A DNA stretch of 64,000 nucleotides from Iphione sp. A-MEVVRFRX5 (GCA_976226885.1 OZ320321.1:54374001-54438000); one strand, 5' to 3'. Shown: positions 1 through 64,000, counted from the stretch's first letter. A program made the numbers and translations. Notes: generated by a model not told the origin, from the letters alone.

Positions 1-3000
1 ATGGAGTAAGTAGCTTTTAAGATGTCACCACCAGTTCTGACTTAAATTTATGCAGAAGTATTGTGAAAAGACCACACCAGATACTGGACAAGACCAGATC
101 GTTGTTTTCATACCATTCCTTTTCTTTCTTTTGTGCACTATCTATTTATTTGAAAGTTGTTTATCTTTCATTTACATCTGAAAGATGGCACCAAAAGGAA
201 AATAGTTTCAGTTCACCCCACTCACATGCACTCTGCTATTGTGTTGGTCTTGTACTGGGGTCACGTTCATAGCCCTACTCCAAATTTACCTTTAAATCTA
301 CGTCCGTTTACTGTCCTTATTCCGCAGTACGTTTCCGTATTGATCGTGGATTGTCCAGTGTTTAATCTCTTAAGGAAATATCCAAGTTACTAAAGAACGA
401 GAACGGCAGGAACTTGGGTTTTGAAATCCAAGTACCTACTATTCGTCCACCTTTTCATTAGAGAGGGACTAGGTGATTATAGAGCCTTGTGCGGCTTCCG
501 GACTGTGCAAACGTATTTTGCCGAGTACTGCGGTCACATGACCGTCTATTTGTCACAGTTGAACCTTAAGAAAAAGAAGATTTTTGTCAGAGCGGTACCC
601 TACAGTACCGTTCAATCTGAAGCAACAGTTTTGTTTTTCTCACTACTTAATGTAACTTCATATGAACATCGTCTCTCGGTTCATTAAAAATGGCATGCTA
701 GACGTATTGTATTTGAAGTCAGCTGTTATGTGATGGGTAAGACCAGGCAATACATTGGTTCATTACTAATGTTTAAATGAGTATTGTATTTACATTAAAT
801 AATAATTTTTAAATGTGTTTTGGAACTACATATACATTTATTCCAAACCTTAAATACACCTCCCTTTGATGTGACATGGATGAGTCCGTCCTTTTGCTCT
901 GAAAATTGAAAGGATTTCCTTAATCTCCTTACTATGTGGCGACCGAATCCAGCGTTTAGATCAACAGACTCGGTATTCCAAAGGTTAAAAACAGTAGTTG
1001 CTGTGTCCCACGTTGGTATCCATCCGAATCGCCAATATTTACCACTTGCCCTATCGGGTGTTGTTTTAATAGGCTTTCCAAGAACAATAGCCCCCTATCC
1101 AATCTGTAAAATGCGTGCACAGCACCATTTTGAGCAGCCGGGACATTAAAAACCTGTATACTTCAGGTAAGAAACTGACGTTAGCATCCACCTGGGTTTT
1201 ATTAGGTGACCAGAATCATTATGGGAAAAATGCGTAACCATAGTGGCTGGAATGAGGAGGTGACTTGTTTTTGAAAGGTGGTCGCATGGAGAGATTCTTC
1301 TGTATATGTACTCTGGCAAGTCGATCACTGAAAACTCCCCAGATTTACTTATGTAGCAGTCATAACTTACTAAGATGTCAAGAATGTCAGCTGCACGTAC
1401 GATGTACATGTAATTTATGTTGATGATTTCTATCACACTGCTTATAAATAGGGAAAGAACAGCTGGATACACCTGCGCCGTTGGTGAATCGACTTTCTGA
1501 TGCTCTACTTTTTAGACATCTAAGTGCTCATAAAAGGGAGACTACATGTACATGCATGTACATCTGAATCAAATCTCCTTTCATGTAGTCATAATGTACG
1601 TTACATAATATCACAGAACCCTTGGAGACAAGTTGCTTCAAATGCAACAGCGCCTGTCATCGATCTGTGCCCAGGTATTCACGGCCTCGGTCTCGGTCAG
1701 TAGGCTAGCTTTACTTGGCCGCTGCCACATGACCGACTCAGGTGCGCTCGCCACCAGAACTGTTGTTCGGGAGTGCGATCGATAAGACACGTGCTCCTGC
1801 ACGCACACACGCCCCCTTCCCACGCGTTATCGACACATCACTAAGCTTCTCTTGAAAGTTTCAGTAAGGCCTCACACAGATTTGACATTAGAATCTCGTT
1901 ACATTAAGTGCAGGTTTTAAGGCGGCGGCAGTATCTAAAGGGGAGTTGCTCCGCAGCAAAGAATGAAGGGGTGGGAAAATGCAATAAAAGCAGGGCCGTC
2001 TTATATACACTGAATTAGGTGCCCCAGTGGAACTTTTGTTCCGGCTAATTGGTGTGGAGTAAGCGTGAATATTGAAGGTAACTCACCGTAGCCTTGTTTG
2101 TGCTGGTAAATGCCTATTGAGCAAATTACTTCACCTCGTCACAGCAGGGTATTTTTCTTGCATGGACTTTCGTGTTAATTGTATCGACGGAATATAACCA
2201 GGGACTGAGGACCGAGATGCCTTTGTACATGCACCAAATATATGGGCACATGATACACGTTCATTCTTCTCCTTCGGGGAGCAAAATATGCAGACAGCTA
2301 CGTCTAATTTTGTCTCTCCGAATACCGTTATAGCATGTTTAGCAAGCGACCTGTACTTAAATAGTATATAAATGCCACCGACATAAAATTATGGCTGATA
2401 ATTATATCATTGCCTTTGTTTTTGTTACCGACGTTTCGAGGGTAATCGCCCGAGCGAAGCAAATGGTGCCACCATTCTGATGTTATCCGTGAAGAAAACA
2501 TGGTGTGTGCTTTGCCATGAAAGTGGCATACCTTTGTTTACAAAGGTGATCAACACAAGAATGCCACATTTGAAAGAACACAGTTCTATATAGGACAGCG
2601 TGGCGATAACTCCAGTAGGCAGGACTGAATGCGATAGGGAAACGGCGGGTCCTCATGAGTACCTGCATGGCGGTGCAGGTGGCGACACCGTAGCTGAAAC
2701 AAATGAGCTCCCCGTCTGCCATCGACCTCGTCCGCTTGGCGAACCGTAAAGAGTGGTCGCCGTCGAGGCCGAGAGGGGTAGTCTACTCCAAGGAGAAGGA
2801 GGAGGGGTTATCCAGCAAGAGAGGAGGACAACTCCAGGAGCGGAGTCGGACGTGGAGGGCGCACGGTCGTCACGGCCAGTACATTAGCATCAGGTCGATT
2901 GTAAACACACGACAGCACGCCCCTACGGACGGGCTCACACAGTCCTGACTGGCGGCGGCAGCAGCGACGGCCTGCCCTCCTGAACTTACGGACGCATCTG

Positions 3001-3018
3001 TAGATAAAGTTAGCCGGA

Positions 3019-3092
3019 GGTGTGTGTGTAGGTGTGTATGTGTGTTAGTGCACTCTGTTGTCAGTGTCGACCTGTATGCACACACACACACA
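3019..3092. repeat. Imperfect (GT)n and (CA)n tracts
   Basis: Direct reading. Confidence 0.8.
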
Positions 3093-4937
3093 CTCAGAGA
3101 TAGAAAGCCGGGGGAAGATTAAATTTAGTTAGCCGCTTTAAAGTTTGATTGGAGTCTGCATGTGTCTGGATCAACCCGCGCACCTACTGATATTGACTGT
3201 ACGGAGCTCCTGGTGGCGGGAACTGCGCCACCCAACAGACTGTGAAGTGAACATGGCACCTCTAGATTAGCAACAGGATTTTTTTTCAGTAAAAGAAAAT
3301 CGTCAATAGAATTAAGATTGTTAATCGAGAAGTCGAATCTCACATTGTGGCATCATTAAGTGTGCATTGGGAGAGGCCTGTGATCGGACGGAGACCACCA
3401 CGTAGTGCACAGTGCCAAGGTAGAAGGGCAAGCAGTATAGGCAAATACCACCGTTATAACTCCTCACTGAAAACCAGAGACAAGACCCGGTAGGAGGTGT
3501 GAACGGAGGACTTCCTGACCAGCCAGACGTCCACAGGGTGGTGGCTTAAGCCAGCGAGGGTTTGTCACCCACAGTGGTAAGCTTCCACGGCTAGACGGTG
3601 GTGGGGAGGAGATCTAATGGGCGCCGTCTCATGGTTGGGTTGATCCTTCATCTTAAGGGCCCGGCCTCGTCAAATTCGGCGGAGAAACCTTCCGTCTGGA
3701 ACGATACAATTACCATCCCCAATTACTCGGATACGCAGGCCGAACCAAGGCAAGGGATAGGAATATATACACAGGCCGGCTGATTTGTTGGCTAAGACAG
3801 AAATGTTGAAATCAAACAGAGTCTCCACGAATAGTTCCTTTTTACGTACTCAACAACAGACGGTTGCAATTTCAGTGTCAGCCTGCTATTTGCCCATGCT
3901 GTATTTTTTCGATCCCCTGTCTCGCGTTACGCGGACGCCGGCTCCCGTTTCATCCATAGAAATGTCTGCGGAGATTAGGAGAACCATGAGCCACTCTCTG
4001 ACACAGGCCCTGTTTTAAAGTTGCAGAGTTGTGTGGACCTTGGAGATTTCTTAACAGCCTTGGTGATAGTTAATCAGGAGGCGTTATTCCTATAATCAAT
4101 ACCAGCCTGTCGGTGACAGAGTCTAGGATGGATCTGTCTGTAGCGGCCACCGTGCAGCTTTCACTGTGTGTTAAAGAATCCATCTATATCCAACTAAAAA
4201 CTCAACCATTTACTTATTATTGAAAGGAACCTTTGCTCCGGACCTCTATGAAAACTTCTATGTGCTTTATTCCAACGTTCATCTCAGCGAAAACAGCAAA
4301 TGGAACTCTGACAGTCAACCGTGGGAATACGTTCCTAGGTGTCCTTCTTGGAAAGAGAGTCGTAAGCATTTGTTTTTGAGAAGAGATATTTACACAGAGT
4401 TCATTTAGCACACCGACTGACCTTCTGCTGCACACAATGTTCGTGTTGATAGGAGCGAAGGTAAGCCTTTCATGAGCTTACTTCACCTAGTTAATTTCAT
4501 TTAGCTGGGGGTTTTAATTTTATGCTTATATCTCATACCTTTTTATATAAATGTATGTATGTTTTTCTTTCACTAGTTGTCAGATTTTTCTCTTTCATAT
4601 TATCACATTTTAATTCGCTTTAATGTCGTCAAGTTATTTCACATTATAAACATAATAACCATTGACCATTACTACATTGTCATTGGTTATTTAAAGGAAT
4701 GTGATACTTGTAAGGTTCTGGCCAAAAAAACCGTGTCTATTTTTCTTCATTGGAAATAGCGATACATAAAAATGTGAAGTGCCTGTGATGCTCATGCAAA
4801 CCCTTATGTTAAATCGATGTCCAGTCCGAGATGGGTCTGATTCTTGTCATGCGCAAGAAAAATCTCCACAATAATTCAGAGCCGTGTACAAAATAGTGAA
4901 GAGCTCATGATGAATAGGGATTTTCTGGGAGGAGGGG

Positions 4938-4995
4938 ATGGCTGAAGGAAGACCACCAGACATCTGTAGGAGGATGGCCACCGGAGGGCAAATAG
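4938..4995 (+). CDS. Candidate alternative first exon (MAEGRPPDICRRMATGGQI), phase 1
   Basis: GGGATGG start context, open frame, strong AG|GTAAGC donor at 4996; no homology support. Confidence 0.3.
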
Positions 4996-7493
4996 GTAAG
5001 CAGACATGAGGGGAATTCTTTTGTGATCCAAAGCAAATTTGATTCAGTCCTTACACAAACATATAGGCGTGTTGCAGGGGAAAGGACACAACACCTTAGA
5101 CCAGTTTCCTCCGGATGATCTAAACGCCACACTGAGAGAGCCTGTCGAAGGAAGAATAACGTTATTCGTAAATAAAAAAAAACAACTTTTGTTTGCTGGC
5201 AGTTGTGCGATAGGAAAGTTATTTTAAGAAAATATTACCGCTCAGCTTTGTGGATAAATATGTATTTTTTTCTAAACAGACAAAAATGGATGTTTATTTG
5301 ACTTTGAATATGATACGTGTACAGGACCAACACAGTAAACCACTCCTGGTTATTCTGTTCGTTATTATATACAACTCTATGCCTATTATGTATATCACTT
5401 ATCACACGAGAAGGTCGATGGTTATCAGTAATAAATGATATACTCCGCCGGATATCTTGGGGACTCCTGTGAACGGGCGGTGTATGTGACAACTCTTGAT
5501 CCTTGGAATCGTTGTATTCCGTCTTCTCAGGCTGAAATGTGGTGGCTGCAGTTCCCACCTGTCGACCGTCATGAAGATACATGCACCTTTCACTGATCAC
5601 AGAGCATTCATCTAGATGCCCTTTCAACAGAGGAAACAGATATCCATTTAAATCAGGTATACATGTACAGTGAAAATCTCCCTTATGTAGTAACCAATGG
5701 TTCAATCCTAATATGCCTGGAGTGGGGAGGTGGCTGGATTAGCGAGGGAAAATTATGATGGATTTTATGGATTTTAGCCCCCTCTCCCGTGACTGGATTA
5801 GCGAGGCGATGTGATCACGACGGTGACTGATTTATCATTCATTTGGGGATGTAGAGCAACTACTCTTCATAGATGGGATGACAAAAGCATGCGTGTACAT
5901 GTACATGTATATTTAGTTCATGTATATGTTCGACACGCTGTACCTTTTGATAGAATGATGGCCCCCATAGAATATTTTCAAAGTGAAAGCAGCAGTGCAT
6001 TTATACAGTTCTGACGGTACGATGCGGCAGCCCTTTGGTGCGCTGGCCGACTACATATATCATGGTTCATCTTTTGTCTGCGGGGCCTCTGCCACTGTAA
6101 ACAGTTTGAGGACATGCGTAGCCTGAGGCCCCCGAGCAGGATGTACATTCCCATACTTGTGGTTAACGAGCGGGCCCCATGGCTTTATCTACCTGAAATT
6201 GGGCGTTCACGGAATTTCTCCTAGGACTGCTCGCTTCTCTGGGCAACATGGAACTTGTCATAGAAAGCCACTTTACCGGAGATCATTGAATCATGTACGT
6301 ATTTTACTAGATCTTTTGAATCCATTTGTGAATAAACATGGAGGGTTTTCTTTTTGCTAACATCCTTATTAGTAGGTATGGATATGTATATCTCCTGGGC
6401 AAACGAACCTCTCTAAAATTAGTTGATATAACCTAGTTCAGTGTTCAGTTTACGATAGTGTTCCGCAGTTATCGAAAATACATAGATCGCTACTGCATTG
6501 AACCGTCTGCACGTGATAGTTACACCCATCTATCATTCCCGACGGCCTTCCATGCATATTGCACACTTGCTGATTCAGCCAAAGTCTGATCTAAGCGTTA
6601 TAACATGCCGCCAGCGGTTTTTTTTTCATAGCACGCGTGGTATTCGTACCGTAGAGGAGAACCTTAGCATATACGTACTAGGTGAGGTAGGTTTGGTATT
6701 GGGCTGTTTACCTTTAATGGAAGCATATAGAAGGCCTCCCCCTTTTTATACCTCGTTAGCTGCCCCCACCACCACCCCCCACCCCCTGAAGTCATCCAGG
6801 AAGGAAAGTTACCCGCTTCACGGTGGAAGCGGCCGACCGCCGCAGTTTTCCCAGCTTGTCTGAACCCCCTGTCCGCTTAACCCCGCCGTGAGCCTTGTTT
6901 ATTTAAACCCTTTCAAAGTTTAAACTGAGTGGTCTCTAAAGACAAAAGAAAAACACGTAGTTCCCTGTTCACTTAACAATTTCTTTAAACATTGAACACT
7001 GTTTTCTCTAGAAGGGCATGGTTTTTTTCCCTATTTGCACTCATTATCTTGAGTGGACAGGTGGAAATATTACTCATTCAGTAATAAAGAATCAGATCAA
7101 AAGCCATGTATTTTCACTCATCCAAGCTGATATTTAATGTCGTACTAGAGTATGCTATATTATGTCATGCTGTTGTATTATTTGGGTAACAGCGATCGAG
7201 AAAATCGAAGAGCCTAGCAGCCAAACGTGCAAGGAGGAGTGTTTGCATTTCCATCGGTGAGACGAATTCTCTCTGCGCCACTCTTTATTTGGTCTGAACT
7301 AAGATGACGCAAGTTGTGGACCGAACCCTCAGCTGTCTGGAATAATTGTCACTTCTACCAGGCCCAATTCATCATTGTGTCCCTCAACTCTACACTTCAC
7401 GCTTATCGACCATAAGCCTGTGCGCTGTCTTTTGACAACCCTGAACCCTGTTTAACTGTTCAACCTCCAGTCTCCACCCGTGTTTGTCCGTAG

Positions 7494-7516
7494 AAGAGAT
7501 CAAATTTAGACTACCG
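7494..7516 (+). CDS. Candidate 23-nt microexon
   Basis: Pyrimidine-rich tract and TAG acceptor; strong CCG|GTAAGC donor; reads EIKFRLP in phase 1 to 0. Confidence 0.3.
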
Positions 7517-10500
7517 GTAAGCACCACGACGTAACTTTCGTAATTGGGCCGGGTAACTCGATGCAAAGAGGTTTTCCCTATTATATAGTAACAAAGCCAG
7601 TATCTGATCTGTGAAATCGGCCTTTCACCAGATCAGCAGAGCCTTAGGATTTCATTAAGTTTGTTAGAATACAGAGCCAGAATGCTCAGGTTTATTTACA
7701 CTACTTCTGGGGTGATATTTCACCTGAAGTCTATGGAAATAGCAAGCAAGTATTTCTTAACTGTTCTGTTTAATAAATTTGTCAGAAAGAGCACTCTGGT
7801 ATCCGCGCATGGAAAAGCTGTCCTTGTGAACGCCAAAAGCGTGGCAGATACAATATTTACATTTAAGTGAAAATGTATTTTCACTGAATGGACGTTCTTT
7901 CCGAACGTGCTATAAAACGTACGTGTTTTCATGTTGAGTTCACCTCTCGTAAAATCTATGATTGATTGATACAGTGAACTAGGTAATGTAGAAAAGAGAA
8001 CACCTGTTGAATGTGAGCGTCAATAAATATGCGGCGGCTGTGCTAGTGATCGAGCGTCACCAGGACCCATGTGGCGGCCGACCATTAACAGGCAGTATCA
8101 GGTGGCGCCACCTGGGTTACAATCCACGAACCGACCGCCTGCTCGTCGCGGCGCGTGTTGGTTGACGTGAGGCACAGCGGTCACCTTCGTTAATGCCCAG
8201 ATGAATTGGACCGATGTAAAGTATTATCATACGTATGTAATTAGTCATGACGTCATTAGTCATGTGCAGTCATGACGTTTTAGGAAAAGCGGAATTACAA
8301 TATTTTTCTTCTTATTACGAAGTAATACTGCTGTAAATTACACGTCTAATTAGTTAGACGGAAAAAGTGAGTTTCCTGTGCGACGTAATCGCCCTGTATG
8401 TCTGCCTTCTCTTTTCTTTAACCTTTGCTCCCCTTCTCCTCCCACCCCTCTACAACACCATCAGCAGACATGGTTATCTATATACGGGTTTGGATTGATT
8501 TGATCCAGCCCGGATAACCCATTGAGGGTCGGTATAAGTGAGAGTTAATCTCACTTTTATCTATTAGCAGGCATTATCAATATGACGTCGTTCAGAATGC
8601 TCATACGTATCCAAGCAAAGTACCCTATCTCAGTGTTTGAGGATTTGTTTCTCCCATTACGACATTCATAAGTGCATGATGGCTGCAGGCGGGTAAAGTC
8701 TAGTATATTAACTTATAGTATTAATGAGAATGAGGCTGGACGGTGCATGTGGTACTCTCTGTGTGTGATATGCATATGAGAACTGTGCAGTGCGGATAGT
8801 AATTCTCCAGAGTCGTCCCCTTGTAAATACCGTTGTATTGATCTGGGAGTATATATTGATCTGGGAGCTAGAGTCCGTCATTAATATCCGGACGTCAGTG
8901 CGTAGATTGCTCCAAGTGTAATTAATGAACCGAAGCATACTTATACAGTGAAAGCCACTGATAACTCCTTGTGTCTGTTATAACTATCCCCCAACGGAGA
9001 ATTGTGCACGATTTTGAGCCTTTCAATCCAGTCGGGAACATGGATAAATATTGACCTACCAGATACACTCAGGAATGTCATAATGGTGATTAAAGGATTT
9101 TATAGAACAACTGCGTTGTAATGTATGTTTTCGATCTTTTCAGAAACGGCAGTTCAGAATGCACATAAAGGCTACCAATACTTGCGCTCTGCTCTCCTAT
9201 GTTCTAGCTAGGCCTGGAAAGCCCTGCCGCAAACAACAGTTTGTTAGTGCGCTAGTTGGACCGAAGCATGAATGATATGTTACGTGTAATCCCATTTCTA
9301 AACAAACGTTGAATGTTTCCATACTGAACGTATAGAGCCGCGCCCAGCATAGAACCATTAGAGCGTATTGGTCTCTGGTTAGGAAATACATGTACACTGT
9401 AGGTGAACACAAATGCTTACAGATCACAATCTTTGCTTAATTATTCTCCATCCATGTTTTTGTGATTTCATTTGTTGTGCTGCATCATTCTGGTTTGTTT
9501 TCTCTTTTTCAATCCCAGTTAGTCTCATATTAAAAGTAAACTTAAATGATACGCATTTACTATCTGTTTGAGTTACGATTCAGCAATACAGTAGTTAATC
9601 TTTAGAACAAACGCTGGAGCCATGAAACAGGTAAATAGGGCTTTCGTGAGCGCTGTTTGGAGCTCATGCTATTTCATATTTAAATACGTATACATGTACG
9701 TGTTGCGGTCCATGGGATCTGTGCCAGTCTCTAGTTGGGTGTTGCGCTGTTCTTCATTTATTATCTAAAAATTGAAGTAGTACGAATTCGCAGAACTGAG
9801 AAAGTCACATGAGGATGGCAAATAAGTCTGAAGATCTCAAACATAGGGTCCATCCGGATCCTGGAGGGTTGAACCCTATGTATTTACAAGGTGGTCTTAA
9901 ACGAGCTACATCCCCTTTAAAGTGTTGGTCGCTGTCGTAAGGTCAGGCCTTGTCCCTAGCCAGTTAGATAACGATGTTGACGCCTGAGTTTCCTATATGG
10001 TCTTATGATACAGAGGTAACTGTCTTTCCTTGCTGGCGATGAGCCAAGTTAAAAGGACAATGTTGAGATTTTTCAAATTGTTTGAAATTTTTAATGATAC
10101 CCTGAGTAGTAATTGTCCATTGGCATTTCTGTGTCCCTTTCGAGCGGCGTCATGGCTCATAATGGTGCTCTTGAGCATAGTCCCTGCTTCAGTTTTCATG
10201 TTTTATCAGTTCAGTCAGAGATCATTGACCAGACCTAGAGACGACTAAGTGTGCTGCATATCACCAGGTACATGTATATGTTCGTATGTGCAGTTAGATG
10301 CTTCAGTCTAAATCACGTTGCCATATAATGTTTCATATTTCAGTAAGTTTATGCTCGTATATTTGTGTATTATTGAGCATGTGTACAAACAGCATGTGTT
10401 TGTGCATATCGACGTACGCGCAGATGCGTGGGAGTGTATTTCCTTATTGGTATACTTGTAAATATTTTCTGTTTATGTTAACACTTAGCTACATCCTTTA

Positions 10501-11717
10501 CCTTTAGAGGGGGGATTTATATCAACAAGATTATATTCATAGATCTCAGTCGAGTTGCACAGCGCTCGTCCAGTACAGTGCGCAGAAGAAGCCAAGCCGC
10601 AAGCGTAACATGCACCAAAGTTTCCGTCGCAGAACAGAAAGGAACGGCCGTTGTTAAGCCCCTTACTGCTCTCTTATAAGGCTTTTGTTGGCCTGTGAGT
10701 GTGAGCCAGATTACGAGCTGGCCTCCCCAGGAGGCGTTCTGGCACCCTGGTGGCCGCCAAGGATTGGCCTTACTGAAGATCAGCGTCTCCTGGTACCTGC
10801 TGCCTGGAGGTGGACGCCACTCCGTACCTCACCCTCTGAAGGTCAGCTGCTCGAACAGAGCACGGAGGAATACCAGTGTTTTATTATTCTCCTCCCGAAC
10901 GGTCGAACTGTCCGCAACTGCTCATTTTCGGTTGTTAAGGAAGGACCTGGATCTTCTCCTGTTGCGATCGCAGCTACCGAGTTGGACGCAACATCATGCA
11001 TACATGAACTGCACTGCTTCTACATGTCAACCCTCGAGAACTGAACTGAAGTAAATACCTCTCAGTATGTTTCTATCATTTGGAGCTCATGTTCTTTAGT
11101 TATTATTCGTGAATGCGCTCGGCAAGACATGGGAAATACTAAACTGAAGACCTCTGGAAATCATTCTAGTTGAGCACTGGGAAGAATTAATGACTGGCAG
11201 TGCTGCTCTGTTCTCGTCATGTCAGGCAGAAAGTAACATTGCTTCGTTGGCAGCCGATGCATCCTCTTGGTTTCCTTCCCAGATCTGCAGTTTTATGCAT
11301 GATTTGGGATTAAGTAACGTCACAGAGTAAAAACGGTAGAAGTGATGCGAGGAAAAACAAGGCGCCGTCGACATTGGACATGGACCAAGTATGGCACTTT
11401 TATGAAACAGTCACTTTTATCATTGCCCAATGTATGTCTGGGTAGTTAAAGTTAAAGTATGATTTATTGATGGCATGTAGTTGTGCAAAGGACCTCATTT
11501 AAGGTATAGTCTGTCACCAATTATTCCCTGATACATGTATTTCTTTTAGTATGTAGATTTTGTTACATAATTCTGACAAGCAGTACAGTGTATGTGGATT
11601 TAAATAAAACATAACGTTTACGACACACGTAGCTAATTTTAACAAGAACCGTGTAGAAAGCCTCGTCCGTCGTAGACTGATGACCTCTTTAAATTTCTCC
11701 TCAGTGGTACTCTTGCC

Positions 11718-12470
11718 TTGGCAGTCTGGAACCGCTTCCTCTCGACCGAGGGTTCCTCCCGTCCAGAGAGGACCGTACAGGCCTCTCAGGCTATCGTACC
11801 TTCAGGAGCGCTGTCAGACAGCGACCTCTTGGACATGGAACCCAGGAGCAGGGCACCCATTAGAGCCTCTCTAGGCCGATGGGCCAGTCATGGAGATCTT
11901 TTTCGCGATAGTAGCACGACTGGCAGCACTGAAAGCCTTCACCAGTATAACCCGGTGCCATTTGCCTCTATGGAGACTGTGTCGGCCGATACCAGCGTTA
12001 CTTCAGTGAGCTCTGACCTTACCCAGGCACAAAGTCTCGCACTCGCAGGTACGCCGCCAAGCCAGATGAACCTCAGGCTTCACGCCCAGCTGAAGGACAT
12101 GTCCTCGGGTGCGCGTCGAACTCCGCAGATGGGAAAACGTATCGTAAGACGCCTACCTCGCAGACCTCACGACCCGCCGCCGCCGCCGCCGCCATTCCCG
12201 GTCAGCCCGCTTGTCCGTGCTAGTCAGGAGGTACTTCCAGCAGGAGATGCGCCAGGGGAGACGCAAAGCCAAGGTCTGGAAGGCGGCAGGGTGGTGGAGG
12301 ACCTGGTGACCTGCAGGCCCAGGGGTCAGCGGTCCAGGGTCGTCAGCGTCGTCAAGCAGATTCAAGAGGGCGGCGCTGGACCCGCTAAAATGGGCATACG
12401 TATCCAGGCCCGAGTGAGCCGCGATCCTGGAAGCCGCCGAGGCAGCATCACAGTCTACCGCATCACCAAG
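11718..12470 (+). CDS. Orphan coding exon (about 250 codons, S/P/R-rich); probable alternative first or cassette exon of the MPRIP-like gene
   Basis: GC-rich 303-aa ORF whose composition changes at a phase-0 donor AAG|GTACCC (12471), compatible with the 26062 acceptor. Start is uncertain: first ATG 11835, or acceptors at 11704 or 11724. Confidence 0.6.
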
Positions 12471-14581
12471 GTACCCCCCCCCCCTCGAGATGAGAGCAAT
12501 CAAAGCAAACTTAATGCTCAGTATATACAAACGTGTTCTACCAGATGTACTGATATCAATAAATTTACGAGGTATCAAGCAAGGTGTACTTGTCCTAACC
12601 TCCTCTACATACTTGTCCCGTGTATCTAACAGCAACTAAACGATATGGTATTTGTTTTTAGCCTATAATTCTTTATGGTTGGGACCTTTTTATACACCTT
12701 TTAAGTGCAGGTAAAAACCACCATCGGAGAATGAATGATGACGCCTGGGCTTGGATTGGGAAAAGGTGACAGGTGCACCTGCTGTAGCGATGTCATCAGG
12801 CTCCCTGGTCTTTGTGAACTGGTGAGGATAAGGCGCACGTTACGCACACAATTGATACCTCCCTGGGGCCATGTATGGACAAGACCCATTGTATTCAGTA
12901 AGGTCGCCGCTACAAGAGCGCTCTATTGATGTTATCGTGTATCGGGCGGAAAACATCCCCTTAAATAAGCCATCTTTTATATGAGGTGATGAACTCAGTT
13001 GCTGATATCAACCTTGCTTCTAATTAATTTTGTGTGGTTATTTCACTATTGGGGAGGGAGAAAGGAGGAGGACAACTGACAGGTATTTTTAGGTACAGCT
13101 TAACAGTAGCTTTAGGACCTTTGCCCGTCAGGTGAGTTGCTAGGGAATATACGGTTCTTTAGAGCCAAGCTTTATTATTTAATTCAGTTCTAGAACGTAC
13201 CAACAATGCCCAGTTTTGTCTTTCGTCGCCATTTAAGCTCTGGGTTATTGTCGATATCAAAGAGAAGACAAAAGCTTTCCAACGCCAAAATCTCGTTTTG
13301 AAATGTTGGGTATTTTTTTTTAGCTAGTAAACAAGAAGGATTTGCGAAGACTTGGAAAGCCACTTGTTGGTGGTCGGAGTAGGCAATATCAAATTACTTC
13401 CAAGATGTATGAGCCCTTTGCTCCAGTCACTATTAACTAGAAGATGCATGTGTGTCATGGAGTGCAAAATATTGTGCAGCACCACTAAAACCGAGCTGGT
13501 ACCATATATCTGTCTGAATAATTAAGTAATGTAGGAAACTAAAACTATCGTAACGACAGCGTCTAACATTTTTTGGAGTATTTTTCTTCTTCAGTTGTTA
13601 TCTCTGTGACTTTTCTCCTTGAAATCAATCTTTTTATGTTGATGGTTTTCTTTAAAGAAGGCCACTTGGTCTGACAAAGACAAAGAGAAGGTAAGGTGGG
13701 TAGTAGGTGTTCGTAGACATTTTTGTTACTTTTTAAGAATTCAAACGCAGCACACAGGTTTTTCGTATTTGTTGTTGATAGAATTTCTAAAGAATTGGAA
13801 GAACAGGTTATTAGCAGGAATCACGACGAAACCTGAGGTAGGTTGAAGAAGGAATGAAACAAGTTCGCAGATTGATAGATGAAGCAGTAGACTGAGAACA
13901 GGAAAAAGCTCGGAAGACGAATATAATTAATGAGTTTACAGAAGAGTAGTTGGGTATTGCTTGACTGAATAACACAGAGGATATGGAGAGTGAGACATTT
14001 CAAGGTAACAGATTAAGGAAAAATATCATGAATGTTAGTGTATATTGAAATGCAGAGTATGCTTATGAGTAAGGAATAATTTTACAAACTATTTCCCGTG
14101 GATGTGAGGAGAGGTAGCTCGGATTGTGAAACTTAAGCATCGGTAGTCATATTTAGAGCGTGAATCATGGGTTGTCTCCATGTTGAAATGAAACTGTACT
14201 TGATATTTTTCCTTGCAAAGTTTTCTTCCGCTACGTGCGGAGTGTAAATTGAGAGAGGTCTTGCTTCTTCCACTGGCACAACTAGCCTGAATATGATGTC
14301 ATATTTGTAGTTCCATCTCGTGCTGTCTTGGCAACTGACGTCATATCGTTATGACGATGTCATTAGTTGATGTAATCAAGAAGATTTGTTGATATCTTTT
14401 GGTTCTGTGATTGCCTAACGGGTCGCATATGAACTGGAGCAAATGAAAAAAAACGAGCAGATATAAGATACAAGAACCCTTGGTGAATAGAGGTGATACT
14501 TGTCGCCTCCATTTTCGTTAGTTGCTTCTTGTGTATACGTTGGATTGTGGTATTAGTGGCATGTATGTATAGAAGTATGTG

Positions 14582-14588
<7 letters not shown>

Positions 14589-14614
<26 letters not shown>
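14589..14614. repeat. (AT)n microsatellite
   Basis: Direct reading. Confidence 0.95.
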
Positions 14615-14699
14615 CGATCAGTACGAAGCCAACACGTCTCTCATTCGTGATATGTATATATATACATATCAATTAGAGTATATTTCTCCAAAGCCCCGG

Positions 14700-15300
14700 C
14701 TTGTATGAAGTTCTTCTGGAAGGTCTACAGATGTGCTGATTACTGCTCCTGTTGCCGCACCAGTTATCCTCAGGTCATTAGTGGTGATTGATCGATATCC
14801 CGTTTCTGTGATTGAGCCCTTATATTGAGGGCACTGGGGTAGATATTTCAGGTATGTGACTGCTCCTGGGAGCAGTGGCAGACCTGTCTTGACAAATGGA
14901 TGTCTACCTCTCAGTCGCTGGTCCTCGTCACAAAGTCACAGCACAGGTCGTCAGGGTCCCCATGGTGTTAAATCATAGGCCGATCAGAGGCTGAATCAGT
15001 CAGGTAACACCAGAACCTTACCTGTCAACATCGATACCCCTGGATGTCATTTAAACACTGAGTCCACTCGCCCCTTGACAGTCGAGCATTTGTTCTTGGT
15101 GTTGGTCGAGATCATGGTGTGGATGAAGAAGTTTCGTGGTCGGATGGCATTGTAAATTGCTGATTTTCTGCAGACAGTGCCGTCTAGAGAACAGACAGTG
15201 GTGAACCTCACTAAAATTCTTCAAATATGTGCACTGGGGCTCGTGGAGAAGGGCAGTGTTTCCGTGGATGACTGCGTTAACCTCATCCTAGTTAAGTACA
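14700..15300 (-). mobile_element. Possible highly decayed CR1/L2 fragment (end of the endonuclease and linker)
   Basis: Minus-strand MPSDH (15136-15150) followed by DPDDLCCDF; many stops; weak. Confidence 0.28.
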
Positions 15301-17014
15301 CAGGATTGGCTGTGTATCGTCGCCGTGGTTGAGACCGCAGCGATGTTTACCATTCTTCTTTATCATTCAGCTTTAGGGTGAAATGCCGTCTGTTTTTTTT
15401 CCTTAAACACGTCTTAGATATGTCAAAATAATGCACTTAAAATAAAAGGAGGCAGCTTTACATTTGCCGAGTACACACAGGTGCACCACATTCACCTGGC
15501 ATCAAGCTATGGTTTCGAGATAAAGCAGTCTGTTCTCTACAGAATAATAAATACGATCGCAGAACGACCGGCTCCCAATGCTGTTGACCTCTCGTGACAG
15601 TTCTCGAAATAACTGCTTGTTCCCCGCGGGCATCCACTGGTCCAGATGACTTCACCCCAAACAAGAGCGTTACATAACGCTTTGTATCCAAATAACCGGT
15701 CACATTGACATATTTACGAGCGTGTTGATGTGTGGTTTGCTCATGGGTTTTCTTCACAGTGTGTTCGTGTCGTTTATGGGGCCATTGATTGAACAAAACA
15801 GGGCAAAAACTTGTTAGAACTTGCTTAAATGTACTCGACACTCTCAGATTTATCACCCGGTCCTTCATGGTTGAAACTCGTATCCATGATGCATGAGAGC
15901 TCTACCAGTGAAGATATTACGGGAACTGGTATTCATATTTTTGCCGATGTGTCCCCCTCAGTTACAAATTAGTCGTAAAGACCCTTATCCCTTTCGTAGC
16001 CAAACACCAGTTGACTTAAAGTGTCAAGATCAAGGTCAAGAAGTCGAGATCCAAATGACCCCTCATTCAAGTCATTGAAGTCGAGGTCTGTGTGAAAAGG
16101 AAGCGAATAGTGTGCAGTTAAAGGCCCCTGGAAGCCCAGGTATTGCTATCGTCGCCAAGGTTTAACCACCTGTGGTAACCCGGCTCCTTTTGAAGCGTCA
16201 GTCCACACTGTGTGACAATGGCTGCTGCTAAGATCAATTGCTGTGTGGGAAAGAATACCGTGTCCTAGCAAAATACAATAACCGTCACCTTGTAAGGCGT
16301 CTGCGAGCTTCACTACAGCAGGCTAAGTCGTGCAGGCTAATCTATCAATCATCGATACTAACAACTCTGTTTTTTAAATCTCTAAATGTGCCCAGTAGAG
16401 ATTTCTGTATTTGCCAGCGCTTAGGCACTCCCTCTGAACGTGTTAAAGCTGTCAGCGCTTGTGTGGTGTTAAACATGAAAGAGAAGGTGTACTCGGCAGT
16501 ACGTGAACCTGGAAGAGTCTTCGTCCTCTTGTTGACCACAACATTGAGACATGGTCCAGGCTTCGACATTTGTGTGATCTTGGTGAAGATCCTCTCCTCC
16601 CGGCAGCGTGAAATCCAAGGGTCGCACGCCGCTGCTCGGTCTTTAATCCGCACTGAGCCGTGCTCCGTCCTGCCTGCCAGCTGCTCCATGGAACGTGTTC
16701 GTAATTCTCATACAGGCGTTTGAGGTGGAGCAGAGCATTTCACGGTGAACTGGATCTGTTTACCTCCTCACCTTGCCAGTTCTGAGTGAGATGGCCTTTG
16801 ATGGATATCGTCCATCCTTGTGGTCAGTGGTTTTACTTATCAGGGGAACCACAAGGTTTCTCTCTGTTTATTTGATGGTGTGTTTCTTATCTGGCGGTTT
16901 TTTGACGAGTGGGATGTAGGACCGTTCAAATAAGGATAAAAGACTTTCACGAAGCAGGGCAACTTGTTAGTACGACTTGGTCATTCTAGCCGGAACTGAT
17001 GCATAACAGCGTTA

Positions 17015-17640
17015 GGCCCGGTTTCCTTACCTGCGGTGGTGTCCGTTGGTATGCGTGTGCGTTTCAGTGCGGGAAACGCATCAGCAGGTGTTTCCGCACT
17101 GAAACGCAGAGGGGTGCCCCCAACCGTGACGGTGCGTGCGTTTGAGTGCGTATATGCCTTGAAAATATGAAAAAAACGGCAAAAAACTGCCGAAAAACGG
17201 TAAATTCCATGCAAATTGTCCCGAAAAACGCATATTTCATGCAAATTCGGCCAAAAAACGGCAAATTTCATGCAAAATCGGCCGAAAAACGGCTTATTTC
17301 ATGCAAATTCGGCCGAAAAACGGCAAAAATGTGCGGAAAAACTCGGGAAAAAAACTACATTGTGCGGAAATGTGCGGAAATGTGCGGTATCATCAGTCAA
17401 AAGTCAGTCAAAGTCAGTCAAAATGATGGAAATACCAGTGCGGAGCCCTGCGGAGCCCTGCGGGTGCGGTAAATTTACGGGAAGGGTTCGAAAACGGGCA
17501 CCGCAGCTCTCCGCAGCTCTCCGCAGCCGCAGCTCTCCGCAGATAAGGAACACCCTTCATTAAAATCAACAGGACCATAAAATGGGTGCGTTTTCCGCAC
17601 TCCAACGCACGCATGGCTACGCACATAAGGAAACCGGGCC
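17015..17640. mobile_element. Non-autonomous DNA transposon (MITE), PIF/Harbinger-like, 626 bp
   Basis: TIR GGCCCGGTTTCCTTA (17015) and TAAGGAAACCGGGCC (17640); second inverted block TGCGTTTCAGTGCGGGAAACGCA / TGCGTTTTCCGCACTCCAACGCA; flanks TTA and TCA resemble a TNA target duplication with one mismatch. Confidence 0.75.
17192..17314. repeat. Four tandem copies of a 30-31-bp unit (GAAAAACGGC..ATTTCATGCAAATTCGGCC) inside the MITE
   Basis: Units start at 17192, 17223, 17253 and 17284. Confidence 0.85.
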
Positions 17641-19549
17641 TCAGACAGCATGACCCGAGGACCAGGGTTATGAACATAGCTGAGTAAATAGTTCCTGGAA
17701 ATAATGCACACCGGACAGGTACGTTCTCATTAATGCAGAATCCAGGCCAAGTCTGTATGGTGCGGTTAAAACGGCACAAAGATTTTATCAAATAGTTTTT
17801 TGAAAAAAAAATATAATTCTAGGTTTACGTGAAACTAGGTACATGCATACATAATATCGCATACATAATATTGCCCCGAAAAATGTTCTAATTGTCTTTG
17901 ATTTCTACGGTGAAAGTGGCACATCAATATGTTTCCACAGGATATTTCCAGAAGCATTTTTTTTTATGGATTTTGTTTTTTTGGTGGGGGGTGGCTGTTA
18001 CTGGTTCGACTGGATACTGACAAGGTAATAACATGAGATCACTTATAATCTCACGTTTACTCATGAAGACGGTGAAAAGACATGGTGCCATAAGAAAGAG
18101 CTGCACGTCTAATTTCATGCACGTCTAATTTCATGCTCGCTTTGTTTTGCTGTTGGCTGTTGGCCGATTCCCTGTTGCTCACCTTTCCTACAAGTCTAAA
18201 GTATGCCATTCATGGAGCTGTCGGTCGGACGTACATATTTATTTGGGTTTTGCAACATCTGTCACCAACATAGTTGGCATTTTCTGTGTGGGTGTGGGTT
18301 TTTTTTTGGGGGGGGGGGGCGGGGGAGTTTCGCTGGATTTCTCGTGTGCGTGAAATGACAGGCTTATAACTCCCATGAGAACGACTTTCTGGTGATTTTT
18401 GGTTCCAAATGATATCCGGTAAGTTTACCTGGGGGAGTTTACCTTCGCCACCAGCCTCTCTCCAGATTCGAGCAGACTTATCTGGCAACATCAACATTTC
18501 CGGCCAATATGAACTAACGCAAGCTCATTATTTGTCATTGTATACATGTGCGTCCGTTGATATAGTGGTCGAGGTCAGCTCAAGTGGTGTGCGTGTGTGT
18601 GTGTGTTTGTGTGTCCTCAGTCTGGTCCAGACTGTCGACTGATGGGGCACACATATAAATGTAAAGGCCTCGAACACAGACTTGGAGCGAAGGGAACCAA
18701 CTTTACCAACGGGAACTGAGTTGTTCATGCGAAAAAAGGTGCTTCTTTCCCACTCGGATACAAGCCCGATATAAAAAAAGGTTGGTTTGACACAGCCATA
18801 GACTTGTGCATGCCATTAACAGATCATGTACCTTTCTTTGCTCGATTATATCGGCCGTCGCGAGATCCACCGCGATGACACTTGGAGAAAAATCTTAACC
18901 TGGGCCATTAGTATCTGACATAACTTATCGCGTTTGGAGATCAGCTTGTCTGGAGGAAGACTATTCACAGCGTCATTATACAAAGGTGATTTGCGTGCAT
19001 GTTTAGTGGCTTTTTCCTCCACGGATTTTGTTTGTGTTTTTATTTTATTTATAATTTCAAGGAGGGGACAGCAATTCCCAATACCACATTTGCGGACATG
19101 ACAATATGTAGCCAACTACGAAGTGTTAGTTCGGTTTTGCTTATTGTTTAAGTTTTATTACAACACTTTTTAATATGGGACTATAGATCTACATATGTGG
19201 ATATTTTAACATAGTTTAGTGGTAACAGCATGGAAACACACGCACGCACACACACACACACAGAGGAACTATCAATGATTAACTTTAAGTCAGCTTAATT
19301 TAGCGGAAGGAAAACAAAACAATTCTTTAAAGCTAGATTTATACGATACATACAGTGTGTACATGTATGTTTTCTATTACATGTACATGCAGAATGCATG
19401 GCGAGGTAGATGACTCTTCAGAATCTTAGTCTGTTCCCCTTCTCTTCGTTGTACATCTAGTTTCCGTGTCTCGTCGTCACTGAAGATTTATTTCGGATAT
19501 AATTCCTGCTTTATACACCTTTAAAACATGGCTGGGTGAGCCCAACTGT

Positions 19550-19850
19550 GGGTCCTATCGGAACTATTGAACCAAATGCTTCTTTCTGCTTCTGTTCGCC
19601 AATCTTTCTTTCGTTCGCTCTTCATTCGGTCGTGTTGAAGGGCCATCTTAGCATGTCCTCCTCCCATTACGTGTCTGTAGTATGCCCGCGACGAGATACC
19701 GAGAGCCAGGCTACTCTAGACGCTCGCCTGACATCAGGTACATGGAGATGTTTTCTACTTGAGCGAAAGGCACAGCACGAGAAGGTTTCTTTGTCGAAAC
19801 ATCTCCGAACGCTATTCATGTTGACCACACCCTCTTGTTGACCAGACGTT
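19550..19850 (-). mobile_element. Degenerate RTE-clade LINE 3' fragment
   Basis: Broken minus-strand frames give AF-EMFRQRNLL, RAYYRHVMGG.HAKMAL and DWRTEAERSIW, echoing the RTE C-terminal AFEM..RR.L / YFGHIMR / WR..A.DR..W. Confidence 0.4.
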
Positions 19851-21580
19851 AGCGAGTAGCCATCGCGTGGGCTGCCCGCTACCAATTAAAAAAACGTTTT
19901 TGTATGGATCATGGCAATTGGCCAGGTTGGTCACCACCTTCAGAATAGCCTCAAAGTCAGGATCATATGTTCACACGTATTCAGCACGATTCTCTCCTAC
20001 TCTTTGACACTTGCAAAGTTCGTAGACAGCACGAGCGGCATGATTCTTGTATTCATTCATTTTTATTCTATTTGAGTTCACACGGCGCAGTTTCCATGAT
20101 AATCCTTGAATGTCAAGGGAAACTGGATGATCACGACAATTATATCAATTTTCTTTCGCCATACTTATCGTTGTTGTAGCTCGGATCGCCAGAATGTGTG
20201 GTGGTTAGAAGAAATGCAGGATATGCGTGAGAAGCCTACATAATTTCGGTTCTGTTTTCCTGCCAATACTTTTCCCCCTGAAATGGTCTCCATTTCGTCA
20301 AGGTTTTATTTTATTTTATGTATATTTTTGTGTAACTCTTTTCTTCCAACTACTGGTCGGCTATGTGGCGATACAGGTGGCTGCCCTTACACTATACAGC
20401 GCACCGGTCTACTCAGTAGGGGTCTGCTATGGTCATGGCTCTGAGGTATAGGTGTTGCTGCGATCTCTCTGGATCCTTCCCTGGCGCAGCAACCACATTG
20501 TCGACGCGGTCAGGAGACTCCCAAATACCAAACCCCTGGTGAGGGCCGCCGGGCATCGCCAGAAAGAACGACGCTGACGTTATGGGGTTTGCAGGTGACA
20601 TCTAAACCTGGGTGCATGGATAGGTGGTAGGTGTGGGCAGGAGGAGGAGGGGGGGGGGGGCAAGTCTTAAACGGACGGTAGCGTGCGGATAATATACCAG
20701 CATAGTGGAGTGGATCGCCTTCGATAATAAGGAGGACATTAAAAGAAACGCGCAGCAGTAGCGCTGGCCTGCCTGCCTGCGTGCTGCGTGTCTCTGGCGC
20801 TAGGGTTAAACTGGGGTGCATGCCAACATGCACCCCCATCGAGATTCTGAATTGGTGACGTACTGTGTCCTTATTTGTGTAGCGACTTCAACAGATTCAG
20901 TATTTACATATCTCAGGAATTAATGGACACATTGCTTCGTGGTGGCTGTGATTGACATCGACTTGATTCTTCATATGTTGATTTTTGAAGACTGTTCTCG
21001 CGCGTGAGGCGAGCTTCCTCCCACTACTCATTGACAACATGACGCTCTGTATGTAAATACATACTTCAACTGGTATTTCGTCTTACTCTTTCTCATAATG
21101 CTTCCTTGGCTTTCCCACGAGTAGGATTGTCCAAACCCTTTAATATTTTCCGCCCACGGTTTGGCACCGGAGGATACAGATTCACAGACATACATACTAG
21201 CAGGCAGGTATGTGGCCCACTCTGGCAGGCACACCTGTGGTTAATATTACCGAGGTGCCCCCCCTTCCCCACCCACCCCCACCCCCGCCTCCTACACCGG
21301 CCCAACAGCGCTGTGACGACACGTCGACCTTCCCCATAAACCGCCTCCCCTCCTCCTCCTCGTCGTCGTCCTCCTCCTCTTCGTCTCTCTTCCCTGTGCT
21401 GGGCCGACCTGCAGTAGCCCGAGACTGATCAGTGTCTACCACCGGTTTGTCCACGGTCCCCACACACATTCTGGTGGTAGGACGGGCGCCAACCGGATTT
21501 AACCCTGCCTCCCACAGTGGTAGTAGCAGGCAGTAGTAGTACCACCACCACCACCACGAAGACGAGCACGACAGCAAACC

Positions 21581-21625
21581 ATGGCGACCTGCAGGCTCAC
21601 AGTTTCACAGCGGATTTCGCAGACG
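21581..21625 (+). CDS. Candidate alternative first exon (MATCRLTVSQRISQT), phase 0
   Basis: Strong Kozak context AAACCATGG after a GC-rich simple-repeat leader (21250-21580); donor ACG|GTGAAT in phase with 26062. Confidence 0.5.
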
Positions 21626-24520
21626 GTGAATGACAAAAGGCCGTTAGTGTAAAGGCTCCTTCTTCTCCTCCCACTTGAGAGGGGCCATTAATACCTGGAC
21701 GATTTTTTCGTGACGAGAAGCGGTGAATAGCAACCAGCAGCAGGCGAGGAAGGAAATATAACGGAAGGGGGCCGTTTGACACTGCGTGTACCTCTGGATT
21801 TAAGCACCAGCGTTATATATGTATAAAACCGGATAAAAAGCACAGCGCCAGCGAACCAGTAATCCAGCTTTAATTGATTGACTGTGATCTGATACATACG
21901 GTGTGGAGCTCTCAATATTATATCAGTAGGACATAGGTGGCGGACAGGTTCTCCAGCTTGCACATTGTCGTCAGCAAGAAATCAGAGGCGGAGAGGTCAG
22001 TGTCAAATCGGGACCTTTTATAACACAGATGAACTGTTTCCGTCAAAGGGGACTCCTTTTAACATACCAGCAACAGTGAACATGAAATGACAACATCGAG
22101 AATAGCAGAGAGCCGGATGCTTTCGAAATCTCAGGTAGTTTAGTCACAAGTCGCCGGCGGCTCTCCACACTCGGTCGAGATTTTTCCTCTTAGGAGAGTG
22201 ACATCATGAAATGCATTATTCTCTTTAACCGTAGCTGACCTGAGTGATTAGCGTCAATCTCACACATACACGTAGTGCTCTCATCGCCCGGCAGGAGGCG
22301 TCTCGCAGGTGAGGCCATTCAGACGAATGTAATGTTAACTGTGAACTGTCTGCGGGAACTAACGGTTCAAGGCACGGTTTCTGCTTCTATGTTTATTTAT
22401 ATTCTTTTGTCGGTTAGATCGTAGTGGAACGGTATCGGTTCGACACTTGCTGCGATGATTCAAATGTTTGATTTGAGACTCCCGTCATCCAGATGACTCG
22501 TCCTTTACCTTCATGGTTTTTAATTAGATTGATGATTCAGGTGAATTTCTGCTCTACAGGTCAGTGCTGTCACATCCTTCACTTTAAGATAATCTCCACC
22601 AGTAGCTCAGTGTTTACCGGTGACACATATGTCCAGGTAGAGCTGTTTCGATGTTGCAAACAGTAGATATACTGCTACTCCGCAGCGAATGTTGTGGTGG
22701 CGACGGTGCGTGTCTGGTTCCATGGTTGACACCGATCCATTGAACGAAAGGGCTACCCGTGCTATTTGGCGGCGTAATTGCAGCCCACTACGAAAAGAAG
22801 CACATCGAGAACAGAGATGCCTTTAAGATACTTTTAAGGAATTCAGACTGTCGTACGTTTTTTACGTATTGTCTTTGTTGTCAAGGTCTGTTTATAGCCT
22901 ACAGGACACGTACGTTTCTCACTGTTTTGTTTGTTTGATAGAAATTCATCATATGTGCACTTGATCTTGGTACATTTATATGTACATGATCGTGGCTTCT
23001 GACATCCAATCCATTTAAAATTTTACCAGGTCCAATTTGTGCTTCCTATGTAACAATCATTTAGCCTTCACCCGATTAGACTCCATTTGGTCGTGTTATA
23101 AATACCTGTATCATCTATGATTCAAATATTCATTGTAAGAAGATTTCTAAAGAACACCTTCGATGCAGTCATCTCGTTTTTCTCCTTCCATTCTGAAACT
23201 CGAATGTCACCTCTTTCAGAAATCTTTCAGTGACCCTCTTTTGACAAGTTTATTGGGAGGATCTTCTCCTCTACTCACGTCTGGGCACGAATGTAGCCGT
23301 TCCCATCGTTCAGTTATAGACCCTATCTTTGCAGCAACAGATCGTGAATAGGACCAGGGTTATTTCGGGTCTCTTGATATCATTCGTGGACCTTTAAAAG
23401 GGGACCTTTTGATCTTCTAGGATAATGAGATACTATCGTCTGTCGCGTCAGTAAATTCTTCCTCCGGTGTAAATACCTAAACGACAAGTCATAGCTATTG
23501 GCAGTTAGGAGCATCGCTGCCAGCTCCCGTTTGGTCTCTTTAAACAACAAGGGTCTCAGGTCGCCTCGAAATACATGTGCACCGTACTTCGATACAGTTG
23601 AGGTAGAACCAGGAATGTTCAGCTATGCGTTGCATGATATCTCTGAACAAAGTCTGTGGCATATATTATTTTATGCATAAAGAAAGTTTAGAACAAAAAT
23701 GATGAAGTATATGATTCATTCTGAACAGCCCACTCCCTCTCTTCCAATTTGACAAAGGCCTACATAGTTTCTGTGATTAGCAAAACAAAAATTGGTGGTC
23801 ACTTTTTACTCTCATGTACCTATTTTCTATCTTGATATCTGCGTCGAACCCGTAGAAAAATCATTAAGCAAAAAGATATCTTAGTAATTGAGTTGACGAC
23901 TGAAGACAATGTAGTCGAAATGTTTAAGTACCCTCTACTTTTTCGTTTTTAATTTGGTTTATCTATTTTTCTTTTGGAATTCAAGAAGGTCTCAGTGGCC
24001 ATACAGTAGACAGGGACATTAAAAAGTTTTTTTTCCCGTCGGCGGTCAACTTGTGAACAGCGGGCCTATTCGTAACAAGCATGCAGGGGAACATTCCCAA
24101 CATGTTTTTTTTTATAACTTCATTGTCTCACAGCTGCGGGTGTTCTCTCTGTTTCATTAAAGTACCGGAGAGAGAAATGGTTGGCCAAGCCACCTGTAAA
24201 TCGACATTAGTCTAGGTCAGTGGGTAACCTGAACAACTGAGGCATGGATGCGCATACACAAGCTGAATACGGGGGAAAAAAAGCTTCGGATCATACCTAT
24301 AGTCCATTTCTTGTTCGTGTCCAGCACCTCTCTGACTGTTTGAAAGACGTCTCATGAAAGCATTTTGAATGAAGTGGCGTTACGTCAGCTTTGGCTTAGT
24401 CACTGAACAAAAAGACTGGCTTACTTCACCATATAGCTGTACAGATGAATTTGAACCTGTCCAAATAAGAATACGTGTATCTAATGGAAAGATCATGACC
24501 TTTTAATTTATCTGTTGCTC

Positions 24521-24706
24521 NNNNNNNNNNNNNNNNNNNNNNNNNNNNNNNNNNNNNNNNNNNNNNNNNNNNNNNNNNNNNNNNNNNNNNNNNNNNNNNN
24601 NNNNNNNNNNNNNNNNNNNNNNNNNNNNNNNNNNNNNNNNNNNNNNNNNNNNNNNNNNNNNNNNNNNNNNNNNNNNNNNNNNNNNNNNNNNNNNNNNNNN
24701 NNNNNN
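24521..24706. other. Assembly gap (N run)
   Basis: Ns in the sequence. Confidence 0.99.
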
Positions 24707-26061
24707 ATGAGAACTCAGTAAATACGATATAACTCCTCTCCACCCAAATCCACCGAAAACTATTTTTAAAGGGTTATGTGGTTTATTGGAATTTAGATAG
24801 TACGTTTTGGTCTCGAGGCCTTGGAGTCGTGATAAAGATACCATTGACGAACAAGAAAAAATAGTTGAATGCTAAAATAACGAGCATTGTTTAATTAGAT
24901 ATTTTCATATGACTTTATGTATTCAGTTGAACACGTCTATTAATTACAGAAAGTGTAACCCTGCCACATATTTATAATATTTAGCAATTTTTACGTTCCG
25001 AATCCACTGTTTACATAATATCAATCCAAACATAGTGATCAACACTCTACAGAGTACCATAATACGATATTTTCCCAAATCATGTTGTATCTTTTTATTG
25101 CCACCACTGTTCCGATAGTTAACATTTGAAGACACAAGTGGTGACCACATTTTTTACAGCACCTGCGATGAGGTGGAATAATGTTTAAAAGCCACTGAGA
25201 TTCAACCAGTTTTTTTTTACCAAAGCACATATATCCTGTTGAAGATTTTTACCCACAGCCTGATGCCTTCGTAGTACGTATGTGTATATTTAACTAATTA
25301 TAGTTATCGAGCTAAATCCCGTGGGAAATGAATAGAACACTTTGTCTTTCATGTCACTAGCTTAAGATGTGTTGTATGGTTCATGCCTTGGATCTGTCGA
25401 GCTTCGTAGTGCCACCAATGGAAACTTGCATATCACTCATGCATCGCTCATCACCTGATCTTGTGTGTTGCACGGTGGCCTTCTACTAACCAATTCCCAT
25501 TGATATATTTGAGTATGGATATACCTCTGATGGTGCAATCTTGTGTCTCTGTACGGGCTGGCTTCTTCAAAACACAAACCGATGACTAATTTTTTTTAAA
25601 TTTTATGCTACGTTGGATTGTGATCCTGTGCAATGTTTCACCTGGCTCATTTTCCTGCTGGTAGTTCACTTTTTGCTTGTATGTACTGGGTTGAATAATA
25701 CATACGATCCTACGTGTTGTACTTTATCACCACTTGGATGTGATTATGTTGGTGAATTGCTTTTAATGTACATGTACTCGTTTTTTTTGCACGTGTCGTC
25801 TGTACTTTTTAAGAAACTGACGTGTAGGTTTTAGGCCTAATGTATAATTTGTTATGACACGATAGTCTAACCACGAGAATCGTCCTTGATGCATGATGTC
25901 TATCATTTTCCTTATTTTACATGTTCACATTGATATTGGTTGAAATATAATGTTTCCCAGTATGTATAGTATGGTGCTTGTCGTAGTAGCATTCTGTTTT
26001 TTTTTTTTAATGGTAAAAGTTTCCCTCCGCTTATCTGTGTGTGTTTTTTTATTTTTTCCAG

Positions 26062-28053
26062 CCCGTTCCGGCCTCCGAGCCTCCGCCACCGCCACCGCTC
26101 CGTCACTCAGTCAGTCACATTGCTAGCAGTACCGACAGCATTAACAGTAACAACACCAGTATGTCCGCCAGTAACGCCTCCTCGGCGCGCTCCGAGCGTC
26201 CCACAGCCAACGGCCAGATGACGTCATCCACGCGCATCACGCGCCGGCACACATACCACCACCCAACATGGCGTCCGGACATGGAGCACGACCACGAAGA
26301 CGTCGCATCCTCGTCGCCGACGTCATCGACGTCGGCGATGACGGGGGACTACGTCCACGTGGCGGACGCGGCGGCCAGCGGCAGCAGGACGCACGGCAGC
26401 GGCGACCAACCCCCGGTCGCCGCGGCAGCGGCATCTGCTGACGATGTGGAACCGGAAATTGTGACAGGCGGCGGCGGCTCACTGCGCGGTCGCGGTGAGG
26501 CCCGGCCGACGGAAGGGTCGCCGGTGGCGCCGGTGACCTTCCGGAGTGTGCGGAGTATGAAGCACCGGGACAGGGCCTACCAGGAGGGGATGCGCAAAAG
26601 TAGTAGTATGCATGATCTTAGTCGGCCCGACGCCGACGCTGTTCCCACCCCGGACGAGTCGAGCCTGTACAGGAGTCGGTCACGCGACAATCTGTACGGC
26701 TCAATCCCGAAACGCCGATCGGTGAGTGTAAGCTTAGCTGACCCTGCAGACCCGCGCCAGTCTCTGCCCGCGGAGGCGCGTCTCTCAGACCCCAACCTGT
26801 CTTCTACCTTAAGCACTGATCCCGACTCGTCTTCCTCCTCCACCAGACCCAAAACCTTTTTCGAGACCCTGCAAGATTCTCTTACCAATCCCGAACCGCC
26901 TAAACCTAAGCCGAAAAACAGTCGCTACTTACGATTAGCTAATATTCCAGTAACTAGGACTATAGAGAGTTACGTAGGTTCTTCTAGTCCCGAGGAGGTC
27001 CCCTCCCCGACCGTTTCGCCCCGCAGGAGCAAGTCTCTTGATCGCCCAGCCGAACGCCAGCGTCGGCGCGAGGCGTCCCCGTCGCCGGTTGCTGTGAAGC
27101 GGCAACCTTTGCGCTCGCTCTCCAGTCCCCGAGATAGAACCTCCATTACTAACTCTAGTGAGAAGCCCACTAACCACACCCCGATCTCTCGAAGCCACAT
27201 TGAGGATATAAAGGCCAAGTTCCAGAGCATGGCCTCCCAGCAGCAGGATCTGCCACTTCCTCGCGGTCGTCGGGCGCGGGCGGGCGGCGGCGGCGGCGGC
27301 GGTGGTGCCCTCTCACGCCGACCGACGAGCAGCTCCGCGCTCGAGACCGATGCGGCGAAAAGTGCCGCGGCCGCTGCCTCGGTACGCATGGATCTGAACC
27401 GGTCGAGAAGTAATATGGTGAGCAATTTAACCCGGCAGTGGGACAATGTGAGCGACTCACGTAGCAATAGTAGCGGCGGAGGTAGCCCGCAAGACAGCTC
27501 TCCCGGCCGGGCTAGTCGGCGGCCAGGCCGGCCCGCCGAGCGGAGATCCTACCCGTCCACGGCCGCCTCGACCAGTGACAAACAGCAGCATGTAAGCTCA
27601 TCCACCAAATCCTCTGCCTCTTCCTCACCGGCAAGTGTAAATGAGGTCTGCTATACTTCTCCCCCGCCCTCTTCCGTCTCCCAGTATGGGGCTGGGCACA
27701 AATACGGTGGCACCCTCTCCCCAATCGGCGGGGCGTCCCCCGACCGGCCGCCGAGTAAGTTTCAGGTCCGAGTACCCCCACCCTATCGGACCGCCTCGCT
27801 GTCCTCAGCGCCCACTCATTCTATGCCCCGCACTCCTTTCATTGGACAGGAACCTAACCTGGCGCGCCCGTCTGCACGAAGCCTGTCGGCGCCGTCGCCG
27901 GCGCGAGGGGCCAAGAGTGGTGCCGACCTTGGTGGAAGCAGGTCTTCCCGTAATCTGGAGCACAGTGACATCGATTCTTACCGCCAGCGAGAGAGTGGGA
28001 GGCCCTCCTACATACTGAATGGACGCACCAAGAACGAGACGGATGAACACAAG
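26062..28053 (+). CDS. MPRIP: MPRIP-like exon, 1,992 nt, S/P/R-rich low complexity (PVPASEPPP...ETDEHK), phase 0-0
   Basis: Poly-T tract then CAG acceptor at 26059-26061; donor AAG|GTAAGC at 28054; lies inside the 720-aa ORF; contains RRSKSLDR, similar to RAKSLDRR in MPRIP. Confidence 0.85.
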
Positions 28054-31000
28054 GTAAGCATATACCTCCGTCAAAGACGTAGCGGACATACTTCAAGCTT
28101 AGTCGTCAGCATTTCAGACCTTTTGCAATATAAAGAAAAAAGTGAAGTTACAGTGTATTTCGACGCGTTTAAAGACAATTTGTTTAAGGAAGAAAAACTT
28201 TAACAAATTCTGTGCATTTTCCCAGACGTTCCTCTCGGGGTAACTGGTCTTCATCTAATTTGAGCCCAACCGTCCCAGGCAAATTAAAGCAAATTACGGC
28301 CTCCAGTCGTTCGGATGTATGTGAACGAGTCCATGTCTGTGGGAGCATACGGTAGTGGAAAGCGCCCGTACTGACCTTTGAATTAGTTTAGGTCCTTGGG
28401 TGCTGCCCCCTGGAGGGAATTGCCTCCAGTGAATATTGACACAGAGGCCAAACGAGTTAACTATNNNNNNNNNNNNNNNNNNNNNNNNNNNNNNNNNNNN
28501 NNNNNNNNNNNNNNNNNNNNNNNNNNNNNNNNNNNNNNNNNNNNNNNNNNNNNNNNNNNNNNNNNNNNNNNNNNNNNNNNNNNNNNNNNNNNNNNNNNNN
28601 NNNNNNNNNNNNNNNNNNNNNNNATCATTGCCTCCCCCTTCCCTCCTTCCCAACTAAACCCTCGGGCGATTTCCACGTCGCAAACCCTCCGGGTCAGTAG
28701 GCACGAAAGAACAAAGGGTCGCAATTAAATACGACGGTGTGAGTGAAGTAACTATGACAACGCGCAGGTGATGTGATACGGATCACTCTGCCGAGGTCGA
28801 ATGATTTAAATAAAAGTACAGTGGCAGATAAATTTTGCTGCGTATAAATTTATAACATACAGGTACATAATGATCAGTGCATAGTCGTGACGCATCCATC
28901 TGTATTGCATTTCCAACTGCATTCTGTAAGCCATACTTTTAGGGGGGAGCAGTTTATTTATACAACGTATCAAATAATATTTAGCTGCAAAAAGGTAGAC
29001 AAAGGAGTTTTGAGTGAGTGTACATGTACAGCCACATATTGTGTAGTGGGTCAGCGCCTGTGCCAGACGCTGATGAACAGTTGCTGCTGACGGCCCACAC
29101 CATTAGGCTGTATTATTTATTCATCTCTGTAACCATCGGAATGGTAATTCCTCCTCATATATGGGCGGCGCCCGGCGACGGGAGAACGCCGCTGTAAGTG
29201 GATACCTCTCACTCACCGTACTTACCGTGCGATGATGTGGACGGTTGTAGACAATAGCCGGCTCCACTGTTGACTACCTGTGTTGGAGAGTGACGCTGCT
29301 CCCAGGTCTTGATCAGTGGTGTCCGCCTGTTCTCATGATATGCAAGGATGCATGGCAACAAGGCCTAGAATCAGCCGCGCTTTTCTGAGCATTTACTGTC
29401 ATTCCTGGTGAATACGTCTGGCCGAGATGGGAGAGATCTTGGCCTGGATAGGACAGTTAACTCTGATAATTCTGACATAAGGTGACTGATGGGTTCAGTG
29501 AAAATGAAGAACCTCACTTTAAGAAGGTAATGCAGGCGGTAGACAGGTGAGCTACCGGAGGAACCTTACTACAGGACTGCGAGTATACGGATGTAGACTG
29601 TGACTTGAGAAAGCTTGAAGTGTTTTAACCATTGACACAGCATCAAGATGGTATATGTTATCTTCACGAAGGTAAGACTGGCGTCCCAGCGTTGACTTGT
29701 TTCACGCAAAGCACTCAACTGCACACACATACATCCATATGTGCACGCAAATATATAGTATTAGTACCAAAGTCTTTCGCTGGGAGCTCGTTACATTTAG
29801 AAGAACTTTGGCACCAGGCCGCAAAGTATTAAAAAAGAAAAGTATTAGAGTAAAAGTGATGCAATGCCATTCTTAAATGAAACAGTGTTAAGCAATCATA
29901 TTAATTGCGCTTATATGAAAATCTTTTTAAATGCCCCGTAGATAACGAAAGTTCATGGTTACCTGAACGAAAGAACTGTCCATATATAAAAAAAGAAAAA
30001 AACAACAAATGCGCCGGATAACTGAATGCATGGTAAATGTTGAAGTAATTAATAGATATTGATTGATACGTCTTCTACTTGCCACCTTTTGTTTTCATTT
30101 TATTTATTGTTGTGTGAGCGTATTGCAAAGACTTACCTGTTCTAACACGTGTTGTCTTTTTCCCCCCACTCACTATTCTTTCCTTCGATCTTTTGGGTAA
30201 GCATCAGCCAAGCGTACGTCCCTGTTACGCTCAGTTAGTTAAGGAATCCCAACACATTCACACGAAGCTTCCGTCACTTCCCTGTACTTAAGATAGAAGC
30301 AGCATGTTTCTTCCTTGCTAGTTTGGACCCAAAAGAAAGAGAGATAGAGAGTAAATTAATGGACACTTGATATCTGCAACTGTGTGGCAAATGTATTCCA
30401 ATAAAACCTGCCCCGTAGAAACGTTTTAAAAGAAGCCCCCATTCTTGTTTTGCGACCCATTTCTAAACGGTTTCTGTTATGCTACATGAAGTGTTACAAA
30501 GACCAGGAAGGAGAAAACGCGTAGGCGCATTGTTTCTCAAATTGTAAATTGTTTATGTGTATGTATTTTCTTCGCATTTTTCAGTTAAGTAACGATTTAA
30601 AAGAAAAGTGTTGGAAAGAATGTTAGCAGGAGTCTACGCCGCATTTCTCTGTTCTTTGTAGCAAAATAATATTCGTGAATGTATACGGTGCAAAAGGCAT
30701 ACGTCAGCTTAAGAACACCGGAAGCATGACTGTTTGGTCTGTATTTGACGTATACTAGACTTACTTAACACGTTACAAAATAATGTCCTACACATAAAGG
30801 AATTCACTAGGAAATGGTTCGCTCTTTAGCATATCACTTTTTATCTGATAACCTCCTCTGCAGCCTTTGAAATGTTCCTGTTTTGGCATATATGCTGGTT
30901 TACGTGCCTCATTATCCCATCAACCTCAACGTAAGACGTGCTTGTTGATCAGAATGACGACCCTGATTATTTAATCAAACGTCGTGTTCGAAGACAATTA

Positions 31001-34000
31001 AAATGCAGTAGAGCATGGCCGAGAATGTAAAACATTATCCTGATTAAACTCATCACCTCCTGGGAAATCATAGTTTCACGTATGGAAAGACCATCCTCCC
31101 CGCACCTTCTTATCTTAAGTTATAAATAAGTAGATCATTTGTTACTGTTTACTTAAGCATTCTAGTTCCTTTCAATGGTTTGTTTAGTTTTTTTTTATGC
31201 AATCAGCTTTTGTGATTTTCTCACACTTGAAAGTGATTTCGTAGTCCTTCAGAATTGAATATCTACTAGAAAAAAAAAGTCACCAAGGAAACGTTTCCCA
31301 CGAGTCCAACTATTTTAAAGACGATTATAAACTGACGACGGAACTAGTGTTATAACTGTGTTTTTTCCTTTGTTGCCGTCAGATGGCCAAGTCGGGAGAG
31401 TTGGCAGCGCGAATAGGACACCATCTACCCGACAGCCCCGGCAAGACCAGCCAGCGGCACGACCCCTACGACGTGAGTAACCCTCGGTTAAGCCCTCTGA
31501 GGAAAAGATGACTTGACTTTCAGGAGGCATGGAGATTTTTTAATTGAATGCCCTATAATAACGCAGGATAAGTGTATGAAAACTCGACATTGTTTGCCGC
31601 TACATTTGTCAGTTGTGCTGTAAGTACTAAAATTTCAAATTTGGGCTTTGGAATTTCAATTACTGGGGGACAGGGTTTAAGGAGAGTGGTCTATAACTAG
31701 ACGTACATGAGAATGCTGAAGATAAGAGAGTTGACACATGTTAAGTTCGTTTCTACAGAAATGGAAAGCATTCAGTATATTTTTAGACAAATGAGGGTAA
31801 ATGGTACATGATCACAGCACAGCCGGGCTAAAAGGGTTAAGGGACCTCCCCATTTCCACCGTTCACAGAGGTATTCGCCTCTATACCCCTCTTATCATTT
31901 AGTCATCACAGCATTAGGTTATAACGCCTCTTATTCCTTGCGGTTGTCTTTATATTGTGGTTTCCCTCCAACTTCAATTTCAGGATTTGATGTACATGAA
32001 GAAGGGTTGGTTACTGAAGCAGCACGATGACAAAGTAAGTGCAACAATAAAAAGTGTCACATTTTAATTATCAAATGCCTTTCTTAGCTTGTACCGAAGT
32101 CTTATGTACCTGTCTGCATGTCTGTCAGTCTGTTTGTCTGTCTGTCCGNNNNNNNNNNNNNNNNNNNNNNNNNNNNNNNNNNNNNNNNNNNNNNNNNNNN
32201 NNNNNNNNNNNNNNNNNNNNNNNNNNNNNNNNNNNNNNNNNNNNNNNNNNNNNNNNNNNNNNNNNNNNNNNNNNNNNNNNNNNNNNNNNNNNNNNNNNNN
32301 NNNNNNNNNNNNCTTCTCTTGTGTGTCCATGGTCGCATGCTTTGTTGCTCACGCTATATTTCATCCCCCAGCATGCTTCCTGATCACACGTTTCCTAAAT
32401 AACGCGGCGTTGAAATCAATTCATCATTCGCATTGTTCGCATCCCTTTTAACGACTAGGTCAGTAGTTACTATAATTAGATTTTACCTCGCCAAGGCGAG
32501 CCCCGTGTAACTTGCCAAGATCTCCACAACGTGCAACCATATCGAGTGGTGCCGGCGCCAAGTATTGAATGCACTTTGTTTTGCCTGGTCTTACTGACAC
32601 CTAGTCATACGAAAACAACCGTCAGCATCTTCTAAAATGAACTGCCAAGCCAGTACATGAAGCTGACACGCTCCATAAGGAGCGTTGTATACATGTATAC
32701 ACAGTCAGATATAAATTAAGTGGACTTGTGGACCAAGATAAGATGCATTACCTTACTCCACTCATCAGGACGATCGCGCGGATAACGTCCTTTTTAAGAC
32801 TGAATAATATACATGTAAATGAATCAGCTCATTCCAGATGAGATCCATAAACAGCTTCTGTCTATGTGAGGAAAGTAGGTGCGGCTCTGTTGTTAACGTT
32901 AAATTTCATCCTGGTAGTCATTGTTTAGTTCAGAGGGAGTCCCACGGACACCTCCATATACAAATGTACATGTATTCTTGAACCTTTGGCCTTAAGAATG
33001 GCGTGAATAAGACTGTGTTTCAGTGAATGCACGCATGCGTATTTTTTGTGTGTGCGTTTTGGCTCGTTGGACTGGGCAATGTCCATAAATTTCACTCCTG
33101 CAGTAGGGCATGGAAGTGCGGGTTAACCTCAGGCCCAGGCTAAAGGTACCTGTAGGAAACAGTCCTACTCAGTTTGCAAGTTCCTGCACCTTTTGTTTGC
33201 AGAATTTACACAGTCATGGCTCAGTTTCGAGAAGTAACGCACAAGAATGGCAAACTTTACACACCACCTACAGTTCTGATTAGATTGTAATCTGATGTGT
33301 TGTCAAGGTAGTATCGGGCGGTGTGCATTGACCATGGTTCGTTGTTTATATTGTTTATATTGTGATATCACTACACATCAAAATATGACAGATGTCAATG
33401 TTGTTCAGGTCAAAACATTTCTACATGTTTTCGTGTCAGGCAGTATTGTATTTTCAAATCGCTTTGTTCATCACTTTCATTTATCGTGTTGCCATAGAGA
33501 TATTGGACCAGGTCATATGTTGGGAGGATAAAAGGAAGTTGTGTAGACATGGAGCTTACGTTTGGTCCATAAATCTCCGCAGTGAGGTGCATGCATGACA
33601 TTGAAGCCCATTGTGGCTGTGTGCATTCTTTAGATCCAATTTATTTTCTTTGAAAACTATCTGACATGCACAGAAGAACTAGGCAGAAGTTTCACACTTC
33701 ATTTGGCACTTGCACCAGTCTAAAATACCGCAGGTCGACTAAGCCATTTAGGTTGCTAAATCATGTCAAAACTTCGACGAAAACATGCAGGGAGGCCATT
33801 GGTTGACATTAATAAGGGAAAGCACTATAATTATGGACATGAGACAATCTGTGACTATTATTCACATGTAGTCTAGCCTGTCATAGATGGGGATTAAAAA
33901 GACATTAAGTTAGACCGAATCAAAGAGAAGTGTCTGTCTACAGACAATAGTCCTTCATCGCGGTTCGTTCAAATGTCTTCAGAGTGCCTATTGTCGGTGT

Positions 34001-37000
34001 TGTCCTCCGTCGGGTGCGTTTACATGCATGCACATTTATAGCAGTAAAGGTTTTGTTTACGTTCCCCTGTCATCATTCTCGAGTATCCTTATAGGTGCAT
34101 TGCCTCGACGAGTAAACTCATCCTACAATATGGCCAAACTGTAGACAACTGTATTAGTCACTTGCATCACGGACTTTTGTCTCTGTCATTGTCCCTGAAA
34201 CAATATGAGCCAGCGCTCTCTCTTTGAGGCGGGTAGGTAGGCCGATTTGTGTTGGAAAGCAAGCATCTCATTCTGAATAACTGGTCCAAACAAGCTGTAT
34301 TTATTGAAGGACAAAGAGGACAATATATATTTAAATATGGTCTGGCTAATTTGGACAACAGAAGAATTTGTCCTTTTAAGGACTTGAGGCATTCTTTAGA
34401 CTCGTCTGTGAACCTTATAGAAATGAATATGTGTACATACATATACGTGTATACTTTCAGATATGGTTATACATACACGTATATAATTAGAACCAAGGAT
34501 AGTGTATGGCTGAATGAGTGCAAAATGGAACTGATAGAGGAATACTGTTCAGTTTGAACAGCAGTGATCAGAGGTCAGGTAATGTCCCATTCATGATGGC
34601 CCTGAACTAAATGATGCGACGTCTTCGTCGAATGAGTGATCTGCCGACAGAGATGGTTGGGATGAAGGTGATTTCAACCAGGATGCCATTGGATGCTATA
34701 CTGTTGGAAGCCAGTGCCCACTGAATGTTTAAAGCCTTCGTGGGCGGACTGCCAAGTCTGGTCGCTGTATAGAGCATCTGCCTGCAGCCTGTCAGCCACG
34801 ATGGTTATTTATGCGTAGCCACCGGCTGCCGGTGTTGCATCTGACAGATTTTCAGTGTGTCATGATTACTTGACAATGGAGGATGTGACTGCAGTATGGA
34901 CATATCTCACGGAGAATATCACGCAAAAAAAAAAGGTGTGCAGTCCGTGACGATCACAGGCAGAGGCCATTCTACGGTGCGCAATTAATTAGGTACACAT
35001 GTTCATGCGTACTCTGGACTTCATATTACTGGGCTGTTGGATTCGCAAATACCATATTCCATGCCGTTGCACAAAATATAACGACACGAATCGTTGTTTT
35101 TTCTGATCACGAAGGTGGAATTCGCTGCAGATATGTACTCGACCTATGCACCCATACTCTTCACCAAAAGCGTCATTTTTGTCGATGATGCCGCAGCAAG
35201 AGATTAAATCCAAGATGGGCGTTGCAAGATGAAGTGGCGGGAAAGCGCTGCTGTACAGTACCTTTAGTTTATTGACGATCACCTAACTGCAAACGCTCTA
35301 TGAGCCTACATTTGCTGGTTTGGGGCTGATCCGCGCCGCCGACTGGCCGCTCCGTCAGCTGTAGTCTGCACGGGAGTCGGCGTGGCCCGCATGGGGGCGG
35401 ATAATGCAGGGGATCAGCGTGGATTGTGGCGCGCAGAGCCCCCATTGTGGCTCGCACCAGTAGACTAACCCACATAGCAGGTAAGAGAGAGAGATAATCC
35501 TCACTTTAATGGGAACTGGAAAGTCGGTATTGATGTGTGACCTTTCACGGGCCTGTTTGTAGTGGAAATGGCAGCGCGGCGGCGTGCCGCGTGAACGGTA
35601 GTAGCATTCATCAGGTGCGGGCGGCCTGTGGTCATAACCGATCGAAGGGTATTTATATGAGCCTTGAAGGCCAAGGGTATTATAGACAGTGGGAATACGT
35701 CTAGAGCGTCTGCCATTCAGCGGGGGAGCTCCCCTAGAGCCAACATGCTTATTACATTAGGCCTCAGGTTGTTTACAGCCTGCTGCCTCAGCTACCAGAG
35801 GCGTCAGGGCCTCGCGTGGATAGCGTCGTCGGTGGCACAGCAGACCTGCTTCCTGTGGATTGTTTTGATCAAATGAGTTGCTCGAGAAGCTCTGAACTGA
35901 CCGTCACTCACGGACACGTCAACGTTGCTTTTATATCAACGGTGCCACCCATACACGAGAGATGATCAGTCGAGAGAGAAGCAGGAATTTCACTTTATAG
36001 ATAGCAGCCCCGTACTTACCCGAGGACATCATACCGGAGAGGAGTACTGGACACAGGTGTGTGCTCGCCATCACCCAAAGTTGGTCCCCGGGGGGAAAGC
36101 TCAGTGACGGACACTTGCTGCACTTTAGATTTGGAGTATCATACGTGGGAGCCAGTAGAAAGGTTCAGTCGTATTTAGAGCACTTGTAAACAACCCCCAG
36201 GAGGCACTTACTTTCTTTGGCATAAATACATAGTGCATTGTCATGTATAGACATTGGTGTTGTAAAAAAATAAAGCCCAACCTCATGTGAAGTCAGTGTT
36301 CCTTAAGGTCATTTGATGGATAGATCGTGCCAGTGGGTGGTCATTGACAGCTCAACATGATATGGAGCACGGAAATCATGGAGTGTTGGCGATCTGATCA
36401 GCACCACGCTTGGTGTTGCGTCACAGAACTCTACAGCATCGTGTGATGTTCGATGGAACTCGTGCCAAAACAGTTCATTTATTTATGTGTAGGCAACACG
36501 TAGAGTGTTCCACGGGGCCCATCCCTCGCGATCGCCTCATTATACAAGGATACTGTTTTGGTTCTACCGAGTTTACTGACACGACAGGAGGAATTCCCTT
36601 TGAAACCCGGAGGGATTCTGCTGCATTCATCGTCATATAAGTGCTACTCTGAAGCAGGCGAGTTAAAATATTCCGTTCATCTGAATGTGGTTTTGTACGA
36701 TTTCACAGTCTGTTTAGTGGATGTATAACGTAGATACTGTTAAAATTGTAAAGGTTTATAGGAAGCTTCAGTCGCCCTTTTGTAAATATACATGTAAATA
36801 TGCATGTATTCAGATGTAAGCGCAGTCCTCTAGGGATAAAGTTTGTTTTTTTTCTGTGAAGCTGCTGGTGATACTGTGCTTTTGCGTCCATTCACCCAAC
36901 ATCATCTCATATGTATAGGGAGTTGTATACACGTATATCTATAAGCCAATCTATAAGTCGGGTCCAGTCAGATATGATCCATTTATTTCATTTTACATTG

Positions 37001-40000
37001 TGGGGTAACCTGACGTATATTTGTCATACACCTGTACACCAAATCAGCAAACTTTGAGTTCTCTAGTATATGTGACTAGGAAATTCTAGCTCAATAACAG
37101 TCGCTGGTATCGGACGTGTAATTACACGTTTGTGGTCTACAAAATTGATTTCTTGGCTATTTTCCATGGTGTTTATTGCATATTTAAATATGGTTGACAA
37201 GAAATAACCTATTATTTACTGAGCCATTTTGACATATTCGTTGGATATTTGTCCGTGCGCATTACGCTTCCGGCCATGTGTCTTCAGAATGGTCCGCCAT
37301 TAACGTCAAATTAACGCTGATAAATGTATATCGCTTGTGTCAAAACCCACAGGTTTCCCCTTCGTAGTTCGCATGAAATACATTTTGACGGTCATTCGTT
37401 GTTTCTACAGAAAACCACGCATCCCTGAATTGTCATTTGGTCCACAGCGTCAGTACTGTATATTGAGAAAACCCGCACTGTTTATACATTGTATCTAAAT
37501 GCACATGCATGTAGATCCACATGTATTTGTAGCCCTTGTTTCCGTTATTTCAATCGTTGAATGAGGATGTCATTCTCGGCTGACTGTCTGCCTGTGCTGT
37601 CTACAGCAGGACTGGAGTAAGCACTGGTTTGTACTCAGCGGAGCATCCCTCAAGTTCTATCAGGACGCCAGAGCTGAGGAAGCGAACGAACTGGACGGAT
37701 GCATCGACATAGCTGGCTGCTTCGAGGTCAGCGAGACGGACGTCACCAGGAATTACGGCTTCAGACTTAAGGTGCGTCTTTTTCGGGTTTATATTTTACC
37801 AGTCGAAGTTAGGGTCTTGGTCATTGGTCGGCTTGAAGTAGATGAGGAAGTGTATTGTAATACTGGGGCTCCAGCAAGAAGAACACCATCCACGTGGGAC
37901 TAAAGTTTCTCTCTGTCATTCTAAAGTGTGTCGTATCACGCTTGAATACTTATTGGATTCGGTTTTGTCATTGTTTTAAGGTATACTGTACATTAAATAA
38001 ACTCCATGGAATTTTAAAAAGAGATTAAGTGGTCTAAATATCTGATGCTAACGGATTCTCTTCTTACAGACACGCTCCCAAGGAGATCACATTTTATCAG
38101 CTATGACATCGGGTATCCGCAACAACTGGATGCAGGCCATCCAGAAGTGTATGGATACCGGGGCACCACCTGGTCACCTGGACTTCAGCCCTCCCCACGT
38201 GGACTTCAGCCCGTCCTCCTCCACCTCATCTACTACAGCATCAGGCGGCCGAGCCTCGACCTTCTCCTCATCGTCGTCACCGGCGCGGCCGTCCTCGTCG
38301 CTCTCCGTGCAGCGTCCGACATCGGCGCCGGCGCAGGACCTGAACCGACGCCATACCGTGGGTGCCGCGTCGTCGGCACGCGCGAACCGCGGCGCGGAGA
38401 AGACAGACCCGTCATCGTCGACTTCTTCCTCTTCCTCCTGGAGCAGGCAGTCCCGCGCCCGTCGGGCGACCTTCGACTCGTTCAACGCTCGCGACCCGAC
38501 CAAGTCGTCCATGACCGGAAGCCCGCAGCGACTGTCGACGTCGGCGGTGGCGGGTACGGGAACGGCCTCGCCACGGTACGTTAGCTGTACGTGGCCGTAT
38601 GACAGCTCGTCGAACTCGTCTGGGGCGAGCTCCTCAGAGCGCGAACATACGCCCGACTCCAGCTCACACGGCAGCCGCTCCAGGCGCAACTCCAACGTGT
38701 CGCAGTACCTCGAGGTAGGCCAAAGATCGTCTGTACCATAAAACTTCTCAGATATCACTAGATCATGTGTTCTGCTCTTTCCTATCAACTTTTTCTCAGT
38801 ATCTGGTTTGTCTTTGGAAGATCATTTTCCAGTTGATGATGCTTTTATCGCTTCAGAGACGATTACGTACAAAACATGTTATCTCTGTTGTGAAATTTCG
38901 TCGTGATTTTCTGTCGTTTGAGTTTGAGTTTGAGTTTTTATTGAGCATCAATGTTGTCATCCCTTTAGGATGGTTGTTGGACTGTATTTATGAGGTAAGC
39001 GTACATTTTCTCTCAACCGCAGGATGAAGAAGAGAACAAGTCAAGGGATAGAACACAACAAGAGGAACTGGAGCTGGACGAAGTCGAACACAACATTCGG
39101 CGCATTCATCGCCGCTCACTCAGTGACCACGCACACAAAACCAAGCCGCCGCACTTCGACAAGTTTGAGAACGGAGCGGCCTTTGACGGCGGAGAGGCCG
39201 GCCCCGACGACACAGGTCGTAACGGCGGCAGCAACGACGACGATGCGGTCTTCGGTAACGACAGCGTCATGCGACTGCGGCGGAAGTCGGGCGGCTCAAC
39301 ATCGTCGTCGGCGACCGCCACGCGCGAATCAACGCCACCGTCGAGCCGCAGCAGCACGCCCCGCAAAGACGACTCCCGCCGCGCGACCAGCAGTACCGCA
39401 TCGCCTCGACGGTCGACGGAGATCCCTGTGGCCGTCGGCTCGACCGCAGCGGAGCGCATCCGCTCATCGCCGGCTAATGCGCGGGCGCCGAGTGCCAAGG
39501 TGAAGGAGAAATCGCGCGCCAAATCGCCGCGACCGCGCTCGCCGCCGCCGCTAGAGGTAAAGAAGGCGGCTGGTGTAGAGGAGGAGGCGCCGCCCCTTAC
39601 TAGTGAAGACCTGCTGAAGGACCTCACGAGTGGCCACTGGAAGGAGGTCAGTATATGTAGGAGGGAGGCTTAGGTACTGTCAAGGTTAAGGGAGAACGTG
39701 TGCTTTACTGTCGCAGCATATCTCGTTAACTTTGCTGTTAATTCACATTCAGTGTAACTGTTTCCATAATAACAGTTTCCCTTTGCTACTACCAAGCCAT
39801 CGATTTTTTTTTGTCTGAAGATTTATTTACGCGACACAGTTGTAAGTTCTATATTTTAACATTTTCACCGCGTAATTTTTTATTGAATTTGTGTTCAAAA
39901 TTTTGCTTCTTTTTTCACTCCTTTGTACTGCCTTACTAATAGCTGTAATTTTGGATTTGAAAGAATCTCGATACCCTATGCCATTAGATGGTACTAACAG

Positions 40001-43000
40001 GCTAACACATATTGACTCGGAACAAATTAACAGGATGATCAGGATAGGGGCGATGGACCCCCGGGCCTCCAAGCCGCAGATTCTGACACCCCACATCAGG
40101 GAAGGGAAAATGCGCTTGTCGACCTTCTGGAGACCGAGGTAAATTGAAGAGGAAACGCCTTACTCTGTAGCAGCCAGGCTGTGATTGTGGATACCTGGAC
40201 TGTGTGGTGTTTCAGCTTCTTTCATCATTTATTTATTTTCAAATGTTTTGTTTACGAATTGGAACCTCCATCTGTACTTTATATTCTAACAAGTGTATAT
40301 TATTTTATATGTGAGTAAGTGGGAAAACCGTGCATGCGATTTTCGTAGCTTGTAAATTAGTAAATTATGAATACAGGTATTCAAAAGGAAAAAAAATACT
40401 TTCATCACATGTTGCCATTGCTTGTTGCGTGAATGATGGATGGTAAGGCACCCCACCTAATCTGTCTGTATGGATTGTAAAATATCAGTTGTGAATGTGT
40501 GAAACTCTCCTTACAGATTTCAATATGGGAAACAATGGTAACACAATCTTAACGCAAAGCCATGAGCTTGATTTTTGCACAGTCTTTGTGTACACGCTTA
40601 AGCACATATTTTTCAGATTTTCCGAGAATTCAATTTAAAATAGACGTCGATTAGACAACTCGCTTCCGCATATATTGTATAGAACTGCTGTAGCTACCAA
40701 CCCTTGTGTGTGATTGTCGTTTTTCTTGGTGTCCTGTTCGAAAACTCTACCCAAATCCCCCTTTTTATATCATAAAGAAACTGAGAGGGTTAGGCAAAAC
40801 ACAATCACACAACAAGAAAGAATATAATAATAGCTGCTAGAGCCTTATTAGACATTTTGCTCCTAAACAAATTCGATAACAGTGACAGACTAGCTTTGGG
40901 CATTTATCAGTAAATGGTTTCTTTGGTGATTCAACATAACAAATGTCAGTTTTGGTTCCATGTACAGAACATCAAGCATGAAAAGGATCCAATTAAACTT
41001 ACACTTATCTACATGTCATATAGATATACAGTTTTACATATATCCATGTTCATGTAATTATTATTTTACTACTTTTCTTTCAAATAATGTACATGTACAT
41101 GTGCTGAGCGGCACATAGCTTCGCTCCCATGAATTGTTACCTGAGGATACACCGTTTCCTACTATATTGGCACCGTGTGACATCAGTTGTGTAGACAAAT
41201 AGCACTAATAAAATCTATAATGTGATAAACAAGTTTCTGCTTTGCCGCAAATATCAGGATGAGGTTACACCTTTCTGCAAAATGCATTCTGCACTTAATT
41301 CCTAAGACAGGATGCATTAGCATAATGAAATATATGAAAATATATCTGTCTTTTTTTAACGATGATACACGAAAGTTCCTGACATTGAAACCATAAACAT
41401 GCTTCCAGTACCATTTCCCATCTTCATATACTGCATGCTGACTTCATTTTCATGATCTTAAGTTTTTCAGTAAATAATCCCCCAGAGAAAAAAATGCAAT
41501 AAGTCACATAACCGATTCCATACTCGTATCTAGATTTGTACATTGATTCTTTCAGGTGGAATCTCTCAAGGGTCAGCTGGAGCGGACACGCGGTGAGCTG
41601 TCCGAGACCAAGCAGCAGAATCACGATTTGAAGATGCAGCTGAGGTCGACGCATCGTGACCAGCACGAACTCATAGCCGATCTGGAGACGGACCAGTCCC
41701 GCTACCTCACCCAGGTAAACCCGAACACATACTCAACATCATCACAGTTTCAATCAAAAGGAAAAAAACTTGGCCAATGGGACCGGCGTTGTGTTTGTCA
41801 TAGGTTTTCGCCTCTTAATGGGTATAATTTCCTAATTAAATTTGCATGTGATTAATAATAGGCTTCTGTTAGATGAAACCCTGTGATACACATTGCACTA
41901 TAATCTCATGAATAAGGGTTGAATGTCTGCGGCCGTCTATGAGACCTAACGACAGTGCAATGTGTTCATTGTTTTGTAGATTGAAGACATTCAAGATCAG
42001 ATGGAACACACCACTGAATTCCTCCAGACACGTCTGGCCGAGAAAGAGGCTAAGCTAGCTGAGCAGGAGAGCCATGCAGAACTAACTAAACTCCAGGTAT
42101 GGCTTTCGTCTATAGTATAATTGCTATGTCGCTGCTAATTCCCTATACATCTTTTGTTAGAGCACAATATCACCAGTTATGTTTGTGTTATGTTTGTCTC
42201 AAGTTGTGTTTGTGATATGTTCTGCGTGAAATCTCTTCATCATCTTGGTTATCTGTGAGACTGACAATGATGACTTGATTCTTGAATAGAATGTAAGAAT
42301 TTGACTCTTTGGTGACAGACCCATGTATAGAGGGGACAGCGAGAAGGGATGTCACCACGTCATTAGAACCATGTTGGTCAGCTGCAGAGAATTTATTCAC
42401 ATGTCTTTGTCAACATAGCTACATGATATACCAGTGAACATTCAATTCCGTTTTGTACACTATGATATTTGACCAGTTGCAAGTACCTAGTTCTCCAGAA
42501 GGATAACTACTCCTGAGAATAAAATGTCCCTGCCATATATATGTATGTGAGAAGGAAACAGTAAGTGAATTAAATTTGGATGTGCTTTCATCAATTCTCA
42601 GGTTCAAACTCTCAAAAAGCATCTGAAAGAAGCTAAGGATAGCATGGAGACGCAGGAGGCACAGCTTAAAGCTCTGCAGTCTAAACTTGAGTCATCAAGT
42701 CTAAGTCATGAACTGAGAGATGCAACTAAGGAAAAGGAGCATTTCCAGAAACTCTGCCAAGATCTGGAAAGTAAACTAAAGGCCCATGAAGAAGAGGTGG
42801 AGCGCCTTGAAGCACAGTTGTCACGCAAGACCCAGCTGCTCAGCCAGCGGGAGCAGCGTCTGCAGGGCATGCAGGAGGCACTTGAGCAAGGTGAGCAGCA
42901 CATTCTGGACCTAGAGCGCGAGCTGGAAACCTTGGAGTCTCTCCGAAAGGAAATCAAAGTGGGAGAAGAAAAGATGGCTGACTTGGAAGAGGAGCTCAGT

Positions 43001-46000
43001 GCTGCCCGGAGCCAGCTGAGTGAGCAAGACCAGGAGATCGCTTTCAAGGATGATATCCATCGTGAGGAAATCAACCGCATCGAGCACCAGTTCAGTCTGG
43101 AGAAGTCCAAGCTGGAGGATCATCTTGAAGACCTGGAAAAACAACTGGAGAGGACGAGGCGGCAGTCGACCATGTCCGACTCGTTGAATTCCAACATGGC
43201 TGACATCCTGCGTGAGAAGGACGAGACCATTGCTCAGCTAGAAGAGAAGCTCATTGAGAATGACTCCAAGATCGACGAACTCACGGAGGAGATTACGATG
43301 GAGATTGAAGAAACAACCCACCTTCAACAAAATCTGGACGCCTCGTACAACGAAACGGCACGTGTGAAGCGTGACCTCGATGATTTGAATCATGAAATCT
43401 CCCATTTGAAAGAAACTCTTGAAGAGTCAAGGAGAGAGAAAGAAAATCTAAAGAAGGCTGTAGATGCACAACGCCAAGAACTGAAAGAGGCTCACCAGGA
43501 GCAGGTGACACTGAAAGAACAGGTGGATGCTCTCCAGAGAGAGAATAATGAACTACGACATGCAGTTGAGGAGCTGAAGAGCAGCTCCAGCTCGTCTGAG
43601 TCTTCACAGCAAATGCAGGACCTAGCCATGGAATGCGAGGAGCATCGCTGTCAGAACGAAGCTTTCAAAGAAGAATGCGCGAAACTGGAGCGGGACATAG
43701 CAGATGCCAATCAGCGGGTAGCCAGTTACGAGGCTCATGTGAGGGAGCAGAAGGAGCAGTATGAAAACGACCTCGCCAAGCGTCACAAAGAATTAGAAGA
43801 GGCACGCAAGTTGACATCTGATTTGCAGTCCCAGCTTATGTCAGCAGAGGCAGCGGTCAGTGAAAACCAGAAGCTCATAGATGAAAATATGGCCTCCGCA
43901 CAAGTCTTCGGACTAGGTGCTAGTCCCCACAGTGAAGAGACTAAAGAACGCAAGGCACCTTCTGAAAGCTCCGAGTTGAAGAGGGTCGAGGAGGACTTAA
44001 ATGACCTCACCACCAAGTACAATCGTAGTATGGCAGAAGTGAAGCGGCTGCGGAATGAGTTGCGTGAAGCACATATTAGTATTGATGACTTGGAGATCGC
44101 CTCAACCAGTCTGAAGCAGCAATCAAAGGCCCTGGAGACTGACTACCAGCAGCAGTTGGCAATGATGAGCAACCGAGTGCAAGACCTGACGAACAAGCTG
44201 GCAACTTCCGATAAGAAAGTACGCAAGCTTGAGCGGCGGGCAGCCAGGAGAGAGTCGAAGCTTAAACTGAGGAGGGACTCCCTCGAATGCAGTGAAAAGA
44301 CGAGTGGTAGCAGTGGCGAAGCCGAACATGAGAAGGAAAGTGACATTCAGGCCACCGACCCGGAGGTCATGGCTCTGTTGCAAGCCGTCGTTGGTAGCGA
44401 TAACAGCAGCACGGCAGACGAGAACACCTCCAGTACACAAGCCGCTGCTTTGAATGTTTCAACCAGCAGTGCCAATAGCAAACTAGAAGACAGTATAAAT
44501 ACCACCGAGACGGAAGTCTCCGAGACGGACCTTCTGACGTTAGCAGATCCAGAAGTGGCAGCCAGATTCAAACAACTTCAGGAAACAGTCACACAGGCAG
44601 AGGCGAGGATAAAGGAACTATCGAGGCAGCTTGAAATGACCACACCCGAGGGACAGAACAAAGTTCTCGAGGAGACGTTAGACCAGAACAAGAAATACGA
44701 ACAGCAGATCATCTTCCTCACCGCGAAGTTGAACAAGAGGAGTGCGCCGGCGTCGGTAGAAGCTGCTAAAGCCAAGAGAGCCGCAGTTAAGGAAACCAGA
44801 ACTGGTCAACTCGTCCCTGAGACTGAGGTGGACCAGCCACAAGGATCTCTTGAGGATATTCAGTCGAAGCTCTCCCAGGTTGTTAATGAACTAGGCGCCA
44901 TGGGCACAAAACCCACTGGAGACTTCACAGGTACCATTCAGATCCTGCGGGAGCGGCTGAAAACCATACTGAAGGAGATCAACGTCAGCGACGGGGAGAG
45001 TCTCACTGAGGCAGCGAATAGTAGTGGGACACCAACGTTGACCCAACCACTCAATGCAGGGTTAGTGCTCGATGTGGAGGATCCTATCCGAATGTTCGCC
45101 GAGAAGCTATCCCTGGAGGCGGTGTTGGTCGGGGAAATGGCCCATCTGATTCGAACGGGGCAGGACCACATGATGTCTGAACGTGAGGTCTACCTGCATG
45201 AGATCGCCGAGGCCAACCACCGCATTCTAGAACTGGAACAGAAGGTACAAAAGTTGCAGGCCACCGAAAATAAAGCCGTGGGGCAAAAGGAGGAAGTGGC
45301 GGGACAGGTGAAAGATCCCAGGACCACAAAATGCTCAGAACTTCTGGCAGAGAAGATTCTTCTGCAAGGTCAAATGCAGATGCTTCTTGAGAAGTATAAA
45401 GAACAAGAAGAAACGACTACCAGCGCACAAAATATCTCAAGAGACAGTGTAGCTATAAGTATGGGCCAAGAAGCCCTATTTAAGAGTCGCTTTTCTGAAA
45501 AACTACAAACCTCAGGTTCAGACCAAAACATCCTTTCTCTGGCATCCCGTGTTCTGGTGCATGGAGAGCTTACATTTGTACTCAATAAGTTGCGGGAACG
45601 GATGGCCGACAGTCGCACTGATCAAGAGCGGATCGACCTCTTGGACCACGAGTTGGAGCTGTCTCACCAGCGACTGTGTGAACGAGCCAACATGATGTGT
45701 GACGGAGTCGAAGCCTTCAAAGTGGCCGCGCTAGATCGTCTGGCCGCGAGCATCCTGAACAACAAAGCCAGCAAGCAACAAGTGGAAGAGCAGCTCGGGA
45801 CAATGATCAGAAAGTGTGCGGCCGACTACCGAAAGTCTTCTGTCGATGCCGAGCACCTCGGGGTCATGACGGAGAGTATCCCCGAGAGCCGGCGACACGC
45901 CATGATTGAGTCGTCCGTGCAGCAGGAGGTGGAGGAGGCTGTCGAGTCTCTCACTGAGCGCTGTGACATTCAGAGCGGCACGCCTGGAGTAAGCAGTGAG

Positions 46001-49000
46001 GCGGACCTGAACGCCGTCCTGCTGGCTCTGTGCGAGGTGCTCTCCCAGAAGGCGGTCATCGACGGCCACATTGCTTACATCACGGAACAGATTCAGCAGC
46101 ACAAACAGCACGCACCACCTGAGGCGCGCGCACTGAATCCCCTGCGTCGCCATGACTCGGGCATCATCGTAGGCAGTGGCAGCTCCTTGCCTACCTCCCC
46201 GTCGGTAGAGGAGGGCAGCCCAGCCTCTAGTACTGATGGCGGTGATGCATCCAGCCTGGCCGCACGTCTCACCCAGGATGCAGCCGCCAAGCAGCGGCTG
46301 GCCTTATCACTGAGGGATCCTACCAGTGCCAGCTCAGGTCTCGGCACAGTCCAGACGCAGATAGCTGAGATTGCTGCTCGTCTAGTGAACGTGGACGTCG
46401 ACCTCATCAAACATCGCCGCCTGGTGAGCGACTACGCGGAGGTCATCGCTCAGGAGGCGCTCTTCCAAGCCCAGATGTCCTACCTGCTCAACCGATACAA
46501 GCTCGATCACGAACGCCAGGTGGAGCACCTCAAACGGCAGCTGGAGACCAGGTCACCGACCACGCAGGGCGACGATGATGAGACACAAGTGGAGCAGTTG
46601 GAGCACGAGATTACCCGCCTCAGCAACTTGTTAGCAGACAACGATGCAATGCTGAAGCAGGAGGCGGCGGCTGCCCAGGCTCGTATGGCCGGCTTAGAGG
46701 AAGAGCTTCAGAAACAAGAGGAATTCTTCCAACGCGAGGTATCCGCCTTGGAGGAACGGTACCAAAAACGCCTCCGAAGCACAGATCAGGAACTTCAAGA
46801 GACCCGGCAGGAGTTGGACAAATCCCAGCTTGCTGCCTCAGCAGAGAAGCAGAAATACTTGGAGAAAATCGCCGATTTAGAAGAGGACCTCCGCACTGCT
46901 AGGTCTGGACTTATGACTGTAGAGCAAACTGCTGCGTCGAAAGTACGTTCAGAGAAGGTTGCTAACTTGGAAGAAGAGCTGGAGGCTGCACAGAATAGCT
47001 TGAAAGTAAGCCAAGAGAAGCACAAATCGGAATTAGAGAGGCACTTGAACAAGATCGCCGATCTCGAGGAACAGATCACCACCATCACGTAAGTGTTTGG
47101 TCTTCTTTGTTATCGTGTTTGTTCACCCGTCATTAGCATATGCCACGTTTTAATCTGTATATTCAGGAACACATCAGAGTAGGCTAAAATATTGTGGCCA
47201 AAGTTAAATAAATGTACTGAGAGACAACACGTAAACCTCTGAGGTAAAGATATTAAAACATTGCTCATCCAGGGAGAACCACCAGGTGGAGCTCGCCCAG
47301 CACCAGGAGGACATGCGAACCGCCATGAAAGCTGTGAGCAACCAGAGCCTTGCCCACCTGGAGGACGAGGTGAAGACCCTCCGCACTCACCTGGAGGAGG
47401 AGCGGGCTCAGCACGCCTCCGAACTCATGCAGGTGCGGCGTGAGCTGGCTGGAGACGGCGACGACGCCGTCACCCAGAGCCAGCTGAGCACCAAGATACA
47501 GCACCTGGAGGTACAGATGGAGCACATACAGGTACGACGCTGACCAGGTCACAAGCAGTCACTCCATCACACGCCAGGACCAGTGTGATGCTTTTCAGTA
47601 TGAGTAGTGTTGCAGGACCAATCGTAAGATAGTAACTTGAATATGGCTTTATGTTGTATTATTTAGTGCGAGGGAAAAGTCATGAAGAATATTGAAACTT
47701 TACTAAGCCAGGTCGGTTTTGGGGATTTTCAGGATTAAAAGTAAATATGGCTATAAGACTTCCCAGGAATGGATGTGATCTATATAAGATGCCAGTCGTA
47801 TACATATAGTTGATATGTCTACAGCTGCTCCTCCAGTAAACTATTGGGGGTCTACATACCTTATACATTGTACTAGTGGGGAAACGAATGTGCCGTAAAC
47901 AATACCTTAATGTTTGAGTGTATACATCGTTCATTATTTTTCGCCCATTCAGGCGGACTATGAGCAGGAGCTGGCTGTGCAGCGGTCAGCCCACCGGCGT
48001 GAGCTGACCCGCAGTAAAGAGGAGCTGCTCGCCCTGCTGGCCCAGGCTGAGGCTAAGAGCATGTTGGTCGATGAGGCCACCATCCGAAAACGTTACACGA
48101 AAGAGATCGAACACATCAAGGTATCTATCCACGATTGACAAACTATTTTTCAAAATTTGTATTCGCCCGGGTATTTTTCATAACAGAACGTTTTTGAATT
48201 TCAAGAAGAAAAAGATACCAAGAAATTTGATAGAAAGAGTATCTCTGTCGTTTTGTACGGTTGAATGATATTTGAAGAGACGGATGATGTGGTTTGACAG
48301 TAAGTAATCTAACCTCCGCGTTCATGTGTACTTGCAGGAGATATACGACCGCGGCTTCTCGTCAATGGAGAAGTCCCATCAGCGTGTTCTCAAGGAGATG
48401 CGTGCGGCCCACAAAAGGGAACTGGATAAGCTGCGGTCGGAGAAGGACCAGCTGCTTGTAGAAGAGACCAAGGCCACGCAGGCTGGTGAGTAGACGGTGC
48501 TTTGTTTACGCTGCCCCATTGTAATTGCTTCAGCTTCCCTGAAATCTGAAACCTGTGTTCTAGTAACAGATAGGAGGTGTCTGGTGATACATCCGTTAAG
48601 ATGTATATGTTAGGGAGAAATCCTCACGAATGCATGTCAGCACATGTATTTCATGAAAACTTACTCGATGGATGATAACCTTTGGGCCAGAGGAGCCATC
48701 GAACATTGTTTACAGGCGGAATTTCCTTTTATCTGCATCAGAATTATCACCCAACGATGGTGAGTGAAAAGTCAGATATTTCCTCTTGTAGTTATAAAAT
48801 CATGATTTACCGACAGATTTCAATCCTGTCATCCAATATCTTCTGCATGACATGGTCACCAGCACAGTATGCTACATATAATCCACATACCTTGTTGCGG
48901 TAGCCCTTCGAGGCATTGTTGTTTCCTGCCAGTTTGCGAACGTACAAATATGTTACACTATAGTGGCACAGTCCATTCATCATGACATCAGTGGTTGCAT

Positions 49001-52000
49001 ACCTGTAGGTGGCTAGTCCATGCAGAACATGTATGTTTGAGTAAATATACCCTGAACAGAGGACACAAATATATGACAGATGAAGTATAGTAGTACCTCC
49101 ATGAGGAATTACTTGTACCACTATGTCCCACTGGACTGCCCCCACGTGTAGAGTTGGACTCTCCTTGTTACTGTTTCTATGACACTATCCTCGACAGTAC
49201 GCGAGGTATCTTGAAGACGGACCTTAAGATGGCATGCATTTCTTATTTTAAGTCTGATATAAGCCTTGGAGTACGCTTGTCCTGTGCGCCTAGTGTTGCG
49301 TTCCAAGCATGTATTTTGGAAGGCATGTGCAGTATATCAGACGTAAAGGAATTTTATGTCCTCGTTGCAAAAATTTATCCTTTTTTATTTAACGACAGTT
49401 TTCCTATTACTTTATTGCATATACGTGAACTTTCACCTAACTTAGGCTTCGTCTCGTATTGTCCCTAACTGCATAAACAGTATAGAAACTCATTCCATGA
49501 TAGCTAGTGGGAAACATTAGACTAGAAGAATAAAAGGCCAAGGGAAAGTAAAGCACTTCTGTAAGTAGCCGTACTTGTAGAAATTCAGACAGTGGTGCAA
49601 CAATTACAAGATTGCCCGCCTCTTGTACTGTAACAAAGTGTTGAATAAATGATCTGAATTCATGTAATTCTCTTTGGAAATCAGGGCAATTCAGATAAAG
49701 TTTTTTTTTATAGGAAAAAGCCTGTTTGTTTGGAAAGAATATATTTTCAGCTATTGGGTCAGTAGAAATCAGGGTCTGACTGTAGATAAGTGGGGCTACA
49801 TCTCAAGTATTTCTTTCCATTACCAATGTTGTTTACACAATGACCTACAGCACTTGATGCCATGCGGAAGGCTCACGAGGCAGAGGTTCAGAAGGAACGT
49901 AACAAATTCCTGGATGCCATCTCCAAGACCTACTCCCATAGCGACGTAGAATCCATTCAAAGACAACACGAGTAAGTTCTTTCTCATACTAAGTACATGT
50001 ATGCTTACTTTAGAAAAGTCGTTTGAAACGGCAAACCCGCAGCTGATTTTCTTCAGGGATAGGAATGCTATGTTTCCATCCAGATGATAAGCGCAAGTGG
50101 GTTATTTTTTCATTAAAACGTAGTGACCTTTATTCATCCACCCTTTGTATCATCGTCTTCAGGGAAGACTTGGAACTGATACAGAACGAAATCCGGCAGC
50201 TCTCCGAAACGCTGTCGGTGAAGTGTCTGGAGAACGCCTCCCTGGAGGAGCGGCTGGAGGTCCAGACCCGCGCCCTCAGTGACAGCAGGAGTCGGGAACA
50301 TGAACTCATGGCCAGGTGAGCATGTCGGCGAGACTTAGGAGTCTAGTGTTAAGCGTCTCTTGTGTGTCTTTTATACATCGTGTGATATTGAGTGACTTTT
50401 AATCAGGATCGGCATTTTCATCATCTTAATCGTAGAATACGTTCAGATGCCTTCCAGTGCATTCGATGTGAAGTTTTAGATACTGAATTTTCGGTGTAGA
50501 GCTTCGTTATGAGACAGACTATCGGATGACTGTAGATGGTTTCGTCATTTCGTAACCCATCGCAGGAATGAGGAGTTGAATCTGCGACTGCGGCAGGACA
50601 TTGAGCGACTAACCAAGCTGATCAAGGGCACCTCGACAGCCGGCAGTCCATACCGACGACAGAGTGAACCGCCCGAAGTCTATGATCTCAGGGTGAGCTA
50701 CAAGAGGAAGGGGACTGCTTCCTCTCTACCACGCGTACACACAACCACACATGCATTCACCTACATTCACACTGACACCTGCACATAGAACTTGTACGCA
50801 AATGACTTCCATTTACGTGGACTAGAAAGTATGAATCAAACAACAGGTTAAAAGGTTCCTATGTGGGCATGGCATCGCCATTTCCTTCATATCACTAGCT
50901 GTATGTTGATTTGTTATTGAAACTCAAGTATTTTCATTTCTTGCTTAGATTTCCTTTTGTTACTATGATAGATGATACAATATCTTTCAGTTGTTCTCTC
51001 GGGCAACTCTGTTTTGATATTTAAATATTTCAGGACTGAAATCGTACAAATTACTTTTGTGTGTCGTTGGTGTCTGCGTCAAAAATTGCATCGGCCATTC
51101 CTAATCACCCAAAGTTTTTCATTTTATTTTAATAATGCTGCGTTTATCAGAAGTCGCTTGAAACTAAACTGCATTTGTAACATATTAGTAACTGAAAGAC
51201 CGTTCCTTAATATAAATAACACGGATAATTATTGTATCATTGATTCATTTGCTCGCGCATGTTGCAGTATTGATCGCATTTAGCATGTTAGTTCTGTTGT
51301 ATCGTGCTATGCATGTGTTTTTACTTTTGACTAGTGTAAACGCGTCTTGATTTAAGAAGAAAATAACGTGTCCTTATGACCATACGTTCCGTTGAAAGAG
51401 AAGCTTGCTAGTTATTTTTGTTCCTCAGTATCAGTCTCAATTGAGTAGATGTTTTTAATATTTTGTGCATGTGTCATTAACATAGTGAGTGTGCATGTGT
51501 AGACTATTTCATATTCCACGCGCATGGCAATGTATGAAAGGGTGCGTTTGTATGAGAGAGCCAACTTGGGAACGTTGCTGAACATTTGGTGGCTGCCAAC
51601 AGGTGGCGTTGAAGGTCAAGGACGTGGAGATGCAGCAACTGCGGGATGAGATCGAAGGGCTGAAGACGCAGCTGCTTGGTACCACTGAGGTGAAGAAAGG
51701 GGTCATATTCACTCTTTTGTAGACGGGGCACGAAGCATTGAGGTACAGCAAGGGAGGTGGGTTGGGGGGGGGGCAAATGGAATCAAGGGTGCAGTAAGAC
51801 TTTTCTGGATGACAGAAATGGCGAGGCACATTGGTAGATAAGGAGTATAGACAACGTAAGCGCATGCTATTTGTGGATTATGGACACACATCTATGCGAT
51901 TCAACCGTGAAAGGACTGACTTTAAAGTTCACAGAAGTACCTGGGGAAAAGTTGGTTTGTTTTGAAGGCTACACCCATCTGTAGATAAGTAAACGTATAT

Positions 52001-55000
52001 GTACGCCCATAGAGAGGCCAGTTGCACCGCGCGAGGCAAATTGATGCATTAAGTTAGTTACTGGGTTAAGGTCATAGACAATTTTCAGTTTACATTTTCG
52101 TTTTGGTTGTTTCTGAGCTTCCAGCATTTTCTAAAGATCCCATAGGATCTATCAACGAATTAGCTATCACAAGTCGTACCTTGATATACTTATGCTTATT
52201 GAATCCTATTTGCTACTGATCTTTCATTTGACGGCAGCCTTTTGTTGCATGAATTTGTTCTGGACAGGAATTTAATCAAGATCATTGGTTATTATATTAA
52301 TCACGGTGGCGGTTAAAACTCTGTTTACCTAAGAGAAATAAGTAGTCAATCCTTCAGAGGTAATAGTGTTTACCAGCCTCTTTTTATTGTTAAACTAGTC
52401 AAAGGTTACTATTGAAACGCAATGGTACGTTTTGTTTTCTTTACATAATCTACACTACACATAAACAAGACTGAATGTATAAAAATACCATTTTCATCAT
52501 GCACTGCGTCGCAGGTATTAGGTTGTGAGTGCGGATCTAAATATTTGTGTCTCATCTTGTGCCACCACCTGCTTGCCTTGGTAGGAGTTGGAGGACAGCA
52601 TGGAGAAGTACCAGGTGTTGCACAGCGAGCACGCGAAGGTGCGCAGCAGCTACGAGAGTCAGCTGAGCCGTCTCCGTCACCGACTTGATGACCTCACAGA
52701 TGATGATCCCGACATGGGCAGTAGTGGGGAGACGTCGAACCGGGCGGCAGCGGTAGAAGGCGCCCGCTTGGAGTCACGTAGAGGTAGATAACTTTTCAGC
52801 CTTTCTGAAAAGAATGTCCTCAAGTGAACCTCCAGCTTCCTTTTTGAACGTTACCTATAGATGTGAACAATGTCAAGGTACAGGACCTGGCAAGTTATAC
52901 TTGTATGCCGACCAATGTTCAGTTTCACCTGTGATTTTTGCAGGACACGCATCGTCGTTTGTTCGGTAACGCACACTCCCATCTTTCTGTGTTGGTCACC
53001 AGCTAGGAAGGATGGGGTGAAATATTCAATAATATTTTAATACAGAAACAGTCATGCCTGAAGCATGCCCACGCTTTGTTTACTTCACTGCAAGTTCTTA
53101 AGATGCTTGTATTGTACTTAATACCTCTCACTGGTCTCCTCTCTCAGAAGGATCACCCGACTCGATGCACCTGGATGATTCAAGCCGTATGACCCCAGAC
53201 GAGAGTGAGGATGGCGACCAACAGGGGGCGCAGGCCTCCAGCTCGCCCATGCGCACTTCAGGCCGTGCACTGCCACATGTTTCAACTGAAGCACGCAACG
53301 TTAAGCGCTTCCTATGGCGACAGCGACGTAGGTTTTGCCTTCATTCTTAAAGACTCGCAAACCTTATTCATTTATACACCCAAAGAGAGACTTGAGTGGC
53401 CTTATATTTAAGTATCAAAACTCTCAAGTGTCTGGAGCAACTCTTCTCTTCCTGTAAGGTTTACCGCTACATTTCTCATTCTATGTCAGCTTTTAGCAGG
53501 GCATTTTGGGGATGGCCTCTTTCATTTATGGTTGTAACATTTCCAGAAGGTCCAAGTGTTTCTCAACAAGAAGGCTAGTGTCCTGCTGGTAAGACTGTGC
53601 ACATGGCTGCATGCAGAGGCCTCTGTATACTTATTTTGCCCGTGGCCAAGTCCTCCAGTTCTGCTCCACAAATATTACATTTCACTCATAAAGAGGCGTT
53701 TTTCGAGCATGCACAGTCAGAACTTACTACCCATATTAGTCCTGATATGGACATGGATTAATGTTGCTGTGATCAGCAGCTTTTGCTGTACACATATATA
53801 CTCCAGTATAGTTTTATGGAACATTAATCATCCGGAGTGATTTTCTTGAGATCGTTGCCCACACTGGGGTTTGACTGTGCGCGTATAAGGAGAATTCTAA
53901 GCATGGCCAGTGTGCAATGAGCCCACAACTATCCCATAAGTCTTCTGGGCAGCTATTTGCCAATCGCCTTTTTGAATGAAGTGTGATATTTGGTTGCGCA
54001 GATTGTGGATAAACCTTTCATGTGTGTGCCTATTTGAAGTCAAACTAGTGGACATAACACCACGCTCTATACCTATAACCTTTTGCTTTTTTCGATCGTA
54101 CCACCTCATGACGAAAATTTACTCAATTTAAAATTCAGTCTTTTCTCACAGTTTTATTTGTTAATATCAAATACAAGTTCCTTTTTGTTTTTGTAATTGC
54201 TTTGACTACCTCATTCATCTTCAGTCATGTGAAACTTCTTTCTCATCGTCAATTGAAAACATTTATGGCTGTCCTTCCCTCACGTTTCCAGAGCAAAATC
54301 GCTGTTGATAAACCAGCCCCTTGGACTTTCTGTGTGTGTTATTGCGCCGTGTATTATTTGCACTGTGTCTTGTAAAATAGCTGCTATGAAACCTGGGTAA
54401 ACTAGTACTTTTATGAGATCAGATCAACTGATACTTTGATGTGTGTACTCCTCCCCTACAGTCGAAGAAATGTCCTCTGCCCTGTGGTAAATAAGCCTAT
54501 AAGGATATTTTGTTTTGTGGATGTGAAAGGCACTAAAGGGAAGCAATTTTTTAAATACAGGGGCTTTTTTGAAATAGGGAACTTTTTGTCCTTTCGTCGG
54601 TAAAGCACAAGAAATGTTGCTGCAGTATACAAGCCGTTGTTCATAAGGAAAGCATTACAATACACCATAGACAATACTTGCGCCCTCACGTCCATTAGAC
54701 AAACTTCGTCACTACATGAACATGTTGTCAGTGGTATTTCTCAGTGTACTAGACGCTAAGGTGAATGCTGGGGCATTCTTTAATCTGGTTTTCGCAGTTG
54801 AAATTCCCCACGTAGATGACGTTTTTTTTGCATGTGTGTAAGGTCTGCTTCTCGCATGACACGTGTTGTAGTTAGCCCCGTCGCATTGTGTTGGCACTTC
54901 GTAATCCAGGTAGACCTTACAGTTGCATGAACTTGTAGTGGCCACCAGTCTGTTCTAGATCTGTTGTCCGTTTTCTCCATCTCTCGTCGCGTTGAGCATG

Positions 55001-56632
55001 CGGTTCAAAATTGCTGGCCGGGAACACTCGCAAACTAGGACGCATACTTCAAAAGCACGGGGGTCCGTGTCATAAAACTACAGGAGGCATTTCAGAGGAT
55101 TTTTTTTACCAGTTCTGTTATTTCGACATACATATCAGAGAAATATTTAAATAAAGAAATCTTCCCTGCATAAACACATTTTGTCTGCCCCGTTTGGCTT
55201 ATGGTGATAATGCTCTTTTTGGCAGTGAGTTCACTGGCCAATCTTCGACTTTTACCGGTGAGTCGTTTTACCGATGATTATTGATAAATAATGTACGAAA
55301 TTGCAGCTAAATGTTTAAAATATTGTTGAATGCTACAAGAAAAGCATGTGCTAAAGAAGTTCTCTTTTCTTATTCATTGCGATCTAAATGCATAAAAAAT
55401 ATTATGTAGGAGATTAGTGAACCAAAATTTACTCGAACTATTTCTGAGCATAATGTTCTGACTGGTATTCTTTTTATCATTAGTTGTCAGCTGAGAAAGC
55501 TCTGCTGCTCAAGCTTGCTAATGCCACATTGTTTTTGATACTTCATTCGAAACACATTAAATATGATAAACGGGGTGTTATTTACAAAGAGCCCCCCTTT
55601 TCCCCGCTCTCCTGGTGTATTGTTTAAAGACCCGTGCTACTTAACGCAGGCGTAAGCCATTTTTTTGGTATTCCATCTATTTTTGTTATAATTATACATT
55701 TATATACACCCCTTCCATATTCATGTTTTGTGAGTAGAACCAAACGAACTACACGCCTGGACGCATAACGACACTGTTACAATGACCCTGCCGTGCGATG
55801 AACGTGAAAGCAAAATTATGTGTACCTGCTGTTCGGCCACAAATGCGCTGCTCTCTTATGTTCAGCTGTATGCGTACTTTCAGTTTCATCCTTGTCACCA
55901 ATTGCTAAAGAAATCTCAGTCTTCACTCGCTGTGGCAATCACACACAAACACACACTCTCTCTCTCTCCCGCATGCCCAAAAGAAAAATGCCTAATGCAT
56001 GAGTGGCAGATCATAAATAAAATGCACTTTCATCTGTTGTATTGCATGATCTTTCCTGGTCGTCGCTTCTTTTTTTATTTGCATCACCCAGTGCAACAAT
56101 GCTTTTTCAATCACATTTTTTTCTGATTTTGTATTATAACATGTAAAGTCACTCTGCCCACAGGCCATCTTTAACACCAACAAAAGTTTCCTTTGATATT
56201 TCAGTTCCCACTTTATAAAAAAAATGTGCCGTTTTATAGTAGCATAGATTGTTCACAAGTTTATTTACTCTTTAGAATTTCTTTGATGTGATCTCAAAAT
56301 TCTTTTTTGTCGTTTTTCTACTGTCAGCCATCAGTGAGTCTCTAAAAAGGCATAATTTTGTGGCGTTTTTTTTTTTCTCGACAGACAACCAGCGAGCCCA
56401 CAGCACGCCAGGCCCAGCCTCCATGATTCGGAGACTCTCACTTCCTGTCAGCCAGAGCGAGGCCCTGCGAGAAGTGGCGGCCCCTAGCGTAGAGCAAGCC
56501 GAGGCAACCGGAAGCCCCCCAAGCGATGACGACAGCCAGGGATCGAGCAGGAATCGCAACCAGCGGCCCAGTCGCCACAACACGATTGTTGGCGTCAACG
56601 TCGCCTCACAGATGTTCACGGAGAAGCTGTGA
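26062..56632 (+). CDS. MPRIP: Multi-exon gene, myosin phosphatase Rho-interacting protein / TRIOBP / outspread family (PH domain plus long coiled coil); 5' end incomplete
   Basis: 20 exons with canonical AG/GT ends and matching phases join into one frame of 10,122 nt ending at TGA 56630-56632. PH segment DLMYMKKGWLLKQHDDK-DWSKHWFVL...RNYGF...LSAMTSGIRNNWMQAI and tail RGFSSMEKSHQR...EETKATQAALDAMRKAH...SVKCLEN match the MPRIP/TRIOBP sequences as I recall them. Orthology to MPRIP versus TRIOBP is not resolved. Confidence 0.92.
28465..28623. other. Assembly gap (N run)
   Basis: Ns in the sequence. Confidence 0.99.
31383..31472 (+). CDS. MPRIP: MPRIP-like exon, 90 nt (MAKSGELAARIGHHLPDSPGKTSQRHDPYD), phase 0-0
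   Basis: Pyrimidine tract and CAG acceptor; GAC|GTGAGT donor; open frame; directly precedes the PH exon. Confidence 0.75.
31984..32034 (+). CDS. MPRIP: MPRIP-like exon, PH domain start (DLMYMKKGWLLKQHDDK)
   Basis: CAG acceptor, AAA|GTAAGT donor, KKGWL PH strand-1 motif. Confidence 0.93.
32110..32147. repeat. (TGTC)n-like microsatellite running into an assembly gap
   Basis: ctgtctgcatgtctgtcagtctgtttgtctgtctgtcc followed by Ns. Confidence 0.75.
32149..32312. other. Assembly gap (N run)
   Basis: Ns in the sequence. Confidence 0.99.
35030..35220 (-). mobile_element. Possible decayed Harbinger transposase N-terminal fragment
   Basis: Minus-strand RHHRQK*RFW*RVWVHR then, after a frameshift, SEFHLRDQKKQRF..YF, resembling RRR.WWVHP...GEFH.L...RF..YFRM; weak. 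Confidence 0.28.
37610..37771 (+). CDS. MPRIP: MPRIP-like exon, PH core (DWSKHWFVLSGASLKFYQD...TRNYGFRLK)
   Basis: CAGCAG acceptor, AAG|GTGCGT donor, 54 codons of recognisable PH sequence. Confidence 0.95.
38070..38714 (+). CDS. MPRIP: MPRIP-like exon, PH C-terminal helix (LSAMTSGIRNNWMQAIQK) plus Ser-rich linker
   Basis: TTACAG acceptor; GAG|GTAGGC donor; same frame as ORF 38103. Confidence 0.9.
39023..39646 (+). CDS. MPRIP: MPRIP-like exon (DEEENKSR...RAPSAKVKEKSRAKSPRPRSPP...HWKE)
   Basis: CGCAG acceptor, GAG|GTCAGT donor, 208 open codons, phase 0-0. Confidence 0.85.
40034..40138 (+). CDS. MPRIP: MPRIP-like exon (DDQDRGDG...ENALVDLLETE)
   Basis: AACAG acceptor, GAG|GTAAAT donor, 35 codons; joins the next exon to give LVDLLETEVESLKGQLE, a coiled-coil start. 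Confidence 0.85.
41556..41714 (+). CDS. MPRIP: MPRIP-like exon, coiled coil (VESLKGQLE...RYLTQ)
   Basis: TTTCAG acceptor, CAG|GTAAAC donor, phase 0-0. Confidence 0.88.
41980..42096 (+). CDS. MPRIP: MPRIP-like exon, coiled coil (IEDIQDQM...ELTKLQ)
   Basis: TTGTAG acceptor, CAG|GTATGG donor, 39 codons. Confidence 0.85.
42602..47088 (+). CDS. MPRIP: MPRIP-like giant exon, 4,487 nt, long coiled coil, phase 0-2
   Basis: TCTCAG acceptor at 42600-42601, in frame with the 1482-aa ORF; AC|GTAAGT donor at 47089; E/L/K/Q-rich heptad composition. Confidence 0.92.
47273..47531 (+). CDS. MPRIP: MPRIP-like exon (ENHQVELAQH...MEHIQ), phase 2-0
   Basis: CCAG acceptor whose phase matches the giant exon; CAG|GTACGA donor. 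Confidence 0.88.
47953..48120 (+). CDS. MPRIP: MPRIP-like exon (ADYEQEL...RKRYTKEIEHIK)
   Basis: TTCAG acceptor, AAG|GTATCT donor, 56 codons. Confidence 0.9.
48338..48485 (+). CDS. MPRIP: MPRIP-like exon (EIYDRGFSSMEKSHQR...EETKATQA), phase 0-1
   Basis: Conserved family C-terminal motif; TTGCAG acceptor, G|GTGAGT donor. Confidence 0.95.
49851..49971 (+). CDS. MPRIP: MPRIP-like exon (ALDAMRKAHEAE...IQRQH), phase 1-2
   Basis: TACAG acceptor, GA|GTAAGT donor; similar to AIEAMKNAHREE. Confidence 0.93.
50163..50315 (+). CDS. MPRIP: MPRIP-like exon (EDLELIQNE...SVKCLENA...ELMAR), phase 2-2
   Basis: TTCAG acceptor, AG|GTGAGC donor, conserved S.KCLEN. Confidence 0.93.
50566..50692 (+). CDS. MPRIP: MPRIP-like exon (NEELNLRLRQDIERL...EVYDLR), phase 2-0
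   Basis: CGCAG acceptor, AGG|GTGAGC donor; similar to NQELNNRLAAEI. Confidence 0.9.
51603..51689 (+). CDS. MPRIP: MPRIP-like exon (VALKVKDVEMQQLRDEIEGLKTQLLGTTE)
   Basis: AACAG acceptor, GAG|GTGAAG donor; similar to VLLRVKESEIQYLKQEI. Confidence 0.9.
52585..52783 (+). CDS. MPRIP: MPRIP-like exon (ELEDSMEKYQ...ESRR), phase 0-1
   Basis: GTAG acceptor; G|GTAGAT donor is weak, and read-through would stop at 52789-52791. Confidence 0.8.
53148..53327 (+). CDS. MPRIP: Probable penultimate exon (GSPDSMHLDD...FLWRQR), symmetric phase 1-1
   Basis: Long pyrimidine tract with CAGAAG tandem acceptor; C|GTAGGT donor; 180 nt open. Confidence 0.65.
56385..56632 (+). CDS. MPRIP: Terminal coding exon (NQRAHSTPG...MFTEKL*)
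   Basis: Poly-T tract and ACAG acceptor in phase 1; GC-rich open frame to TGA; AATAAA at 56712. Confidence 0.8.
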
Positions 56633-56643
56633 GGTCCCAAGGG

Positions 56644-56646
<3 letters not shown>

Positions 56647-56682
<36 letters not shown>
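56647..56682. repeat. (AT)18 microsatellite in the proximal 3' UTR of the MPRIP-like gene
   Basis: Direct reading; begins 15 nt after the stop. Confidence 0.95.
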
Positions 56683-56685
<3 letters not shown>

Positions 56686-56711
56686 CATAAACATCCCACC
56701 ACGAACTGGAA

Positions 56712-56717
56712 AATAAA
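56712..56717 (+). terminator. Candidate proximal polyadenylation signal of the MPRIP-like gene
   Basis: AATAAA 80 nt after the stop. Confidence 0.4.
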
Positions 56718-59420
56718 TGCATCTGCGACCTTAGGCAGCAAGTTTACAAGAAACCGTGTTCCTGCCCATCACCAAACAGAAGACTAAGAGTATTGTGTTC
56801 AAGAGTACGTTTACCCACACCTGGCGTTTATTCGATGTTGCAGTCAGGTGAATGTCTCGACACATTGGAACGTAGTTTATATTTTTATATAGTTTATAGT
56901 GGGAACATTTCCTGTTCGGTCTATATCATAATATTTTACAACTGTACATAATACCATCGAGTTCATATGTGAAGGTGCCTTGGAGGTACTTCGTTGTAGC
57001 ATCCCCAATACATGTATAGTGTGTAATATTCAGTCAACTGTAACAGATGTAGCATTCAGTCGAGACGTTCATTGACATTGTATAGAAATCATACTCAACA
57101 GTCATTTGTTAGCAAACGACATCGGTTTTGGACGAGGCTAGTGGACCACCGACCTGGGCTTTCCCACCATGGAATCTAGAACAACGTTGGAACATGGGTA
57201 TCTCGGATGATCTTACTGCACGGACAGGCACTCATTCGTTGCTCTACTACTGGGGTGTTGAGGTCATCTTAGCAGTGTACAGTCTACTTTTCAAGGAAGA
57301 CTTGCACAACCTGATGAATGAGACCCCATGAAGATAAAACTTCATGATATAGACCGCACATTGGCTCAGTGGTAAGGGTAGGGAGTAAATGTACTGACAG
57401 TTCTTATTCCTATTACACCGCAATGGTTTAGTTATCTATGAATATTCTAGTTATCTGAGCAGAACTCCCATCTTTTGACAGAAGGAAGCAAAGCCTGGAG
57501 GTGTGTTGACTGTTGTGGGTAAACCTCCCTCTTTTTCTCAGGTACAGCCTGGTCCGTGACTAGCCTCGTCAAAAACCTCTCTCGTTGTATGACTGCATTA
57601 TGTAGCTTTAGAATTCATACTACGTACTGAAATATGTTTAAAATGCTGCTAAGCCTGACTGTGATGGGGCGTTTTGTTATAACTATGAGTTGGACGTGGG
57701 ACCAGAAGTGTACTTGTCTACATTCGACTTTGTTACTTCGAAAGGGACCCTCAAATAACATTTAAAACGGTGGCCGTCGATTGTGAAGAGAATGCACATG
57801 GCATTGTACATAGACGAATGAGAAACCAGCTGCTGTTTTAACCTGCAGTAAATACTCATCCTTGATTATATATTCTTCACCCCGCTAATTATTCTGGAGC
57901 TTTGATGAGGTCTTCCATTATATTTTTATACTCATCATATCCTACTTGCAAAACAGACTTCATAATTGCCAAACCTCATACACATACTCTCTTCTACTTA
58001 CATTTCCATCAATTGATGACATATTTCATAGTTAATCACTTGGCGCCATTTGTATAACGCTTATATACAACCAATATATTTTCCGTTTTCTCCTATAAAA
58101 TATTTATAAAGGTTAAATTCATCCGACCGTAAACCCTTTGGTGTGCCCATGGTGGATTTTGTTTCTCTGCCTCATATGTAGTCTGGAATCATTACGAAGG
58201 TTTATTCCATAGTACATTGGCGGGACTCCAGAGGGTTTACATTAGGCTCTTAAGTAGATTTCCTTTGATAAAATGAGACACGAGAATCCATCCTCCCAAT
58301 CTTGCCTACCATGCTGTCTCCTTGATCACAACCTACCAGTAGCAATAATTTTTTTCAACGAGGTGATTTGGACAGAGAGTTAATTTCAGTAGTTGGGTGA
58401 ACTTCTTAGGGAAGCGAGTGTATGTTTTCTTTCGCGTTACAGGCATTGTTTCTTTGATGTGAGGAAAAGTTGTGTTCTTAATTTGTGATATGTTTGTTAC
58501 TGTGTTGTTCAAGTTTCGTTGCCACATGCGTCTTTGGATAAACTGGCAAGGTTGAGGGTCGGAGTGGATGATTGTGTGCCTCAAGTCTACATTCGTCGTG
58601 TAATATGTCAGTTCCCAGCTATCCTGTACCTGTCGAACTGGGTTGGGAAGGAGAGTACATTGTATTTTCTTTCGGTTTTAACATAGTGAACCCAGTTGAC
58701 TAGTTATTCCCAATCAAATAAGCCTAGTGATGTTTTGTACCAGTTGTTTCCGAAGATGTCCTCATCACTTAGGAAATGTCAACCTGTCGGAAGTTATTTT
58801 TGAAGCTATATATTTAGGAAAGAGAACCTCATATATGACGTGGCATATTCATTAGCGATTGATATGCTGAGAATCCACTGCCAGTTAACATTTGCCGTAT
58901 TCTTTTGACTACTTTTTCATAGACTGAGATATCACTGCTATTGAAGAAGTTTCATGCACGTCAGGGACCAGGTTCACCCGAAACCGGAAGGAGAGACCAC
59001 TGTTGGATACTAATTTCAGTGTTTACTTTATTATTATTCTGACGGTTCTTCAAATATCTGAGGGGGGGAAAAACGTTCATAAAGACTGAGGTGATGAGCT
59101 CCTTCGTTGTTTAATGTGCAGATCGTCTTCCCGGACATTTTCTAAGTGATTCTTTCCAGTCAAATATAAAAGTATTATTTAAATCAAAAACGCAGTTTTT
59201 GTACATAGCATGTGAGAGTCCACAGATGCAATTATCTGACAGTACAAATATAAAAATGTATAAACAACTAATCATTACATGTACAGTTTTTAACCCATGA
59301 CATTTGTACTGCATGAAAATAAAGAATATGACATATCATATGCAGTGTTGTCCCTTGCGTAACAATAAATTTCTATCAGAACGAATCAACAAATAACTCT
59401 TGTGCAGGAAAGTATGAGGC

Positions 59421-59426
59421 TTTATT
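59421..59426 (-). terminator. Candidate ECHS1 polyadenylation signal
   Basis: TTTATT on the plus strand, about 420 nt downstream of the ECHS1 stop. Confidence 0.5.
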
Positions 59427-59847
59427 ACTGAGAACGTTGAGAAACATGCCCAATCCTATAACATTATGGCCCCATATACAAATGACTAGGTGCAGCTTCA
59501 CGTGGTTGCGGAGATGCACTGTCAAAACGAAGAAACCAACTGACCTATCGCCGAGGTGCTAGCGGAACAGGTACTGTAGATGACGTTTTTTTGTTATTTG
59601 TGATGTCATAACAGACACCACAAGAAAAGTAAACAGACAAAATGCCTGACAGCATCCTGCATTCAAAACTTTGACACCGGCCTCTCCGTGATGCCGAGAT
59701 GGTCTCGTGTTTTGTAAAGGCACTGCGTCGATGGGTCAGGGTGGGATTTCACCAGTGTCCCGGAAAATTAAATTTGCCTCAAATACTAAGTGTGCTTGGT
59801 TCGTATGGTTGCTTGGTTCGTATGGTTGGTCTTTGCACAGGTAGTCT

Positions 59848-59913
59848 TCACTCGTTTTTAAATTCTGGACTCCGCTTCTCGGCAAATGCTGTCATACCCT
59901 CTCGACGGTCGTT
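59848..59913 (-). CDS. ECHS1: ECHS1 last coding exon (NDRREGMTAFAEKRSPEFKNE*)
   Basis: Matches the DRKEGMTAFVEKRKANF C-terminus; CAG acceptor; TGA stop. Confidence 0.95.
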   Translation of the reverse strand, partial: NDRREGMTAFAEKRSPEFKNE

Positions 59914-60253
59914 CTGAGAAGAGAGACATTGCAATCTATAATGTGCAGCTGTAGCTGACCTGTGGAGGTCATGGAAGAAGCAAATGGACCGAAACAGCAA
60001 TAACCGTGGAAACACGCAGACTTGCACCCAATCTCACACTCCAGACTCATACTCCCGCCCAAACTCGCACTAAAGACTGAATGCGAGTGTACAATTACCA
60101 CTATTCTCCAGTTTCCATGTTTCCCGTTTTGGTTATCATTAGTGTCAGTTCCATAACTATAATTAACCATTGAAACGTGCAGTGCACTCATGTAGTCTGA
60201 AACACAGGCCTATAAATCCTAATTCAGTTACTTTTTATCAATTAGTGCCTTAC

Positions 60254-60321
60254 CGTTGCGAATGTTTGGTGGAACATGCGCCTCTCAAAACGAATTCCCT
60301 CATTCAGACTGACTTCGTAGG
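60254..60321 (-). CDS. ECHS1: ECHS1 penultimate exon (SYEVSLNEGIRFERRMFHQTFAT)
   Basis: Phase 1 to 0, TTGCAG acceptor, ACG|GTAAGG donor; not in the ORF track. Confidence 0.93.
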
Positions 60322-60548
60322 CTGCAAGAGAACCTTGCTGTCGGTAACCATGTTAGGATATCACAAAACATGGATCTTTATAATGAAATGGAAGTAGGGC
60401 TATAAATGAAACATTATTGACAGGCGGAAAATTTCTCGAGTTGGTCCGCTTAAATTGGACTTCCTGAATTGAAGGCCATATTTTCTGGGTAGCCTCCCCA
60501 TAGAAGAAAATTCCCCAAACGAAAATCCGCTGGTTTGCTATAACTTAC

Positions 60549-60773
60549 AGGTCTGGACACACTCTTTGCACATCATGGTGATGAGACGTGAGTGGCTGGC
60601 GATCTTCTCGGCGGTTTTGATGGCCTCGTCTACCACCTGGTCGGCTGGGAACACCTTGCTTACCAGACCAGCCGACTCGGCCTCTTGAGCAGTAATTCTA
60701 TTACCGGTCAGCACCATCTCCATCGCCTTGGATTTTCCCACGGCCTTCGTCAGCCTCTGAGTGCCTCCAGAAC
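60549..60773 (-). CDS. ECHS1: Enoyl-CoA hydratase (crotonase) exon ([24 protein letters not shown]...CKECVQT)
   Basis: Signature GGTQRL.(R/K)[13 protein letters not shown]; CAG acceptor and T|GTAAGT donor on the minus strand. Confidence 0.96.
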
Positions 60774-61282
60774 CTGTGCACGGATAAAGTATCCATTATT
60801 GTACAGTTTCTTAAAGTTGGATCTTTTACGAACATTAATGTCGATCTTCTGGGCATTCCAGTGATAGGGTGAGAGGAAGCAACAAGTCCACGCAGCAGCT
60901 GTACACGCAGCCTCGGTCAAGAAGTAACTAAAACGGTCAGCGCCAAATTTGCATGTTTACATGAGATGAAAAGTATGATACAATACGTCCAGGTACAGTG
61001 TTCGTGTACAAGTAATATAATCAATGACGCTAATTGGATGCAATAGACAACTGGTAGGTAATACACAGTTGTTTTATTTTTCAGAAATATCAAAACACAT
61101 GAGATGAACAACCGATTTCTGCGCAAGAACAAACATTCTACTGGAAGAATGCTCATCTGACTAGTTTTCGCTATGATATTATACAAAGGGAACAAGTACA
61201 ATTTTTTTTCTATATTGCTTCTGACATACGCGTCTTAGGGGTATGGGTGAAAGGTCGTGCTTGTGCCGCGCTCCGCGACTAA

Positions 61283-62897
61283 ATGTCAAAATTACACATA
61301 ATGGCAAGGTGTAAAAGGACTAAACAGCCCAAATCGAAAGACAAGGAGTTGGAGCATCTGACGAGAATGTCAAATCACACTGGAAATAAGGTTTCACTCA
61401 AACTAGGAGCCAAATCAGTGGATCTAACTGCCGGAAAATTTGAAAACCGACCGTTAAACGGTAACAACGGGCGCCACCACCCATTATCACCCGCACTACC
61501 GGGAGACGAGGCTACCATGGGCGGTAGAGAACACTTGGACAACCGCACGGGGTCTGACATGGTACCAGACAAAGCTCAAGGTAATGACGATAATCAATCT
61601 CACCTGAACAGAATTGCATCAGAAATATTTGACAATGAAATATTCATTCTCATAGAGGTTGAAAAAATCAAAAACATTACTGACTCAGCCATTAAAAGTC
61701 ATGAGGTGACCATCAAACATCTATTGCAGGACAACCTGGCACTAACACAAAAACTAAAAGACATGACGGTAAGAATTAATGAGCTGGAGGAGAGGATCTC
61801 AAAATTAAAATGTGATGAGTTAAAACCACAAACTGAGGAGAGAGAACCACCTTTCCACAACACTAACATCTTAAACCACAACTCCGCTCAAGACGAACAT
61901 CAATCACAAAATGCCCATCAGGACACTCTGTTGCAACATCAAGACACTCTGTCGCAACAGACGTATGACCGTAGGAAAAATATCATTGAATCGGGTCTCC
62001 CTGATAGTCCCAAATACAATCTCAAGGAGGCTATATATGACATATGTAACTCAATTGACTCAGGAGTGACTGAATGTGACATAAGGTCAATTGACTGGAT
62101 AGGTAGATATCAGCATGGTAAAGAGAGGTTAGTCAAGGTTGAATTCTACACCGTCACATCCAGGAACAAAATCTACTCAAAAAGACACAAGCTAAAGAAC
62201 TTGCAGGAATACGCCTTTATTTTTCTTAGAGAGGATATTCAAAGAGAGGCCAGACAAATCTATCACAACCTGCAGGAAATAGCCAACTATGCCAGGAAAG
62301 AAGGCCTGAAAGCAGGAGTAGTGGGATTGTCACTTCGCATAGAGGGAAAGCTGTACAACCACAACATGCTGCAAGACCTCCCGCATGGATTAACACTTGA
62401 AAAGGCAAACACTATAGAAAACAAAGAGATATTTGCATACAGAGGTGCAGCATGCTTGTTGTCGACGCTACACCCTACCCCTGTGACCATATATGGTGAA
62501 ACGCATAGGACTGCTGAGCATGCGCTACAGGTAACAAAGGCGAATGTATGCAACGACACACTGGCAGCGCGAAAAATCAAACAGACGGTTGACCCAGTCC
62601 AAGCGAGACGCTTTGGTGACTCAGTACATACAACGGAGCATTGGGAGAGCGTGGAAAAGGACACACTGTATCAGATACTGCTTGAAAGGAACAGACAGCA
62701 TAAGGAAACAGATCTCTGCCTAAAGCAAACTAAAGGTAAGAAAATCGTAGAAGTATCACCTCACAATACCTATGGTAGTGCCTGCCGTCTTGATGACATT
62801 TCCCTATCGGTGGGCAACTAACTATCTTGGCAGGAACTATGTGGGTGAAACACTTACCATACTACGAGGCAACTCTACCCTTGTACACACTGAATAA
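61283..62897 (+). CDS. LINE ORF1: coiled coil, RRM-like region and C-terminal NADAR/YbiA-like domain; +1 frameshift near 62810
   Basis: Heptads LTQKLKDMTVRINELEERISKL; RRKNII.SGLP...IG...VKVEF...IFLREDI ORF1 pattern; NADAR-like LLSTLHPTPV.IYG..H.TAEHALQVTKA...IVEVSP. After the TAA at 62819 the +1 frame supplies NYLGRNYVGETLTILR up to TAA 62895. Confidence 0.75.
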
Positions 62898-62950
62898 CAT
62901 TTTGTGCCCACAAACATTCACAGTCTCTTGTGTATCATATTTACAGGCCC

Positions 62951-63564
62951 ATGATGCCCACAAGAGTAAGGTTCATTACCAACAATCGAGGCCAGGAGTT
63001 CAGCAGAACGGTTGAACACTGCATAGGAGATAGGTTCGACTGGACGACAATGATCATCCCTCAGGCGAAGTATGAGGACCTGGTTGCTATGCTGGATAAC
63101 ATGCCCATACTTGGGATCGATATTACCCTTATTTATTTAGGTTTTTATGATATGGTCCAATACACACATATGGGCCTAAAACCAAGGTACACTACCATGC
63201 TGGGACTTGATCACGACTTGTGGGAAAATATGTCAACGATTGTAAATGCTCTGTTTCAGCCCTATACCACCCAGTTGTTTTCTTACCTGTGCATGGAATA
63301 TCAATTGGTGACTCTCACCCCAGGGATCAAAGTGACTTGAACAAACATTTTGCGATCCACAACTGCCTAGTGGAGGCGATGAATAATCGGAACGGGGTGA
63401 GCATGCCAGACACTGCCTCACCAGTCAACGAAATCATAGGGCATCACACTGTATTTAACGGTGAACTGATCAACGAGGATGATGAGGTGCACAGCCACGT
63501 AGTTGACATGTGGCTTGAACAAATTGAAGTGTTCCTCATTGACAATTATTGCTACAAGTATTGA
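62951..63564 (+). CDS. Intermediate LINE ORF, degenerate SGNH/GDSL esterase-like fold; one frameshift near 63265
   Basis: Joining ORFs 62930 and 63220 gives spacing like SGNH blocks (RVRFITNNRG / IIPQAKYEDL / ITLIYLGFYDM / LINEDDEVH...MWLEQI), but the catalytic residues are not canonical. Confidence 0.45.
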
Positions 63565-63628
63565 TATATCTGTCTACTGTAATGATATCCTTATCAACAT
63601 CATCAATTTTGTGTAAGAAAAGGGTGCA

Positions 63629-64000
63629 ATGAAATTTGTAATACAGCACTTTAATGTTCAAAGCATATTTAAAAAGTTAAAAATTGTTCATGATGACATT
63701 ATTCAGTCGAATTCTGTAATAACCTGCTTCACTGAGACTTGGCTAAGAAATAGTATTAATGATTCCTCACTCATAATGCACGGATATCATATTCTTCGAC
63801 AAGATCGAGCTTCAAATAAAAAATTAATGGGAGGGGGTATACTCGTCTATGTCAAGAATGACTGCACTATCAGGAGTGTTGATGAACTGTCTATCAACTG
63901 TGATCTATTTGAATGTCTAGCTTTTAGGTTAACATGTAGAAAATTTAAATCATTCATAGTGATTGTACTATACAGACCGCCAGATGGCTCGGTCAATGCC
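63629..64000 (+). CDS. LINE ORF2 N-terminus, APE-type endonuclease (open to the window end)
   Basis: My translation: MKFVIQHFNVQSI...CFTETWL...GYHILRQDR...GGGILVYVK...VLYRPPDG, the hallmark CR1/L2 endonuclease motifs. Missing from the ORF track because it has no stop. Confidence 0.93.
   Translation, partial: MKFVIQHFNVQSIFKKLKIVHDDIIQSNSVITCFTETWLRNSINDSSLIMHGYHILRQDRASNKKLMGGGILVYVKNDCTIRSVDELSINCDLFECLAFRLTCRKFKSFIVIVLYRPPDGSVNA

What the first reader, a model, noticed from the sequence alone, without database searches (positions are those of the whole stretch)
62429..62897. LINE ORF1 carries a C-terminal NADAR (YbiA-like) domain
Seen: the last ~130 aa of the 512-aa ORF1 read IFAYRGAACLLSTLHPTPVTIYGETHRTAEHALQVTKANVCNDTLAARKIKQTVDPVQARRFGDSV...WESVEKDTLYQILLERNRQH...LKQTKGKKIVEVSPHNTYG, and the +1 frame continues NYLGRNYVGETLTILR. 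In order and spacing this follows the NADAR consensus (FLSNFY..P..IDG..Y.TSEHYYQAQKA...P..AKKLGR...W...K...M......KF.QN..L...L..T....LVEASP.D..WG...G.N.LG..LM.VR). Established: NADAR proteins are N-glycosidases. YbiA and relatives act on riboflavin-pathway intermediates, and DarT1-associated NADARs remove ADP-ribose from guanine in DNA. Guanine ADP-ribosyltransferases occur in animals (pierisin, clam CARP-1). Recognised CR1/L2 ORF1 modules are coiled coil, RRM, PHD, CCHC and esterase; I know of no NADAR among them. Inference: the retrotransposon RNP may carry an eraser of nucleic-acid or protein ADP-ribosylation, a possible counter-defence, or a repurposed nucleotide-binding module.
Basis: partly seen in the sequence, partly recalled or inferred. 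Interest (0 to 1): 0.9.

Follow-up and report, generated by a model that had tools for sequence, protein, structure and literature searches.

The report
LINE ORF1 protein ending in NADAR
A decayed copy of a jumping gene (a LINE) encodes an RNA-coating protein that ends in a NADAR enzyme domain. The same fusion is kept by hundreds of diverged LINE families in invertebrates. These elements therefore probably carry their own remover of ADP-ribose marks on RNA or DNA, an idea mentioned once in print and never tested.

Summary
Window 62429-62818 is a NADAR domain (Pfam PF08719, 51-55 bits, cut-off 35.1) at the C-terminus of a 512-aa LINE ORF1. A frame break at about 62819-62822 puts its last ~25 residues in the +1 frame.

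- **Architecture.** ORF1 is an L1-type ORF1p (coiled coil, RRM, CTD) with NADAR appended. It is followed by a separate ~200-aa SGNH-fold ORF, broken here, and then an APE-RT ORF2.
- **LINE clade.** The ORF2 and the 3' ends (conserved block plus 4-5-nt microsatellite tails) look CR1/L2-like, not L1/Tx1.
- **Spread.** The genome holds at least 151 NADAR-ORF1 matches (2455 candidates), about 64 of them in open frames of 490 aa or more. In public data, 146 of the 150 best 50%-identity clusters share the RRM-CTD-NADAR order.
- **Conservation.** The three residues shown by mutagenesis to drive NADAR catalysis (Glu, Lys, last-strand Glu) are invariant or nearly so here and about 92-99% conserved across the family. 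dN/dS is 0.1-0.25.
- **Caveat.** Several ADP-ribose-contacting residues are changed in this genome's lineage.
- **Novelty.** It is limited. PMC12477816 (2025) notes NADAR in oyster LINE ORF1s in one sentence, and this scan has flagged the family many times in this genome.

Function is untested.

The parts
61250..64000 (+). Decayed LINE copy. The 5' end is approximate and the element runs off the window end. It finishes about 4.2 kb further on at an (AATC)n tail (L031 8150-8182).
   Evidence: Homology to the closest copy (L002) begins about 30-40 nt before the first ATG. The ORF2 end, 3' block and tail are in L031.
61283..62821 (+). ORF1, 512 aa including the stop codon. The start conserved among copies is the second ATG at 61301.
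61682..61828 (+). Probable coiled coil of ORF1p (aa 134-182).
   Evidence: Weak Pfam hits to coiled-coil families only. The segment is conserved with dN/dS 0.07-0.18. The coil itself is inferred.
61946..62428 (+). RRM plus CTD of L1-type (type II) ORF1p.
   Evidence: The AF2 model of the homologous region (pLDDT 90) matches human LINE-1 ORF1p RRM-CTD (2yko, 2ldy, 2w7a; probability 1.00).
62429..62818 (+). NADAR domain, in-frame part (aa 383-512). The catalytic-equivalent codons are Glu412 at 62516-62518, Lys419 at 62537-62539 and Glu490 at 62750-62752.
   Evidence: Pfam PF08719. Foldseek matches 8bau and 2b3w.
62819..62897 (+). Frame break at about 62819-62822, then the last helix of NADAR (G-x-N-x-x-G...R motif) read in the +1 frame up to a stop at 62895-62897.
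62954..63564 (+). Separate middle ORF of about 203 aa with an SGNH/GDSL-hydrolase fold. The nucleophile position is not conserved, so it looks like a pseudo-esterase. It is broken here by a frame shift at about 63266-63268.
   Evidence: The start and end are conserved in at least 22 of the 29 short loci (L002-L030). AF2 gives pLDDT 87. Foldseek to GDSL lipases gives TM 0.65-0.70.
63629..64000 (+). Start of ORF2 (AP-endonuclease domain), cut off by the window end. The RT lies beyond and is fragmented in this copy.
   Evidence: Pfam PF14529, PF03372 and PF00078 on L031 fragments.

Best explanation
Shown: this is a broken copy of a three-ORF LINE of CR1/L2 type. Its ORF1 protein is an L1-like RNA-coating protein (coiled coil, RRM, CTD) with a YbiA-type NADAR N-glycosidase domain fused to its C-terminus. 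The fusion is ancestral to a very large LINE radiation and is kept by purifying selection, with the catalytic Glu/Lys/Glu intact.

Inferred mechanism, about 45% likely: ORF1p trimers coat the element's RNA in cis, which places many NADAR active sites on the RNP. There they hydrolyse the N-glycosidic bond that links ADP-ribose (or a close ribosyl adduct) to guanine or cytosine in the single-stranded LINE RNA, the nascent cDNA or the nicked target DNA. Such adducts block polymerases. They are made by pierisin/CARP-1-type transferases, which occur in molluscs and other invertebrates and in their microbes. The domain would therefore act as a self-carried eraser that keeps the template copyable.
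For: - Domain identity: Pfam 51-69 bits. A profile hit to YbiA 2b3w gives E=1.9e-11. The AF2 model (pLDDT 90) matches P. nicotianae NADAR 8bau (E=4e-8, TM 0.69) and YbiA (TM 0.73), and its N-terminal half matches human L1 ORF1p.
- Not a chance capture: at least 151 matches in this genome, about 64 of them in open frames of 490 aa or more.
- Wide family: an exhaustive profile search finds 269 clusters at E<1e-30. Among the best 150, 146 have RRM-CTD followed by a C-terminal NADAR. In other assemblies these ORF1s sit upstream of APE-RT genes.
- Selection: NADAR dN/dS is 0.08-0.27, like the RRM, while the linker is about 0.5-1.7.
- Catalytic residues: the equivalents of E43, K50 and E125 of 8bau are required for guanine de-ADP-ribosylation (PMC11543638). 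They are invariant or nearly so in 16 copies here. Across 145 family representatives, Glu is kept in 144, Lys/Arg in 133 and Glu in 143.
- Chemistry precedent: NADARs of all subfamilies, including a sponge one, remove ADP-ribose from G and C in ssDNA and RNA.
- Possible opponents: CARP-1 homologues are mainly found in bivalves, per PMC12945103.
- Parallels: NADAR is also fused to RNA-virus replicases and giant-virus capping enzymes, and to Macro/ARH domains in bacteria.
Against: - There is no biochemical or expression evidence. No sequencing run could be listed.
- In this genome's lineage several ADP-ribose-contacting positions of 8bau differ. R79 is an invariant Asp. The Asp of the D..WG motif is an invariant His. 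W133 is Tyr. R93 is Glu. The Asn of the LSNFYP motif is lost, and Y84 has no counterpart. R79 is not conserved across the LINE family as a whole either. The substrate may therefore not be canonical ADP-ribose.
- No pierisin/enterotoxin-type transferase was found in this genome with PF01375. The controls were silent too, so this says little.
- Other follow-up notes of this scan report lineages whose NADAR has lost catalytic residues.
- The window's own copy is non-functional.
Confidence: 0.45

Rival explanations
1. The domain is an active N-glycosidase, but its substrate is not base-linked ADP-ribose. Candidates are another ribosylated or phosphoribosylated base or nucleotide, a damaged nucleotide, or an NAD-derived cap or metabolite met by the RNP.
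For: The catalytic Glu/Lys/Glu are kept, but residues that hold the adenosine-diphosphate part of ADP-ribose in 8bau are replaced. These are R79, R93, D130 and Y84. E. coli YbiA itself acts on riboflavin-pathway intermediates (cited in PMC11543638). Giant viruses fuse NADAR to mRNA capping enzymes.
Against: Every NADAR subfamily tested so far, YbiA included, removes ADP-ribose from guanine (PMC11125620, PMC11833690). The riboflavin-type equivalog model TIGR02464 is not met.
Confidence: 0.25
2. The domain is a pseudo-enzyme. It would be kept as a nucleotide- or nucleic-acid-binding or structural module of ORF1p, for example as an extension of the CTD RNA-binding surface, without catalysis.
For: This genome's lineage has diverged at several ligand-contact positions after a long stem branch. 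The neighbouring SGNH-fold ORF has lost its nucleophile position yet stays conserved. Other notes of the scan describe lineages with lost NADAR catalytic residues.
Against: The three residues needed for catalysis are invariant or nearly so here and 92-99% conserved across 145 deeply diverged representatives. That is hard to explain for a purely structural role.
Confidence: 0.2
3. The domain acts on ADP-ribosylated proteins or on free or poly-ADP-ribose made by PARPs at the nick that the LINE endonuclease creates. It would not act on modified bases.
For: Bacteria fuse NADAR with Macro and ARH domains.
Against: NADARs were inactive on phosphate-linked RNA ADP-ribosylation, and their shown activity is on base N-glycosidic links (PMC11833690). 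No NADAR activity on proteins is reported in the papers read.
Confidence: 0.07
4. The NADAR segment is a chance insertion or exon capture peculiar to this copy, or a host gene exon misread as part of a LINE.
For: None found.
Against: The same ORF1 layout recurs at least 151 times in this genome and in hundreds of clusters elsewhere, always upstream of APE-RT.
Confidence: 0.01

Closest known systems
NADAR-bearing ORF1 proteins of Crassostrea gigas LINE families in Repbase (labelled Tx1), noted in PMC12477816
   Same: A YbiA-type NADAR domain sits in the ORF1 protein of a mollusc LINE. That paper likewise leaves the role unclear, suggesting only processing of the RNA intermediates.
   Different: The paper gives one sentence, with no anatomy, selection analysis or residue analysis. 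Here the ORF2 and 3' end look CR1/L2-like, not L1/Tx1, and a separate SGNH-fold ORF is present. I could not read the Repbase entries, so whether they are the same lineage under another label is open.
Ectocarpus Gypsy LTR retrotransposons with NADAR at the N-terminus of Pol (PMC12477816)
   Same: A retrotransposon carries a conserved YbiA-family NADAR.
   Different: It is a different element class (LTR) and a different host protein (Pol, not the RNA-coating protein). It is probably an independent, bacterial-like acquisition.
Human LINE-1 ORF1p (PDB 2yko, 2ldy), type II ORF1
   Same: Coiled coil, RRM and CTD in the same order. The fold match has probability 1.00. Type II ORF1 is already known in CR1 and L2 clades (PMC4120745).
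   Different: L1 ORF1p ends after the CTD and has no enzymatic domain.
P. nicotianae NADAR (8bau) and E. coli YbiA (2b3w)
   Same: Same fold. Same Glu...Lys motif and last-strand Glu, which is the YbiA-family signature.
   Different: Those are free-standing enzymes. The LINE version in this genome replaces R79, D130, W133 and R93 and lacks Y84.
DarG1 NADAR antitoxins and phage T4-type orphan NADARs that neutralise DarT1 (PMC11543638, PMC11825919)
   Same: A NADAR is carried by one party in a genetic conflict to erase guanine ADP-ribosylation of its nucleic acid. This is the closest functional analogy for a counter-defence role.
   Different: Those systems are bacterial or phage and belong to other NADAR subfamilies (Asp or His in the last strand). 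Their transferase partner is known, whereas none is known here.
Esterase-type (type IV) ORF1 of vertebrate CR1/L2 LINEs (PMC4120745)
   Same: An SGNH-fold protein is encoded upstream of the APE-RT ORF of a CR1/L2-type LINE.
   Different: Here it is a separate second ORF in addition to a type II ORF1, and its nucleophile position is not conserved in this genome's lineage.

Membership tests
NADAR superfamily (Pfam PF08719) | Profile match above the curated cut-off | tested here: met
   The window copy scores 51.4-55.2 bits and an intact copy 69.2 bits, against a cut-off of 35.1.
NADAR superfamily (Pfam PF08719) | YbiA-like fold | tested here: met
   The AF2 model has pLDDT 90. Foldseek gives 8bau at E=4e-8 (TM 0.69) and 2b3w at TM 0.73. 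Many viral NADARs also match.
NADAR superfamily (Pfam PF08719) | Catalytic Glu and Lys of the E-x6-K motif (E43 and K50 of 8bau) | tested here: met
   Both are invariant in 16 copies here. Across 145 representatives, Glu is kept in 144 and Lys/Arg in 133.
NADAR superfamily (Pfam PF08719) | N-glycosidase or ADP-ribosyl-hydrolase activity | not testable with these tools
   This needs an enzyme assay.
YbiA subfamily of NADAR | Glutamate in the last beta-strand (Asp in BC4488/DarG1 and His in phage NADARs; PMC11125620) | tested here: met
   The E125 equivalent is Glu in 15 of 16 copies here and in 143 of 145 representatives.
Riboflavin-intermediate N-glycosidase (TIGR02464 equivalog domain) | Score above the NCBIfam cut-off of 73.7 bits | tested here: not met
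   Scores are 54.9-58.7 bits.
Full ADP-ribose binding site as in 8bau | R79, Y84, D86, R93, D130 and W133 contacts | tested here: not met
   In this genome's lineage R79 is Asp, the D130 position is His, W133 is Tyr, R93 is Glu and Y84 falls in a gap. W89 and G78 are kept.
Type II (L1-like) LINE ORF1p | Coiled coil, then RRM, then CTD | tested here: met
   The RRM-CTD fold matches 2yko, 2ldy and 2w7a. The coiled coil is supported only by weak coiled-coil family hits.
CR1/L2-type LINE (Jockey superfamily) | APE-RT ORF2 and a 3' end with a short tandem-repeat tail instead of poly(A) | tested here: met
   Pfam PF14529 plus PF00078. The tails are (AATC)n, (ATTCA)n or (ATTC)n after a conserved 3' block in six copies.
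CR1/L2-type LINE (Jockey superfamily) | Placement by RT phylogeny with reference elements | not tested
   No Repbase or Dfam reference set was on hand.
L1/Tx1 LINE group | ORF2 clearly closer to L1 ORF2p than to other RTs, and a poly(A) tail | tested here: not met
   For this genome's ORF2, L1 ORF2p is absent from the PDB hits while R2 scores about 40 bits. For a related element, L1 ORF2p scores only 45 bits against 38 for R2. There is no poly(A) tail.
SGNH/GDSL hydrolase (middle ORF) | Fold, and the catalytic Ser of block I | tested here: inconclusive
   The fold is met, with TM 0.65-0.70 to GDSL lipases. The Ser position is T/N/S/G/V among copies. There is no Pfam hit.

The most novel reading that the evidence does not exclude
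A whole radiation of invertebrate LINEs carries, on the protein that coats its RNA, an active eraser of base ADP-ribosylation. Often a partner SGNH-fold protein is present too. The eraser would be a counter-measure against host or microbial nucleic-acid ADP-ribosyltransferases of the pierisin/CARP-1 type. That would make nucleic-acid ADP-ribosylation a previously unrecognised layer of transposon control in animals.
Probability: 0.3. Interest if true: 0.85.

Novelty: new member of a known kind. Interest (0 to 1): 0.55.

Why it matters
LINE ORF1 proteins are thought of as RNA chaperones without enzymatic activity. Here is a conserved enzyme domain on ORF1p, kept through hundreds of diverged families with its catalytic residues intact. 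This suggests that these elements must chemically repair or unmark their own nucleic acid to replicate.

Animal NADARs have no known role, and base ADP-ribosylation of DNA and RNA in animals is barely explored. This family offers a direct, testable link between the two. It also parallels the way phages carry NADARs, and RNA viruses carry macrodomains, against ADP-ribosylating defences.

The specific copy in the window is only a fossil. The value lies in the family.

Tried and rejected
- Word-indexed protein searches with ORF1 and with a 44-sequence alignment returned only 1-2 hits. The candidate list was apparently swamped, so a blank there means nothing. The exhaustive profile search replaced them.
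- The ORF2 word search gave only generic names, so it did not help to place the clade.
Residue and selection statistics for this genome therefore rest on 16-17 copies.
- A search for pierisin/enterotoxin-type transferases (PF01375) in the genome found none. The tool's control genomes were silent too, so the result is uninformative.
- No sequencing run could be listed for 61283-63564. There is thus no expression evidence, and read laying was not used.
- A profile-profile comparison of this genome's middle ORF with the middle ORF of a related element from another assembly was not significant. Their homology is not shown by sequence. Only the fold of this genome's version was tested.
- The conserved 3' block does not form a supported stem-loop: -2.9 kcal/mol, and one compensatory change in a pair that another copy breaks.
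- The L1/Tx1 assignment was considered and rejected for this family.
- Direction of transfer between the LINE NADAR and the host multi-NADAR proteins could not be addressed, because the tree has no outgroup.
- Organism names for most related proteins could not be obtained.

Full report
**1. Observation**

- Window 61283-62821 (+) is a 512-aa ORF.
- Its last 130 aa (62429-62818) match Pfam NADAR PF08719 at E=1.3e-14 (55.2 bits). The whole ORF scores 51.4 bits against a cut-off of 35.1.
- The riboflavin-type model TIGR02464 scores 55-59 bits, below its cut-off of 73.7.
- The match stops at profile position 127 of 163 because the frame breaks at about 62819-62822. The +1 frame (62820-62894) carries the final NADAR helix with the G-x-N-x-x-G...R motif. 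That motif is in frame in 15 other copies.
- An intact copy covers profile positions 11-162 at 69.2 bits.

**2. Anatomy of the element**

I fetched the stretch that continues past the window end as L031.

*ORF1.*
- It has a basic N-terminus, a probable coiled coil (aa 134-182, weak coiled-coil family hits only) and a variable linker.
- A conserved module of about 160 aa follows, and then NADAR.
- An AlphaFold2 model of that module plus NADAR, built on 16 natural copies, has mean pLDDT 90.1 and pTM 0.77.
- In Foldseek against the PDB, its C-terminal half matches Phytophthora nicotianae NADAR with ADP-ribose (8bau, E=4e-8, TM 0.69) and E. coli YbiA (2b3w, TM 0.73).
- Its N-terminal half matches the RRM-CTD of human LINE-1 ORF1p (2yko, 2ldy, 2w7a; probability 1.00).
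- ORF1 is thus a type II, L1-like ORF1p with NADAR appended. Type II ORF1s are already known in CR1 and L2 clades (PMC4120745).

*Middle ORF.*
- A separate ORF of about 203 aa lies downstream, with a conserved start and a conserved end.
- It is intact in at least 22 of the 29 short loci (L002-L030).
- Its model (pLDDT 87) has an SGNH/GDSL-hydrolase fold, with TM 0.65-0.70.
- The position of the nucleophilic Ser is T/N/S/G/V among copies. In this genome's lineage it therefore looks like a pseudo-esterase.
- In the window it spans 62954-63564 and is broken at about 63266-63268.

*ORF2 and 3' end.*
- ORF2 (AP endonuclease plus RT) starts at 63629 and runs off the window. It is fragmented in this copy.
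- Six copies end with a conserved 3' sequence block followed by a 4-5-nt microsatellite tail: (AATC)n, (ATTCA)n or (ATTC)n.
- No stem-loop is supported in that block.

**3. Which kind of LINE**

- The ORF2 of this family does not hit human L1 ORF2p among solved structures at E<=0.01, while R2 proteins score about 40 bits.
- A related full-length ORF2 from another assembly hits L1 ORF2p at only 45 bits against 38 for R2.
- The endonuclease matches PF14529 better than PF03372.
- The tails are microsatellites, not poly(A).
- From my own knowledge, the RT motifs and the C-terminal W-N-x-L-P motif are typical of CR1/L2-like elements.
No RT phylogeny with reference elements could be run.

**4. Is the NADAR a stable part of the family?**

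Yes.

*In this genome.*
- There are at least 151 matches at 35-100% identity, out of 2455 first-look candidates.
- By my count of the listed rows, about 64 lie in open frames of 490 aa or more.

*Selection.*
- Pairwise dN/dS for the NADAR part is 0.08-0.27, like the RRM-CTD (0.04-0.16).
- The linker is about 0.5-1.7.
- Most pairs are saturated at synonymous sites. The best pair (dS 0.33-0.52) gives 0.21 for NADAR and 0.12 for the RRM.

*In public data.*
- An exhaustive profile search of 1.84 billion representatives finds 269 clusters at E<1e-30.
- Of the best 150, 146 have RRM-CTD followed by NADAR at the C-terminus, with a median of 8.5 residues after it. The other four are multi-NADAR proteins.
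- In three contigs of another assembly, NADAR-ORF1 lies upstream of APE-RT, once with a 208-aa ORF between them.
- Atlas searches point to annelid clusters with the same layout.
- They also point to an annelid cluster in which all members carry NADAR and some carry a GDSL lipase (38%) or CCHC knuckle (21%) domain.

*Tree.* In a tree of NADAR domains, this genome's 16 copies form one clade (support 100/99) on a long stem inside the LINE radiation. The multi-NADAR proteins form a separate clade. The tree has no outgroup.

**5. Is it likely to be an enzyme?**

- Schuller et al. (PMC11543638) showed by mutagenesis that guanine de-ADP-ribosylation needs three residues. These are the Glu and Lys of the E-x6-K motif (E43 and K50 in 8bau) and the acidic residue of the last strand (E125).
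- HMMER alignments to 8bau and 2b3w place these at Glu412, Lys419 and Glu490 of the window's ORF1.
- In 16 copies here, the E43 and K50 equivalents are invariant and the last-strand Glu is kept in 15 of 16.
- Across 145 representatives, Glu is kept in 144, Lys/Arg in 133 and Glu in 143. W89 is kept in 142.
- The last-strand Glu is the YbiA-family signature (PMC11125620).

*Against a canonical ADP-ribose pocket.*

| Position in 8bau | State in this genome's lineage |
|---|---|
| R79 | invariant Asp |
| Asp of D..WG | invariant His |
| W133 | Tyr |
| R93 | Glu |
| Asn of LSNFYP | lost |
| Y84 | falls in a gap |

- The wider family keeps LSNFYP and mostly D..WG, but not R79.
- Catalysis is therefore probably retained, while the substrate, or the way it is held, may differ.
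- Other follow-up notes of this scan report lineages with lost catalytic residues. That is not the case for the copies I analysed.

**6. Mechanism**

- NADARs of all four subfamilies remove ADP-ribose from guanine in ssDNA and RNA, and some remove it from cytosine.
- An animal (sponge) NADAR does so too (PMC11125620, PMC11833690, PMC12945103).
- They do not act on phosphate-linked ADP-ribose.
- CARP-1-type guanine ADP-ribosyltransferases are found mainly in bivalves, and also in cnidarians and sponges (PMC12945103).
- Phages carry orphan NADARs against DarT1 (PMC11825919, title and abstract).
- NADAR folds occur in replicase polyproteins of invertebrate RNA viruses and in giant-virus capping enzymes.
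- My best reading is that ORF1p brings many NADAR sites onto the LINE RNP, where they clear base-linked ADP-ribose, or a related adduct, from the RNA template, cDNA or target strand.
- This is inference. I give it about 45%.
- The rivals are another N-glycoside substrate (25%), a non-catalytic module (20%), protein or poly-ADP-ribose (7%) and chance capture (refuted).

**7. Comparison with the literature, and novelty**

- The ORF1 module survey of the Jockey superfamily lists coiled coil, RRM, CTD, PHD, CCHC, esterase and zinc finger/leucine zipper, but no NADAR (PMC4120745).
- PMC12477816 (2025) reports NADAR in Ectocarpus Gypsy Pol. It adds that ORF1 proteins of several Crassostrea gigas LINE families in Repbase (labelled Tx1) also appear to hold YbiA-type NADAR domains.
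- It was the only paper in the library with the words NADAR, ORF1 and LINE that concerns transposons.
- The architecture is therefore catalogued and mentioned once, but not analysed.
- This scan has also flagged the same family many times on other DNA of this genome. There are 235 notes with the word NADAR, several of them followed up.
- I rate it a new member of a known kind. Its function is untested and potentially important.

**8. State of the window's copy**

- All three ORFs are broken: ORF1 at its very end, the middle ORF once, and ORF2 several times.
- ORF2 also holds about 1.6-2 kb of extra sequence beyond the window, including a C2H2 zinc-finger-like ORF.
- The copy lies next to an enoyl-CoA hydratase exon on the other strand.

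**Limits**

Only natural copies were used.
- There are no expression data.

Noticed in passing
window 62954-63564 (+): A separate middle ORF of about 203 aa lies between ORF1 and ORF2, with a conserved start and end in most copies. It has an SGNH/GDSL-hydrolase fold (TM 0.65-0.70). Its nucleophile position varies (T/N/S/G/V), so it is probably a pseudo-esterase. It is broken here at about 63266-63268. This is already the subject of another note on this window (s1-325210).
   Followed up: yes
L031 8088-8182; L032 6035-6128; L033 5871-5964; L034 6010-6101; L035 6010-6102; L036 6228-6318: A conserved 3' UTR block (GGAAGAGCTCC ... GACAATAAA) sits directly before a 4-5-nt microsatellite tail in six copies that are otherwise about 40% diverged at the protein level. 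RNAalifold gives no supported stem-loop. It may be the RT recognition site.
   Followed up: partly
P0002 / P0153 (Haliotis rufescens XP_048255699.1 and isoforms); also P0003, P0109, P0136: These are giant uncharacterised proteins with 5-8 canonical NADAR domains of about 100 bits each. In the abalone protein the domains recur every 642 aa. They form a clade separate from the LINE NADARs. They may be real host genes or merged gene models. Their role is unknown.
   Followed up: partly
L031 5830-7500 (beyond the window end, inside ORF2 of this copy): This copy is about 1.6-2 kb longer than the other full-length copies. The extra stretch holds a 113-aa ORF with a C2H2 zinc finger (27 bits) and a 287-aa ORF without Pfam hits. 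It is probably a secondary insertion.
   Followed up: no
window 60541-60741 (-): An exon of an enoyl-CoA hydratase/isomerase gene (Pfam ECH_1, 63.7 bits) lies about 500 bp upstream of the LINE on the opposite strand. The LINE therefore sits in or beside a host gene.
   Followed up: partly
L010 (G000:C15:12.81 Mb) and L013 (G000:C10:7.48 Mb): Two copies on different chromosomes differ by only dS 0.01-0.05 across ORF1 and share the same ORF1 length. At least one subfamily therefore moved recently.
   Followed up: no
L039 7001-11800: In another assembly (ENA ERZ25767047), two identical-length (664 aa) NADAR-ORF1 genes lie in tandem upstream of one APE-RT gene. This may be a tandem element or a duplicated ORF1.
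   Followed up: no
Atlas cluster, row 9: An annelid protein cluster in which all members carry NADAR, 38% a GDSL lipase domain and 21% a CCHC knuckle. NADAR and the esterase fold may therefore also travel together in other LINE lineages.
   Followed up: no
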